A stretch of DNA of 64,000 nucleotides, from NCBI GenBank assembly GCA_038087875.1, contig CM075988.1, forward strand, positions 18,602,001 through 18,666,000, written 5' to 3'. The DNA is from Malacoraja senta. Taxonomy: Eukaryota. Made by a program: the position numbers and the translations under genes. Shown here one piece after another: positions 1-64,000 of this stretch; within the stretch, counting starts at the first letter, position 1; each line of letters opens with the position of its first letter. The notes under the pieces are model-generated. The model saw nothing but the letters and a program-made list of their open reading frames with translations, did no database searches and was not told the DNA's origin.

Positions 1-597
1 CTGTGACGGCATAATGCTGCAACACTATATTTAGGTCTGGTATTTTTCTCTTTGTACTAGGTTTTGTACTTGCGTGTGTCTTGATTGTACTCACACACAG
101 TATGATTTGACTGGATAGCATGCATTGCTTTTCACTGCATCTGCACAGGGCAATAATAAACCAATGCCAATACCAGGAAGATTTTTATTCTGGTAACGTC
201 TTTGTTATAATTATTCTATTGATTATGATATAAACAGCACATTTTCATTGCTCAGGACACATTAAAAAGCCTCAACATCTGTCACGGAAACCTTTACGAG
301 CAAAGAGTGACACAAAGTCGTTCGAGCTGGACACACGTGAGATTTGCAGAAGCTGGAATCTTGAGCAGAACACAAAGTGCTGGAGTAACTCAGCCAGCAG
401 GTCATGTCTGGCAGCATCCCCGGGGGGGAATGGACAGACAATGTTTCGGGTCGGGACTCTTCTTCAGTTCGATGAAGACATTTGAGCAGCTGGGGCAGAT
501 GATCAAAAGGTTGGCTACGGAGGGAGGTTTTAAGGGATTTTCTTGGAGAGAAAGGTGGAGAGAACCAATGTTTATTGTCCAACCAGTAATTCTAAGG

Positions 598-1085
598 GAG
601 ATTATCTGTTTGTTATCTTACTCCAGTGTACGAGATCTTGCTCTGCCAAAACTGGCTGATATTCTTCCTACAGTCCTGCACTTCAAAACAGAGTGATTTC
701 GGGACAGCACGGTGGCGCAGTGGTAGAACTGCTCCCTTACAGCACCAGAGTCCTGGGTTCGGTCCTGACTACGGTTGGTGTCAGTACAGAGTTAGTACAT
801 TCTCCCTTGTCCATCGGGTTTTCGCTGGGCGCTCCGGTTTCCTCCCACATTCAAAAGACGTACAGGATTGTAGATTAATTGACTTTGGTAAAAAATTGAA
901 ATTGGCCCTTGTGTGTAGGATAGTGTTAATGTAGGGGGTGACCGTTGCTTGCCGTGGACTTGGTGGGCTGAAGGGCCTGTTTCTGTGCTGTATCTCTAAA
1001 GCCTAAAATCTAAAGGCTGTGAACAATTTGGGAAGTCTTGAAAGGATGTGGAAGGTGCCATAGAAATGCCCGGTTCTCTTCCTTA
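598..1085 (+). mobile_element. Ancient DeuSINE/SacSINE1-like remnant split by an HE1-like SINE
   Basis: GATTATCTG...CACTTCAAAA (598-690) and GGCTGTGAACAATTTGGG...GAAGGTGCCATAGAAATGC (1015-1070) resemble, from my recall of the family, the L2-type 3' part of DeuSINEs. Similar remnants at about 17520-17575, 52400-52500 and 57850-57960. Confidence 0.5.
701..1015 (+). mobile_element. HE1-like tRNA-derived V-SINE
   Basis: A box (GGTGGCGCAGTGG), B box (GGTTCGGTCC), V-domain (GGTTTCCTCCCAC..CAAAGAC), CR1-like 3' tail GGGCCTGTTTC...GTATCTCTAAA. Confidence 0.9.
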
Positions 1086-2429
1086 TCTCCAGAGCATCGT
1101 GTCTCCAGCTTGGGACATACAATATGTTTTTTGCTGCACATTAGTTACATGGTCTCATCCCTAAAATGGCTGCAGGAACCTGGATTACATTTAGCCCAAG
1201 ATAGACACCAAGTGCTGGAGTAACTCAGCGGGCCAGGCAGCATCTCTGGAGAAAAAGGATGGGTGACATTTCAGGTCGTGACCCTTCTTCAGACCATTAC
1301 ATTTAGCCCACCTTGGCACTGTCTCCTGGACTGCATTAACCCAGATTCCTGGGGCTTACATCAACCTGATTTAAACAGCTCCATCCCATGTCCCGACCCA
1401 AAACATCACCCATTCCCGCTGATTTACTCCAGCATTTTGTGTCTATTCATCGCATGGAATCAGCCTTCTCATTCTTGCTGAAATTAAAGGCCAATCTAAA
1501 CCATTCCTCGAAAGAACAAACACACACATTGAAAAATTAAATCCACTCATTAAAAATAAAAATCCAATACAAATTACAATGGATGCTTTGGAGTCAGGCT
1601 GTTTGGTTTATGAAATAGATTTAATGAATTAAAATTTTAATTTGCCTTTTATTCCTGGTTGCAGTCTGCATTTTTTTTTTGCTCAATCAATAATGTTTTG
1701 TTCTGCAGGCAGTCTGACTATGATGCACATCTTAGCCTTTGTCGTTCAGTAGAGACCATAAGAGAGGCATGATCAGTAATTGTCAGGTCTTCCTAGGTTA
1801 GCGATATTTTTTAACCAGATACTTCATCTCTGCAACCTGCATTATAATCACTTCTGAGGTGAAATCAGGTTTTATTATCTTGAACAATAAAGCCCACATC
1901 AAAAATTAAAATATGTTCCGCATCTTATCAAGCCTCTTAGAAATGTTTCAGAATAATTCATAAAGACTGCACCTGTAGAAATGGCACTGGGCTCCAACAG
2001 TGGCCGTCAAAGAATAAATCTCAGGCACCTGGTTTCCTCACAGTCAGATGGTCAATGGGACTGCCACAGGATTTGGTTACATTTCATCTCCTGTCTGGAT
2101 TAGAGTCATAGAATGATTGAACCATAGAGCTGTACAGCGCAGAAACAGGCCTTTCAGTCCATCTAGTCCATGCCGACCAAGTTGGCATATTGGGCTAGTC
2201 TAATTTGTCTGCATTTGGCCCATAGCACTCTAAACCCTTTCTGTCCACGTATTTGTACGGATGTTTTTTTAGAAGCCGCAAATAATATCCGTTTCTCTAG
2301 CTTCTGCTGGCAGCTCACTCCGGATACAGGCTGGAAGATACCCGACCCGAAATGTCAACTGTCCACACTCTCCCCAGATGCTGCCTGACCCATCGAGTTC
2401 CACAATTTTGATAGAGGCCGATTAGAGTA

Positions 2430-2598
2430 CAAGCCTGCAACGTCTATAGAATGTCGGAGGAAACTGGAGCATCTGGAGGAAACCCACATGGTCACAGGGA
2501 GAACGTGCAAACTTCACACAGACAGCACTCGAGGTTCGGATTGAACCCGGGTCTCCAGTGCTGTGAGGCAACAGCTCTACCAGCTGCACCACTGTGCC
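2430..2598 (-). mobile_element. HE1-like SINE, 5' half
   Basis: Reverse complement of the tRNA head and V-domain. Confidence 0.8.
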
Positions 2599-2829
2599 AA
2601 TCTGTCTCCATATCTGATCCTCTATCTCCCACTGGTTACTGGAAGGCCTATAATATTATCACATTAGAGTAATTGCTACTTTCTTGTTTTTGAGCTCGAC
2701 CCAGGATTGAACCGGGGACTCTGACGCGGTGAGGCATCACTGTGCTGACAAAGGAGCTGACAAATCGTGGAGAGGGTTTGAAGGCAAAGGTTGAAGGTTT
2801 GAAGAAGGGACTCGACCAGCTATCAGTGG

Positions 2830-3152
2830 GGTGGTGCATGGTGGCGCAGTGGCAGAGTTGCTGCCTTATAGCCCTTGCAGCACCAGAGACCTGGGTTCCA
2901 TCCCGATTTCGGATGCTGTCTGTACGGAGTTCGTACGTTCACCCCGTGACGGCGTGGGTTTTCCCCGAGATCATCGGTTTCCCCCCACACTCCAAGATGT
3001 ACAGGTTTGTAGGTCAATTGGCTTGGTTTAAGTGTAAATTGTCCCTAGTGTGTATAGGATAGTGTTAATTTGCAGGGGATCACTGGACGTGCGGACTTGG
3101 CGGGCCGAAGGGCCTGTTTATGCGCTGTGTCTCTAAACTAGACTAAACTAAA
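2830..3152 (+). mobile_element. HE1-like SINE
   Basis: Full-length match to the other copies, (CTAAA)n tail. Confidence 0.9.
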
Positions 3153-4935
3153 CCATCCACTTTCTCCAGAGACACTGCCTAGCCTGCTGAGTTACTCCAG
3201 CACTTTGTGTCTTTTTTTCCTGGTGTCTCCGTTGGAGAACTACATGGCTGCATTGCTTCAATGGTAAATGCTTAGTTTAGTTTCGTTTAGTTTGGTTTGG
3301 TTTAGTGATATAGTGTGGAATAAGGTCCCACCATGCTGACCCATACGCTAGTTCTATCCTCCTGACGAGATACAATTTACAGAGGCCAATTAACGTACAA
3401 ACCTGCACGTCTGTGTTTTTGTAACCCAGCATCTGTAGTTTTCTGTATCTCCTTTCTGTGACTCTTCTGGGTGCGACTAGGCTGTGAGGAGATTAATGGC
3501 AGAAAGAGTTAACTTGCTGAGCACTTGGCTCGTGCACTGAGTCAGGGTGAGTTATATCTGGCCTTCTATTCTACGAGCTATGAGCACATTGGAGCATTGA
3601 AGTTCAGTTCCTTCCAATCAATGGCAAGCAGATGTTTGCATGTTACATACTTTAATGCGGAGAACAGAGGGAAAGATTTCCCTGTCCGCAGCATTTTACC
3701 TGGTAAACTAATTAACAAAAATAGGAAAAGCAATTACTAGAATTCATGATGTGTGCAAATAAGGGACTATACAACACTAACCTCAGCAATTATGATCTTC
3801 CCTGGACTGTGTCTGGTTGCACTGCAGACTTAGGTTTTGCACTATTATGTATTACAGTTGTAGAGTCATAGAATCACACAGCAAGAACCAGGCCCTTCGG
3901 CCCAACTTGCCCGCACCGACCAACATGTCCCACCTACATTAGTCCCACTGGCCTGCGTTTGGCCCATATCCCTTTAAACTTGTCCTATCCATGAACCTGT
4001 CTGAATGTTTCTTAAATGGTTATTAATCTATTGTATGATTGATTTATCTGTCTGTTATTGCTTTCATTAGTTCATAAGTTATAGAAGCAGAATTTGGCTG
4101 TTCTACCCATCAAGTCTCCTCCGCCATTCAATCATGCCTGATCTATATATCTATCCCTCTCAACCCCATTCTCCTGCCTTCTCCCCATAAGCCCTGACGC
4201 CCTAATGAGACTATAAAGTTGACGTCAGTAAAGGGTTCATTGTTCTGTTGTCAGTATATACGACAAGTATACACTTTTGACTCTTGACATGCACCAATGA
4301 TTGGAAATTCTGTTCAGCAAAAGAGGAGAGACTAAATATATTGTGTTCTGTTTGAGCCAGTTAATAGAATTGGATTTAATGTTATTCTTTGGCCTTGTTG
4401 GATGAGGGTTTTGAAATGTTGGAATATGCAACATTACTAAAGTTAATTAAATCTTTTTACTCTTAATTGGGCGAAGTGGTGTTCCAACTGCTGCAGGGTT
4501 AATCAGTTACTGGCACATCAAGCACATATTAAAATGTTAGCTCTGACATTAACATAGTCAATGTACTTAGGATATAATAATCTTCCCAATAGGTCAATGG
4601 TTGAAATGAATCTTCCGCATTTATCAACTGAATTGGCTGATGTATTTTGACAAGCCTCCTTGTCCTGTATTCTCCCACCTAGAGAGGCTGCTTCAAACTC
4701 TAATAAACTACAGAACAAAAAGTCATCGGCATGAGTGGCCAATATCATGACGTAAACGCACTTTGTTCCACCATTCCAAACCAGTGTCCACTTGCTTGGC
4801 AACAGATATATTCTAAACGATGAATGAGGGCAATACCTTTCTTAAAGCAAACTACCTGGGTCTCGAACAAAGCGCTTTATGTGTTTAAGGTTACAGGGTT
4901 GTGGCATGCAGTATACAGGGTTCAGTTTGTTAGTT

Positions 4936-5128
4936 AAGCCCCTGTCCCACGATGCGAGTTTACCCAAGAGCTCTCCCGAGTTAAAAAAAAATCAAACTCA
5001 TGGTAAGTACGTAGAATGTACGTAGCGGGTACGTCGGAGCGCGTGGATGTCTCGGAGCGGCTCGTAATGCCAGCGGCAGGTTCTCGGGAAACGCGGAAAC
5101 TCGTGGAGTTTTTTCAACAGTGTGAAAC
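4936..5128. mobile_element. Truncated (one-arm) relative of the 61.7 kb MITE
   Basis: AAGCCCCTGTCCCAC start, and GGCTCGTAATGCCAGCGGCAGGTTCTCGGG...TTTTTTCAACAGTGTGAAA matches the reverse complement of the right arm and spacer of 61681-62029. Confidence 0.75.
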
Positions 5129-6454
5129 TAGTCTATTTCATTCTTTGGAAGACTGCAACCACCTGTGATTTCTGTGGAAGACCAAACTCAATTGACTTGT
5201 GCAGGAAGGAACTGCAGCTGCAGGTTGAAACTGAAGATGGACACAAAAAGCTGGAGTAACTCAGCGGAACAGGCAGCATCTCTGGAGAGAAGGAATGGGC
5301 TACTTTCCTGGTCGAGACCCTTCTTCAGAGGGGTTGTCGAAACTCAAATGACTTGTTCGTTTGCCAGCTCTGTAGTGAAACGCTGAAAGCTATTGGGCTC
5401 CCTAGCTCGAGTTTAGACGATTTCAGGAGCATTCATTAGAACAGGTGTAATGCATGGTGAGATTCTGTGTCATGAGGTACAACTCGGAGCCGCTCTGGTT
5501 CCAAGCCTGGTCCGTGGATACAGATGGGGAGCTCACGATTGAACTCTGCAGTGGTCAACTGTACCACACATGGCAGCAGGGAGTAGATAGGATTTGTTTG
5601 GTAATATTGTTACTTGTCGGCACCAAAACGTGGCGACACTTGTGTAATGTCTAGGTTGAATGCAAAACAAAACTTAGGTATGTCTGAGTAAAATATCATT
5701 CATTCATTCATTCATTCAGTAGGCTACAGTCATCTCTAGGTACAGGGCAGCAACTCTACTAGATGTGCTTCATAGCACCGCATGCGTTGGTCGGCATGGA
5801 CAGCACGCACCACCAGACTCAGCAACAGCTCCTTCCCCTCTGCTTCAAGCTTGTGAACGAACGGTCCTTCCATAAATGAGGGTACTGTCCGATTCACCTC
5901 TACCCCATTGCGGACATTGGACTTTGTCTGTGGAATTGGACAAGATCACGAGGGGCATGGATAAAGTGAACGCTCACAGTCATTATCCCAGACTAGCGGA
6001 TTCAAGAATTAGGGTGCACAGTCTTAAATGAGACAGTGGTGATTTAAGAGGGGTCCGAGAGGCAACCTTTTCACACGGAGGGCAGTCCGCATCTGGAATG
6101 AGCTGCTAGAGGAAACTGAGGAAGCAGATACAATTACGACTGAAGACGTTTGGATAGATATATGGATAGGAAGGGCTTAGAGAGAAAATTAGTTTGGCTT
6201 GGAGAGTTTGGATGGCATGGACAAGGTGGGCTGAAAGGTCAAATTCCTTGCTTCACAGATTTGTGATTCAATGGTGTTGCAATGTGCACAACGTTGGCAG
6301 ATTGGGCCAATCTGCGCTCACACATACCTGGTCCAGGTCTCAAGCCCAGGTGACATCCAGGAAACAATAAAGTAACATTGAACGAACTTGCAGGAATGGT
6401 CTCGCAGGTGAGAAGCTTCAGTTACAAGGGTCAGGTGGAGAAACTTGGCTCTCT

Positions 6455-6955
6455 TGCTGACCGGTTGCATCGTGGCTTGGTTCGGCAACTTGAGCGCCCA
6501 GGAGCGGAAAAGTAGTAAACACTGCCCAGTCCATCATTGGCTCTGACCTCCCTACCATCGAGGGGATCTATCGCAGTCGCTGCCTCAAAAAGGCTGGCAG
6601 CATCATCAAGGACCCACACTATCCTGGCCACACACTCATCTCCCTGCTATCTTCAGGTAGAAGGTACAGGAGCCTGAGGACTGCAACGTCCAGATTCAGG
6701 AATAGCTACTTCCCCACAGCCATCAGGCTATTAAACTCAACTGAAACAAAACTCTGAACATTAATAGACCTTAATATCTGTTTATTTGCACTTTATCTGT
6801 TTATTTATTAATGTGTGTATATATTTATATAATGGTATATTGACACACTGATCTGTTCTGTATTCATGCCTAGCATATTCTGTTGTGCTGAAGCAAAGCA
6901 AGAATTTCATTGTCCTATCTGGGACACATGACAATAAACTCTCTTGAATCTTGAA
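6455..6955 (+). mobile_element. Rex1/Babar-like LINE 3' fragment
   Basis: Encodes AQSIIGSDLPTIEGIYRSRCLKKAGSIIKDPH.PGH.L...SGRRYRSL...RFRNSYFPTAIRLLN. 3' end ACATGACAATAAAC followed by a (TTGAA)-type tail. Confidence 0.85.
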
Positions 6956-7639
6956 ACTTGGCTCTCTTTCTTGAAAGGTTTCGGTTTATTACTGTGACAT
7001 GTACCGAGATACCAAAAATCTTTGCATAAAATGCTGGAGTAACTCAGCGGGACAGGCAGCATCTCTGGGGAGAAGAAAAGGGTCATCGGAGAGAGGAGGA
7101 GAACTTCTTCAAAGTAGGCAGACCTCGAGGAGAATTTGCAGTGGAGCAGACCAAAAAGCTTTGTTTTGCATGCTATTCAAACAGATCAGATAATACTGCA
7201 CACCAACACAATCAAACCAAATGTAAGTACAGCAGATGGAGCAAAGGGGAAGATACTGAATGAATTTCAATGAAGGTCAAGAAAGGTTTTGACAGAGTTT
7301 TTAAAATTATCGATGGTCCATTAAGAGTAACGAAAGAAAAAGTGTTCCCATTGCTGGAAACGTTGGGAGCCTCAAGGACAGAGATTGAAAGTGACTGGCA
7401 AAAGAAACGGAAATGACAATGAGGCAACATTTCACAACAACGTGCTCTGACCCGGAGTTCAATGCTCGAAATGGTGGCGGATGTAAATTCAAAAACAGAA
7501 TTCAATATTTGAAGAAAATAAATTTGAAAAGCAACAAGGTGGAGGCCAAGGAACAGGTTCAAGTGGATCGTGCTTTCAAACAGGCAGCCTTGTTTTTGTG
7601 GTGTAATGCCTCTATGATCGTCTGATTTATTCAAGCTAA

Positions 7640-8053
7640 GGGCGGCACGGTGGCGCAGCGGTAGATTTGCCACCTCACAGCGCCAGAGACCCGGGTACGA
7701 TCCTAGTTACGGGTGCTGTCTGCACGGAATTTGTACGTTCTCCCCGTGACCTGCGTGGGTTTTCTCCGGGAGCTCAGGTTTCCTCCCACACTCCACAGGT
7801 TTGTAGGTTAATTGGATTTGGTAAAGATTGCAAATTGCCCCCAGTGTGTGTAAGAGTGTGCCAGTGTACCGGGATATCTGAGTCTGAAGAAGGGTTTCGG
7901 CCCGAAACGTTACCTATTTCCTTCGCTCCATAGATGCTGCTGCACCTGCTGAGTTTCTCCAGCATTTTTGTGTACCGGGATCTATGGTGGGCACAGATTT
8001 GGTGGGCGAAGGGCCTGTTTCCACGCTGTATCTCTAAAACTAAAAACTAAAGC
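7640..8053 (+). mobile_element. HE1-like SINE with an internal ~100-bp Penelope terminal-repeat insertion
   Basis: SINE head, V-domain and tail. Insert at about 7876-7970 flanked by repeated GTGTACCGGGAT; hammerhead core at 7884-7911. Confidence 0.9.
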
Positions 8054-8099
8054 TATGCTCAACATAATAAAATATAACCAAGTGTTATTTATTGATTGA

Positions 8100-8299
8100 N
8101 NNNNNNNNNNNNNNNNNNNNNNNNNNNNNNNNNNNNNNNNNNNNNNNNNNNNNNNNNNNNNNNNNNNNNNNNNNNNNNNNNNNNNNNNNNNNNNNNNNNN
8201 NNNNNNNNNNNNNNNNNNNNNNNNNNNNNNNNNNNNNNNNNNNNNNNNNNNNNNNNNNNNNNNNNNNNNNNNNNNNNNNNNNNNNNNNNNNNNNNNNNN
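8100..8299. other. Assembly gap (200 N)
   Basis: Run of N, probably a fixed-size scaffold gap, abutting a CR1 3' end (8320-8468). Confidence 0.99.
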
Positions 8300-8718
8300 C
8301 CCTCTATTTAAAAGTCTATTTAAAAATAGCGGAGTCAGGGGATATGGGGAGAAGGCAGGAACGGGGTACTGATTGGGGATGATCAGCCATGATCACATTG
8401 AATGGCGGTGCTGGCTCGAAGGGCCGAATGGCCTACTCTTGCACCTATTGTCTATTGTCTATTGTCTATACCTCTCCTTTCCATGTACCTGTCCAAGTGT
8501 TTTATAATAGCGTTTGTTAGGAAGGCAGTTTCAACTCAGCACGTTGTTAGATGCTCAGAATTACAGCATACACAGTTTCCTGTGCATCTTCAGATTCAGA
8601 TTCAGACTCAGAAAACTTTATTGTCTGTCGTAACAGAAAATCTTCTTGGCGTGGCTCAACATCTTTGAAGGTCATCGCTGATCATGTATCTCAGGACCAC
8701 GGCAGGACTTATATCTTA

Positions 8719-9022
8719 GGGGCGGCACGGTGGCGCAGCGATACAGTTGTTGCCTTACGGCGCCAGAGACCCCTTGTTCGATCCTGACCAAGGGTGCTGT
8801 CTGTATGGAGTTTGTAGGTTCTCCCCGTGACCACGTGGGTTTTCTTCGGGTGCTCCGGTTTCCTCCCACACTCCAAGGACGTACAGGTTTGAAGGCTAAT
8901 TGGCTTGGTAAATTTGTAAATTGTCCGTAGTGTGTGTAGGATAGTGTTAACGTGCGGGGGTTGCTGGTTGGCGCAGACTCGGTGGGCCTGTTTCCGTGCT
9001 CTATCTCTAAACTAAGCTAAAC
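8719..9022 (+). mobile_element. HE1-like SINE
   Basis: Full-length match. Confidence 0.9.
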
Positions 9023-9059
9023 TGCACAAATCCTTAATTAGTGTCAGACTATCCTTAAA

Positions 9060-9520
9060 CAGCACAGAAACAGACCCTTTGATCTACCTCGTCCACGCCA
9101 TTTAAGCTAGTCCCACCTGCCTGCGTTTGGGCCAGATCCCTCTAAACCTTTTCTATCCATGTACCTGTCCAAGTGACTTTTAAATGTGGTTATTGAACCT
9201 TCCTCAACTTGCTCCCTTGGTGCTTTGTTCCACATACCCACTACCTTCTGAGTGAAAAAGTTGTCCATCAGGTTCCCATTAAATCTTTTCCCTCTCACCT
9301 TAAAGGTATGCCCTCTCGTTCTTGATTCCCCATCCCTGGTAAAAGACTCTGTGCATTCACCCTATCTATTCCCCTCCTGATTTTATACACCTCCGTAAGA
9401 TCACCCCTCAGACCTCAGCCCCCTGTGCTCAAAGGAATAAAGTCCCAGCCTGCCCAACCTCTCAAGGCCCTCAAATCCTGGCAACATTCCCGTGAATTTT
9501 CTCTGGACTCTTTCCAGTTT
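9060..9520 (-). mobile_element. Older CR1-clade LINE 3' fragment
   Basis: Minus-strand peptides LERVQRKFTGMLPG and NFFTQKVVGMWN. Similar decayed copies lie at about 22570-23250, 36310-36700, 58735-59690 and 60125-60415. Confidence 0.8.
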
Positions 9521-9774
9521 AATTATCACCCAATTCTCTCGATAGTCAAAAATCTTCAGTTCCCTGTCTTGAATGTACGAAAGCACTAATGTCACGTACA
9601 GTCTTGCTTTATTTCACTGTCTGTTTTTTTACTGGCTTGCAGAAGTTATTGAAATGTGTATTTAATCTTTGTCTGTATTTAATATTTAGTCTGTCTGTGT
9701 CTACGCGTCTGTGATGCCGCTGCAGGCAAGATCTTCAATGATCCTCACCATACCTGTGCAGATGACAATAAACT

Positions 9775-10700
9775 TGGAAGATAGACACAAATGCTGGAGT
9801 AACTCTGCGGGACAGGCAGCATCCCTGGAGGGAAGGAATAGGTGACGTTTCGGGTCGAGACCCTTCTTCAGACTGAGAGTCAGGGGAGAGGGAGACACAG
9901 AGATATGGAAGGGTAAGGTGCAAAACCGAGAGATTGTAGGGGGACGAACCTCAAGGAAAACGTAGAATAGATCATTGTTAGCTAGGGGAAGGTGACAACG
10001 AAGCATCCAAAGATAAAATGTAATCAGGACAGCCAGACTGGTCGGAGAACTAGGCTGATGGAGGATGGATGGAGGGAGGGGGACTCCGTGACAGAGCTAG
10101 CACAGCTCCCAACTTAGAGAACACCAAAGATTCAAAATAGACACAAAAAGCTGGAGTAACTCAGCGGGTCCGGCAGCATCTCTGGAGAAAACGATTAGGT
10201 GACGTTTTGGGCTGTGACCCTTCTTCAGACAAAGGGAATTGAGAGATATAGACGGTGATATAGAACAAATGAATGAAAGATATACAACAAGTAATGATGA
10301 TCAAGGAAAAGTGGAGCCCACAATGGTCCACTGTTGGCTGTGTGCTAGGTGATAACAAGGTATATTGACAGTGACAGGTATATTGACAGTGAAACGCAAT
10401 AGGGTGACAGTGAAACTAGTTTAGTTTATTTTAGTTTAGTTTGGTTTATTGTCACGTGTACTGAGGGACGATGAGAAGCTTTTTTTGCGTATACGTGATT
10501 ACATGATTACATTCAAGAGTATACATGGTCACACACAAACCATTTACAGTGTGCAGATACATGATAAGGGAATAATGTTTAGTTATTAACTAGTATGACG
10601 ACTAGGGTGGGGAGGGATGGAGAGAGAGGTGGTGCAAGGGTTACTTGAAGTGAGAGAAATCAATACTCATACAGCTGGGTTGTAAGCTGCCCAAGCGATT
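9775..10700 (-). mobile_element. Two tandem Penelope terminal-repeat/3' UTR fragments
   Basis: Reverse complements of the 20.1-20.46 kb region. Intact hammerhead core at 9844-9871. Confidence 0.8.
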
Positions 10701-11396
10701 CAAAGAATGGTGAAGACATTTTTTCTCATTCCAAACCCGAGTGACTGAACCCTCACGGTGACCTCGGATTTGCGTCTCGCCAGCAGGGCAAAGATGATCT
10801 CTGTCTCAAGCCTGGCAGGTGCTTGAGACTTTGGGTGTCAATGAGATCACCTCTCATTCTCAAGAGAGTCCACGGTCAAGAGAGTTTTGTTGTCTTGCTA
10901 GACCAAGTGCAGACCCATTGGGTCAGCTGCCCCAAACGCACCCGTTCCCTACCCGTAGCCCCCACGGGAGGCATGGTCCTCCAACTCAAGCCGTTCCTGA
11001 ACGTAAGATTCCAGCACTCCCCTTGCCTCCGTCAGCAGTGCTCTTTAAAAACAATTCCAATTGCACTTGCCCTGCGTGTTGCAATATCAATTCTCCCTCC
11101 CCCTGCTAGTCTATCTATTGTGACGTCATTAGTTGAAGCTGGTCCGTTTGAAATTCAAGGTATTGTGAAATTCTTGCAGCAGCACAGCAGATATATAAAC
11201 ATAGTACTCTGTCAACACCAGAATAACCAGCAAATAAAGAAGTTCAGTGTATAAAAAACCCCAAATGTTAATAGTGCAAAGACAAAAACAATAGAAACAA
11301 TGCCCCCAAGCCAATCTAGTTGGGAGCATATTTTGAGGTTGTAGTATTTAATATCTTGATAGGACAGACGGGGTTTACACATTTCCTCTCTGTACA

Positions 11397-11660
11397 ACAG
11401 GACTGAGATGAGGAAAATCTTTTTCACTCAGAGTTGTGAATCTGGAATTCACTGCCACAGAAAGCAGTGGGGGCCAATTCTCTGGATGTTTTCAAGAGAG
11501 GGTTAGATATAGCTCTTAGGGCTAATGAAATCAAGGGATATAGGGAGAAAGCAGGAACTGGGTACCGATTTTGGATGATCAGCCATGATCATATTGAATG
11601 GCGGTGCTGGCTCGAAGGGCCGAATGGCCTACTCCTGCACCTAATTTCTATGTTTCTATG
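11397..11660 (+). mobile_element. CR1-clade LINE 3' end
   Basis: Matches 16.5-16.75 kb (GGATATAGGGAGAAAGCAGGAAC...GGCCTACTCCTGCACC). Confidence 0.85.
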
Positions 11661-11749
11661 TCACAGACACCCCACTTTGCCGAAGAACATAGCATGACGT
11701 ACTCCTGTAGAAAGGTGTAGCAGCTACTAACGGTATCTTCACTCCATGT

Positions 11750-12300
11750 CATTTGAGTTTGTTTGAGTTGAGTTTAGTTTATTATCACTGAGGTACAATG
11801 AAAAGCTTTTGTTGCGTGCTAACCAGTCAGCGGAAAGATGGTACATGATTACAATTGAACCATCCACAGTGTAGAGATACATGATGAAGGGAATAACGTG
11901 AATAATGTTTAGTGTGAGACAAAGTCCAGTAAAGTCAGATCAAAGATGGTCCAAGGGTCTCTCATGAGGTAGATAGTAGGTCAGGACTGCTCTCTAGTTG
12001 CTGGGAGGATGATTCAGTTGCCTGATAAAGCTGGGAAGAAACTCCCTGAATCTGGAGGTGTGCGTTTTCACTCTTCTATACTCTCTGCCTGATGGGAGAG
12101 GGGAGAAGAGGGAGTGGCCGGGATGTGACTCGTCCTTGATTATGCCGAGGCAGCGTGAGGTGTAAATTGAGTTAAATGGAAGGAAAGTTGGATTGTGTGA
12201 TGGTCTGGGCTGCGTCCACAATTCTCTGCAATTTCTTGCGGTCTTGGATGGAACTGTACCCAAACCATGCTGTGATGCATCCCGATAAAATGCTTTCTAC
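11750..12300 (-). mobile_element. Rex1/Babar-like LINE 3' fragment
   Basis: Minus-strand VESILSGCITAWFG...RKKLQRIV..AQTI and GIIKDESHPGHSLFSPLPSGR peptides. Confidence 0.85.
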
Positions 12301-15177
12301 TCGTCGAAGGTGTTTTTTGAGCATAGATGCCCTCACCCTGCCCCACCCACAGGTCCGTTCTGGGCAGGTTCCAGCCTGCGCAGACTGTGGACGGGGACCG
12401 CAGGTCTGCCTGTGAGTTGTAGCAGAGGTCAGGGTAACCCAGCACTGACTGAGCTCCACTCCCGCCTCACACCCCTTCAGTCACGAGTCAAGTGTGATGA
12501 TGAATTGTCACATGCAGTGGGAACGGGACAATGGAATTCTTAACTGCTGCAGCTCACAGCCCCGTTAAACACAACACGTTCTATACAATATACAATAAAC
12601 AATAACACAATAAATTGTCTGTTACATTAGGTAACGAGACATCAATAATGCCAGTTGAAACACACAGTGCAACCCTTAAACAAAATTGATGGTTAGTTGA
12701 GGTAGGATTATGCAGGAAGGAACTGCAGATGCTGGTTTACACCAATGATAGACAAAAGGTACACAAAAATGCTGGAGAAACTCAGCAGGTGCAGCAGCAT
12801 CTATGGAGCGAAGGAAATAGGTAACGTTTCGGGCCGAAACCCTTCTTCAGACTGATAGGGGGTGGGGAGAAGAAAGGAAAAAAGGAAAAAGGCGGAGGAG
12901 GAGCCCGAGGGCTGGGGGAGGGGAGGAGACAACCAGATGGCTGATGAAGGGGAGGGGACAGCAAGGGCTAGCAGAATTGGGAGAATTCAATGTTCAAGCC
13001 CCCAGGATGTAGACTGCTCTTTCCTTGACCCCAGAAGGAATGGGTGACGAAGCGTCTCGATCCGAAACGTTACCCATTCCTTCTATCCAGAGATGCTGTC
13101 TACATCCTGGGGGCTTGAGCATTTTGTGTCTATCTTTGAGGTAGGGTTGTGTTTAGTGTTGTGCTGGGTTGTTCAGGAGCCTGATGGTCGATGGAGAGGT
13201 TCTTAAACCTGGAGGTAGCAGTTCTCAGACTTCCCAATGGTAGTAGTGAGATGAGTGCGTGGCCAGGGTGGTGAGGGACATTAAAGCTGCCTTGTTGAGG
13301 TTCCTGCAGATCCCGATATTGGTGGGAGGGCGTTACCTTTGATGGACCGGGCAGTGTCTACCACTCTCTGCAGACACCAGGCACAGCAAGACAGGAGAGT
13401 GTGACTCTTGACACGTAATGACTGGAGATGATTCTACACATTAAAAACTAGCGCCTGTATTAATCAATGGTATTTTATTGTCAAAAATAGAAACATAGAA
13501 AATAGGTGCAGGAGTAGGCCATTCGGCCTTCGTGCCAGCACCACCATTCCATATGATCATGGCTGATCATCCACAATCAGTACCCTGCTCCACACAAACC
13601 TAAGTACAGTGAAATTCCTTTCTTACATCCAGTTCAGTAAAAATCTTACTAGGCATGTGTACAATTATACTGTGGTGCCTAACATCACATAGAGCCTATC
13701 GTTGAGTTAATGTTTAATTTTCATTGATTCAATTCGACTAGTGGGTTCCTATCTCATATCACTAACATTCCCGGCTACACTCTCACCAGGGATAAGGAAA
13801 CGGAGAATCTCCCCAGCTCAGTTAAATGGTGCAAATCTGAATCATCTCTTTACACTCTCTTCACAGACACTGCTAGCATTATCAGAATGGAGACTTTGCA
13901 CCTCTTTTCCTTGGCTTGATAATGGCTTCACTTTCCTGTCACTTCTACATTCCAACACACTTCACCTCAGCCACTTAAGCAGCAAGACACAAAAAGCTGG
14001 AGTTAAACTCGACCCGAAATGTCACCCGTTCCTTCCCTCCAGAGGTACTGCCCCCGCTGAGTTACTCCAGCTTTTTGTGTCTATCATTGGTGTACACCAA
14101 CATCTGCAGTTCCTTCTTACACACTAAAGCAGCAATTTCTCCAGAGACCAGCAAGTATGAAACAGCTTTCCTTTCAGTTATCGGGAGAGTTTTGCAGCTC
14201 CAGTGTTGTCCCTGGCTGCACAGACTGGACTGCCTGCTTCAATGGAGACCATGTACTGGAACAGACCATGTAGTGTGAATCCCGATGAACAGCAACTCAT
14301 GGAAATGGCTACATCACCAACAACAAACCTCTGCGACACCGGTGTCAATGTAAAAATGAGGGCTGACCATATTTTGGTGCAAATACACTTGGCCAGAATA
14401 CATGTACAGTTATTCTGTGAGACAAGGAACTGCAGATGCCAATTTACATAAAAACACAAAAAGTGCTGGAGTAATTCAGCGGGTAGACAAAAAAGCTGGA
14501 GAAACAGCGGGTGAGGCAGCATCAAAGGAGCGAAGGAATAGGCGACGTTTTGGGTCGAGACCCTTCTTCAGCAGGTCAGGCAGCATCTCAGTAAGTCTGA
14601 AGAAGGGCCCTAACCTGAAACGTCACCTATCCATGTTCTCCAGAGATGCTACCTGACCCTCCGCGTTACTCCAGTCTTTTCTTTTGGTATAAACCAAGAT
14701 TTGCAGTTCCGTGTGTCCGCAGATGCTGGAATCTTGAGCACAACACAAAGTGTTGGAGGAACTCAACGGGTCTGTTTCCAAGCAGTGTGACTCTGTGACT
14801 CTACGACAGCAGAGCTAGAATTCCCTGCCCGCAGCACTCGACGTGTGTGGCGTATTTACCTATAAATTCAAACTTGAGAAGAATATTTACAACTGGATAG
14901 CGCACCAATATTTCAATGGGAAAGATATTCCATTGAAGTTGCTGACTCGTTGCTGCTGTGTCACGGTGCGTCAAGGGAGAGGCAGATTCAGTGCAGAGCG
15001 GACAAATTTTTAGATTTATATCAAGCCAATCAACCTACATACAATCAACCCAGTCTGAAGAAGGGTCTCGACCCGAAACGTTGCCTATTCCTTCGCTCCA
15101 TAGATGCTGCTGCACCCGCTGAGTTTCTCCAGCATTGTTGTCTACCTACGATTTTCCAGCATCTGCAGTTCCTTCTT

Positions 15178-15355
15178 AAACCTACATACCTGTACGTCTT
15201 TGGAGTGTGGGAGGAAACCGAGGATCTTGGAGAAAACCTACGCGGTCACGGTGAAAACGTACCAACTACGTACAGACAGCACCCGCAGTCGGGATTGAAC
15301 CCGGGTCTCTGTCGCTGCAAGGCAGCAACTCTACCGTCGTGCCGCCACGCTGCCC
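15178..15355 (-). mobile_element. HE1-like SINE, 5' half
   Basis: Reverse complement of head and V-domain. Confidence 0.85.
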
Positions 15356-15826
15356 ACAAATGATACAGTCTCTGAAAGATTTTGCTGGTGAATGGCAGAG
15401 GATGTGGGAGTGGGATTGTTAGTTTGCCCCCTACGCACAGCTGGTGTAGAATTGACTCACCCCATTGTTTGCTTCAGTACGCTGAACACTCTGTGCTTCT
15501 GCATCCCACTCCTGTGTAACTGCATGAAATACTATCTAGCCCTGAACCCTTGATGTAGTGCCAATGACTTCAGATTTCTGTCTCCCAGTCCTTGAACCTT
15601 TTATGAATGAGAAGAGTTTCGAGATCCGACATACCTCGGTGAAATCTCCTCTCAACCTTCACATTTCTAAAGAAAAAAGATTGATAAAGAAAGTTATTTC
15701 AAAAATGTATTTTTTTAAATGAAAGCAGTGACCATGACCATGAGAATCATATCTAGTGAATGCAATGAGAAGTTGTGTACTGCCTAAGAAGAAAATAGGA
15801 CATGGAACATAGACCAGCACAGCACT

Positions 15827-16759
15827 AGCAAATTTGCAGATGACACAAAGCTGGGTGGCAGTGTGAACTGTGAGGAGGATGCTATGAGAGTGCAGGATGA
15901 CTTGGACAGGTTGGGGGAGTGGGCAGATGCATGGCAGATTAAGTTTAATGTGGATAAATGTGAGGTTATCCACTTTGGCAGCAAAAACAGGAAGGCAGAT
16001 TACTATCTAAATTGCATCAAGTTGGGAAAAGGGGAAGCACAACGGGATCTGGGGGTCCTTGTACATCAGTCTATGAAAGTAAGCATGCAGGTGCAGCAGG
16101 CAGTGAAGAAAGCAAATGGCATGTTGGCCTTTATAACAAGACAAATCGAATATAGGAGCAAAGAGGTCCTTCTGCAGTTGTACAGAGCCCTAGTGAGACC
16201 ACACCTGGAGTATTGTGTGCAGTTTTGGTCCCCTAATTTGAGGAAGGACATTCTTGCTATTGAGGGAGTGCAGCGTAGGTTTACAAGGTTAATTCCCGGG
16301 ATGGCGGGTCTGTCATATGCTGAGAGAATGGAGCAGCTGGGCTTGTACACTCTGGAGTTTAGAAGGATGAGAGGGTATCTCATTGAAACATATAAGATTG
16401 TTAAGGGCTTGGACACGCTAGAGGCAGGAAACATGTTCCCGATGTTGGGGGAGTCCAGAACCAGGGGCCACAGTTTAAGAATAAGGAGTAAGCCATTTAG
16501 AACGGAGACGAGGAAACACTTTTTCTCACAGAGAGTGGTGAGTCTGTGGAATTCTCTGCCTCAGAGGGCGGTGGAGGCGGGTTCTCTGGATGCTTTCAAG
16601 AGAGAGCTAGATAGGGCTCTTAAAAATAGCAGAGTCAGGGGATATGGGGAGAAGGCAGGAACGGGGTACTGATTGGGGATGATCAGCCATGATCACATTG
16701 AATGGCGGTGCTGGCTCGAATGGCCGAATGGCCTACTCCTGCACCTATTGTCTATTGTC
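15827..16759 (+). mobile_element. CR1-clade (HER1-like) LINE, 5'-truncated: reverse transcriptase C-terminus plus 3' UTR
   Basis: KFADDTK RT motif, then an open frame to 16672 (WQIKFNVDKC, LVRPHLEYCVQFWSP, TRGHSL, FFSQRVVSLWNSLP). Ends in a (CTATTGT)n tail. Confidence 0.95.
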
Positions 16760-18504
16760 AGCACAAGAACGGGCCCTTTGGCCCACAATGTTTATTCAGA
16801 ACATGATGCCAAGTTAAACTGATTCCATCTGCCTTCAAGTGGTCCATATCCCTCCAATCCCTGCAAATCCATGTGCCTAACTAAAAGCTTGTTAAACACC
16901 ATTATCGTATCTGCCTCCAGCACTACCCCTGGTAACGCATTCCAGGGCCCCACCACTCATTGTGTCCTTGTCTCAGATGTATAGTGGAAGGTTGAGATCA
17001 CCCCTGCCCTGTGGATAAGTAGACAATCCAATCCAAAGTGCACTTAAACGCAAGAATTGTCTGCTTCTTTAACATACAATCAGTCTGAAGAAAGGTCCCA
17101 GCCCAAAATATCTCTCCAGAGATGCTGCCCGGCCCGCTGAGTTACTCCAGCATTTTGTCTCTTTCTTTGTAAACCAGCAGCTGCAGTTCTTTGCATCTCC
17201 TTCAGCTTGACCACCGAGGGCAGGACTGAGTGAAGCACCGAAGATGGACACATCTCATGCTGGAGTAACTCAGGCAACATCTCTGGAGAAAAGGAATGGG
17301 TGGTGTTTCCGGTCTAGACGCTTCTTCAGACTGAGAGGACGCCACAGGATGTTGGAAACTGCTGAGGTCGGCACTCCAGCTTTGTTCTTCTCTCTCCAAC
17401 CGGGCAGAGGATGTGTGCATACCTCACACAGGTACAAACCCCCCTCTGAGTTGGACAAAGACTGCGATGTACTGTCATTCTCTTGTATAAAGCCAGCGAG
17501 ATCTGACTTGATATCTGCCCATTATCTGGACATTATCACCTATGTAGCCAAGTGGGCTTCAGCGTTTCCTGTGATTAAACTGCCTCACAAAATAGCCTTT
17601 CAATGGCTGATTTCTAGTGCTGCTAAAGAACAGGTCTTTCAAGTCAAGAGCATTTAATTGTTTAATTGGCATGTGTATCATAGCAGAACAATTAAATTCT
17701 AACTTGCTGCCACATAACGGGCCCACTAATGCTATACACACAAATTCAATGTATAATATGCAATAATACAACAAATTAAAAACCTTGATACTTGGTAACC
17801 ATTGCAGTACAAAACCGAAGTCCGTGGTGGAAGCAAGGACACACTCCGTGGAAGATCATAGTAGAACATTGCACCAGATTCAAAAAACAGCTTCTCCAGA
17901 CAAGGAACTGCAGATGCTGGAAACTTGAGCAAACCCCAAAGTGCTGGAGGGACTCAGCTGGTTAGGCAGCATCTGTGGTGGGAATGGACAAACAACGTTC
18001 TGGGTCGGGACTTTTGTTTCAAAGTCAGACGAAGAGTCCCGACTTGAAACATCATCTGACCGTTCTCCACAGATGCTGCCTGACCAGCTGAGTTACTCCA
18101 GTGTTTTGCTCACTTTGAGTGGACAGTCCACCTGTTGTTACACTGAGCTACGAAAAAACACACAAAAAAACATTAAAATATGTGCGGAATTTGGCCTGAC
18201 TGCACCAACTTTCTAACCTCAGGGCAAGTATGGACCTCTCCGTGACCCATGTAGACCTTGGTGTCCAAGGTCCATGTAGACCTTAATGGAAATGCCCGGA
18301 TTCCCTCCCTGTCAAGGGAATCTCGCTGAGCCAACAGGCAGCTGCCTGGACCTGCTCTTTAAGTTAGACAAAAGTGCTGGAGAAACTCAGCGGGTGCAGC
18401 AGCATCTATGGAGCGAAGGAAATAGGCAACATTTAGGGCCGAAACCCTTCTTCAGACTTCTTTCCTTCTTAAACACCTGCTCTTTAAGTCCTGACTTGAA
18501 GGAA

Positions 18505-18722
18505 GGTGCAGGAAGGAACTGCCGACGCTGGTTTAAACGGAAGATAGACACAAATTGCTGGAGTAACTCAGCGGGACAGGCAGCATCTCTGGAGAGAAGG
18601 AACGGGTGACGTTTCGGGTCGAGAGTGAAGGAGATTCTCGACCCGAATCATCACCCATTCCTTCTCTCCAGAGATGCTGCCTGTCCCGCTGAGTTACTCC
18701 AGCTTTTTGCATCTAGCTTCAG
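18505..18722. repeat. Inverted pair of Penelope terminal repeats (fold-back)
   Basis: GAAGATAGACACAAATTGCTGGAGTAACTCAGCGGGACAGGCAGCATCTCTGGAGAGAAGGAACGGGTGA...GGGTCGAGA is followed, after a short spacer, by its reverse complement. Confidence 0.9.
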
Positions 18723-19237
18723 CTGAAGGAAGGCTGAGACCATACTTGTGTGGGTTATTACTGGGAGTGCTCACAGTCTGACAATTCCTGCTGACACCCT
18801 TAGCTAAAACACTGCTCCTGCCTTAAGATAGTGAGCCGCTCAGTCCCCAATGTCAAGACCTTGTTCCTCTGATGTGCCTGAGTTTAAAGCTACCCTTTTA
18901 TCAACACCCTCTTGCTGGCCTGTTGTTAAAGCAGTTGATGAATGTCTCCTGTCATCTCCTCCAGCACCACATTCCTCTCAGATCATGGCAATCCTCCCAC
19001 TTTGTCAGTGGAGGCTGTGTCTTAACACAGAATGTAGAACCGAGAACAGTGCAGCACAGAAACAGGCCCTTTGGCCCATAATGTCCATGCGGAATCTGAT
19101 GACAAAAAATAAAACTAATATCTCATAATCTCATATTTCGAATGGGCAGCCTCCAGCCCAGTGGTAGGAACACCACACATAATCCTCTGAAATGTCCGCC
19201 ACCTCCAACGGGATCCCACCACTAACCACGCCTCACT

Positions 19238-19622
19238 AATCGCTGCCTCAAAAAGGCTGGCAGTATCATCAAGGACCCACACCATCCTGACCACACACTC
19301 ATCTCCCTACTACCTTCAGGTAGAAGGTACAGGAGCCTGAAGACTGCAACGACCAGGTTCAGGAATAGCTACTTCCCCACAGCCATCAGGCTATTAAACC
19401 TGGCTCGGACATAACACTGAACTTTATTAGCCAATTAACTGTTATTTGCACTTTATCAGTATATTGATTCATGTGTGTATATATTTATAGAATGGTATAT
19501 GGACACACTGATCTGTTCTGTAGTCAATGCCTACTATGTTCTGTTGTGCTGAAGCAAAGCAAGAATTTCATTGTCCTATCAGGGACACATGACAATAAAC
19601 TCACTTGAACTTGAACTTGAAC
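19238..19622 (+). mobile_element. Rex1/Babar-like LINE 3' fragment
   Basis: Near-identical to 6575-6950. (CTTGAA)n tail. Confidence 0.85.
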
Positions 19623-19624
19623 TT

Positions 19625-20460
19625 TTTCCCTTCACCCCTTTCCACCTTCCGCAGAGACCGTTCCCTCTGCAACTCCCTGGTTAACTCATCCCTTCCCACC
19701 CAAACCACCCCTCCCCAGGTACCTTCCCCTGCAAACCACATAAGGGATCTGGAGAGACCTGTCGCTATACCTCCTCCATCCACTCTGTCCAGGGACCCCA
19801 ACAGTCCTTTCAGGTTAGGCAGAAGTTCACTTGCACCTCCTCCAACCTCATCTATTGTATCCATTGTTCAAGATGTGGGCTCTTATACATCGGCGAGACC
19901 AAACGCAGACTGGCGATCGTTTTGCGAAACACCTTTACTCAGCCCAACTGAACCAACCTGATCTCCCGGTTGCTGGACACTTTAATTCTCCTTCCCATTC
20001 CTACACAGACCTTTCTGTCCTCGGTCTCCTCCATTGTCAGAGTGAGGCTAAACGCAAATTGGAGGAACAGCATCTCATATTTCGCTTGGGCAGCTTACAG
20101 CCCAGTGGTATGAATATTGATTTCTCTCACTTCAGATAGCCCTGGCATTCTCTCTCTCTCTCTCTATCCCTCCCCCACCCAAGTTACACTATCTTCTCAT
20201 TTTCAACCTACAAACAGCTTACAATGGGCTGTTTCCTTTATCATCGTCACTTTTTTGCATATCTTTCATTCATTGTTCTTTATCCCTCTACATCACCGTC
20301 TATATCTCTCGTTTCCCTTATCCCTAATCAGTCTGAAGAAGGGTCTCGACCTGAAACGTCACCCATTCCTTCTCACCAGAGATGCGGTCAGTCCCACTGA
20401 GTTACTCCAGCTTTTTGTGTCTATCTCTGGTTTAAACCAGCATCTGCAATTCCTTCCGAC
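19625..20460 (+). mobile_element. Penelope-like element 3' fragment (GIY-YIG endonuclease plus terminal repeat)
   Basis: Frameshifted CSRCGLLYIGETKRRL / DRFAKHL...PDLPVAGHFNSPSH...RKLEEQHLIFRLGSLQPSGMNIDF, followed by a terminal repeat with the hammerhead motif at about 20333. Confidence 0.9.
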
Positions 20461-21455
20461 ATAAACTAATCTCATCTGCCTGTATATGATCCATATCCCT
20501 CTATTCCCTACATATTAATGAGCCTATCTAAAAGTCTCTTAAATGCCACTATAATATCTGCCTACACTACCACCCCACACTGCATTCCAGGCTCCCACCA
20601 CCCTGGAGATAAAGGTTCTGAATGTCTACCTTATGTATGCTTCTCATAATTTTATATACTTTTATCAGCTCTCTCCTCAATTTCCAACGCTCCAGTGAAA
20701 ATAATTCAAGTCTGTTCAACTTCTCCTCGGAGCTAATACCCTCTAATCCAGGCAGTATTCTGGTCTTCAGTTGCTAAAACTGTAAGTTCTGAAATCCATT
20801 CACACAGCCTCTTGGCCTAGTACACAATTTTGTAATCCTTTGGCACTCTTTAATGGTCTAGTGACCAAATCCTGTCCGGTCTCGCTCCTCTCCGTTTGCT
20901 GCGACCTTTTGCCTAATAGCACTCCTGTGATGCACTATGTTTAAGGCACTATAGAAATGAATGTTGTTATTGTTGAAGAAGGGGATCTGGATGCTACGAA
21001 GCTTAGATGGGGCATCTCAGTCAGAGTGGAGGAACTCAATGGGCCAGGCAACATCTGTGGAGGGAATGGACAGACGACAAGTTGGGTCGGGACCTTTCTT
21101 CAGATTGATGAAGGTATTGGAAGGATACAGAGGACAATGGGATTATTAGCTGCAAACAGTTAGAGTAAAAGACCCAAAGTGCTGGAGTAACTCAACTGAT
21201 CAGGCAGCACCTCTGGAGAACATGGATAGGAGATGTTTTGCTTCGGGACACTTCTTCAGACCAATTGTGATGGAGAGGGGTAGGGAGGGAAAAAAGCTGG
21301 AAGAGAGGAGAGGACAAAGCTTGCGGATGAAAGGTGGATAGAGGTGGTTTGTGATAAACTGATAGTTGGACAAAGGCCAGAGATGAAAAGGCAAAAGGTG
21401 CGTGATATGGATAGAAGAAGTGCAAATTGTAGAGTCAGAGGAAGGAATGTAGGTC

Positions 21456-21755
21456 GGCACGGTGGCGTAGCGGTAGAGCTTGTAGCGCCAGAGACTCGGG
21501 TTCGATTCTGACTACGGGTGCTTGCCTGTACAGAGTTTGTACGTTCTCCCTGCGTGGGATTTTCTCCGAGATCTTCGGTTTCGTCCCACACTCCAAAGAC
21601 GTACAGGTTTGTAGGTTAATTTGTTTGTAAAATTGTAAATTGTCCCCGGTGGGTGTAGGATAGTGTTAGTGTTCGGGGCTCGTTGGTTGGCGCGGACCCG
21701 GTGGGCCGAAGGGCCAGTTTCCGTGCTGTATCTCTAAACTAAACATAAACTAAAC
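21456..21755 (+). mobile_element. HE1-like SINE inserted in a Penelope fragment
   Basis: Full-length SINE; Penelope-type sequence continues on both sides. Confidence 0.9.
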
Positions 21756-23264
21756 TAGAGGGAAGGGGACGGAGATGGGAGAAATTGATGCGCGTACAGG
21801 TGGGGCACAGGGAAGAGAGGGGGGAAGAGTTGTTACCTAAAATGTGAGAATTCAAAGATCAGTGGTGCAAATCATCGATTCTGTTCCTCTCTTCACAGAT
21901 GCTGCTCGGGTTCCTGAGTGTTTCCAGCATTGCCTCTTACATGAAACCAGCAAACCAGGGAGAGGCACTGTCTGAGCAGAATGCCTTAGACAAGTATTTT
22001 TTATGTGATTGTGGAATTAAATTAAAGATGGTGTAATGACTTTAATAGAATGTGTTCACTTTCATGGCTCCAATGTATATATATTGCAGAATTTGATTTA
22101 AAAAAACAAGCCTCCAGGTCATTGTGTCTAATATATAAACGGCAACTGCATCCATTTGCAGTCCCAGCACCAAGTTTGTTTGAAAAGGGATTAACAATTT
22201 ACTTTATTGATAGAATAGTGGGAGGGAAGAAGGCTTTAGTCAGCAATATGCAGTGTGTGTAGCAAGGAACTTCAAATGCTGGTTCTGAAGAAGGCTCCTG
22301 ACCTGAAACGTCACCTATTCCTTTTTCTCCAGAGATGCTGCCTGCCCCACTGAGTTACTCCAGCTATTTGTGCCCACCTTCAGTATTACGTACAGGTTCA
22401 CCGCCGACTGATATGTCCATCTACTCAGTTGAGTGTTTATGTTCTGCAAACCCTTGTCGTTGCTTCAACACACCCTCCCACTGCTCTACCCCAGGCTCCT
22501 GTCTGACCCACCCTGTGAGGCATTACACCACAGCATTACAAACCACACTGTTGCATGGAGAAAATCAAACGAGAGTCATTCAGCATGGAAACTGGTCCTT
22601 CGGCCCAACTCGCCCATGCTGACCAAGATGCCCCATCCCACCTGCCCGTGTTTGGCCCGTATCCCTCTAAACTATTCCTATCGATGTACCTGTTCAAATG
22701 CCTATTAAATGTTGTTATAGTTCCTGCTTAACTACCTCCTCTGGCAGCTCATTCTATATACACACCATCCTCTGACTGAAAAAGCTGCCCTACAGGTTCC
22801 TATTAAATACCGTAGATTCCCGCTCACCTTAAACCTATGTCCTCTGGTTCTTGATTCCTCTACTCTGGGTAAAACATTGTAGATTCACCCTATATATCCC
22901 TTCACGATTGTACACACCTCTACAAGATCACCCTCAGCCTCCTGCACTCCAAGTGCTCTGAACCTGCCCAACCTCTCCCTTGTACCTCAGGCCCTCAAGT
23001 CCTGGCAACATTCTCATAAATAATCGCTGCACACTTTCCAGCCTAATGACATCCTTCCTGTAGCAGGGTGACCAAAACTGCCCACAATGCTCCAAATATG
23101 GCTTCAAACCACACGTCTTGTACAACTGTAACATGACATCCCAACTTCTATACTTTTTTGACCACCTTATCTACCTGTGGTGCCATTTTCAAGGAACTAT
23201 GTCCCTGCACACCTAGATCCCTCTGCAGCACAACATTCCCCAGAGCCCTGTCATTCAGATCACT

Positions 23265-23883
23265 ACCAGCGTACACTGCCCTCAGGTCGGCTGCTATGGA
23301 GAGGACTAGAGAGGTTTGCAAGGGTCCCTGTCACGATTTATTCTCAACAGCTCCATCACAGAGGACTCTGTGATTCACGGACTGTTTCCAGGGACGCATT
23401 CAGAGACTGACATCGAGTGCCGCTGGAAGGTCATCAACTCGGTGAAAGACACTCTTTGGTCTGCCCGAGCTTTGTTGACCTCCCAGATGTCCGTCGGGGA
23501 ATGTTGCCAACTGTCCCTCTGCAGACTGCGGACTGCTGAGGGACGCACTGAATTCGGTGCAGCCAACGCTGGCTCGGTGGGGGAGGACCACAGTCTAGGG
23601 TCCTTCCACTACTGGACATAGTGGGGCAGGGTGTAGTGGAGACGCCCCTATGTCCAGACATAAGGAAAATGGATTCCACGCCAGTGGGCCACATGAGTGG
23701 CAAGGGTGGGGGATAAATTTGTGTAATTTGTGTAAACAGTATTGAATATATTATTCAATATAATTGAATATATAATTAAACAATTATATAGCCTCTGAGA
23801 ATGTCGGATGAATTTTTTGCACGGTTCCTGTATTGTATGTATTTATTACTTGAATAAAGTCTATTTTGAAATTTAAAAAAAAC
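23265..23883 (+). mobile_element. Tx1/L1-group LINE 3' fragment
   Basis: ORF2-like C-terminus (SVIHGLFPGTH...WKVINSVKDTLWSAR), AT-rich 3' UTR, AATAAA and poly(A) at about 23853-23883. Confidence 0.7.
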
Positions 23884-24995
23884 ATGGCTCTTGCATATGA
23901 GGAATGTACTGTATCACAGCCCTGCCTTCATTAACATGGCAGTCAGGGCTGAGAATTTAGACCATCTTGTGCTAAATTTAATGGGACCCTTAATGGGTTC
24001 CACAGTGTGCAATGACCTAGACAATTGGTTTGCTGTGATGGGTAATCAAGGCTGATAATAACTCCTGTGTTATTAAACTGAAGATAGACACAAAATGCTG
24101 GAGTAACTCAGCGGGACAGGCAGCATCTCTGGAGAGAAAGAATGGGTGATGTTTTGGGTCAAGACCCTTCATCAGATAATAACTTTTTCAAGGAGCTCCT
24201 TCTGAGATGATAAATGATCAATACCTTTGTGCACTGAAGGAATGGGATTAGGTTAATGGGGAGACATGGAACTGCAGATGCTGGTTAATACGCAAAAGGG
24301 TACAAAGTGCTGGAGTAACTCAGCAGGTCTGAAGAAGGGTACCGACGTGAAACGTCACCTATCTGCAGTATGTTCCCCAAAGATGCTGTCAGACTCGCTG
24401 AGTTGCTCCAGCACTTTGTGTCCCATTGTTCTTTTGTCCTTTAGGCTAATGGACCTTTTAAAGTCAACATTAAAGCCACCTTACCTGCCTCTCACCTCAC
24501 TGAGAAAAGCACCAATCCATTGGTTAGGAACTTGTCCATGCTATCTGAGAAAATATTGTGATCCCAGTACTGCAGAGTATAGAGGGATTATGGATCAGGT
24601 GCAGTTAGAGGAGATTAATGCCATGTGGACGCAAAGTGCTGGAGTAACTCAGTGGACCAGGCAGCATCTTCAGAGAACATGGATAGGTGACGTTTCACGC
24701 CGAGACCCTTCTTCATGGACATTGTTGGCTGAAGGGCCTGTTCTTGTGTTGTACTCTTCTATGTTCTATATATTGGTCACGGAAGCAACAATTATATGTC
24801 AACCAGTTACTTCCCCTTGAAGAGCAGAAGATGGGGCAGGATGGTCCTGGAGAAAAAGGTTCTGACTGTCTACCCTAGCTATGCCTCTCATAATCTTATA
24901 TGCTTCTATCAGGCCTGAACCTCTGACATTGCTGAGAAAAGAATCAAAATCTGTCCAACCACTGCTTGTAGCTAATCTCCTCTAATCCAGGCATC

Positions 24996-25318
24996 AATAG
25001 GCAATAGACAATAGGTGCAGGAGTAGGCCATTCGGCCCTTCGAGCCAGCACCGCCATCCACTGTGATCGTGGCTGATCATCCACAATCAGTACCCCGTTC
25101 CTGCCTTCTACCAATATCTCCTGACTCCACTATCTCTAAGAGATTTATCTAACTCTCTCTTGAAAGCATCCAGAGAATTGGCCTCCACTGCCTTCCGAGG
25201 CAGAGAGTTCCACAGATTCACAACTCTCTGGGTGAAAAAGTTGTCCTCATCTCAGTTCTAAATGGCCTACCCCTAATTCTTAAAATGTGGTCCCCTGGTT
25301 CTGGATTCCCCCAACATC
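24996..25318 (-). mobile_element. CR1-clade LINE 3' end
   Basis: Reverse complement of the 16.45-16.76 kb segment, with a CAATAGA tail. Confidence 0.85.
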
Positions 25319-25617
25319 AATCTGACAACCTCCTCTACATCCTTTCCAAAGCCTCCTCATCCTGCATGCCATGGGTGACCAGAGCTATACGCTCTCCAGC
25401 AATACAAGTCATAGCTTATAGTTATCCCTCCGGATGCTAAATTCTTGCTTGATTATCTGTCATCTCTTTGCCCCCCATGAATAATGCCTCAGACTTGCTT
25501 TTGAAAAGCTTCCACTCACTTTTCTAACTCTTGTTTAGGTGTCTAGAGAAACTCTTCCTCTGGAGTAATAGAGATTGCACAGCACAAAACCAGGCCCTTC
25601 AGCCCACCTTGTCCACA

Positions 25618-26015
25618 CTGCCCCCTCCTATATCAAAAATCTTCTAACCCACCATTCTACCTCCAGGTCCCTCGGATCGGCCGACTTGGGGCAACTGACT
25701 ATCCCGCGGTCTAGGTTTAAGCTCAGGGGTGACCGCGCGTTTGCGGTTGTGGAACAGCATCCCTCTCCTCATCAGAACTGCCCCTTCCATCGAATCCTTT
25801 AAATCGAGGCTCAAAACCTATTTCTACTCCCTAGCATTTTTGAGGCCCTCTGAGGGGGGGGCTGTAAACAGTTTATGTATGTATTGTTAGATCTGTGTAC
25901 CATTGCATGTAGCACATTAGTATCTGCTCCGACGTACAGCACATTGGTCAACGTGAGTTGTTTTTAAATGTGCTATACAAATAAAATTGATTGATTGATT
26001 GATTGATAGATAGAT
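25618..26015 (+). mobile_element. L2-clade LINE 3' end
   Basis: APSYIKNLL...RSLGS...IPRSRFKLRGDRAF, then frameshifted WNSIP...APSIESFKSRLKTYF. Ends in a (GATT)n tail. Confidence 0.85.
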
Positions 26016-28632
26016 TGGCTACTAGGCTCGTTCCATATACCTGCATGTGGCTAATAGTCCTCTAAACCCTTCCTGTCCATAAATTTGTCCAAATCTCTTT
26101 CAACTTTTTATATTTCTAAATAAAATGGCTCAGATTATTTAAGACTGTAATTTTTAGTTATTAACCATTTAGTCACTTTTTAAAGGTTCTGTTCGGTCTT
26201 CTGACCTGCCACCTGTCTTAGATTGTACTTTGAGTTTGTGCTGATCTTTAACATTTTTAGTTAACCGTGAATTTAGATTCCTCCCTCGATCTTTATCCCT
26301 TTCCTATTGGAATTCTGTGCATCCTGGCAATCCATCAATCATCTGTCGGTGCATCTCCACTGACTGATCCTTTAAACTAATTTCATTTAGACAGGAGATA
26401 GGCACAAAATGCTGGAGTGACTCAGTGGGACAGGCAGCATCTCTGGAGGGAAGGAATGGGAGACGTTTCGGGTCGAGACCCTTCTTGAGGCTGGCCAGGT
26501 GCCAGCTCTCAGACACCTCTTCCTACTTATCCTTGGAAAGAAGTTCTCCTATTGATTTAGACAGGTACATGGATGGGACAAGTTTAGAGGGATATGTGCC
26601 AAATGCAGGCAGGTGGGACTAGGCTAGATGGTTGGCGTTTTGGTTGGTGTGGGCAAGTTGGGCCGACGGACAGCTTTCCATGGTGTATGACTACATGCAT
26701 TTGTTGGTTCCCATCAGCTTAAGTTTAAACACATCTTAGACCATTCTGCACTCCCTCAAGCTGAATTTAAAGCTCAGTTATATTTTCATTCCTGCTAATC
26801 GCTGTTGCTACATAATGAAGTAATTAATTAACACCCTTCCTGGCAATCACTCGATCGATGGTTGTAAACTTTTTGGGAATGCTTTGAGAATGCCATTGTG
26901 AAAAACATTCTCATTAACGTTACAAACTCCTTATGAAGCAACCTTTGGCCATCTTACTTTCCCAGTCTGTCTATGACTATCAGATCTGACCAGTTCTGCC
27001 TGTTGTAATTCTGGCTGTGTTTCTCTTTGCTGGGCATGTCCCACAGACTACATATTGGTAACACATTACACCGACAAATAAGTAGAATGAACTTCTCACT
27101 GCAGCATCAAACTGTTTGGTCCCAACATATCAGAGACATTCTAGCCATCCCGCTCCCACCTCCTCAACCCAACTTCCTTTTCACTCTGTTCCAGTTTCCA
27201 TGGAGGATCCAATACTCTAAAGTCATAGAGAGATGGACAAGAGCACAGAAACAGGCCCTTCAGCCCACCTTGTCCATGCCAACCAAGGTGGCATATTGGG
27301 CTAATCCCATTTCCCTGCATTTGGACCATGGGCCTCTAAACCCTTCTTGTCCATACAGCTAGAAACAAGGAACTGCAGCTGCTGGTTTTTAAAAAAAGAC
27401 ACAAAGTGCTGGAGTAACTCAGCAGGCCAGGCAGAATTTCTGCAGGACATGAATTGGTAATGTTAGGCACGGCCTCATCCTTCAGCACTCTATGCATTTT
27501 TTTCTCTCCATATATCTGTCCAAATGTATTTTAAAAGTCATGATTGTATCCACTCTATAGCTTCCACTGGCAGCTCATTCCAGATATGGGCAACCATCTG
27601 AGGGGAAAACGTGCCGTTGAAGTGCCTCTTAAATCTCTCCCCTCTCGCCTTAATCCGATGCCCTCTCCTAGGAAAAGGACTGAGAGCTTTAACTTTATCC
27701 AAGACGCTCTGACCCTGTCCACCTCAATAAGGTCACCCTCGGCACAGCCACTGCTGAGTGTTCAACTGTTGCTGAGATTGTCTTTAACAGGTCACAGTCC
27801 TCAGGAACCACAGCTGCAGAAACCAATGCAGAAAGCAAAAGACCGTCTGGGAGAAAACTGCTTCAGAACTTTTCTGTCCAAGTCTTGCAGCAACTCTTCG
27901 CAAGTTTGAAAAGCGGCACAGGTCAAACCCATGGATTAGCAGTATTTCCATTTTTAGGAGGTGTAAGGTCACCTGTAGAAGAAAGATTTGCCAGAAGTGC
28001 TTTAACCACAGTTTGACAGATTTCATCACCCAAGTACATCTTTCGCCAGCCACCGCTGGACATTGTGGAGAGTTAAAGGATTAACAGTCAAACCCGTGTG
28101 GATTAGGCAGCCATGGGTTTTCCAAGATAAACAGAGTGACTTTGAAGTAGCGGGAAGAATGCATGACTTGACTATTGAATCGAAACCTGCCTCTACCGTA
28201 TTAGAAAATACATGACAGCAAAGTGCGATTAAAGTCAGTACGCCGGGTATTAAACGGAGGGAGAGGGGTCGGCTAATCAGTTGCTGGTTCAAAGAAAGCT
28301 GTTCATCAGAGAGACGATTTGCATTCATAGTGTCGTACACTTGCACGATGTTTCCCCACATCAAATTAACTACTTCTGAAATCACCATGGAGTATGAAAT
28401 GCAGCATCTAATTTATGACCAGGAAGTTTCCACCAACTGCAGAGGTATAACTAGCGGATACTTTGTCAGGTTTGTGATATGGAGTGAACATTGTCCCAAA
28501 CTAACCACAGCAACTATGATCTATGGACTGTGTATTTGGTTGCACTGTGGACTTCAGTTTTGCACAGTTATTACTGTTATTAATGTATTGCATTATTGAT
28601 TATTATAAACCCTTGTATATTGATATATAACG

Positions 28633-29040
28633 ACGGCACGGTGGCGCGGTGGTAGAGTTGCTGCCTTACAGTGCCAGAGACCCGGGTTCGATCCTGACTT
28701 CGGGTGCTGCCTGTATGGAGTTTGCATGCTCTCCCCGTGACCACGTGAGCTTTCTCCAGGTGCTGCGGTTTCCTCCCATATTGCGAAGACGTGCAGGTTT
28801 GTAGGTTGACACAGAAAGCTGGGGTAACTCAGTGGGACAGTCAGCATCTCTGGAGAGAAGGAATGGAGGAAGTTTCGAGTCGAAGGGTCTCGACCCGAAA
28901 CGTCACCCATTCCTTCTCTCCAGAGGCTGCCTGTCCCGCTGAGTTACTCCAGCTTTTTGTGTCTATCTTCAGTTTAAATCAGCATCTGCAGTTTCTGCAT
29001 ACACAGCTTTGTGGGTTAATTGGCCTCTGGTCAATTGTCT
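28633..29040 (+). mobile_element. HE1-like SINE interrupted by an inverted Penelope repeat pair
   Basis: SINE at 28633-28808 resumes near 29008 (TTTGTGGGTTAATTGGC). Confidence 0.85.
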
Positions 29041-29173
29041 CTTGTGAGCAAAGAAGGACCGGTAGGGGCAGCGCAGAGAAAGAAGAGAGATCCGGTAAGG
29101 GCCATCAGCGGGCATGAGCAGCACAGGTCTGGTTCACAACTGCAAGAAGATAACACTGTAGTAAGAACTTTTA

Positions 29174-29692
29174 ACCCCCACAATCAAAATGTGGATTATA
29201 GAAATGACGGAGACCCTACACTTGGAAAGAATTAGACTTGTCCTGCTGGACAAACAAGAACTATTCGTTGGAACATGGTCTCCCTTTACTGATTACTTAA
29301 AGGGTCAGAACGGTTCAGCACGCGAACCTGTAACACTCGAGCCAAGGAATAGATGAAATGTTCGGAAATGTACGAATATACCTCGTATGAAGTTTGTTAT
29401 CTTAGTAAGTTATTCCATTTATTATCTCTTTCTTTTTTGTTCTCTTTGTTTCTTTTCTTTCTCTTCTTTTCTCTCTCTTCTCTCTTTACTTCATCTATCT
29501 TTTTAGTTCTATTTAGTTTAAAAAAAAAGGAAAAAAGAAAAAAAGTATTGGAGACAATGTAATAAGATTTGACAACATTACTAATTTAAAAATGTAAGAC
29601 TGGAAATGATTTTAATATGAAATGTATGTATCTCCAATAAAAAATATTCTTAAAAAAACAACATAAAAAAAACAAAAAAAATACAAACAAAC
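29174..29692 (+). mobile_element. L1 LINE 3' fragment
   Basis: Translates PTIKMWIIEMTETLHLERIRLVLLDKQELFVGTWSPFTDYL, matching the fish/amphibian L1 ORF2 C-terminal pattern. T-rich UTR, AATAAA and A-rich tail. Confidence 0.8.
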
Positions 29693-30190
29693 ACCTTTTG
29701 AAACATTATCGGTGCCAGAAACATGATGACTCTTCTGTGTGCAGTGCCGAGGTGAAGTGTGCTGTGTGATTTCACCGGATTGTATGCAAAAAACAAAATA
29801 ATTTCACTCGACCTCGGTCCACGTGACAATAAAGCATTATTGAATCATTAAGAAAAGTGACTTTGCACATCCTATAGGGTATGTGAGAAACAAGCAAGTT
29901 AAATAGAATGCAACAGAGGGAAAGCCACATGTGAGATTGTTCCACACTGATCTCCAGGAGCTGTTTCCAATAACATTCCACAGTGCAGCCCTCAAGGTGC
30001 ACATAGTTTACAAAGTTTTGCAAATCGGGACTCGGTTCATTGGTAATCCTTGTGTCAACCACCTTTCACTTGGCTCAGCATTGGTGAACCTTTCCTCAAA
30101 GATTTCACCTTCATGTGGGGAGATGCGTGGTGAAGGCAATTGCAATCTCAAATCTTTATGGGCTTCCGCTAGGCATTGGCCGGTGCTTAT

Positions 30191-30500
30191 GGGCGACACG
30201 GTGGTGCAGCGGTAGAGTTGCTGCCTTACAGCGCCAGAGACCCGGGTTCAATCCTGACAATGGGTGCTGTCTGTACGGAGTTTGTACGTTCTCCCCGTGA
30301 CCTGCGTGGGTTTTCTCCGAGATCTTCGATTTCCTCCCACACTCCAAAGATGAACAGGTTTGTAGATTAATTGGCTTTGTATAAATGTAAAATTGTCCCT
30401 AGTGTGTGTAGGTTAGTGTTAATGTGCGGGGATTGGATTTGCTGGGCCGAAGGGCCTGTTTCCGCGCTGCATCTCTAAAACTAAAACTAAAAAACTAAAC
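30191..30500 (+). mobile_element. HE1-like SINE
   Basis: Near full-length match. Confidence 0.9.
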
Positions 30501-30899
30501 ACGGTGGACTCTCGCTGTAATCTACTTGAAAGTGGAGGTCACAGAGTCTCAGGGTTCAACTTTGATCAATCGTCAGTACAGCTGCATCGTGATTGTATTT
30601 TTCGAAACTCCTTTCATCATGCCCTGTAATTATGTTGCAACTTGATATTAATTATTCCCACAGAAAGAGAAATAGCTCTGGGTCTGGGTGGTCAGGGATC
30701 TGTGTGTATCCGGCCTACATTGACACAAGCACAGCATAGAGAAGGTCATTCAGTCAGTTGGTTGGTACTCAGTCAGTGTAAAAACAATCCAGTCAAACCC
30801 ACTCCCCTGACCTCTTCTGCCTTCATTTCACATACTTATGCTTCTCCACGTCGAACATAACAACAGAACCTGCCTCAATTACATCCTCAATTATATTCA

Positions 30900-31272
30900 C
30901 GGTTGCTCAGCACTTTAACTCCCCCTCCTATGCCCAATCTGACCTTTCTGTCCTGGGCCTCCTCCATTGTCAGAGAGAGGCCCAGAGCAAATTGGAGGAA
31001 CAGCACCTCATATTTCGCTTGGGTAGCTTACACTCCAGCGGTATGAACATTGACTCCTCTAACTTCTAGCCCTTGCTTTCCCTCTCTCTCCATCCCCTCC
31101 CACTTCCCATTTCTCCCACCAGCGTTACTGTCTCCGACTACATTCTATCTCTGTCCCGCCCGCTCCCCTGACATCAGTCTGAAGAAGGGTCTCGACCCGA
31201 AACGTCACCCATTCCTTCTCTCCAGAGATGCTGCCCGTCCCGCTGAGTTACTCCAACTTTTTGTGTCTACCT
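30900..31272 (+). mobile_element. Penelope-like element 3' fragment with intact hammerhead core (31179-31206)
   Basis: VAQHFNSP...KLEEQHLIFRLGSL remnant, then CTGAAGA A GGGTCTCGACCC GAAACGTC. Confidence 0.9.
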
Positions 31273-32399
31273 ACAAACCTGCACATCTTTGGAAAATGGG
31301 ACGAAACTGGGGCTCCCTACCCAATCCCAACGTGGGAACGCCTTCACCACCTGCATCTCCAATAGTCTCCAGGGTCAGAAAGTCCAGTAGATCTTTGCTG
31401 CAAAGAAAGGAGTTGAATGCCAACATTGGAACGTGGCCCATTTCCAGTGGATACGAAAGGTTTAGAGCGATACTGGCCAAATGCGAGATGGCTGGACTAG
31501 TGTGGGTGGGGCATCTTGGTTGGCAGGGGCAAGTTGGCCCATAGGGCCTATTTCTATGATGTACTGTATGACTCTGTGACTCTAATGAAATCAAGATACA
31601 ATTTTCTACTGAAAAAGGCAGCAAGGAGTTGGAATTGCCTTCCAAACAAGCACCACAATAAGACACTTGGACAGGTACATGGATAGGAAAGCTTAGAGGA
31701 ATGTAGGCCAAATGTGGGCAAGTAGGACTAGCTTAGATGGGGCATTTTGGTCAACATGAACGAGTTGGGCCAAAGGGCCTGTTTCCATGCTGTATCACTC
31801 TACGACCATGAATCTCAAGATCCCCCTGAAATCTTCTTTGCTGGTACTGAAGAAATGTTGTAGTTATGGACACCATAGATACAGTTACAGATCAGCTGAA
31901 ATGAATGACAGAACGGGCTTGAGGGGCCGAATGTCCTGCTGCCTGTATGGTTCTGTTGGAAGTCCTCACTTGCGGAGGTTGCTCAAAGAATGGGCCAGAA
32001 TTAATTGGACGATAATCTCCCCCTTTGGCTGTACTTATGAGAACTCTCTGAATTAGAAAAAGCAAGCAGGAAAGAGGATTTTTAATTGACATTTTCCCCA
32101 AATGAAACTGTGGGAAAGCAGTTTGTAAAAGGCTCCAAATTAGATTTTGCCAGAAAAGACAAAGAAAATAACGTGGCCCGTCACAATGACTGGAAAAACA
32201 ATGATTCAGCAATCCTCCCAGTCCCTCGCATCCATTAATCTCGCCAACAACTGTTACATCAACTGCACTGAAATATTTGTCATTTGATTTGCCTGAGCGA
32301 CTGTGAGCACAAACCTTCACTTCTTGCTGATCTATTGCTTTGGAAGGGGCTTGATTTCTCAGATCTAAATCAATGTGCTGGCATAGCCTTACAGAATCC

Positions 32400-32682
32400 A
32401 GCAAGCCAGGACTTCGGTCCTGAGCTCGGGCGCTGTCTGTGTGGAGTTTGCGCGTTCTTCCTGTGACCGCGTGGGTTTCCTCCGGGTGCTCCGGTCTCCT
32501 CCTACATCCCAAAGACGTGCAGGTTTGTAGGGTAATTGGACTCCTTAAATTGCCTCCAGTGTGTAGGGAGTGGATAAGAAAGTAGGATAACATAGGATTG
32601 GTGTGAGCGGGTAATTGATGGGCAACGTGAACTCAATGGGCTGAAGGGCCTGTTCTCTGCTGAATTTTTAAACTAAACTAAA
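32400..32682 (+). mobile_element. HE1-like SINE (older subfamily)
   Basis: V-domain and CR1-like tail. Confidence 0.85.
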
Positions 32683-33229
32683 GTAGGAACCCATAGCATG
32701 GAAGTGGAAGGGATCGAGCACAGCCTGCGGCAACTGCAAGGAGCGCCGGTGGAGGGAGCTGACGGCATCGCACTGAGCCAGGCCGAACCCTACTTCACCA
32801 ATCCAGTGCCGTCACGACACCGGGCCTTAAAGCGAGATGGTGCTGGAACATGGCAACTCTGTGTGTGTGCTGTTCCAGAAGAGGATCTATTGTACTCATG
32901 TATGGTATGCAGAACTAGCTATTTATTGTATCGCTTACACATGTGACAATAGATAAATTAAACTAGACTAACGTTTGCTCACATTTTCACTTGAGAATAA
33001 TTCATGAGAAGAATGATGTGGTCCATTACAGATAGACAAACAGATACAGAGCGGAAGCACACCGAGTCCAGCGATCACCCTGCACACTAACACTATCCTA
33101 CATACTGGGGGAAATGTACAATTTTACCTAATGCAGCCTTTTTTAGCCTCCAAACCTGTATGTCTTTGGTGTGTGGGAGGAAACCGGAACACCTGGAGAA
33201 AACCCACATGGTAGTGATTTGGCCCAGAA

Positions 33230-33456
33230 GACAGACACAAAATGCTGGAGTAACTCAGCGGGTCAGACAGCATCTCTGGAGAAAAGGAATAGGTGACGTT
33301 TCGGGTTGAGACCCTTCTTCAGCCGGTCTGAAGAATGGTCTCGACCCAAAACGTAATTTATTCCTTCTCTCCAGAGATGCTGCCTGACCCGCTGAGTTAC
33401 TCCAGCATTTTGCGTTTATCTTCGGTATAAACCAGCATCTGCAGTTCCTTCCTACA
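33230..33456. repeat. Inverted pair of Penelope terminal repeats
   Basis: Arms meet at CTTCTTCAG-CCGGT-CTGAAGAA. Similar pairs at about 28810-29000, 38085-38305, 41350-41500, 42530-42722, 56305-56478 and 63365-63520. Confidence 0.9.
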
Positions 33457-33496
33457 CGGTGAATTAACCTAACTCTTCTTAACCTCATTGAACCTC

Positions 33497-34079
33497 AGAG
33501 CTGCAACAGACCCCAGAGCTGCAACAGCGGCGGCGCAGCGCTGAATTCACCGCGGGGAGGGCGATGCCTACCTGGGTCGCCGTCTGGAGCTCCGGAGCGT
33601 TGGGCCGCTGCTCCAACATCGTGGAGCTGCGGTTTGGGTGAGCTTCCAACGCGGGCGGAGCTGACCGTCATCGCGGAGTCCTGGGGCCCTTTGCCGAGGG
33701 CCGCCAGCGTTGCATCTCCGCCCAGCGCGGCCTGCGGACTTTGCGAGCCGCGGACTCCAGTAGGAGGGGGCCGACTCTGATGTCCAGGCCGCTGAGGAGG
33801 TCCCCCAGCCCCGACGTTGGACTTACATCATCCCTGCGAGCGGGGCTGAACATCGGGCCGCAACCATGGGTGAACATAGGGGAACATTGGAGGAAGAGAC
33901 TGACTTTGGTGCCTTCCCTCACAGTGGGAAACGTTTGATTCTGCTGTGTGGGGATGTTTTATGTTGAACTCTATCGTGTGTTATGTTCTTTATTTTATTG
34001 TAGGGCTGTATGGTAATCACATTTCACTGTTGCCAACTGGCACATGTGACAAATACATGTATCTTGTATCTTGTATCTT
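33497..34079 (+). mobile_element. CpG-rich non-coding retroelement, 5'-truncated, same family as 53.0-53.9 kb
   Basis: Shared blocks such as TGCCTTCCCTCACAGTGGGAAACGTT and AACATCGTGGAGCTG. (GTATCTT)n tail. Confidence 0.7.
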
Positions 34080-34699
34080 ATGTGCCCATGTGGACAGAAG
34101 TCTCCAGCTCAAGATTTGACAGCAAGTTGGGATGGATTGAGCGGTGTCACTCCGCAGTGGGATACCTAACGCGGGAAATGGTACAGTCAATAGCAAAATC
34201 AGGTGGGTTATACTGTGAGTGGCATTTACACATTGTACACAAAGGCTTACGTTTCACTCCTCTTCCTGGCTGGTGTGTGAGCGTTCAGTGCCAGTACTGC
34301 AGGCTACAAGTTGAGCCTGATCCATCTCTTTTGCTATCTGACAGCTTCATCAGGATAAAGAATAACATTTCATTGAAAAGAATTAACAAAGGAGCTGCTT
34401 TGCCTCCACAATGCAGGGAAATGAGATCCTGCTTCATTGTTGAAGAACAATGTGGAATTCCTGGCCTGGAATTTATGACAGCCTTCAATGTCCACAGTCA
34501 ATGGGAGCACAAAGGAAGAGGAAGAATATCTCAGCTTGCCTTCTTGGGAATTTTGATTATTGAATTACTTAAATGCAGAGTTATCTAATAAAACAATTCT
34601 TATTCCAGTTGAATCCTTTTTGTGGCTGGAATACAGATTTAATTATTTTTATGCTTTTTTTTCTTTTCGTCCCAAATGAAACACAACTTCGCACAAGGA

Positions 34700-34970
34700 G
34701 GGCGCAGTTTCGCAGCAGGTGGAGCTGCTGCCTCGCAGCTCCAGGGATCCAGGTTCGATCCCGACCTCAGGTGCTGTCTGTGTGGAGTTTGCACGTTCTC
34801 CCTGTGACCACGTGGGTTTTCCCCATGTGCTCTGGTTTCCTCCAACATCCCAAAGACGTGCGGATTTGTAGGTTAATTGGCCTCTGTAATTATCGGGTGA
34901 TTGATGGTCAGTGTGGACTCAGTGGGCTGAAGGGCCTGCTTCCATGCTGTATCTCTAAACTAAATTAAAC
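34700..34970 (+). mobile_element. HE1-like SINE
   Basis: Head, V-domain and tail. Confidence 0.9.
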
Positions 34971-35719
34971 TCGCTCATTTGCAGAGAATGACTTCATTTT
35001 TACCTTTCACCATTTTCTACATTTTTCCAGAAACTCGCTGATATCTTTTCCACTTCTGGCCACCCTTGGGCAAAACCTCCATTGTTCACAGAATGTAGAA
35101 CATAGAACAGTGCAGCACAAGAACAGGCCCTTCGGCCCACATTGACCATGCCGAACATGATGCCAAGACCATCTCTGATCTATGTAGGAAGGAACTCAAG
35201 AAGGATTTTGACCCAAAACATCACCCATTCCTTCTCTCCAGAGATGCTGCCTGCACCGCTGAGTTACTCCAGCTTTTTGTGTCTATCTTCCATCTCTGAT
35301 CTTTATCCGCATACTCCATACCCCTCCATTCCCTGCATATCCATGTGCCCAACTAAAAGCCCATTAAAGATGAAGAACTTGGTGGGGAATGTGTCGGGGG
35401 ATGGTGATCTCATCTTTCTGCTGCCATTGAGCTTTGTGGTAACAGCGGGTTTGGGTTGGGAGATTGGTTAAAGAAGTCAACAGCTTACGTCCTGGATGGA
35501 ACGCACTCCAGATGCAGGATGCGGTTGTGGAGCAGTTAATGGTTTTTGTTGGAGGAAGAAGTGCCGAATCAAATGGCATAGAGTCATTCAGTAATATAAC
35601 AGGCTCTTTGGCCCAACACGTCCATGCTGAGCAAGTTACCCATCTGAGCTCCTTCCATTTGTCTGCATTTGGCTCATATCCTTCTAAACATTTGCTATAT
35701 ATTAACATTTCTTACACAA

Positions 35720-36292
35720 AGGTAGACCAAAATGCTGGAGAAACTCAGCGGATGAGGCAGCATCTATGGACTGATGGAATAGGCGACGTTTCAGGTCGAG
35801 ACCCTTCTTCAGACGGGTGGGCGGGAAAAAGAAAGGAAGATGCGGAGACAGCAGGCTGTGGGAGAGCTGGGAAGGGGAAGGAGGGAGAAAGCAAGGACTA
35901 TCTGAAATTGGAGAAGTCAATGTTCATACCGCTGGGGTGTAAACTACCCAAGCAAAATATGAGGTGCTGCTCCTCCAATTTGCAGTGGGACTCACTCTGG
36001 CCATGGGGGAGGAGGCCCAGGCCAGAAAGGTCGGATTTGGAATGGGAGGGGGAGTTGAAGTGCTGAGCCACCGGGAGATCAGGTTGGTTATTGCGAACTG
36101 AGCGGAGGTGTTGGGCGCAGCGATCGCCAAGCCTGCGCTTGGTCTCACCGATGTAGAGCAGCTGACACCTGGAACAGCGGATTCAATAGATGAGGTTGCA
36201 GGAGGTGCAGGTGAACCTCTGCCTCACATGGAAAGACTGCTTGGGTCCTTGGATGTAGTCGAGGAGGTAGGTAAAGCGACAAGTGTAGCATT
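35720..36292 (-). mobile_element. Penelope-like element 3' fragment
   Basis: Near-identical to 44793-45280; GIY-YIG coding remnant on the minus strand. Confidence 0.9.
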
Positions 36293-39200
36293 TCAACATT
36301 ATTATTGTAACTGCCTCAATTACTTCATCTGGCAGCTCGATCCAAGTTTAGCCACCTTCTGAGTAGAAAAATCGCCCCTCAGGTTCCTATTAAATCTTTC
36401 TCAACTTAAACCTGTGGCTTCTAATTCTTGATTCCCTTACTACATAAAAGACTGTACATTCACCTTATTCATTCCCTTCATGAATGTATACAGCTCTGTA
36501 AGATCACCACTCATCCTCCTGCACTCCAAGGAATAAAGTCCAAGCCTGCTTAACATCTCCCAATAACTCAAACCCTCAAGTCCTAGCAACCTCCTTGTAC
36601 ATCTTCTCTGCACCGGCTTAATGGCAACTTCCGTATAGCTAGCAGGGTGACCAAAGCTGAACGCAATATTCCAAGCGCGGCCGTCCTCACCAACATCTCT
36701 GCTTTTGTCCCAGTTGGTTTTGAGCCTGCAGTCATTCAGAAACATGTAGAATTGGAGGAGATTTTCCCAGTTGCTGTACTCTGCACCGACTCTGCTCGCC
36801 GTTAATCTCAGTGAGCTACTCGAAGAAATGCTCTTCCTCCAAATCAAACTGCTGGCCAGGAATTGCTTTCAAAGATTCGGACAGCTGAGAAATGAAACAC
36901 AACATCGAGGAGCTTGAGGATATTTAGCTCTGTTGACATATCCATCATAATGGTTTACTTCTCAAAAAATATCTGTACTCTTCCCATATCAACCAGAAAA
37001 GCTTTTCTTGTTATACCCCCTGAGAAGTTTCGTATGCAGCTTTGATTTCCATAATGCTTCAGGAAGATAGTTAGAGATTAGATAGATTCCTTTAATGTCA
37101 TTCAGACCTTTTGGTTAGTTCACATTGCAATCAACAGACGGTCCATAGAAATATAAATGATTAATGATTGGAATGTTTCTTGTTCTCCACAAAGTACTGC
37201 TCCTGCCCGTGAGCATTGTGGAGAGGGATCAATTTCCCTTATAACCTGGAGAACAATTAGATGAGAATATTCCTGACCAACTTGTCAATAAGTTTCCTAT
37301 CTAGGGACAGGCAGGATATTGAATCAATCTGCCTATATTAGGCTACGCTCTGATCACCCAAGGCATTTCTCAAACCGTGGCTGTTTACTCAAGCTAACAT
37401 CTCTTTTCATTCCAGTTAATGCTCCTTCAGTGCCTGTTAATTTTAAGCCAACAAAGACTTGCTATCAACACAGGGAAATCTCACTGATTAGTCGGAATGT
37501 TGCTTATCTCCTTCTTTATTGAAAAGTTATTGCATTACGTTATTTATAAAAAATAAGGTATTGGTGGAGTATTGTGTGCAGTTCTGGCCACCCAGCTGTT
37601 GGACAGATGAAGGTACACAAAAATGCTGGAGAAACTCAGCGGGTGCAGCAGCATCTATGGAGCGAAGGAAATAGGCAACGTTTCGGGCCGAAACCCTTCT
37701 TCAGACTGGTAGGACAGATGACATTGGTGGAAAGAGTCATAGTCATACAACCGGAATAAGTCCCATCACATCAGTCCAACTTGCCCATGCCGACCAAGAT
37801 GCCCAATCTACACTACCCACGTTTGGCCAATATCTTTCTAAACCTTTCCAATCCATGTGCCCATCCAAATGTCTTTTAAATGTGGTTATTCCAACTGCTT
37901 CAATTACCTGAGAGAGGGGAAAGATTTAATCGGAACCTCAGGGGCAACTTTCTTACTTAGATGGAAGCTGCCAGAGGAATAAATTGAGGCAGGTACTGTA
38001 ACAGCATTTCAAAGACTTTTGGACATGTACTGTATATGGATGAGAAAGGTTCAGAGGGCTATGAGCCAACTGCAGGCAAACAGAAAAGGACACAGCATGC
38101 TGGAGTGAGGAGCCATCGCTGGAGAACATAGATAAGTGACGTTTCAGGTCAGGACCCTTCTTCAGATTGATTGAAGGATCTGTAGAAGGGTCCCGACTCG
38201 AAACGTCACCTATCCATGATCTCCGGAGATGACGCCTGACCCGCTGAGTTACTCCAGCACTTTGTGTCCTTTTGCGTAAACCAGCACCTGCGGTTCCCTG
38301 TTTCTACATGGGGCAATAGGAAGTAGCTTGGTTGGGACATCTCGTTCGGCATGGACGTGATCAGCCAAAGGGCCTGTCACCCTGTTGTGTGACTCCATGA
38401 CTTTGACACTAAGACACTTTGGCAAACGAGACGGTGCAAGTTCAGACTGGAAGAAGTTTAGATGAACAGTGCCGTACGGAGGGTTTTCATTAACCCTACT
38501 TCTGGGGATCCTTTAAGTCAACCTCAGCTGGAGCCAAGAATCATGCCGTCCTTTTCTCATTTTTCGTTTGACTCAAAAAAAAAAAAAAAAAAATTCCTTG
38601 CGGTTAAGGCAGCAGTTCCTGAATTTTTTTTTTTCCACTGTAATTGCAAACAGCACACTGTAGTAGCTGAGAGGTTCCAGACTGCAGGGAAAGTTGAAAA
38701 TATGCATAAGGTCTACTGCACCTGGGATTTGATTTCCTCTTTTCAAGTCAGGAGCAGACGTAGGGGGACGTTAAACGAAACCACGGGGACACAAGGTGCA
38801 AATATGCGCGGAAATCCAATTCTCACCTCACGAGCTTTGCTTGTAGTTAGCGAGGAATTTTAACATTCAAATATGTTTCAGGCGTGGCTGAGATTTTGAT
38901 GCAGACTCTATCTCCAGGCAGTAAGGACTGTGGCCCCCCATTTGACAGTTTGCACAATTTAAAAAAAAAAGTTTAATAAATATTTCCATTGGTGCCGGTG
39001 ATTTGGCTGCAGTCGGGAACATGTGTACATGTATGTGTGGACCTCCCTGGCCTCACTTCATTTCCATTTCAAGTTGGTCAGGAATTTCCTCAAGCTTCAT
39101 TTCCAGAAGCACAATAATTGGTTGGAGTGAGGATTAGTTGTGGGATGAATGCCATATTCCTTCAGTTAAGCAATACTTGACATGTAAAATTCTAGTTTGG

Positions 39201-39315
39201 TTCAGAATTACAGCGCGGAAACAGGCCCTTCGGCCCACCGAGTCCGCACCATCCGGTGATTCCACATACTAGCGTTATCCTATACGCTGGAGATAGTTTA
39301 ACAATTTTACCGAAG

Positions 39316-39395
39316 CTTCTTCTTCCTGCATTTGAGGCAGCAGAAGCCCGCAGCAGGGTGATGCCATCCGGTTCGACATCCGTAGGTGCCCGCCC
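39316..39395 (-). mobile_element. 80-bp 3' end of a retroelement with (AAG)n tail
   Basis: Reverse complement of 46222-46300; ends GCCTCAAATGCAGGAAGAAGAAG. Confidence 0.7.
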
Positions 39396-39677
39396 GTGCT
39401 GTCTCTGTTTGTTGTTGAAGTGTGAGCTGGAGCACGCATGACAGTGTCTGTATAACTTAATGGGTTACCCAATAATGCCTCAGGTTACCAAATGATGCCT
39501 GGATCAGAGGATATTAGCTATGAGGAGAGATTGGGCAAACATGGATTGTTTTCTCTGGAATGTCAGAGACTTCTATTATTGTTTGTTTGTTTTACTGAAT
39601 GTTGGGAGGCCACCATCATCTCCGCAGTCAAAAAGGCACAACAGATGATGTACTTCCTGTGGCAGCTGAGAAAACAC

Positions 39678-40590
39678 CTTCCTTCCATTGAGGGGATCTA
39701 TCGCAGTCGCTGCCTCAAAAAGGCTGGCAGTATCAGCAAGGACCCACACCATCCTGGCCACACACTCATCTCCCCGCTACCTTCAGGTAGAAGGTACAGG
39801 AGCCTGAAGACTGCAACAACCGGGTTCAGGAATAGCTACTTCCCCACAGCCATCAGGCTATTAAACCTGGCTCGGACAAAACTCTGATTATCAATAACCC
39901 ATTATCTGTTATCTGCACTTTATCAGTCTATTTATTCATTTGTGTATATATTTATATTATGGTATATGGACACACTGATGTGTTTTGTAGTAAATGCCTA
40001 CTATGTTCTGTGTGCTGAAGCAAAGCAAGAATTTCATTGTCCTATCAGGGACACATGACAATAAACTCACTTGACTTGACTTGACAATCTGCCATAGGCA
40101 ATGATGGTCCAGTTATATACTGCCATCATAGAGTCTGCCCTCACCTTCTCCATCATGGTCTGGTTTGGCTCAGCCACCAAGCACGACATCCGGAGGTTGT
40201 AGCGCATCGTTCGTTCAGCTGAAAAGGTTATTGGCTGCAACCTTCCCCCCATTGATGAACTGTACACTGCAAGGGCCAGGAAGCGAGCGGGTAAGATCAT
40301 CTCTGACCCCTCTCATCCTGGCCACAAACTATTTGAAGTACTTCCCTCTGGGAGGCGATTCCGGACTGTCAAAGCCTCCCCAGCCTGACATAAAACAGCC
40401 TTTTTCCCATGAGCAGTAGCTCTACTCAACAACCAAAAGTCAAACGTCTGTAGCCTCCTTTTGCTCTGGTAATTTATTTTATTCTTCACGTTTAAATTTA
40501 AATGTTTTATTTTTAATTGTCTACTGTATATCGTGTCGTTATCCTTGCGAGCAAAGCACCAAGGCAAATTCCTTATGCTTGGCGAATAAC
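39678..40590 (+). mobile_element. Rex1/Babar-like LINE 3' fragment nested in a second Rex1-type subfamily
   Basis: 39678-40085 matches 6550-6950. The flanking 39605-39677 and 40086-40590 segments (KKAQQMMYFLWQLRKH | LP.AMMVQLYTAIIESALTFSIMVWFG) join as another Rex1-like ORF. Confidence 0.8.
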
Positions 40591-42724
40591 ATTTATTTTT
40601 TTGTGTGTATGCATGTATGTACATACTCACACACAAAAAATGGACACAAAATGGTGGAGTAACTCAGCAGGACAGGCAGCATCGTTGGAGTAATGCTGGA
40701 GAGAAGGAATGGGTGATGTTTCGAGTCGCGACTACTCACAAATACACAAACGCACACATATTGTGCCTGTCCTGCTGAGTTACTCCAGCATTTTGTGTCT
40801 ATTTTTTTGTGTATTTGTGAGTATATACACACACACTGAACCTTTTTTTTTCTCTATCTCTCTCGTTTATTATATTGTTTCCAGTGTACTATGTTTACAT
40901 ATTCTGTTGTGCTGCTGCAAGTAAGAATTTCATTGTTCTATCTGGGACATATGACAATAAAACACAAGAGTTTTGACTGATGGGAGATCTGGTGCAAGTA
41001 TATAAGATTAGGAGAGGCATAGATAGGGTAGACAGGCAATTGCAGGATGGAAATGTCATAGACCAGTGGGCATAACATTAAGGTGAGAGGGGCAAAGGTT
41101 AAAGGAAACGTGTGAGGCAAGTTTTTACATAGAGGTTGGTGGGTGCCTGGAACACGCTGCCAGGAGTGGTGTTGGAGGCAGATGTACGATCGTGGCGTTT
41201 AAGAGGCTTTTAGATGAGTACGTGGATATGCAGGAAATGGATGGATATGGACTATGAGCAGGCGCAGAGGAGATTAGTTTAACTTGGCATCATGTTGGGC
41301 ACAGACAATGTGGGCTGAAGGGCCTGTTACTGTGCTGTACTATCCTATAGAAACAAACAACAGCAGATGCTGGTTTATACCCAAGATTGACACAAAGTAC
41401 TGGAGTAACTCAGCAGGTCCCAACCTGAAATAACACCCATCGTTTTCCTCCTGAGATGCTGCCTGACCCGCTGAGTTACTCCAAAAGTTTGTGCCTATCT
41501 TCTATCTTCTATCTTCTACATTCTATCTTCTATCTTCTAAGGTTTGTGCTTAGGACATTCTTTGCCATTCTTTGTGGAATTCTTGGCCATTGAAGGCGGT
41601 GGAGGCCGTCAATGGATATTTTTTAAGGCAGAGATAGATAGATCCTTGATTAGTACGGGTGTCAGGAGTTATGGGGAGAAGGCAGGGGAATGGGGTTAGG
41701 AGGGAGAGATAGATCAGCCATGATTGAATGGCGGAGTAGACTTGATGGGCTGAATGGCCTAATTCTGCTTATATTACTTATGACCTTATGAACTTAAGAC
41801 ACAATGGAGTTTGAAGTATAAATAAAATTGTCTAGTTGTCTATCTCTGCCTTAAATATATCCACTGACTTGGCCTCCACAGTCCTCTGTGGCAATGTGTT
41901 CCGCAGATTCACTACCCTCTGACTAAAGCCCTCGCTCTAAGCTCTTTCGTCCGAGACTAAATGTCCTAGCTCTTTCCGTTCCTGCAGTAGTTCCTGCCTC
42001 TTTACTGATGTCGAACATGTTCATAAAAACAAAATCCTTCATGTGAACCATTAATGAGGACTTGAATCCAACACAAGCTCTCTCCAATTAAAGATATCAC
42101 ACCGCATGTAGTATCATGCTAGGTGCAAGGGTTAAAATAATGTGCTCATGCTTGGAGTCTAGGAAGTTACAAGATAATCAGTGGTTTTTATTTAAATAAA
42201 GTTGTTAAAACAGAGTTCAGAAAAAATGCATTATTTATCAAAAAGCTTTTATCTGCTCTCTTGTTTTCAGTGATACATCGCATCTTGTCCTTGGATTTTT
42301 ACATTATGCAACAGTTTTAATGGTGACCACAAATTGGAGGGTGCTGCAAGCAATAATATGGGATTTTTGCAGGGAACTGAGTTTAATGTTAGCAGGTTTT
42401 TTTTGCCACACAGGAAGCAGTGGTTAGGGGATTTACACTGCTGTTAGAACTGCTTGTGGATGACGTATATATTTCTCAAATGCGGACTGAAGTAGTGAGA
42501 AAAGGCTTTTTAAAAGGCAAGGCTGGAGGAAGGAACTGCAGATGCTGGTTTACACCGGATAGACAGAAAAAGCTGGAGTAACTCAATGGGTCAGAGAGCA
42601 TCTCTGGAGAAAAGGAACAGGTGACATTTCAGGTCGAGACGCTTCTTCGAGTCTGAATGTCACCTTTTCTCCAGAGATGCTGTCTGACCCGCTGAGTTAC
42701 TCCAGCTATTTCTGTCTATCCGAC

Positions 42725-43270
42725 CTACCGGCTGCCAACCATTTTAACTCATTCCCATTCCCATACTCACCTTTCTGGCCTGGGCCTCCTCCATTGCCCG
42801 AGTGAGGCCATACACAAAATGGCGGAACAGCACCTCATATTCCACTTGGGAAGCTTACAACCCAATGGTATGAATGTTGAATTTTTCATTTTAAAGTCAC
42901 ACCCTCCCTCCACTCCCCGTCTCTCTTTCGTATGCCCATCCCATCCAGGTGTGCATACAATTTCCCCCCTATCCTGCCCTCCTTTCACCCTCTCCCCCTA
43001 GAGTCCCTTCCACCCTTATCCCTCTCCCCAACTTTACATTTCACTCCTCCTCTCTCCTTATCCTCCTTACGCTCTTCTCTCCTTTTCATCTCTGGCTTTT
43101 GGCCAATCCAACCTCCCTCACCTGTATCCACCTATCACTTGCCAGGCTTTATACCCCCCTCCCCCACCCTCACCTCCCAACATGTCTTTACCAGCTTCCT
43201 CCCCACCCCCACTCCATCAGTCTGTCCAGGTTGTCAGTCCATTCCCTCTACAGATGCTGCCTGACCAGCT
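42725..43270 (+). mobile_element. Older Penelope-like element 3' fragment
   Basis: EQHLIFHLGSLQPNGMNVEF peptide and pyrimidine-rich 3' region. Confidence 0.8.
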
Positions 43271-43639
43271 GTGTGTGCAACAAGAGATAAGTAAGTGCGC
43301 ACTGAAACACGTGAGTGTGTGGACTGTGGCAAAAAGGATTCAGTTACTGACACAGTCAATGTCCCATCCTTGGTTCCCTTCTCATAGAATTAAAGCATCG
43401 TAATTCCATGGATTCTCGCTCGTTCCGGTGAAGGCGCTGTGCTCACGGCAGCCAGCCAACAGTCGCTTGTCTTTTTATATTTTTTTCCACTTTTAATTTA
43501 ATTTTAATTTCAAGTTTTCTTGTACTATGTTGTGTGTTGCGACTGTTGGCAAACCAATTTCCCTCCGGGGATGAATAAAGTTCTATCGTATTGTATCATG
43601 CATCTCAGTTAACTACCTACTGCGATCTTTAAACTCTAA

Positions 43640-44622
43640 CTAGACTAAGTGGGACCCGTTGTGTCCCAGGTTCACACGGGAGGGCTGCTCCTCCAACGCA
43701 ATATTCGACTTCTCCACCAATTCCAATATTGGTGGCCAGCATGGGGGGGGGGGGGGGAGGGGATTTGGAGCGCTAGCACGGGTGTTGTGGGTCAAGTCAA
43801 GTCAAGTCAAGCACAGTGAGTGCAGGGCCAACAATCCATTTCAATCCATTTCATGTCAAGTCAATCCATTTCAAGTCAAGTCAAGCACAGGGCAGGCGGG
43901 GCCATCCAACAATACAATCCATTTGCTTTCATTTCAGGTGAGGTCAAGCAAAGCAAAGGCGAAGCAAAAGCACAGGACAGGCGGGGCCAGCCAACAATAC
44001 AATCCATTTGCTTTTATTTCAGGTGACCTCAAGCAAAGCAAAGCCAAAGCAAAAGCAAAAGCACAGGGCAGACCAATCAACTCATTTCATTTCATTAAGG
44101 GCTAACAAATAATTTATTGCAAGCACATTATGGGTTAACAAATTATCATTCATTGCAAGCACATTGCTGGCTAACAAATCATTTATTGAAAGCACATAAA
44201 TGGTTAACCACATAAAGCACATAACCACATAAACCACATAAAGGGCAGACTCACAGTTCAGTAGACTCACAGTTCAGTAGACTCACAGCAGAATCAGAGT
44301 TGTGGCCTCTCCTTCACGATCTTTCAGAGTGACTGACTCACGTCCAGGCATCCGGCGTTTTATAGTCCTGGCCTCCCCATCGAAGGTGCGTTACCTTCAT
44401 CATCGTGATTGACAGGCGAGAGGACCAATCAGCTGATCTCAAGATTTTTTAAACACTCATAACTTTTTTTATTTTTCATCGATCGGAAAAATCCTCGGGG
44501 CTGCCTCAGCAGAGGAGGACTGTGATGGCCGAAAATCATAGTGATATAGGGTAGCATTATTTCTAAAATCAATATACAGCGCACAAGGGAAGTGGTCAAG
44601 ATGAGACTTTTAATTATATAGA
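43640..44622 (-). mobile_element. Non-autonomous Helitron with internal minisatellites
   Basis: Minus strand begins TC(TATATAATTAAAAG) at 44622 and ends CTAG at 43640. A GGGAC...GTCCC hairpin (43651-43667) sits just inside the 3' end. Inserted between A and T with no TSD. Internal (GTCAA)n, ~70-bp tandem units and AGACTCACAGTTCAGT repeats. Confidence 0.85.
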
Positions 44623-44792
44623 TGGTTGCTGAGATGATCGGAGGCACTGCTTCAAAAATCAGCATCATCAAGGACCCACACCACCCTGGTCACGCTCCGA
44701 TTTCAATCCTGCCATCTGGAAGGAGGTCTACTTGCTTATGGCACGCACAGCCTAAAGTTGTAGCACAACTTGTTCTATTTGATCTATTGTTT

Positions 44793-45280
44793 AAGAGGGA
44801 ACTGCAGATGCTGGAAAATCAAAGGTAGTCGAAAATGCTGGAGAAATTCAGCGGGTGAGGCAGCATCTATGGAGCAAAGGAAATAGGCAACGTTTCGGGT
44901 CGAGACCCTTCTTCAGAGGGTGGGGGGGCGGGAAGAAGAAAGGAAGAGGAGGAGCCAGTGGGCTGAGGGAGAGCTGGGAAAGGGAGGAGAAAGCCGGGAC
45001 TACCTGAAATTAGAGGTCAATGTTCATACCGCTGGGGTGTCAACTGCCCAAGCGAAATATGAGGTGCTGCTCCTCCAATTTACGGTGGACCTCATTCTGG
45101 CCATGGAGGAGGCCCAGGACAGAAAGGTCGGATTTGGAATGGGAGGGGGAGTTGAAGTGCTGAGCCACCGGGAGATCAGGTTGGTTATTGCGGACCGAGC
45201 GGAGGTGTAGGGCGAAGCGATCGCCAAGCCTACGCTTGGTCTCACCGATGTAGAGCAGCTGACACCTAGAGCAGCGGATG
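44793..45280 (-). mobile_element. Penelope-like element fragment (GIY-YIG endonuclease C-terminus plus terminal repeat with hammerhead motif)
   Basis: Minus-strand ORF contains CSRCQLLYIGETKRRLGDRFALHLRSVRNNQPDLPVAQHFNSPSH...RKLEEQHLIFRLGS, typical of Penelope GIY-YIG endonuclease. Hammerhead core at 44889-44916. Confidence 0.85.
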
Positions 45281-45312
45281 TATTTGATATATCTGTTTGT
45301 GCACGTCGGGTT

Positions 45313-45366
45313 GATTGCATTAGTCAAAACAGGGAAGACCACGTGAAGGTTGCAATCTCCCACCCC
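45313..45366 (-). ncRNA. Minimal HDV-like (nested double-pseudoknot) self-cleaving ribozyme at the 5' end of a short retroelement
   Basis: Minus strand reads GGGGUGG(P1) GA GAUUGCA(P2) ACC(P3) UUCACGU(L3) GGU(P3') CUUCCCU(P1') G(P1.1') UUUUGA(vestigial P4) CUAA(J4/2, catalytic C at 45323) UGCAAUC(P2'). P2 is 7/7 Watson-Crick and P3 is 3/3. P1 opens with the canonical G.U wobble but has one U-U mismatch and one extra G.U in this copy. Confidence 0.8.
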
Positions 45367-46221
45367 CTGGAAGGAGGTGCAGGAACCTGAAAACCGTGAC
45401 GTCCAGGTTCAGGACCAGTTTCTTGCCAACAACCATCAAGTTATTGAAGCTGCAAACACTCACTAAAATTCCAACTACAAACTGTCTCGGTTGCAATAGG
45501 AACTTTGGGCTTTAGTTTTGCTTTTCACTAATGCTGGGTTTTTTGTTATTTATTGAACTTCTTTTCCATTTGTTTCTTATGTTATCTCTTGGGTACTGTG
45601 ATTACAGACCTGTTACGCTGCTGCAAGTAAAGATTGCACCGTCCAATTTTGGCACAGATGACAATTAAACACTCTTGACTGGTGATGTACATGGCAACAT
45701 ACAATGGGAAAGTGAACTGTAGATGGCCCCAGTATGGAGCAAGCATATTGGAACAATTACAGTTCTCTTGCATTACTTAGGTATACTTTGCAATCGAAGG
45801 TCTGGAAATAAAATAAGTTAATTATTACCGCACCCATTCAAGCTGCTATTGTAACATTAACAATCTCCACTTCAATTATTTCCTCCGGCATAGAACACTT
45901 TGATTTCTTTGTATTCGGAATTTCTCCTTATCTCTTCCCCTTGCTCGTAATGATAATTTCCACTTATTTTCTCGCTATCCAAGCGGGGAAAATAGTTACC
46001 GTATCAAATTACCTCACTATCTCCATGAACTCAATCCACAGCCGACACACATGTGGCGTTTGCGTGCGCCGTTTACAAGGTGCTCCCGTAACATTATTGA
46101 GGTTTCCTTGTCAGTGCTTCACGCTCATGTTTTCGACCTGCCCGTGGCGAGCCCTGTCAACTGACCTCAGATATCAGCAGCGCCGCAGCTCGGCGCCAAC
46201 CTGGAGCGTGCGCTCTTTTTA

Positions 46222-46300
46222 GGGCGGGCACCTACGGATGTCGAACCGGATGGCATCACCGTGCTGCAGACTTCTGCTGCCTCAAACGCAAGAAAAAGGA
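46222..46300 (+). mobile_element. Second copy of the (AAG)-tailed element end; may extend upstream to about 46040
   Basis: GGGCGGGCACCTACGGATGTCGAACCGGATGGCATCACC is identical in both copies. Confidence 0.7.
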
Positions 46301-46529
46301 GACAAATCCGGGACCTTGGCCACCAAACAAAAGGTCAAGGGTTACTGGCAGGAGTGAACCCCCCCCCCCCCCCTTCTGGCCCGTCTCTAGCCTGCACACC
46401 ATTCAGACCTGGTCTTCACCACCAATCCCTGGACCTCCATCTCTGCCGCACTTAAATCTTGGAACGTCCTCCTCAACACTCCTGTGGTAACATCTTCACC
46501 TGAAGGACTGCAATGGTTCAACATCCCCA

Positions 46530-46830
46530 GGGAGACACGGTGGCTGTAGATCTGCTGCCTTACAGCGCCAGAGACCCGGGTTCAGTCCTGACTAAGGGTG
46601 CTGTCTGTACGGAGTTTGTACGTTCTCCCCGTGACCTGCGTGGGTTTTTTCGGGGATCTTTGGTTTCCTCCCACACTCCGAAGACGTTTGTAGGTTAATT
46701 GGCTTGGTGTAAATGTAAATTACCCCCAGTGTGTGTAGGATAGTGTTAATGTGCGGGGATCGCTGGTCGGTGCAGACTCGGTGGACCAAAGGGCCTGTTT
46801 CCACGCTGTATCTCTAAACTAAACCAAACT
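46530..46830 (+). mobile_element. HE1-like SINE
   Basis: Full-length match. Confidence 0.9.
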
Positions 46831-48264
46831 TCCTTCTTGAGGGCGGTTGCATGCAGGCCTTGATTAAGGATCACAAACCAACAATTAATTTAAGAAGTGC
46901 TCTGGTAAGTTCATTGGTTCATAAGTTCTCGGAGCAGAATTAGGCCATTCTGCCCAACTGATCTATCCTTCCCTCTCAACCCCATTCTCCCCATAACCAC
47001 TGGCACATGCACTAATCAAAAATCTGTCGATCTCCGTCTTAAAAATGTTCATTGACTTGGCCTCCACAGCCATCTGTGGCTAGTGTTCCTTGTCAGAATG
47101 ATACTGGGAAGAGGTGATATAATAATGATTTAGACAGATATATGGATATGAAAGGTTTAGAGGGCTGTGGACAAAATGCTGGCAGATGGGACTAGGCCCG
47201 TATGCCAATTTGGTTGACATGGACAAAGTGGACCAAAGGACTCCATGACTCTATGATTCCAAATGCATATTGAATGGTGAACAGTGTTGAACAAGAGAAG
47301 GGTCCCGACCTGTAATGCCGCATTTCCAATCCCTCCACAGCTGCTGCTTGTCTTCCTGAATTCCTCCAGCACTTTGTGTCTTGACGTAAGTCTGTGTATG
47401 TTCTTTTCTTAAGTACCCACCCCCATCCTCACCTGTTTTGAGTTGGAAAGTTTGCGAGTCAGACACATAATGACCCACACGGTGATATACCCCTTCTGCG
47501 TTTATGGCTGGGAGGTCTGCTCACCAAGTGATTGTAAAAATGAGAGACAGGTTCCAAAAGTCTGTCTTCAAAAATATGTCTACAATTTAACTTTTACTTC
47601 TGAGCGAAGGCAATACCGCATTACATTGAAGATAGATACAAAAAGCTGGAGTAACTCAGCGGGACAGGCAGCATCTCTGGAGAGAAGGAATGGGTGACGT
47701 TTCGGGTCGAGACCCTTCTTCAGACTCAAGTGGCTGTGGTAACCAGTCTGGGTTAAAACATGGTGGTAAAGTCGGAGAGCAGGAGAAATCACAGAGGGGA
47801 AGCAGTGAGAGAGGATGCTGCAGAACTCTCATTGGAGAGAGGTGGAGATCTTCTTCAAAGTAGACATACCATGAGGAGATTTCACAGTGGAGCAGACAAA
47901 ATGTGTAGGAAGGAACTGTAGATGCTGGTTTAACCCAAAGGTAGACACAAAAAGCTGGAGTAACTCAGTGGGACAGGCAGCATCTCTGGAGAGAAGGGAT
48001 GGGTGGCGTTTCGGGTAGAGACCCTTCATTATATAGATTCAGGGAACCAAACCTCAACATTACTTTTTCTATGATTAGTTCTTAAATCTCGTCACGATGT
48101 TCTGGTGTTCTCAAGAGATAAGTTTGCAGAACACAACTGATTTGACTTCCATAGAATTGGATTGGCATAATATCAATTTTGTAATGTCTTCTCACAATTC
48201 GGATAGAAAAGTTTTAGAGGATAATGGACCAGGCAAATAGGACTAGCTCAGATGGATATATTGA

Positions 48265-48772
48265 GATGGAGTGCTGCGAGCAGTTTTGGGCCCAATATCT
48301 GAAGACCAATGAACTGGCATTGGAAAGTTGTCCAGAGGATATTTACAAGAATGATCCCAGGAATGAATGGGCTAACATATGATGAGTGTTTGATTGCACT
48401 GGGCCTGTGCTGGCTGGTGTTTAGGCGCATGAAGGGGGGACCTCATTGAAACTTACCGAATAGTGAAAGGCCTGGAAATAGTGGATGTGGAGAGGATGTT
48501 TCCACTAGTGGGAGAGTCTAGGACCAGAGGCCATAGCCTCAGAATAAAAAGGCGTAACTTCGGAAAGGAGATGAGTAAGAATTTCTTTAGTCAGAGGGTG
48601 GTGAATTCATTGGAATTCGTTGCCACAGAAGGCGGTGAAGGCCAAGTCAGTGGATATTTTTATGGTGGAGATTTACAGATTTTGGATTCGTATGGGTGGC
48701 AGGGGTTATGGGGTGCAGGCAGGAGAATGGGGTTGAGAGGGAAAGATAGATCAGCCATGATTGAATGGTGGA
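48265..48772 (+). mobile_element. CR1-clade LINE 3' fragment (degenerate)
   Basis: MFPLVGESRTRGHSLRIK...FFSQRVVN peptide and the same 3' UTR (GATCAGCCATGATTGAATGG). Confidence 0.85.
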
Positions 48773-49121
48773 ATACATATGTTCTTATTGGTCTGGAGTC
48801 TTATATCGGTCAGATCAGGTAAAGACAGCAGATTCCCTCCCCGAAAGATTTACAAGGATAGGACTCCTGAGCCTAAACCATAGGGAGAGCAGGAGCAGGC
48901 TAGGACATTATTTCTTGGAGCGCAGGAGGCTGAGGGGTGATCCTACAGAGGTGTACAAAATTATGAGGGGAAAAGATAGAGTGAATCTGTTTCTCAGGGT
49001 ATGGGAATTAAGAACCAAAGGACATAGATTTAAGGTGAGAGGGGAAAGATTGAATAGATATCCGAGTGGTATCTTTTTCACACAGAGGGTGGTGGGTATG
49101 TGGAACGAGTTACTAGAGGAC

Positions 49122-49417
49122 AGTACAGTGGTGCAGCAGTAGAGATGCTGCCTCACACCGCCAGAGACCCGGGTTCGATCCTGACTACGGGCGCACGCTC
49201 TCCCTGTGACTGGCTGGAATTTCTTCGGGTGCTCTGGTTTCCTTCCACACTCCAAAGTCGTCTAGATCTGTAGGTTAATTGCCTTTGGTAAAATTGTAAA
49301 TTGGCACTAGTGTGTAGGATAGTGCTAGTGTACGGGGATTGCTGGTCGGAGCGGACTAGGTGAGCTGAAGGGCCTGTTTCTGCACTGTATACATAAAGTC
49401 AATGGTCTAAAGTCTAA
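49122..49417 (+). mobile_element. HE1-like SINE inserted in a CR1 fragment
   Basis: CR1 sequence stops at GAGTTACTAGAGG and resumes at GGAGGTAGTTGAGGC. Confidence 0.85.
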
Positions 49418-49805
49418 AGGAGGTAGTTGAGGCTGGTACCATAACAACATTGAAAAGATATAGTGTTAAAGAAGGAGCTGCAGATGCTGGAAAATCGAAG
49501 GTACACAAAAATGCTGGAGAAACTCAGCGGGTGCAGCAGCATCTATGGAGCGAAGGAAATAGGCAACGCTTTGGGCCGAAACCCTTCTTCAGACTGATAG
49601 GGGGTGGGGAGAAAAAAGGAAAAAAGGCGTTACTGATAGGGGGTGGGGAGAAGGTACATGGATAGAAAAAGGTTTCGAGGGATAAGGGGGCAAATGCGGG
49701 CAGGTGGGACTAGCATTGATGGGGCATCTCAGTCAGCAAGGCCAAGATGGGCAGAAGCGCCTGTCTCTGTGCCGAATGATTCTATGACTGGATGATTCTC
49801 TGACT

Positions 49806-49950
49806 CTAAAGGACATTGTCTTCCAGATGGGGTTTTAATGACAATCTAATAGTACCCTGCTCACAATTAGTGATACAAGCTTTTTATTCCAGATGATTTA
49901 ATTAATTGAATTCAAATTCTCCAGCTGTCATGGTGGGAATACGAATCCAG
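49806..49950 (-). mobile_element. Ancient tRNA-derived SINE remnant; continuation at about 48775-48847
   Basis: Minus strand GGATTCGTATTCCCACCATGACAGCTGG...CCCATCTGG...TGTCCTTT has a B-box-like start and appears to continue as CTTTCGGGGAGGGAATCTGC across about 950 bp of younger inserts. Family recognised from memory only. Confidence 0.5.
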
Positions 49951-50845
49951 TGACACAAAGCGATGGAGCACAGTATCCCAGGTACATCTGTGCTGCCCTG
50001 ACCACTACTCCATGTGAGGTGACAGGGCTTGGCATGGTGGCCAGGCCATGGCTGATTATTTAAGGGGAAAATGTCAATGGGGGCTCCATTAGATGCTCAG
50101 GAAGTAGAGGCTTTGATGTCGTGTTTCCTATTCCCCTGATGGGTTTTCCAAGCAGTTTTTGTTTTCTTTCTACCCCAGCGGGAAAAAAATTAAAATAATT
50201 TGAAAATGCCTTGAAGAGTCCAGAGGAAAATATTTGGATAATCGACGTGCGAGTTGTCAGGTTATAATTGATCGATACGGTTCTGACAATAGAGAGTCTC
50301 ATTGAATCACCAAGGAGAAAGCAATGTGTTTAAAGACTCCGTTCCCATAAATGGCTCCCCAGTGTTATCCAGATGGCACAAGACACCTGCAATTAGCATG
50401 ATAGGTTGTGTTCAAATTTACATAAAAGGCTTAATTATGTTAATTCTTTAACTCCATATCATTAGCATTGTCAAAAGATGAACAAAGGCAGATGTCCCCG
50501 TCTTTCAGTCATTGAGACATATCTCCATTTCGTTCATTTTCTGTCAAGGAGTTATACTAGTTGGGCGACAGAAACCCATTCTTTCACAGTAATACTTTAA
50601 CTGCACGTTTCCCAATGATTTTTTTTTTTGAGAAGCTTTTCCTTTCCCTAGTCATAGAATCACAGAACAGTACAAGATGGAAACAGTCATGTGGCCCACC
50701 GTGTCCATGCCGACCAAGTTAGCATATTAGCCTGCATTTGGCCCATGGCCCTCTCAACACTTCCTATCCACATATCTGCCCAATGTCTTTTAAAAGTCAG
50801 AATATTATCTGCTTCTATAGCTTCTGTGGCTTCCTTTAGACATTA

Positions 50846-51178
50846 GGTTTCAGAGATGCAGCGCGGAACGAGGCACATTTGGCCCACCGAGTCCGCGCCG
50901 ATCAGCGGTCACCTCGTACACTACCACTATCCTACACACTAGGGACGATTTATAATTTTTGCTGAAGCCAATTAACCTCCAAACCTGCACCAGGTTTGGA
51001 GGTTAATTGGCTTCAGCAAAAATTATAAAGTGTGGGAGGAAACTAGCGCATCTGGAGAAACCCCAAGCGGTCACGGGGAGAACGTACAAACTCCATACAG
51101 ACAGCACCTGTAGTCAGGATTGAACCCAGGTCTCTGGCGCTGCAAGGCAGAAACTCTACCACTGTGCCACCGTGCTGC
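50846..51178 (-). mobile_element. HE1-like SINE containing a 39-bp perfect inverted duplication
   Basis: Full-length reverse-complement SINE; palindrome at 50949-51029. Confidence 0.9.
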
Positions 51179-51721
51179 TCTCTGGCAGCGCATTCCAAAT
51201 GCGGACCACCCACTGAGTGAAAAAGTTGATCCTGAGCTCCCTCTTAAATCTCTGCCCTTTCACCTTAAGCCTAGGTTTAAAATCCTCCACCCTGAGAAAA
51301 GGACTGTGAGCGTTCACTTTATCCATGCCCCTCAATGATCTTGTGCACCTCAATAAGGTCACCCCTCAACCTCCTATGCTCCCAAGTCCCAGCCTGTCCA
51401 ACCTCTCCCTCCAACCTGCAAGCCCAGGTGACCTCCTGGTAAATCTTTTCTGCAGCCTGTCCAATTTAGAGTGTGCTGATGTGTAGGAAGGAACTGCAGA
51501 TGTTGGTTCATGCATTCTTGGTTCTTGATTTGTACAGGTGTCAGAGGTTATGGGGAGAAGGCAGGAGAATGGAGTTTGGAGGGAGAGGGTGAGATAGATC
51601 AGCCATGATTGAATGGCTGAGTAGACGTGACGGGGCGAGTGGCCTAATTCTACCCCTATCACATGACCTTATGCAGAAGATAGACACAAAGGGCTGGAGT
51701 AACTCAGCAGGACAGGCAGCA

Positions 51722-52165
51722 TAGGTTAACATATGATGAGTGTTCGACGGTACTGGGCCTGTACTTGCTGGAGTTTAGAAGAATGAGGGGGAACCTCATT
51801 GAAACGTACAGAATAGTGAAAGTCTTAGATAGGGTGGATTTGGAGGATGTTTCCACTGGTGGGAGAGTCTTGGACTAGAGGTCGTAGCCTCAGAATTAAA
51901 GGACGTTCTTTTAGGGAGGAGATGAGGAGGAAATTCTTCAGTCAGAGAGTGGTGAATTGTGGAATTCTTTTGTGGAGGCCAAGTCAGTGGATATTTTTAA
52001 GGCAGAGATAGATTCTTGATTAGTACGGATGTCAGAGGTTGTGGGGAGAAGGCAGGAGAATGAGGTTAGGAGGGAGAGATGGATCAGCCATGATTGAATG
52101 GCGGAGCGGACTTGATGGGCCGAATGGCCTAATTCTCCTCCTATCTCACTTACGATCTTATGAAT
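51722..52165 (+). mobile_element. CR1-clade LINE 3' fragment (degenerate)
   Basis: Nucleotide similarity to the 48.3 kb and 15.8 kb copies, including the 3' UTR. Confidence 0.85.
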
Positions 52166-53040
52166 TATGATGAGCATCTCTGGAGAAAAAGGATGGGTGA
52201 AGTTTCAGGTTGGAACACTTCTTCTGACTGGTCAGATGGGAATATCAGTTGAGTTACATTAAGCAGCTCTTCGAACCATTCGCACTGTTGGGGGAGTTAC
52301 ATTTTAGATGAGATATTAAAGTAAGATCTTGTTTCCAGCTGAGATGGTCTTATTGGGTCCCATTGCACTGAGCAGGGCTGATCTCTCCTTTGGTTCAAGG
52401 CCAACAGTTATCCCTCAATTAATATCATTAAAAACAGTTCATTTGGCTATTATATTGCAGTGTGCAAACTTTCTGTACATAAAATACCTCTCCAAAGTAC
52501 GTAGCAGCAACTAAATTTCACAGGCGATGTTTGAGGATGTCGCCAAGACTCGAGGGGCTGAACTATAGGGAGAGGTTAGGCGGGCTAGGACTTTATTCCT
52601 TGGAGGGCAGGAGGCTGAGAGGTGATCATATAGAGCTCTATAAAATCATGAAGGGATTGAAGGGAATCTATATGTGCAGCATTAAAGGAAAGATGGGAAC
52701 AGGAGAGAGAATAGGGCTGCCCAGAAAGCGATGCGGTAATATCAGTGTGGAGCCACAGGAGATGGGCAAGTTCCTCAATGAGTATTTCTCCTCTGTTTAT
52801 ATTATGAAGAAAGACATGAAGACTGGGGATAGACACAAAATGTTGGAGCAACTCAGCGGGACAGGCAGCATCTCTGGAAAGGTCGAGACCCTTCTTCAGA
52901 CTGAAGACTAGGAAACTTGGTACAGTTAATGGGGATGTCTTGAGGACAATCCGTATTTTGGTCGAGGAGCTGCTAAACGTCCTGAGGCATATGAAAGCAT
53001 TAAAAGTGTATTATTCTCCCAAGTCTGATCAGATGTATTT

Positions 53041-53889
53041 GAGTTTAAGTTCAAGTTTACATTTATTGTCACATGGACCAATTGGTACAGTGAAATGTGA
53101 GTTACCATACAGCCATATGAATAAATAAAAAGAACACAACACACGATAGGATTTAACATGAACATCCCCACACAGCAGAATCAACGTTTCCCACTGTGAG
53201 GGAAGGCAATAAAGTTCAGTCATCTTCCTCTTTGTTCACCCGTGGTCGGGGCCTCGAGCCCTCCGCAGTCGCCGCTACGGGCGGCCCGATGTTCAGGCCC
53301 TCTCGCTGAGATGATTGGAACTCCGACGTCGGAACGGAAGAACATTCTCAGCGGCTTGGAGTTTCCGAATCGGCCGCTTCTTACCGGAGACCGCGGCTCC
53401 CGAAGTCCACAGGCCGAGCTGGGCGGAGATTCAGCACTGGCGGGCCTCGGCAAAGGGATCACCAAGGACTCCGCGATGTTGACGTCAGCGCCGCCCACCG
53501 CTAGAAGCTCCGCAACCACAGCTCCACGATGTTAAAGCGGCAGGCCCAACACTCCGGAGCTTCAACACGGCGATCCCCGGTAAGGCATCGCCCGCTCCGC
53601 GATGGTAAATCAGCGCTGCACCGCCGCTGAAGCTCTGGTCGGTCTCCGGCAGGAAAGGCCGCGTCAATCCAGATGGTAGGCCGTGAGGGGGGGGCGAAGA
53701 CGCGACTCGGAGAATAGTCGCATCCTCACCAGGAAGTGACTGAGAAACAGTTTCCCCCTTACCCTCCCCACCTCCCCCACATACAAAGACTAAGAAACCT
53801 CCAAAAACATACTTTTTAAACTAAAAATAACAAAAAGATGAAAAAACAGACAGACTGTAGGCAGAGGCTGCCATCATATGGCGCCCCTG
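53041..53889 (-). mobile_element. CpG-rich non-coding retroelement with Rex1-type 3' end (apparently near full length)
   Basis: Homologous in reverse orientation to 33497-34079 and directly to 55125-55330. Ends ATGTGACAATAAA plus (TTGAAC)-like tail on the minus strand. Confidence 0.7.
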
Positions 53890-56529
53890 GTGGCCTAGGT
53901 CAAACCAGGGCAGGACCATCACAGTGAATGGCAAAGCCCTAGGGAGCATGGTACAGCAGTGGGATCTAGGAGTACAGGTACATAGTACCCTGAAAGTGGT
54001 ATCACAGGTAGATAGGGTGGTCAAGAAGGCTGTATGACTCTCTGACCCTAACTCCAATCGTTTTGCAAGTTTGAGAGGGGCTGTCAAAGCCAGCATTTTT
54101 CACTAACAGAAAACCTACTGTAAACATTGAGCCAGCAAGAGTTTATGTTTGGAAGGTCAACATTCTTGTCATTTACAGACACAAAGTGTTGGAATAACTC
54201 AATATCTCTGGAGAAAATGGATAGTTAGTTTAGTTTAGACATACAGCGCGGAAACAGGCCTTATGGCCCACCGAGTCCTCACCGACCAGCGATCCCTGGA
54301 CATTATCACCGCCCTACACACACTAGGGACAATTTTACATTTAAAAAAATACTGTATATATCAAGCCAACAACTCCAGCGAGTACAGGCCCAGTTCCTTC
54401 AAACGCTCATCATTCTAATGACAAGTGTACAAGCTAGTTCTGCTTTCGATTCCACTAAAACAAATTAGATTTGAGTTCCATGTTCCTTTTCCCTCTCAGT
54501 GTTATGTGGAGAAAAATAACCGTAAATACTAAAATGCAATCATCAAAAATATGACATTGGTGCCGAGGTGCCACTTGGCTGTGAATATTGAGTTAATCTC
54601 CAAAATATCAGATCCTAACCATTGATTTTCACAACAGCTCTGTTCCAGACACCCGCCCTATTATTCCATTTTGAAGCTCTTAAAACAGCTTGCTTTCTAA
54701 TCCATCTTAATCATATTTTTTCTGTAACAGACATGTTTTTCAAACTTCCAAAACCTCCTGGAGTGTTGTACACACATATGTCGACCTCTCCAAAGCATCC
54801 AGCATCATTTCCCTCCTCCACTGCTTATCTCCACTATGATTGGTGGACAAATGTCTACCCTGCTGTGCATGCAGGCCATAGATAATCTGCAAGGATGTAA
54901 CCCCTCTTTGACTGGCTGTGCTTCAACATGTGATATTAGACTTCGTACAGGATTTTGCATTCTGCCAGAGAATGAACATTTCCCCCCCATCGTAGTTAGA
55001 CACAATAAGCTGGAGTAAGGTACACAAAAATGCTGGAGAAACTCAGCGGGTGCAGCAGCATCTATGGAGCTGGAGGAACTTAGCGGGTCAGGTAGCATCT
55101 CTAGAGAAAAGGAATAGGTGACGGATCGGAACATCCGGCGGCTCGGAATTCCCGAATCGGCCGCTTCCTACCGGAGACCGCGGCTTCACGATGTCAAGTC
55201 CACAGGCCCAGCGGTTGGGGCACCTCTTCCGGCGATCCTCGGCAAAGGTCGCAGGCAGCTCCACGATGCTAAAGACCATGCCGAGCCCGCGGCTGGAAGC
55301 TCCACAGACCGAGCTCCATGATGTTAGAGCCTCAGATGTTAGAGGTCATAGCCTCAGAATTAAAGGACGTTCCTTTAAGAAGAAGAGGAGGAATTTCTTT
55401 AATCAGAGGGTAGTGAATCTGTGGAATTATTTGCCACAGAAGGCTGTGGAGGCCAAGTCAATGGATATTTTTAAGGCAAATAAATAGATTCTTGATTAGT
55501 ATGGTCTGAAGAAGGGTCTCAACCGGAAAGGTCACCCATTCCTTCTCTACAGACATGCTGCCGGTCCCATCTGAGTTACTCCAGCTTTTTGTGTCTATCT
55601 TCGGTGTTAGGGGTTATGGGGAGAAGGCTGGAGAATGGGGTTAGGAGGGAGAGATAGATCAGCCATGATTGAATGGCGGAGTGGACCTCTTGGGCCAGAT
55701 GGCCTAATTCTGTTCCAATCACGGTGACCTTAAGAACCTCCAGCAGCCGCATCCCCGCTTCCATGCTCAGAGCCGAGGTCATCGTGTCCCGATTCCCGAG
55801 CCGATCACGCAAGTTTAAGGCGGTTTCCGAGGGTGGGGGAGGGGAGTTTGCGGACGGTTCACAGCCACCAACTCTCCGCTTCACCTTCCACCGTCAGCGT
55901 TTGGGAAGTCGATCTTGACCTCCTGTGTTCGCCTCTCTCATCTCGTTACGCTGAGCAGATGATGATGGATGGATATCCACTATCTACGGTGCACTGCCTA
56001 CACTAATGACAAACAATTATATCTTTAAATGACTCCGATTAAGGGACCAAACGTGTTTGTTATTTATCTGTAGACACAAAGCTAGGCAGGAGAGTTAGCT
56101 GTGAAGCAGTTAGTTCAGAAAGCTAACAGAACCTTATTGTTTTTTGTGAGTGAAATTGTGAACAGAAATAGGGAGGTAATGCTTGAATAATATAGAGACT
56201 TTGTCCCTATATAAACACTTGGTGAATTTCTTTTTGACCATTTAATAATCTGTTGCATTACTTGGATTCCAAGCAGGAATATTTCAGCCGTAACTGAAGG
56301 GATCAGAAGATCGACACAAAAAGCTGGAGTAAAACAGGAATAGGCAATGTTTCGGATCACAACCCTTCTTCAGATCTGAAAAGTCACCTATTTCTTTTCT
56401 CCAGAGATGTTGCCTTACCGGTTGAGTTAATCTAGCGTCAACCCGGTATAAACCAACATCTGCAGTTCCTTCCTACACATTGAAGGGATCAAGGCAGGAG
56501 TGCACTTCAATTCTGCAGTGGCATTATAG

Positions 56530-56849
56530 GACGGTGGCGCAGCGGTAGAGTTGCTGCCTTACAGCGAATGCAGCGCCGGAGACCCGGGTTCGATCCTGAC
56601 TGCGGGTGCTGTCTGTACGGAGTTTGTACGTTCTCCCCGTGACCTGCGTGGGTTTTCTCCGATATCTTCGGTTTCCTACCACACTCCAAAGACGTACAGG
56701 TATGTTGGTTAATTGGCTTGGTAAATGTAAAAAAATGTCCCTGGTGTGTGTAGAACAGTGTTAATGTGCAGGGATCGCTGGTTGGCGTGGAACCGGTGGG
56801 CAGAAGGGCCTGTTTCCACGCTGTATCTCTAAACTAAATTAAACTAAAC
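56530..56849 (+). mobile_element. HE1-like SINE
   Basis: Full-length match. Confidence 0.9.
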
Positions 56850-57959
56850 CATGAATACTTGGTGGCCACAGAATGAAATATAAATTTGTATGGAGACCGC
56901 ATAGACTGACAATGGTCTTCAGCCATGGAGACGCATTGATTAGTTAATTCCGTTCTTCAAGTCCAAGTTCAAATTTAATGTCATATGCATGTGTTTGGTG
57001 AGGTGCAGGTGAAATGAAAAAGCTTGCATTCAATTGCATACAATCACAGGATCACAACATCTCAGACAAATACCCAAAAACAAATTACACATAAAATCCT
57101 AAACGAAGAAGACTTCAAAAAAAAAGAACGACTTTAGTGCAAAACTATTATCAGAAAACAAAAACAAATCCATAGAGATGGTTCGTAGTGTTCTGTGGAT
57201 GAGTTAGGGTTTGCTTGGAAAGTGACTATTCTTGGTGTAGTGTGGGACTTAAGGCTTCTGTACCTTCTGCCCGATGATAGCAGCGATGATGGCACGGCCC
57301 AGATGATAGATGCCGCCATCTTGAGGTGCTTTTGATGGTGGGGATGGCGGTTGCGTCCGTGATGGCCCGGGCTGAGTCCACCACTCTTTGCAGCCTGTGT
57401 AGGAAGGAACTGCAGATGCTGGTTCACACTGACGATTGACACAAAATGCTGGAGTAACTCAGTGGGTCAGGCAGCATCTCTGGAGAGAAGGAGTGGGTGA
57501 CGTTTTGGGTCGAGAACCTTCTTCAGCCTCTCCGCAGCCTCTTACGTTCCTGTCTGTTGGAATTGCCATACTAGATCGTGATGCAACCAGCCAGTCAAGC
57601 CTGAAGTGCCAATTTTGTGGAAGTAACTGAGATCAGACTGAAGTACAAGTTTGTGCTTCTGGGTGAAAACACACGACTTAGTTGAGGAGAAGTTGCTGTG
57701 ATTTCTTCTGTAGCTTCTCTCCGCTCTGCCCTCTAAATAGACAGTTTTCTGTATAAATGGATGCTGTTAGTCATGACATGAGGCCTGGGATCCAACTCTG
57801 GCTGACACAGAGATATCAGTGGAGACTCTGTAATTTATCATAGAGCCCTTCCTCACAACAGTGACAGCACTTTCAAATTGTTTCAGTGGTTCTGAAGGGC
57901 TTTGGAAAAGTTGAAAAGCACATGAAAGGCACCAAAAATATCCAAGTTGACTTATCTTT

Positions 57960-58235
57960 CTGATAATTTATTAGCATATGACATTATAATTTAATAATAC
58001 ATTAGTTATAATTAATATAAATGTATTTTTGCATGTATTAATATGTGGTATGTATTATTACTATATAGATGCATTGATATGCTTATAATTCAATGATACA
58101 TTAATACTTAATAATCCTTAAATGTTTCATATTGTTATTAATTATAGCATAATTACTATTCAAAGGCAATAAGTTGTTGCATCTTATTTCCCTTTTGAAA
58201 TTCCAGCATATTAATGGCATATTAATATCAAGCAG
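57960..58235. repeat. AT-rich low-complexity tract
   Basis: Dense TAAT/ATTA/TATA content without clear periodicity. Confidence 0.7.
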
Positions 58236-58974
58236 TGGTCACATGGAGAGAATCAGTTAATGGAAACAGCATACATCAGTGGAGAAATGCTGGCTTCTTA
58301 ATATACTTGTAATTGTTTTCGGGTACTTACCAGTGTGGCGTAATTACAGTCGGGTAATCAGCCTGGGCTGTAAGGATCATTAATCCTCTACTCAGTCTCA
58401 AGGTTGCAAAATGCATTTGGAAATGCATCAAGCTTCTGCTGCAGTTGCTGCATTGCCCTCTTCATCTTCCTGTCATTAACGGGGTTCCCTGGGGTCCCAT
58501 CTTCTATCCCACCCCGACAAGGCTGCATATCGATCACCTCCTCCAAGCCACCGGTCAAGTCTTTCCCATTCTTTAATGGGTGAAGGCACTGCGGAGTTAT
58601 CGTCGTCTCTTCACTGTGGAACGAACGCCTGAGTCACTTCTCCATCTGCCTCTCCTCCGTGTCCTTCACTGGGGCTGGGAAATCTCATTTCTGCCCATTC
58701 TTCAATGGCGGTGCCCGTACATACTCAACCTCTCCCTTTAGCTCAGGCCCTCAAGTCCTGGGAACATCCTGGTAAATCTTCTCTGCATCCTTTCCAGCTT
58801 GACAACATCTTTCCTATAACATGGTGCCCAGGACTGAACGCAATACTCCAAATGCGTTCTCACCAACGTCCTACACATCTGTATATACAACTATACAACA
58901 TACTGTTGTTTGTTATTTATGTGCTGGCTCGAAGGGCCGAATGGCTTACGCCTGAACCTATTTTCCATGTCTTT

Positions 58975-59850
58975 TGAAAGTGGCACCACAGATAGAAATG
59001 TGAGGTGTTGCATTTTTAAAAGTCTAACATGGGCAGGACGTACGCAGTGAATGGTAGGGCTCTGGGGAGTGTTGTGGAACAGAGGGACCAAGGAGAGCAG
59101 GCACATAGTTCGTTGAAGGTGGCACCACAGGTGGATAGGATGGACACAAAGGCTTTTGACACATTGGCCATCATCACTCAGAGTACTGAGCAAAGCAGTT
59201 GGGAGGTCATGTTGCAGTTGCATAAGACGTTGATGAGGCCGCATTTAGAGTATTGCGTTCAGTTCTCTGAGCAAAGCAAGAATTTCATTGTCCTATCAGG
59301 GACACATGACAATAAACTCACTTGACTTGAACTTGAACATGTTGTAGGAAAGATGGTGTCGATCTGCAAAGGATGCCGAGAAGATTTACGAGGATGTTGC
59401 CAGGATTCAAGGGCCTGAACTATGGGGAGAGGTTGAGCAGGCTAGGACTTTCTTGGAGGGGAGGAGGATGAGGGGTGATCTTATCGAGGTATACAAAATC
59501 ATGAGAGGAATAGATTGAGTTGACGCAAGATTGAGTCTCTTGTCCAGAGTAGGGAAATCAAGAACCAGAGGACATACGTTTAAAGTTGAGAAGGGAAAGG
59601 TTCAATAGGAACCCGAGGGATAACCTTTTCATACAGAGGAGGGCGGTGGGTGGGTGGCACGAGCTGCCGGAAGAGGTAGTTGAGGCAGGTTGGAAGGATG
59701 ACATTAAACTGGAAAGTGTACAAAAAAGATTCATGAGGATGTTACTAGGTCTGGAAGGTTTGTGTTGTAAAGAGAGGGTGGAGAGGCTGGGTCTTTTTTA
59801 CCTGGAGCGTAGGAGGCTAAGAGGTGACCTTATTGAGGAGTACAAGATCA
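58975..59850 (+). mobile_element. Older CR1-clade LINE fragments
   Basis: Peptides LQLHKTLMRPHLEYCVQF and LESVQKRFMRMLLGLEGL...RRRLRGDLIE. Interrupted by a short Rex1-type tail at about 59270-59337. Confidence 0.8.
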
Positions 59851-60489
59851 ATCTTTCACACTCCAATTAATTTGACTCTTGGTATTCTGCAATATTCCCT
59901 GCCCAACACTAATGTGTGTAACAGGTTGTAAGGCAGCATAAACATACTCGTTAATCCAGCAATTCATATTCAGACTCCGACATGTTTTTTACAAAGCCAA
60001 TTGTCAATTTAGCACAGTGAAACAAAGAGCTGCAGATGCTGGTTAATAAACAAAAAGACACAAAGTGTTTGAGTCTGAAGAAGGGTCTCGACCTGGATCA
60101 TCTCCTATCTACTGTATCTCATCCAAGGCCCAACTTGCCCACACCGGCCACCATGTCCCATCTACCTGCGTTTTGCCCATATCCCTCCAAACCTGTCCTA
60201 TCCATGTACCTGTCTAACTATTTCTTAAATGTTGGGATAGTCCCAGCCTCAACTACCTCCTCTGGCAGCATGTTCCATACATCCACCACCCTTTGTGTGA
60301 AAAAGTCACCCCTCAGATTTCTGTCAAATCCTTTCCCCTTCAACCTATGTCCTCTGGTCCTCGATTCACCTTCTCTGGGCAAGAGACCCTGTGTATCTAC
60401 CCGATCTATTCCTGTGCTCCTTAATAAAGGCACATTGGTCCGATGTTACAGCCACCATGATGTCTCTGCTGCTGGAGACCTCCTGCAAG

Positions 60490-60700
60490 AAACCACAGTT
60501 TGCATGGTCTCCCTGTGACCGCGTGGGTTTTCTCCGGGTGCTTCTGTTTCCTCCCACACTCCAAAAACGTACAGGTTTGTAGGTTAATTGGCTTTGGTAA
60601 AAATTGTCCCTGGTGTGCAGGATAGTGCTACGGGGTGTTTGCTGGTCAAGTCTGTGCGCCGAAGGGCCTGTTTCCGTGCTGTATCTCTAAAATCTAAAAT
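60490..60700 (+). mobile_element. HE1-like SINE, 3' part
   Basis: V-domain and tail. Confidence 0.85.
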
Positions 60701-61031
60701 GTAAATCATTTATACATTGAAGCTCCCAGAAAAAGCGAACACCATAACATTTGGCTGAGGCATGAATACAGGCCTGTTCTTCAGACCTGTGAGATCTTTA
60801 GCAACCACCTGAACACGTCACCATCCACCCGGTCGCCTTGCTCCTTTCCTCTCCTCTGCACCCACATCTCACATATCCATCTCCCACATTTCCCTTATAT
60901 CCCCCCTTTTCCACTCCCCCCCATCCCCTTCCACCCTCATCCCTTCCTGGGCCTTTACATATCACCCCTCCTCCTCACCCCTCCTTCTCTCTCCTCCCCT
61001 TTAGTCTCCTTTTCACCCTCTGGCCTTACAG

Positions 61032-61332
61032 GTGGCATGGTGGTGCAGCGGTAGAGTTTCCGCCTTACAGCGCCAGAGACCCGGGTTCGATACCTGACTA
61101 CGGCTGCTTGTCTGTACACTGCACAGAGTTTGTATGTTCTCACCATGACCTGCGTGGGTTTTCTCCGGTTTCCTCCCAAACTCCAAAGGCGTACAGGGTT
61201 AATTGGCTTGGGATAATTGTAATTACTCCCTAGTGTGTGTAGGATAGTGTTAGTGTGGGGGGATCACTGGTCAGTGCGGGCACGGTGGGCTGAAGGGCCT
61301 GTTTCCATGCTGTATCTCTAAACTAAACTAAA
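61032..61332 (+). mobile_element. HE1-like SINE
   Basis: Full-length match. Confidence 0.9.
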
Positions 61333-61680
61333 TTCCACAAGTCTGATAATCACCCCCTCGCCTGTATCCACCTATCACTCGCTTCAGTCTGAAGGGGGGT
61401 CTCAACCCGAAACGTCACCCATTCCTTCTCTCCGGAGATGCTGCCTGTCCAGCTGAGTTACTGCACCATTTTGTGTCTACCTTCGATTTAAACCAGCATC
61501 TGTAGTTCTTTCCTATCATTCGCCAGGCTTTTTCCCACCTCTCTCTGTTCCAGCTTTCTCTACCCCTTACTCCATCAGACTGTAGAAGGATCCTGACCCA
61601 TAACATCACCTGTCCATTTCCCTGTCTGACCCGCTGAGTTCCTCCAGCACTTGTCAAGCTTGGATCCATTTGGTTGATTT

Positions 61681-62029
61681 AAGGGCCTGTCCCACTGTAC
61701 GAGGTAATTCAAGAGTTCTCCCCAGATTCGAACTCGGAGAATGTCCGTAGCGGGTCCGTAGGAGTTCGTGGATGTCTCGTAGCGGCTCGTATGAGTAAAA
61801 TGTTTTTTAAAATTTCATCACGAGTATTTTTTTACTCGTGGACATTTTTCACAGTGTTGAAAAAACCGTCACGAGTTACCGGATATCCCGAGTACCTACC
61901 GTTAGCATTACGAGCCTCTACGAGACATCCACGAACTCCTAAGGACCCGCTACGGACATTCTCCGAGTTCGAATCTGGGGAAAACTCGGGAGAACTCTTG
62001 AATTACCTCATACTGTGGGACAGGCCCTT
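61681..62029. mobile_element. MITE / non-autonomous DNA transposon with ~110-120 bp terminal inverted repeats (PIF/Harbinger-like termini)
   Basis: AAGGGCCTGTCCCAC...GGCTCGTA at left is the reverse complement of TACGAGCC...GTGGGACAGGCCCTT at right, apart from a few substitutions and an ~11-bp deletion in the left arm. No coding capacity. Superfamily is inferred from the GGGCC termini; TSD unclear. Confidence 0.85.
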
Positions 62030-62271
62030 TGCAGGAAGGACAAATGAGATATTAACATCAATCAATGATCTTCATACTGATTGAAACATTATGCCTCTAA
62101 TTGAGGAAGTGCAACTTTTAGAATTAACAAGCAGTAACCAGGAAGCATTCTGAGAGTGAAGTGGGTCACTGACTCTTATGCCCATTGGGACCACTTAAGC
62201 AGCCCTGGTTTCCTACATTCATAGTAAATGTGTTGCTTAATTTGGACGCATGAATCTTGAGCTGGTGGGAT

Positions 62272-63041
62272 ACATAGATACATAGATACATAGAAAATAG
62301 GTGCAGGAGTAGGCCATTCGGCCCTTCGAGCCTGCACCGCCATTCAATATGATCATGGCTGATCATCCAACTCAGTATCCCGTACCTGCCTTCTCTCCAT
62401 ACCCCCTGATCCCTTTAGCCACAAGGGCCACATCTAACTCCCTCATAAATATAGCCAATGAACTGGCGTCAACTACCCTCTGTGGCAGAGAGTTCCAGAG
62501 ATTCACCACTCTCTGTGTGAAAAAGTTTTTCCTCATCTCGGTCTTAAAGGATTTCCCCCTTATCCTTAAGCTGTGACCCCTTGTCCTGGACTTCCCCAAC
62601 ATCGGGAACAATCTTCCTGCATCTAGCCTGTCCAACCCCATAAGAATTTTGTACGTTTCTATAAGATCCCCTCTCAATCTCCTAAATTCTAGCGAGTATA
62701 AGCCAAGTCTATCCAGTCTTTCTTCATATGAAAGTCCTGACATCCCAGGAATCAGTCTGGTGAACCTTATCTGCACTCCCTCTATGGCTATAATGTCCTT
62801 CCTCAGATTTGGAGACCAAAACTGTAAGCAATACTCCAGGTGTGGTCTCACCAAGACCCTGTACAACTGCAGTAGAACCTCCCTGCTCCTATACTCAAAT
62901 CCTCTTCCTATGAAGGCCAACATACCATTCGCTTTCTTCACTGCCTGCTGCACCTGCATGCCTACTTTCAATGACTGGTGTACCATGACACCCAGGTCTC
63001 GCTGCACCTCCCCATTTCCTAATCGGCCACCATTTAGATAA
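62272..63041 (-). mobile_element. CR1-clade LINE 3' fragment
   Basis: ORF 62372-63007 (RDLGV, LVRPHLEYCLQFWSP, TRGHSL, RVVNLWNSLP) is homologous to the 15.8 kb copy. (TCTATGTA)n tail. Confidence 0.95.
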
Positions 63042-64000
63042 TATATGGTGTTCGTGTTCTACCTCTGTGAGCTTTTTATTTTGCCTCTGGGTCTGTAAAT
63101 AATGTTAGTAGTAATGGGACTGTCGAGTTTCACCATCACTGTGGCTAACTCTTCGTACCACACACTTGGACGAAACGTAAAGCTGACCACACATGTGGAG
63201 AGCCACAGTTTACAGGTCCGCTCTAATCTATTGCTCAATTCTTCACTGTTGCAAAAGCAAATGGGCGGCTGCATTTGGAGACACAAGCAACTGCAGACGC
63301 TGGAATCATGAGAGAAACACAAAACGCTGGAGGAACTCAGCGGGTCAGGCATCATCTGTGGAGGGAGGAACTGCAGATGCTGGTTTAAACCAAAGTTAGA
63401 CGCAAATAGCTGGTCAGACAGCATCTCTGGAGAAAAGGAATAGGTGACGTTTCGGGTTGGGATCCTTCTTCAGAGCTTTTCTCCAGAGATGCTGTCTGAC
63501 CCTCCAGCTTTTTGTGTCTACCATCTGTGGGGGGAGGGGGGGGGGAGATGGACAGGCGCTGTTTCAAGTTGAGACCCTGGTACATGGGTGGATGTCGCTG
63601 TTTTTCATACCTGATCGCGATGATGTAATTTTAACGGATATTGGTACTTTCAGTGGGAATGCAAGGAGTTGGATTTTTTGCTGGGATTTTGCCTGTAGTT
63701 CTGCAGAGACCAGCCTGTAGTCACCTGTGTGATTGTCAGTGGTTTTAGGACGTTATGTGAACGTGGAATGTGCCCGTCCCTCCATGGTCATTCCCTCCAC
63801 GGATGCTGCCTGACCTGATGAGTTACTCCAGCACTTTGTGCTTCGCTCAAGATTCCAGCACCTGCAGTTTCTGGACAGATGACGATTTCGACTTACAGGT
63901 TAAGTTTCGTTAAGTTTAGTTTATTGTCTCGCGTACCGAGGTACAGTGAAAAACATTTGTTGCGTGCTAACCAGTCAGCGGAAAGACACAATCAATCGAG

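What the first reader, a model, noticed from the sequence alone, without database searches (positions are those of the whole stretch)
45313..45366. Ribozyme-headed SINE: a minimal HDV-like ribozyme starts exactly at the 5' nucleotide of a TSD-bounded short retroelement
Seen: a 12-bp TSD (CTGGAAGGAGGT, 44716-44727 and 45367-45378) fixes the element's 5' end at 45366 on the minus strand. From that base the sequence parses in HDV order: P1 GGGGUGG, J1/2 GA, P2 GAUUGCA, P3 ACC, L3 UUCACGU, P3' GGU, P1' CUUCCCU, G, a vestigial P4, J4/2 CUAA, P2' UGCAAUC (54 nt). There are no Pol III A/B boxes. Established: HDV-like ribozymes cleave immediately 5' of the first G of P1, need a C in J4/2, tolerate loss of P4, and process the 5' ends of R2, RTE and Ingi/L1Tc-type retrotransposons. 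Inference: this is a ~140-nt non-autonomous element (ribozyme + hairpin + AAG-type tail) that cuts itself out of read-through transcripts instead of using a tRNA promoter, and is mobilised by an Ingi/Vingi- or RTE-type LINE. I do not know of a description in cartilaginous fishes but cannot check. This copy has a U-U mismatch in P1 and may be impaired.
Basis: partly seen in the sequence, partly recalled or inferred. Interest (0 to 1): 0.92.

Follow-up and report, generated by a model that had tools for sequence, protein, structure and literature searches.

The report
Ribozyme-headed mini-LINE in a cartilaginous fish
A roughly 137-base jumping element, present in about two thousand or more copies, begins exactly with a small hepatitis-delta-type self-cutting RNA fold copied from the front of its parent LINE, which probably trims its own 5' end; the kind is known, but this very small version in a vertebrate is a new example.

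Summary
Observation confirmed. The 12-bp duplication and the HDV-order parse are at the stated coordinates. The element belongs to a large family: 1,928 exact genome matches to its 34-nt core. 27 of 30 sampled copies start at the same GGGG, and 24 of 30 have a duplication abutting G1, against 3 of 300 controls.

The common form restores a perfect 7-bp P1 with a G1-U wobble. The window copy is a dead one: P1 has a U-U mismatch and a 488-nt insertion splits the body.

I found the partner, a ~3.1-kb LINE (endonuclease + reverse transcriptase) sharing the first ~80 nt and the last ~45-50 nt. So this is a "bipartite non-autonomous LINE", not a Pol III SINE.

A sister LINE family and four metagenome relatives carry the same fold at the same place with different helix sequences. 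In single-cell RNA libraries most reads at the 5' edge join an adaptor directly to G1.

Self-cleavage itself is untested, and a start site at G1 is not excluded. The kind is already described (NARTc/RIME, R2 SIDEs, RTE derivatives): a new member, unusual for lacking P4. Rfam scores stay below threshold; the sister family's ribozyme hits only the CPEB3 model.

The parts
45367..45378 (-). 5' copy of the 12-bp target-site duplication (ACCTCCTTCCAG on the minus strand)
45313..45366 (-). 54-nt HDV-like fold without P4, starting at element nt 1. P1 45360-45366, P2 45351-45357, P3 45348-45350, L3 45341-45347, P3' 45338-45340, P1' 45331-45337, G37 45330, J4/2 CTAA 45320-45323 (C44 = 45323), P2' 45313-45319. 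This copy has U5-U32 unpaired, G6-U31 as a wobble, and a CpG-to-TpG change at nt 41.
45281..45312 (-). Rest of the LINE-5'-derived part (element nt 55-86), containing CGTGCAC, which can pair with GTGCACG in the 3' part
44793..45280 (-). Nested 488-nt insertion, not part of the element. It holds a GIY-YIG endonuclease remnant and a 3' region typical of an abundant repeat, and looks like a Penelope-like element 3' fragment. It is flanked by an 18/17-nt imperfect duplication (45281-45298 and 44776-44792).
   Evidence: (GIY-YIG E 0.031, below cut-off); no Rfam hammerhead hit
44728..44792 (-). 3' part of the element: short junction, hairpin GTTG..CAAC, then TTTAGGCTGTGC(A/G)(C/T)GCCATA(C/A)GCAAG and a decayed (AAG)n tail. 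From about TTGAYCTRCAAC onward it is shared with the LINE 3' end, including the LINE stop codon TAG.
44716..44727 (-). 3' copy of the 12-bp target-site duplication

Best explanation
The element is an internally deleted, non-coding derivative (about 133-143 nt) of a ~3.1-kb RTE-like LINE ('LINE-A'). It keeps the LINE's first ~80 nt and last ~45-50 nt.

Its first 54 nt fold as a minimal, P4-less HDV-like ribozyme (nested double pseudoknot P1/P2/P3/P1.1, with C44 in J4/2).

Proposed mechanism:
1. A copy lying in any transcribed region is read through from upstream. Shown: heterogeneous upstream flanks on RNA reads.
2. The ribozyme cuts immediately 5' of G1 and frees an RNA with an exact 5' end. 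Inferred; RNA 5' ends at G1 are shown.
3. The LINE-A protein recognises the shared 3' hairpin and (AAG)n tail, nicks the target and reverse-transcribes to the RNA's end. Inferred from shared ends, duplications and tails.
4. The result is full-length copies that begin at G1 between 8-15 bp duplications. Shown.

The window's own copy is an old, inactivated insertion.
For: Family and ends.
- The 86-nt head gave 2,560 first-look candidates. All 40 scored were 93-100% identical, and 33 of 40 covered nt 1-86.
- There are 1,928 exact matches to the 34-nt core, against 0 for the reversed control.
- 27 of 30 copies start GGGG after unrelated flanks. 24 of 30 have a duplication abutting G1, against 3 of 300 controls.

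Fold.
- The strict descriptor hit only this family in 697,232 nt.
- In 30 copies, P1 is paired in 204 of 210 cells, P2 in 207 of 210, P3 in 90 of 90, and C22-G37 in 30 of 30.
- The two main subfamilies have U5-A32 or U5-G32, 51 and 46 of the first 100 listed, so both are paired (my count).
- In narrow scans against 4,227 Rfam families the best hits were HDV-type models: CPEB3 15.4 and HDV-F-prausnitzii 12.2 bits on the window copy, and HDV-F-prausnitzii 17.5 bits on an intact copy.

Partner LINE.
- L053 holds a near-full copy whose 5' end is 98.6% identical to element nt 9-80, then runs into an APE + RVT_1 ORF.
- The 3' ends are shared.
- Of 12 sampled LINE 5' ends, 2 start GGGGTGGG and most others lack 1-12 nt.

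Comparative.
- Sister family B starts, in 14 of 20 sampled 5' ends, with GGGGGAC...; it has the same architecture plus a 7-bp P4 and different P1, P2 and P3 sequences.
- 4 of 23 metagenome relatives with an N-terminal match carry the fold 114-205 nt upstream on the sense strand. 9,355 nt were scanned; background is 7-10 sites per 611,890 nt.
- On 8 sequences, 95.5% of cells pair against 81.9% in shuffles (0 of 500 reach it). 12 cells change on both sides against 3.5 (0 of 500). Slid controls give 48-60%.

In vivo.
- Depth is confined to the element.
- In two single-cell RNA runs, 1,600 and 1,365 reads have a loose end just before G1. Its consensus is a 30-nt adaptor ending GGG (agreement 0.74 and 0.68), which I recognise from memory as a template-switch oligo. 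That places cDNA ends, and so RNA 5' ends, at G1.
- Bulk runs show 872 and 728 reads crossing the 5' edge into heterogeneous flanks, which is read-through.
- Variants of 10% or more inside nt 1-54 fall only at nt 8 (J1/2), nt 32 (keeps a wobble), nt 42 (linker) and nt 45 (the free position of C-N-A-A). 16 such sites (18 table rows) plus an indel site fall in nt 55-137.
Against: - No cleavage assay was done.
- All Rfam scores are below the gathering thresholds: 15.4 against 35, and 12.2-17.5 against 44. The 10-kb scan listed nothing here.
- The nested minimum-free-energy fold of the 54 nt is no better than shuffles (z 0.23). That program cannot model the pseudoknot.
- In bulk oligo-dT RNA no start peak was reported at G1 (table 6: none). 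Most reads at the 5' edge run on into flanks, so most transcribed copies are uncut at steady state, or are inactive copies.
- An RNA 5' end at G1 fits a transcription start as well as a cut.
- Most family-B copies have an A-C mismatch at P1 pair 6.
- The metagenome rows in the covariation count were chosen by a descriptor that demands pairing, so the percentage paired is partly built in.
- Two more distant LINE families showed no motif in 7 windows.
Confidence: 0.8

Rival explanations
1. G1 is a transcription start. The first ~80 nt act as an internal promoter (Pol II or Pol III), as reported for Pr77 of L1Tc. The HDV-like fold is then secondary, or serves another role alongside.
For: Adaptor-joined RNA 5' ends at G1 are what a start site would also give. 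The abstract of PMC3383444, seen in a search listing, says the first 77 nt of L1Tc/NARTc are both promoter and ribozyme. Bulk RNA shows mostly uncut read-through.
Against: No tRNA-like head was found, and I saw no A/B boxes by eye. The covarying double pseudoknot is kept across LINE lineages whose primary sequences differ, which a promoter does not explain. Abundant read-through from upstream flanks shows that copies are transcribed from outside. A dual role is not excluded.
Confidence: 0.1
2. The fold is kept as a structural RNA signal with no catalysis: binding of the LINE protein at the 5' end, translation initiation on the LINE, or protection of the end. The exact 5' end then comes from some other processing.
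For: A review states that R2's ribozyme region also binds the R2 protein and may act like an IRES (passages of PMC6765202 read). The non-coding derivative needs no translation yet keeps the fold.
Against: The features kept are those specific to catalysis: G1 at the base of P1, C in C-N-A-A, the L3 C paired to G37, and a 3-bp P3. Element ends coincide to the base with the predicted cleavage site.
Confidence: 0.07
3. The resemblance to an HDV-like ribozyme is chance in a G-rich 5' end.
For: Rfam scores are below threshold and the MFE is not significant.
Against: There were zero strict-descriptor hits outside the family in 697,232 nt. The same fold sits at the same place in a sister family and in metagenome relatives, with compensatory changes. 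HDV-type models are the top Rfam hits.
Confidence: 0.02

Closest known systems
Bipartite (ORF-absent) non-autonomous LINEs from the RTE, Vingi, Ingi and R2 clades, e.g. RTESINE1/2, WALLSI3, MAR4_MD, Vingi-1_EE derivatives (Kojima 2018, PMC5786205; passages and section 23 read)
   Same: Made only of the 5' end and the 3' end of an autonomous LINE by internal deletion. No small-RNA head and no ORF. The extreme 5' end of the LINE is kept, which that paper links to a terminal self-cleaving ribozyme.
   Different: Much shorter (about 137 nt), from a cartilaginous fish, and the ribozyme is delimited here. I do not know whether this family is already in Repbase or Dfam, since neither can be searched from here.
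NARTc and RIME, with the L1Tc/Ingi HDV-like ribozyme (Pr77) in trypanosomatids (PMC3185411, PMC3383444, PMC4035085; abstracts seen in search listings)
   Same: A non-autonomous deletion derivative shares the first tens of nucleotides, which carry an HDV-like ribozyme, with its LINE. The ribozyme frees the RNA from co-transcripts.
   Different: Protist host with polycistronic transcription, where the same 77 nt also act as promoter. Here the host is a vertebrate, the fold is a 54-nt P4-less version, and a promoter role is untested.
R2 SIDEs of Drosophila (PMC3414825; abstract seen in search listings)
   Same: Internal-deletion derivatives that keep the 5' ribozyme and the 3' protein-binding end of the parent element.
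   Different: R2 derivatives are specific to 28S rDNA and co-transcribed by Pol I. This family is dispersed, with variable duplications.
Mammalian CPEB3 ribozyme (Rfam RF00622)
   Same: L3 UUCACGU and the following CCCUGU are identical in family A. In family B most of the core lines up (GGGGG.C, AGCGUUC.CGUCGCG.CCCC.GUC, GC.AAU), and CPEB3 is the only Rfam hit, at 19.9-27.9 bits and E 2e-5 to 0.009.
   Different: Scores are below the gathering score of 35. CPEB3 is a single-copy intronic ribozyme of mammals (passages of PMC6765202). Here the fold is the terminal nucleotides of multi-copy retroelements. Common descent is not shown.
Minimal (P4-less) HDV-like ribozymes and theta ribozymes of gut phages (Kienbeck 2024, PMC10879173; passages read)
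   Same: Double pseudoknot without a P4 domain, about 50-60 nt, with a catalytic C in J4/2.
   Different: That paper reports nearly 99% of minimal and theta examples in Caudoviricetes phages, often next to tRNAs. This one heads a vertebrate retroelement and has P4-bearing sisters.

Membership tests
HDV-like self-cleaving ribozyme | Nested double pseudoknot in the order P1-J1/2-P2-P3-L3-P3'-P1'-(P1.1)-(P4)-J4/2-P2' | tested here: met
   Descriptor hits are restricted to the family. Pairing is 204/210, 207/210 and 90/90 in 30 copies. Covariation is seen across 8 sequences.
HDV-like self-cleaving ribozyme | Catalytic cytosine in J4/2 (C-N-A-A) | tested here: met
   C44 is present in 29 of 30 copies. 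No variant of 10% or more occurs at nt 44, 46 or 47 in RNA reads, while nt 45 varies. Five other lineages have CCAA.
HDV-like self-cleaving ribozyme | Cleavage immediately 5' of G1 at the base of P1 (G-U or G-C) | tested here: inconclusive
   Element ends and adaptor-joined RNA 5' ends lie at G1. The chemistry of the end (5'-OH) and the cut itself were not observed.
HDV-like self-cleaving ribozyme | Score at or above the Rfam gathering threshold of an HDV-type model | tested here: not met
   15.4 against 35, and 12.2 and 17.5 against 44. Family B scores 27.9 against 35. The models expect a P4.
HDV-like self-cleaving ribozyme | Divalent-metal-dependent self-scission in vitro, lost on C-to-U | not testable with these tools
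   A bench assay is needed.
Bipartite non-autonomous LINE | 5' part equals the extreme 5' end of an autonomous LINE | tested here: met
   Element nt 9-80 are 98.6% identical to the L053 LINE 5' end. The LINE 5' ends L064 and L065 start GGGGTGGG.
Bipartite non-autonomous LINE | 3' part equals the extreme 3' end of the same LINE, including the microsatellite tail | tested here: met
   LINE 3' ends L040, L041 and L049-L051 share TTGAYCTRCAACTTTAGGCTGTGCACGCCATACGCAAGAAG.
Bipartite non-autonomous LINE | No ORF; dispersed copies with target-site duplications | tested here: met
   Length is 131-143 nt; 24 of 30 copies have duplications.
SINE in the strict sense (Pol III, small-RNA-derived head) | Head derived from tRNA, 7SL or 5S with an internal Pol III promoter | tested here: not met
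   ARAGORN finds nothing in 4 loci. The head is the LINE's own 5' end.
RTE clade LINE (partner) | About 3.2 kb, single ORF of about 1000 aa with APE and RT, no RNase H, very short UTRs | tested here: inconclusive
   The architecture fits. Homologues are 990-1003 aa on 3.0-3.6 kb contigs. No phylogeny against reference clades was possible, so Vingi is not excluded. A C-terminal CxCx9Hx4C motif is present.

The most novel reading that the evidence does not exclude
This vertebrate LINE group carries CPEB3-type ribozymes as its terminal nucleotides. The mammalian CPEB3 intronic ribozyme would then be an exapted 5' end of such a LINE or of its mini-derivative. Family A would show that a P4-less 'minimal' HDV-like ribozyme arose naturally inside a eukaryotic retroelement, and is now scattered about two thousand times or more through transcribed DNA, where sense-strand intronic copies could cut host pre-mRNAs.
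Probability: 0.25. Interest if true: 0.75.

Novelty: new member of a known kind. Interest (0 to 1): 0.52.

Why it matters
- It gives a clean, very small natural test case for the idea that LINEs lacking promoters, and their deletion derivatives, define their 5' ends by self-cleavage. The case comes with a parent LINE, a P4-bearing sister and RNA 5' ends in hand.
- It would place a P4-less HDV-like ribozyme in a vertebrate. One paper reports such minimal forms as almost confined to phages (PMC10879173; passages read).
- The sequence closeness of the sister family's ribozyme to the CPEB3 model makes the origin of that mammalian ribozyme testable.
- Practically, about two thousand or more near-intact ribozyme cores are a source of co-transcriptional cuts that annotators of this genome should know about.

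Tried and rejected
- Rfam over 10 kb: nothing at the site.
- MFE folding of the 54 nt: not informative for a pseudoknot.
- Earlier-findings look-ups: nothing on this genome or sequence.
- First LINE leads: the best C-terminal protein hits were one composite locus amplified in 8.4-10 kb tandem units, so they are not independent copies.
- L057, the intact 886-aa ORF of the sister family: 5'-truncated, no motif. Other copies had it.
- Two more distant LINE families: 7 upstream windows, no descriptor hit and no clear 5' end. This neither supports nor refutes.
- Hammerhead in the nested insertion: no Rfam hit. GIY-YIG is only weak.
- Sequencing-run index: no RNA holder listed; raw RNA runs were laid instead.
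- Naming the LINE clade from homologues: the names were uninformative.
- Ruminski et al. 2011 (PMC3308841) is not held. Its content is cited only through PMC5786205 and PMC6765202, so its supplementary lists of RTE ribozymes could already include relatives.
- Literature searches returned no paper on an HDV-like ribozyme in a cartilaginous fish or on a retroelement origin of CPEB3. One search was poorly posed, because the fish terms alone satisfied it.
- A covariation count for P2 with the tool was not possible: MAFFT misaligned the 3' strands. The P2 comparison rests on the descriptor parses.

Full report
**What is at the site.** On the minus strand the window reads ACCTCCTTCCAG | GGGGTGGGAGATTGCAACCTTCACGTGGTCTTCCCTGTTTTGACTAATGCAATC... 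and, 639 nt further on...GCCATAAGCAAGTAG | ACCTCCTTCCAG.

The interior 44793-45280 is foreign. It translates to a GIY-YIG-like remnant (Pfam E 0.031, below the cut-off) followed by sequence typical of an abundant repeat. It is flanked by an 18/17-nt imperfect duplication of the element's own nt ~69-86. Without it, the element is about 134 nt.

**It is a large family with a fixed first base.**
- The 86-nt head found 2,560 first-look candidates in the window's own 1.94-Gb genome. All 40 scored were 93-100% identical, and 33 of 40 covered nt 1-86.
- An exact 34-nt core pattern matched 1,928 places. The reversed control matched none.
- In the 30 loci fetched, 27 start GGGG, 2 start GGG and 1 starts GG. 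Each follows an unrelated flank, and the body runs 131-143 nt to an (AAG)n-type tail.
- A duplication of 8-15 bp ending at the base before G1 was found in 24 of 30 copies, against 3 of 300 control offsets.
- These 30 copies were the ones most similar to the window copy, so they are not a random sample.

**The fold.** The common form has P1' CCACCCU (or CCGCCCU) opposite GGGGUGG. That is a full 7-bp P1 with G1-U36 at its base, so the window copy's CUUCCCU is a decayed version.
- Across the 30 copies P1 pairs in 204 of 210 cells, P2 in 207 of 210, P3 in 90 of 90, and the L3 C22 with G37 in 30 of 30.
- A strict descriptor was run over 697,232 nt. It required G1, a perfect 7-bp P1, P2 of at least 5 bp, a 3-bp P3, L3 of 6-8 nt with a C, a G after P1', and C.AA before P2'. 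It hit 23 start sites, all in this family.
- Allowing one P1 mismatch gave 13 other hits in 724,228 nt. Several of these are copies of one another.
- In narrow Rfam scans the best hits were HDV-type models: CPEB3 15.4 and HDV-F-prausnitzii 12.2 bits on the window copy, and HDV-F-prausnitzii 17.5 bits on an intact copy. All are far below the gathering scores of 35 and 44. The 10-kb scan showed nothing.
- Plain MFE folding is uninformative (z 0.23).
- Between G37 and C44 there are only six bases (UUUCGA), so there is no P4.

**The partner LINE.** I searched the genome for the element's tail anchor with non-element sequence upstream. This gave 11 places, two of which (L040, L041) continue upstream into an ORF ending ...HKWGMTDSPACDCGHPDQTIPHIVNDC.... 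Protein searches with that end and with an upstream piece found thousands of candidates.
- L053 holds a near-full copy. It starts at element nt 10 (98.6% identical over nt 9-80) and diverges from the short element after ...CAAACAAATAGAT.
- It then reads an APE-type start (..YQLNVAGMS..), RVT_1 (E 1.9e-23 on copy L052), and a 212-aa C-terminus with no Pfam hit.
- It ends ...TTGATCTRCAACTTTAG GCTGTGCACGCCATACGCAAGAAG..., about 3.1 kb in all. The LINE stop codon lies inside the shared tail.
- Of 12 sampled LINE 5' ends, 2 begin GGGGTGGG. Most others lack 1-12 nt, and several abut inverted LINE sequence.
- The short element is therefore an internal-deletion derivative: head nt 1-~80, about a dozen junction bases, then the last ~45-50 nt.
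- ARAGORN sees no tRNA-like head.
- Homologues of the sister family's ORF are about 1000 aa on contigs of 3.0-3.6 kb in many animal groups, with uninformative names. The build is RTE-like; the clade is unresolved.

**Comparative support.** A sister LINE family ('B') is 43% identical in the linker region and has an intact 886-aa APE + RVT_1 ORF. It is young: 40 scored 5' ends are 97-100% identical, and 32 of 40 run from the first query base.
- 14 of 20 sampled copies start, after unrelated flanks, with GGGGGAC-UAU-GGAUCA-GCG-UUCUCGU-CGC-GCCCCCC-G-UCAGUA-[CCCAGGC UC GCCUGGG]-GAAG-CCAA-UGAUCC.
- This is the same architecture with different P1, P2 and P3 sequences, plus a 7-bp P4.
- Most copies have an A-C mismatch at P1 pair 6. 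Two copies have G there.
- Rfam's only hit on these heads is the CPEB3 ribozyme model, at 19.9-27.9 bits against a gathering score of 35, E 2e-5 to 0.009.

I also fetched 78 metagenome loci that encode relatives of the ORF.
- 23 had an N-terminal match. In 4 of these (L111, L155, L164, L166) the relaxed descriptor hit 114-205 nt upstream on the sense strand, again with different helices and a P4 hairpin.
- 9,355 nt were scanned in this way. Over all 611,890 nt of those loci the descriptor gave 20 start sites: 10 in these four loci, 3 in one conserved antisense motif, and 7 others.

Pairs were counted for P1, P3 and C22-G37 on eight sequences.

| Measure | Observed | Shuffles | Shuffles reaching it |
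|---|---|---|---|
| Cells paired | 95.5% | 81.9% | 0 of 500 |
| Cells changed on both sides | 12 | 3.5 | 0 of 500 |

Slid controls gave 48-60% paired with 0-1 such cells. The metagenome rows were selected by a descriptor that requires pairing, so the paired percentage is partly built in. Their position and strand were not selected.

Two more distant families gave nothing in 7 windows.

**RNA.** The element's 31-mers occur in runs under nine coded organism labels, none on record as RNA. Four raw RNA runs of one label were laid on copy L010 with flanks.
- Depth is confined to the element (1501-1637).
- In the two single-cell libraries, 1,600 and 1,365 reads carry a loose end just before G1. Local depth there is about 1,940 and 1,780.
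- The consensus of those loose ends is a 30-nt adaptor ending GGG (agreement 0.74 and 0.68, median length 31). I recognise it from memory as a template-switch oligo.
- The full adaptor precedes all four element Gs, so the cDNA ended at G1, give or take a base. These are RNA 5' ends.
- The two bulk oligo-dT libraries show 872 and 728 reads whose loose ends before G1 are heterogeneous (agreement 0.44 and 0.39). That is read-through from many loci. No start peak was reported.
- So precursors exist and a discrete G1-ended species exists. Whether the end is made by cleavage or by initiation is not settled by these data.
- Variants in at least 10% of reads inside nt 1-54 lie only at nt 8 (J1/2), nt 32 (A/G opposite U5), nt 42 (linker CpG) and nt 45 (U/G/A, the free position of C-N-A-A).
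- nt 55-137 holds 16 such sites (18 table rows) and an indel site.

**Comparison with what is known.** Kojima 2018 (PMC5786205; passages and section 23 read) defines bipartite ORF-absent non-autonomous LINEs from RTE, Ingi, Vingi and R2. It notes that they keep the LINE's extreme 5' end, and suggests a terminal self-cleaving ribozyme as the reason, citing Ruminski et al. 2011, which I could not read.

NARTc/RIME with the L1Tc ribozyme and the R2 SIDEs are worked examples (abstracts in listings). A review states that LINEs and non-autonomous SINEs use hammerhead or HDV-like ribozymes in diverse metazoans (PMC6765202; passages read).

The present element is thus a new member of a known kind. What stands out:
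- its size;
- the absence of P4, when minimal forms are reported as nearly confined to phages (PMC10879173; passages read);
- P4-bearing sisters in the same genome;
- the CPEB3-like core;
- the direct view of G1 ends in RNA.

None of my searches returned a description in cartilaginous fishes or a retroelement origin for CPEB3. Repbase, Dfam and subscription journals were not searchable.

**Verdict.** Catalysis is inferred (confidence 0.8). The window's own copy is a dead relic.

Noticed in passing
window 44793-45280 (-): A nested 488-nt insertion with a GIY-YIG remnant (Pfam E 0.031). It also contains the words CUGAAGA...GAAAC, which I recall as hammerhead-core-like, but Rfam found no hammerhead. 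It looks like a Penelope-like element 3' fragment.
   Followed up: partly
L004, L018 (element copies); L087, L092, L098 (family-B LINE copies); compare window 42571-42760: An abundant repeat word (...gctgcctgacccgctgagttactccagcac...) is a recurrent insertion point. Two element copies share the duplication TCCAGCACT there, and three family-B LINE copies begin right after it.
   Followed up: no
G000 contigs C862, C2188, C4142, C3883 (L044-L047): One composite locus, a CR1/L2-like LINE inserted in a LINE-A 3' fragment, is amplified as tandem units of 8.4-10 kb at 94-97% identity.
   Followed up: partly
L052 8068-8167: A 5'-truncated LINE-A copy is preceded by an inverted copy of head nt 4-77 plus 18 nt of direct head. 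This suggests template jumps or twin priming that involve the ribozyme end.
   Followed up: no
L041, L044-L046 (relaxed descriptor hit GGCCCAC...GTGGCCC): Another HDV-descriptor match inside the amplified unit. It may be chance or a further ribozyme.
   Followed up: no
L154, L165, L176 (metagenome loci), minus strand near the ORF start: A conserved descriptor hit (GGGTCGT...TTTCTGC...GCGCCCT) antisense to the LINE ORF in three related loci. It abuts the ORF match start in L154 and L165 and lies about 1.2 kb upstream of it in L176.
   Followed up: no
L002-L030: 20 of 24 detected duplications begin with A, often AA or AG, overlapping the (AAG)n tail. This fits priming by microhomology at the nick.
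   Followed up: no
loose ends behind L010 1623 and 1630: In the single-cell libraries, poly(A) runs follow element nt ~123 and ~130. These are either short polyadenylated element RNAs or oligo-dT priming on the AAG-rich tail.
   Followed up: no
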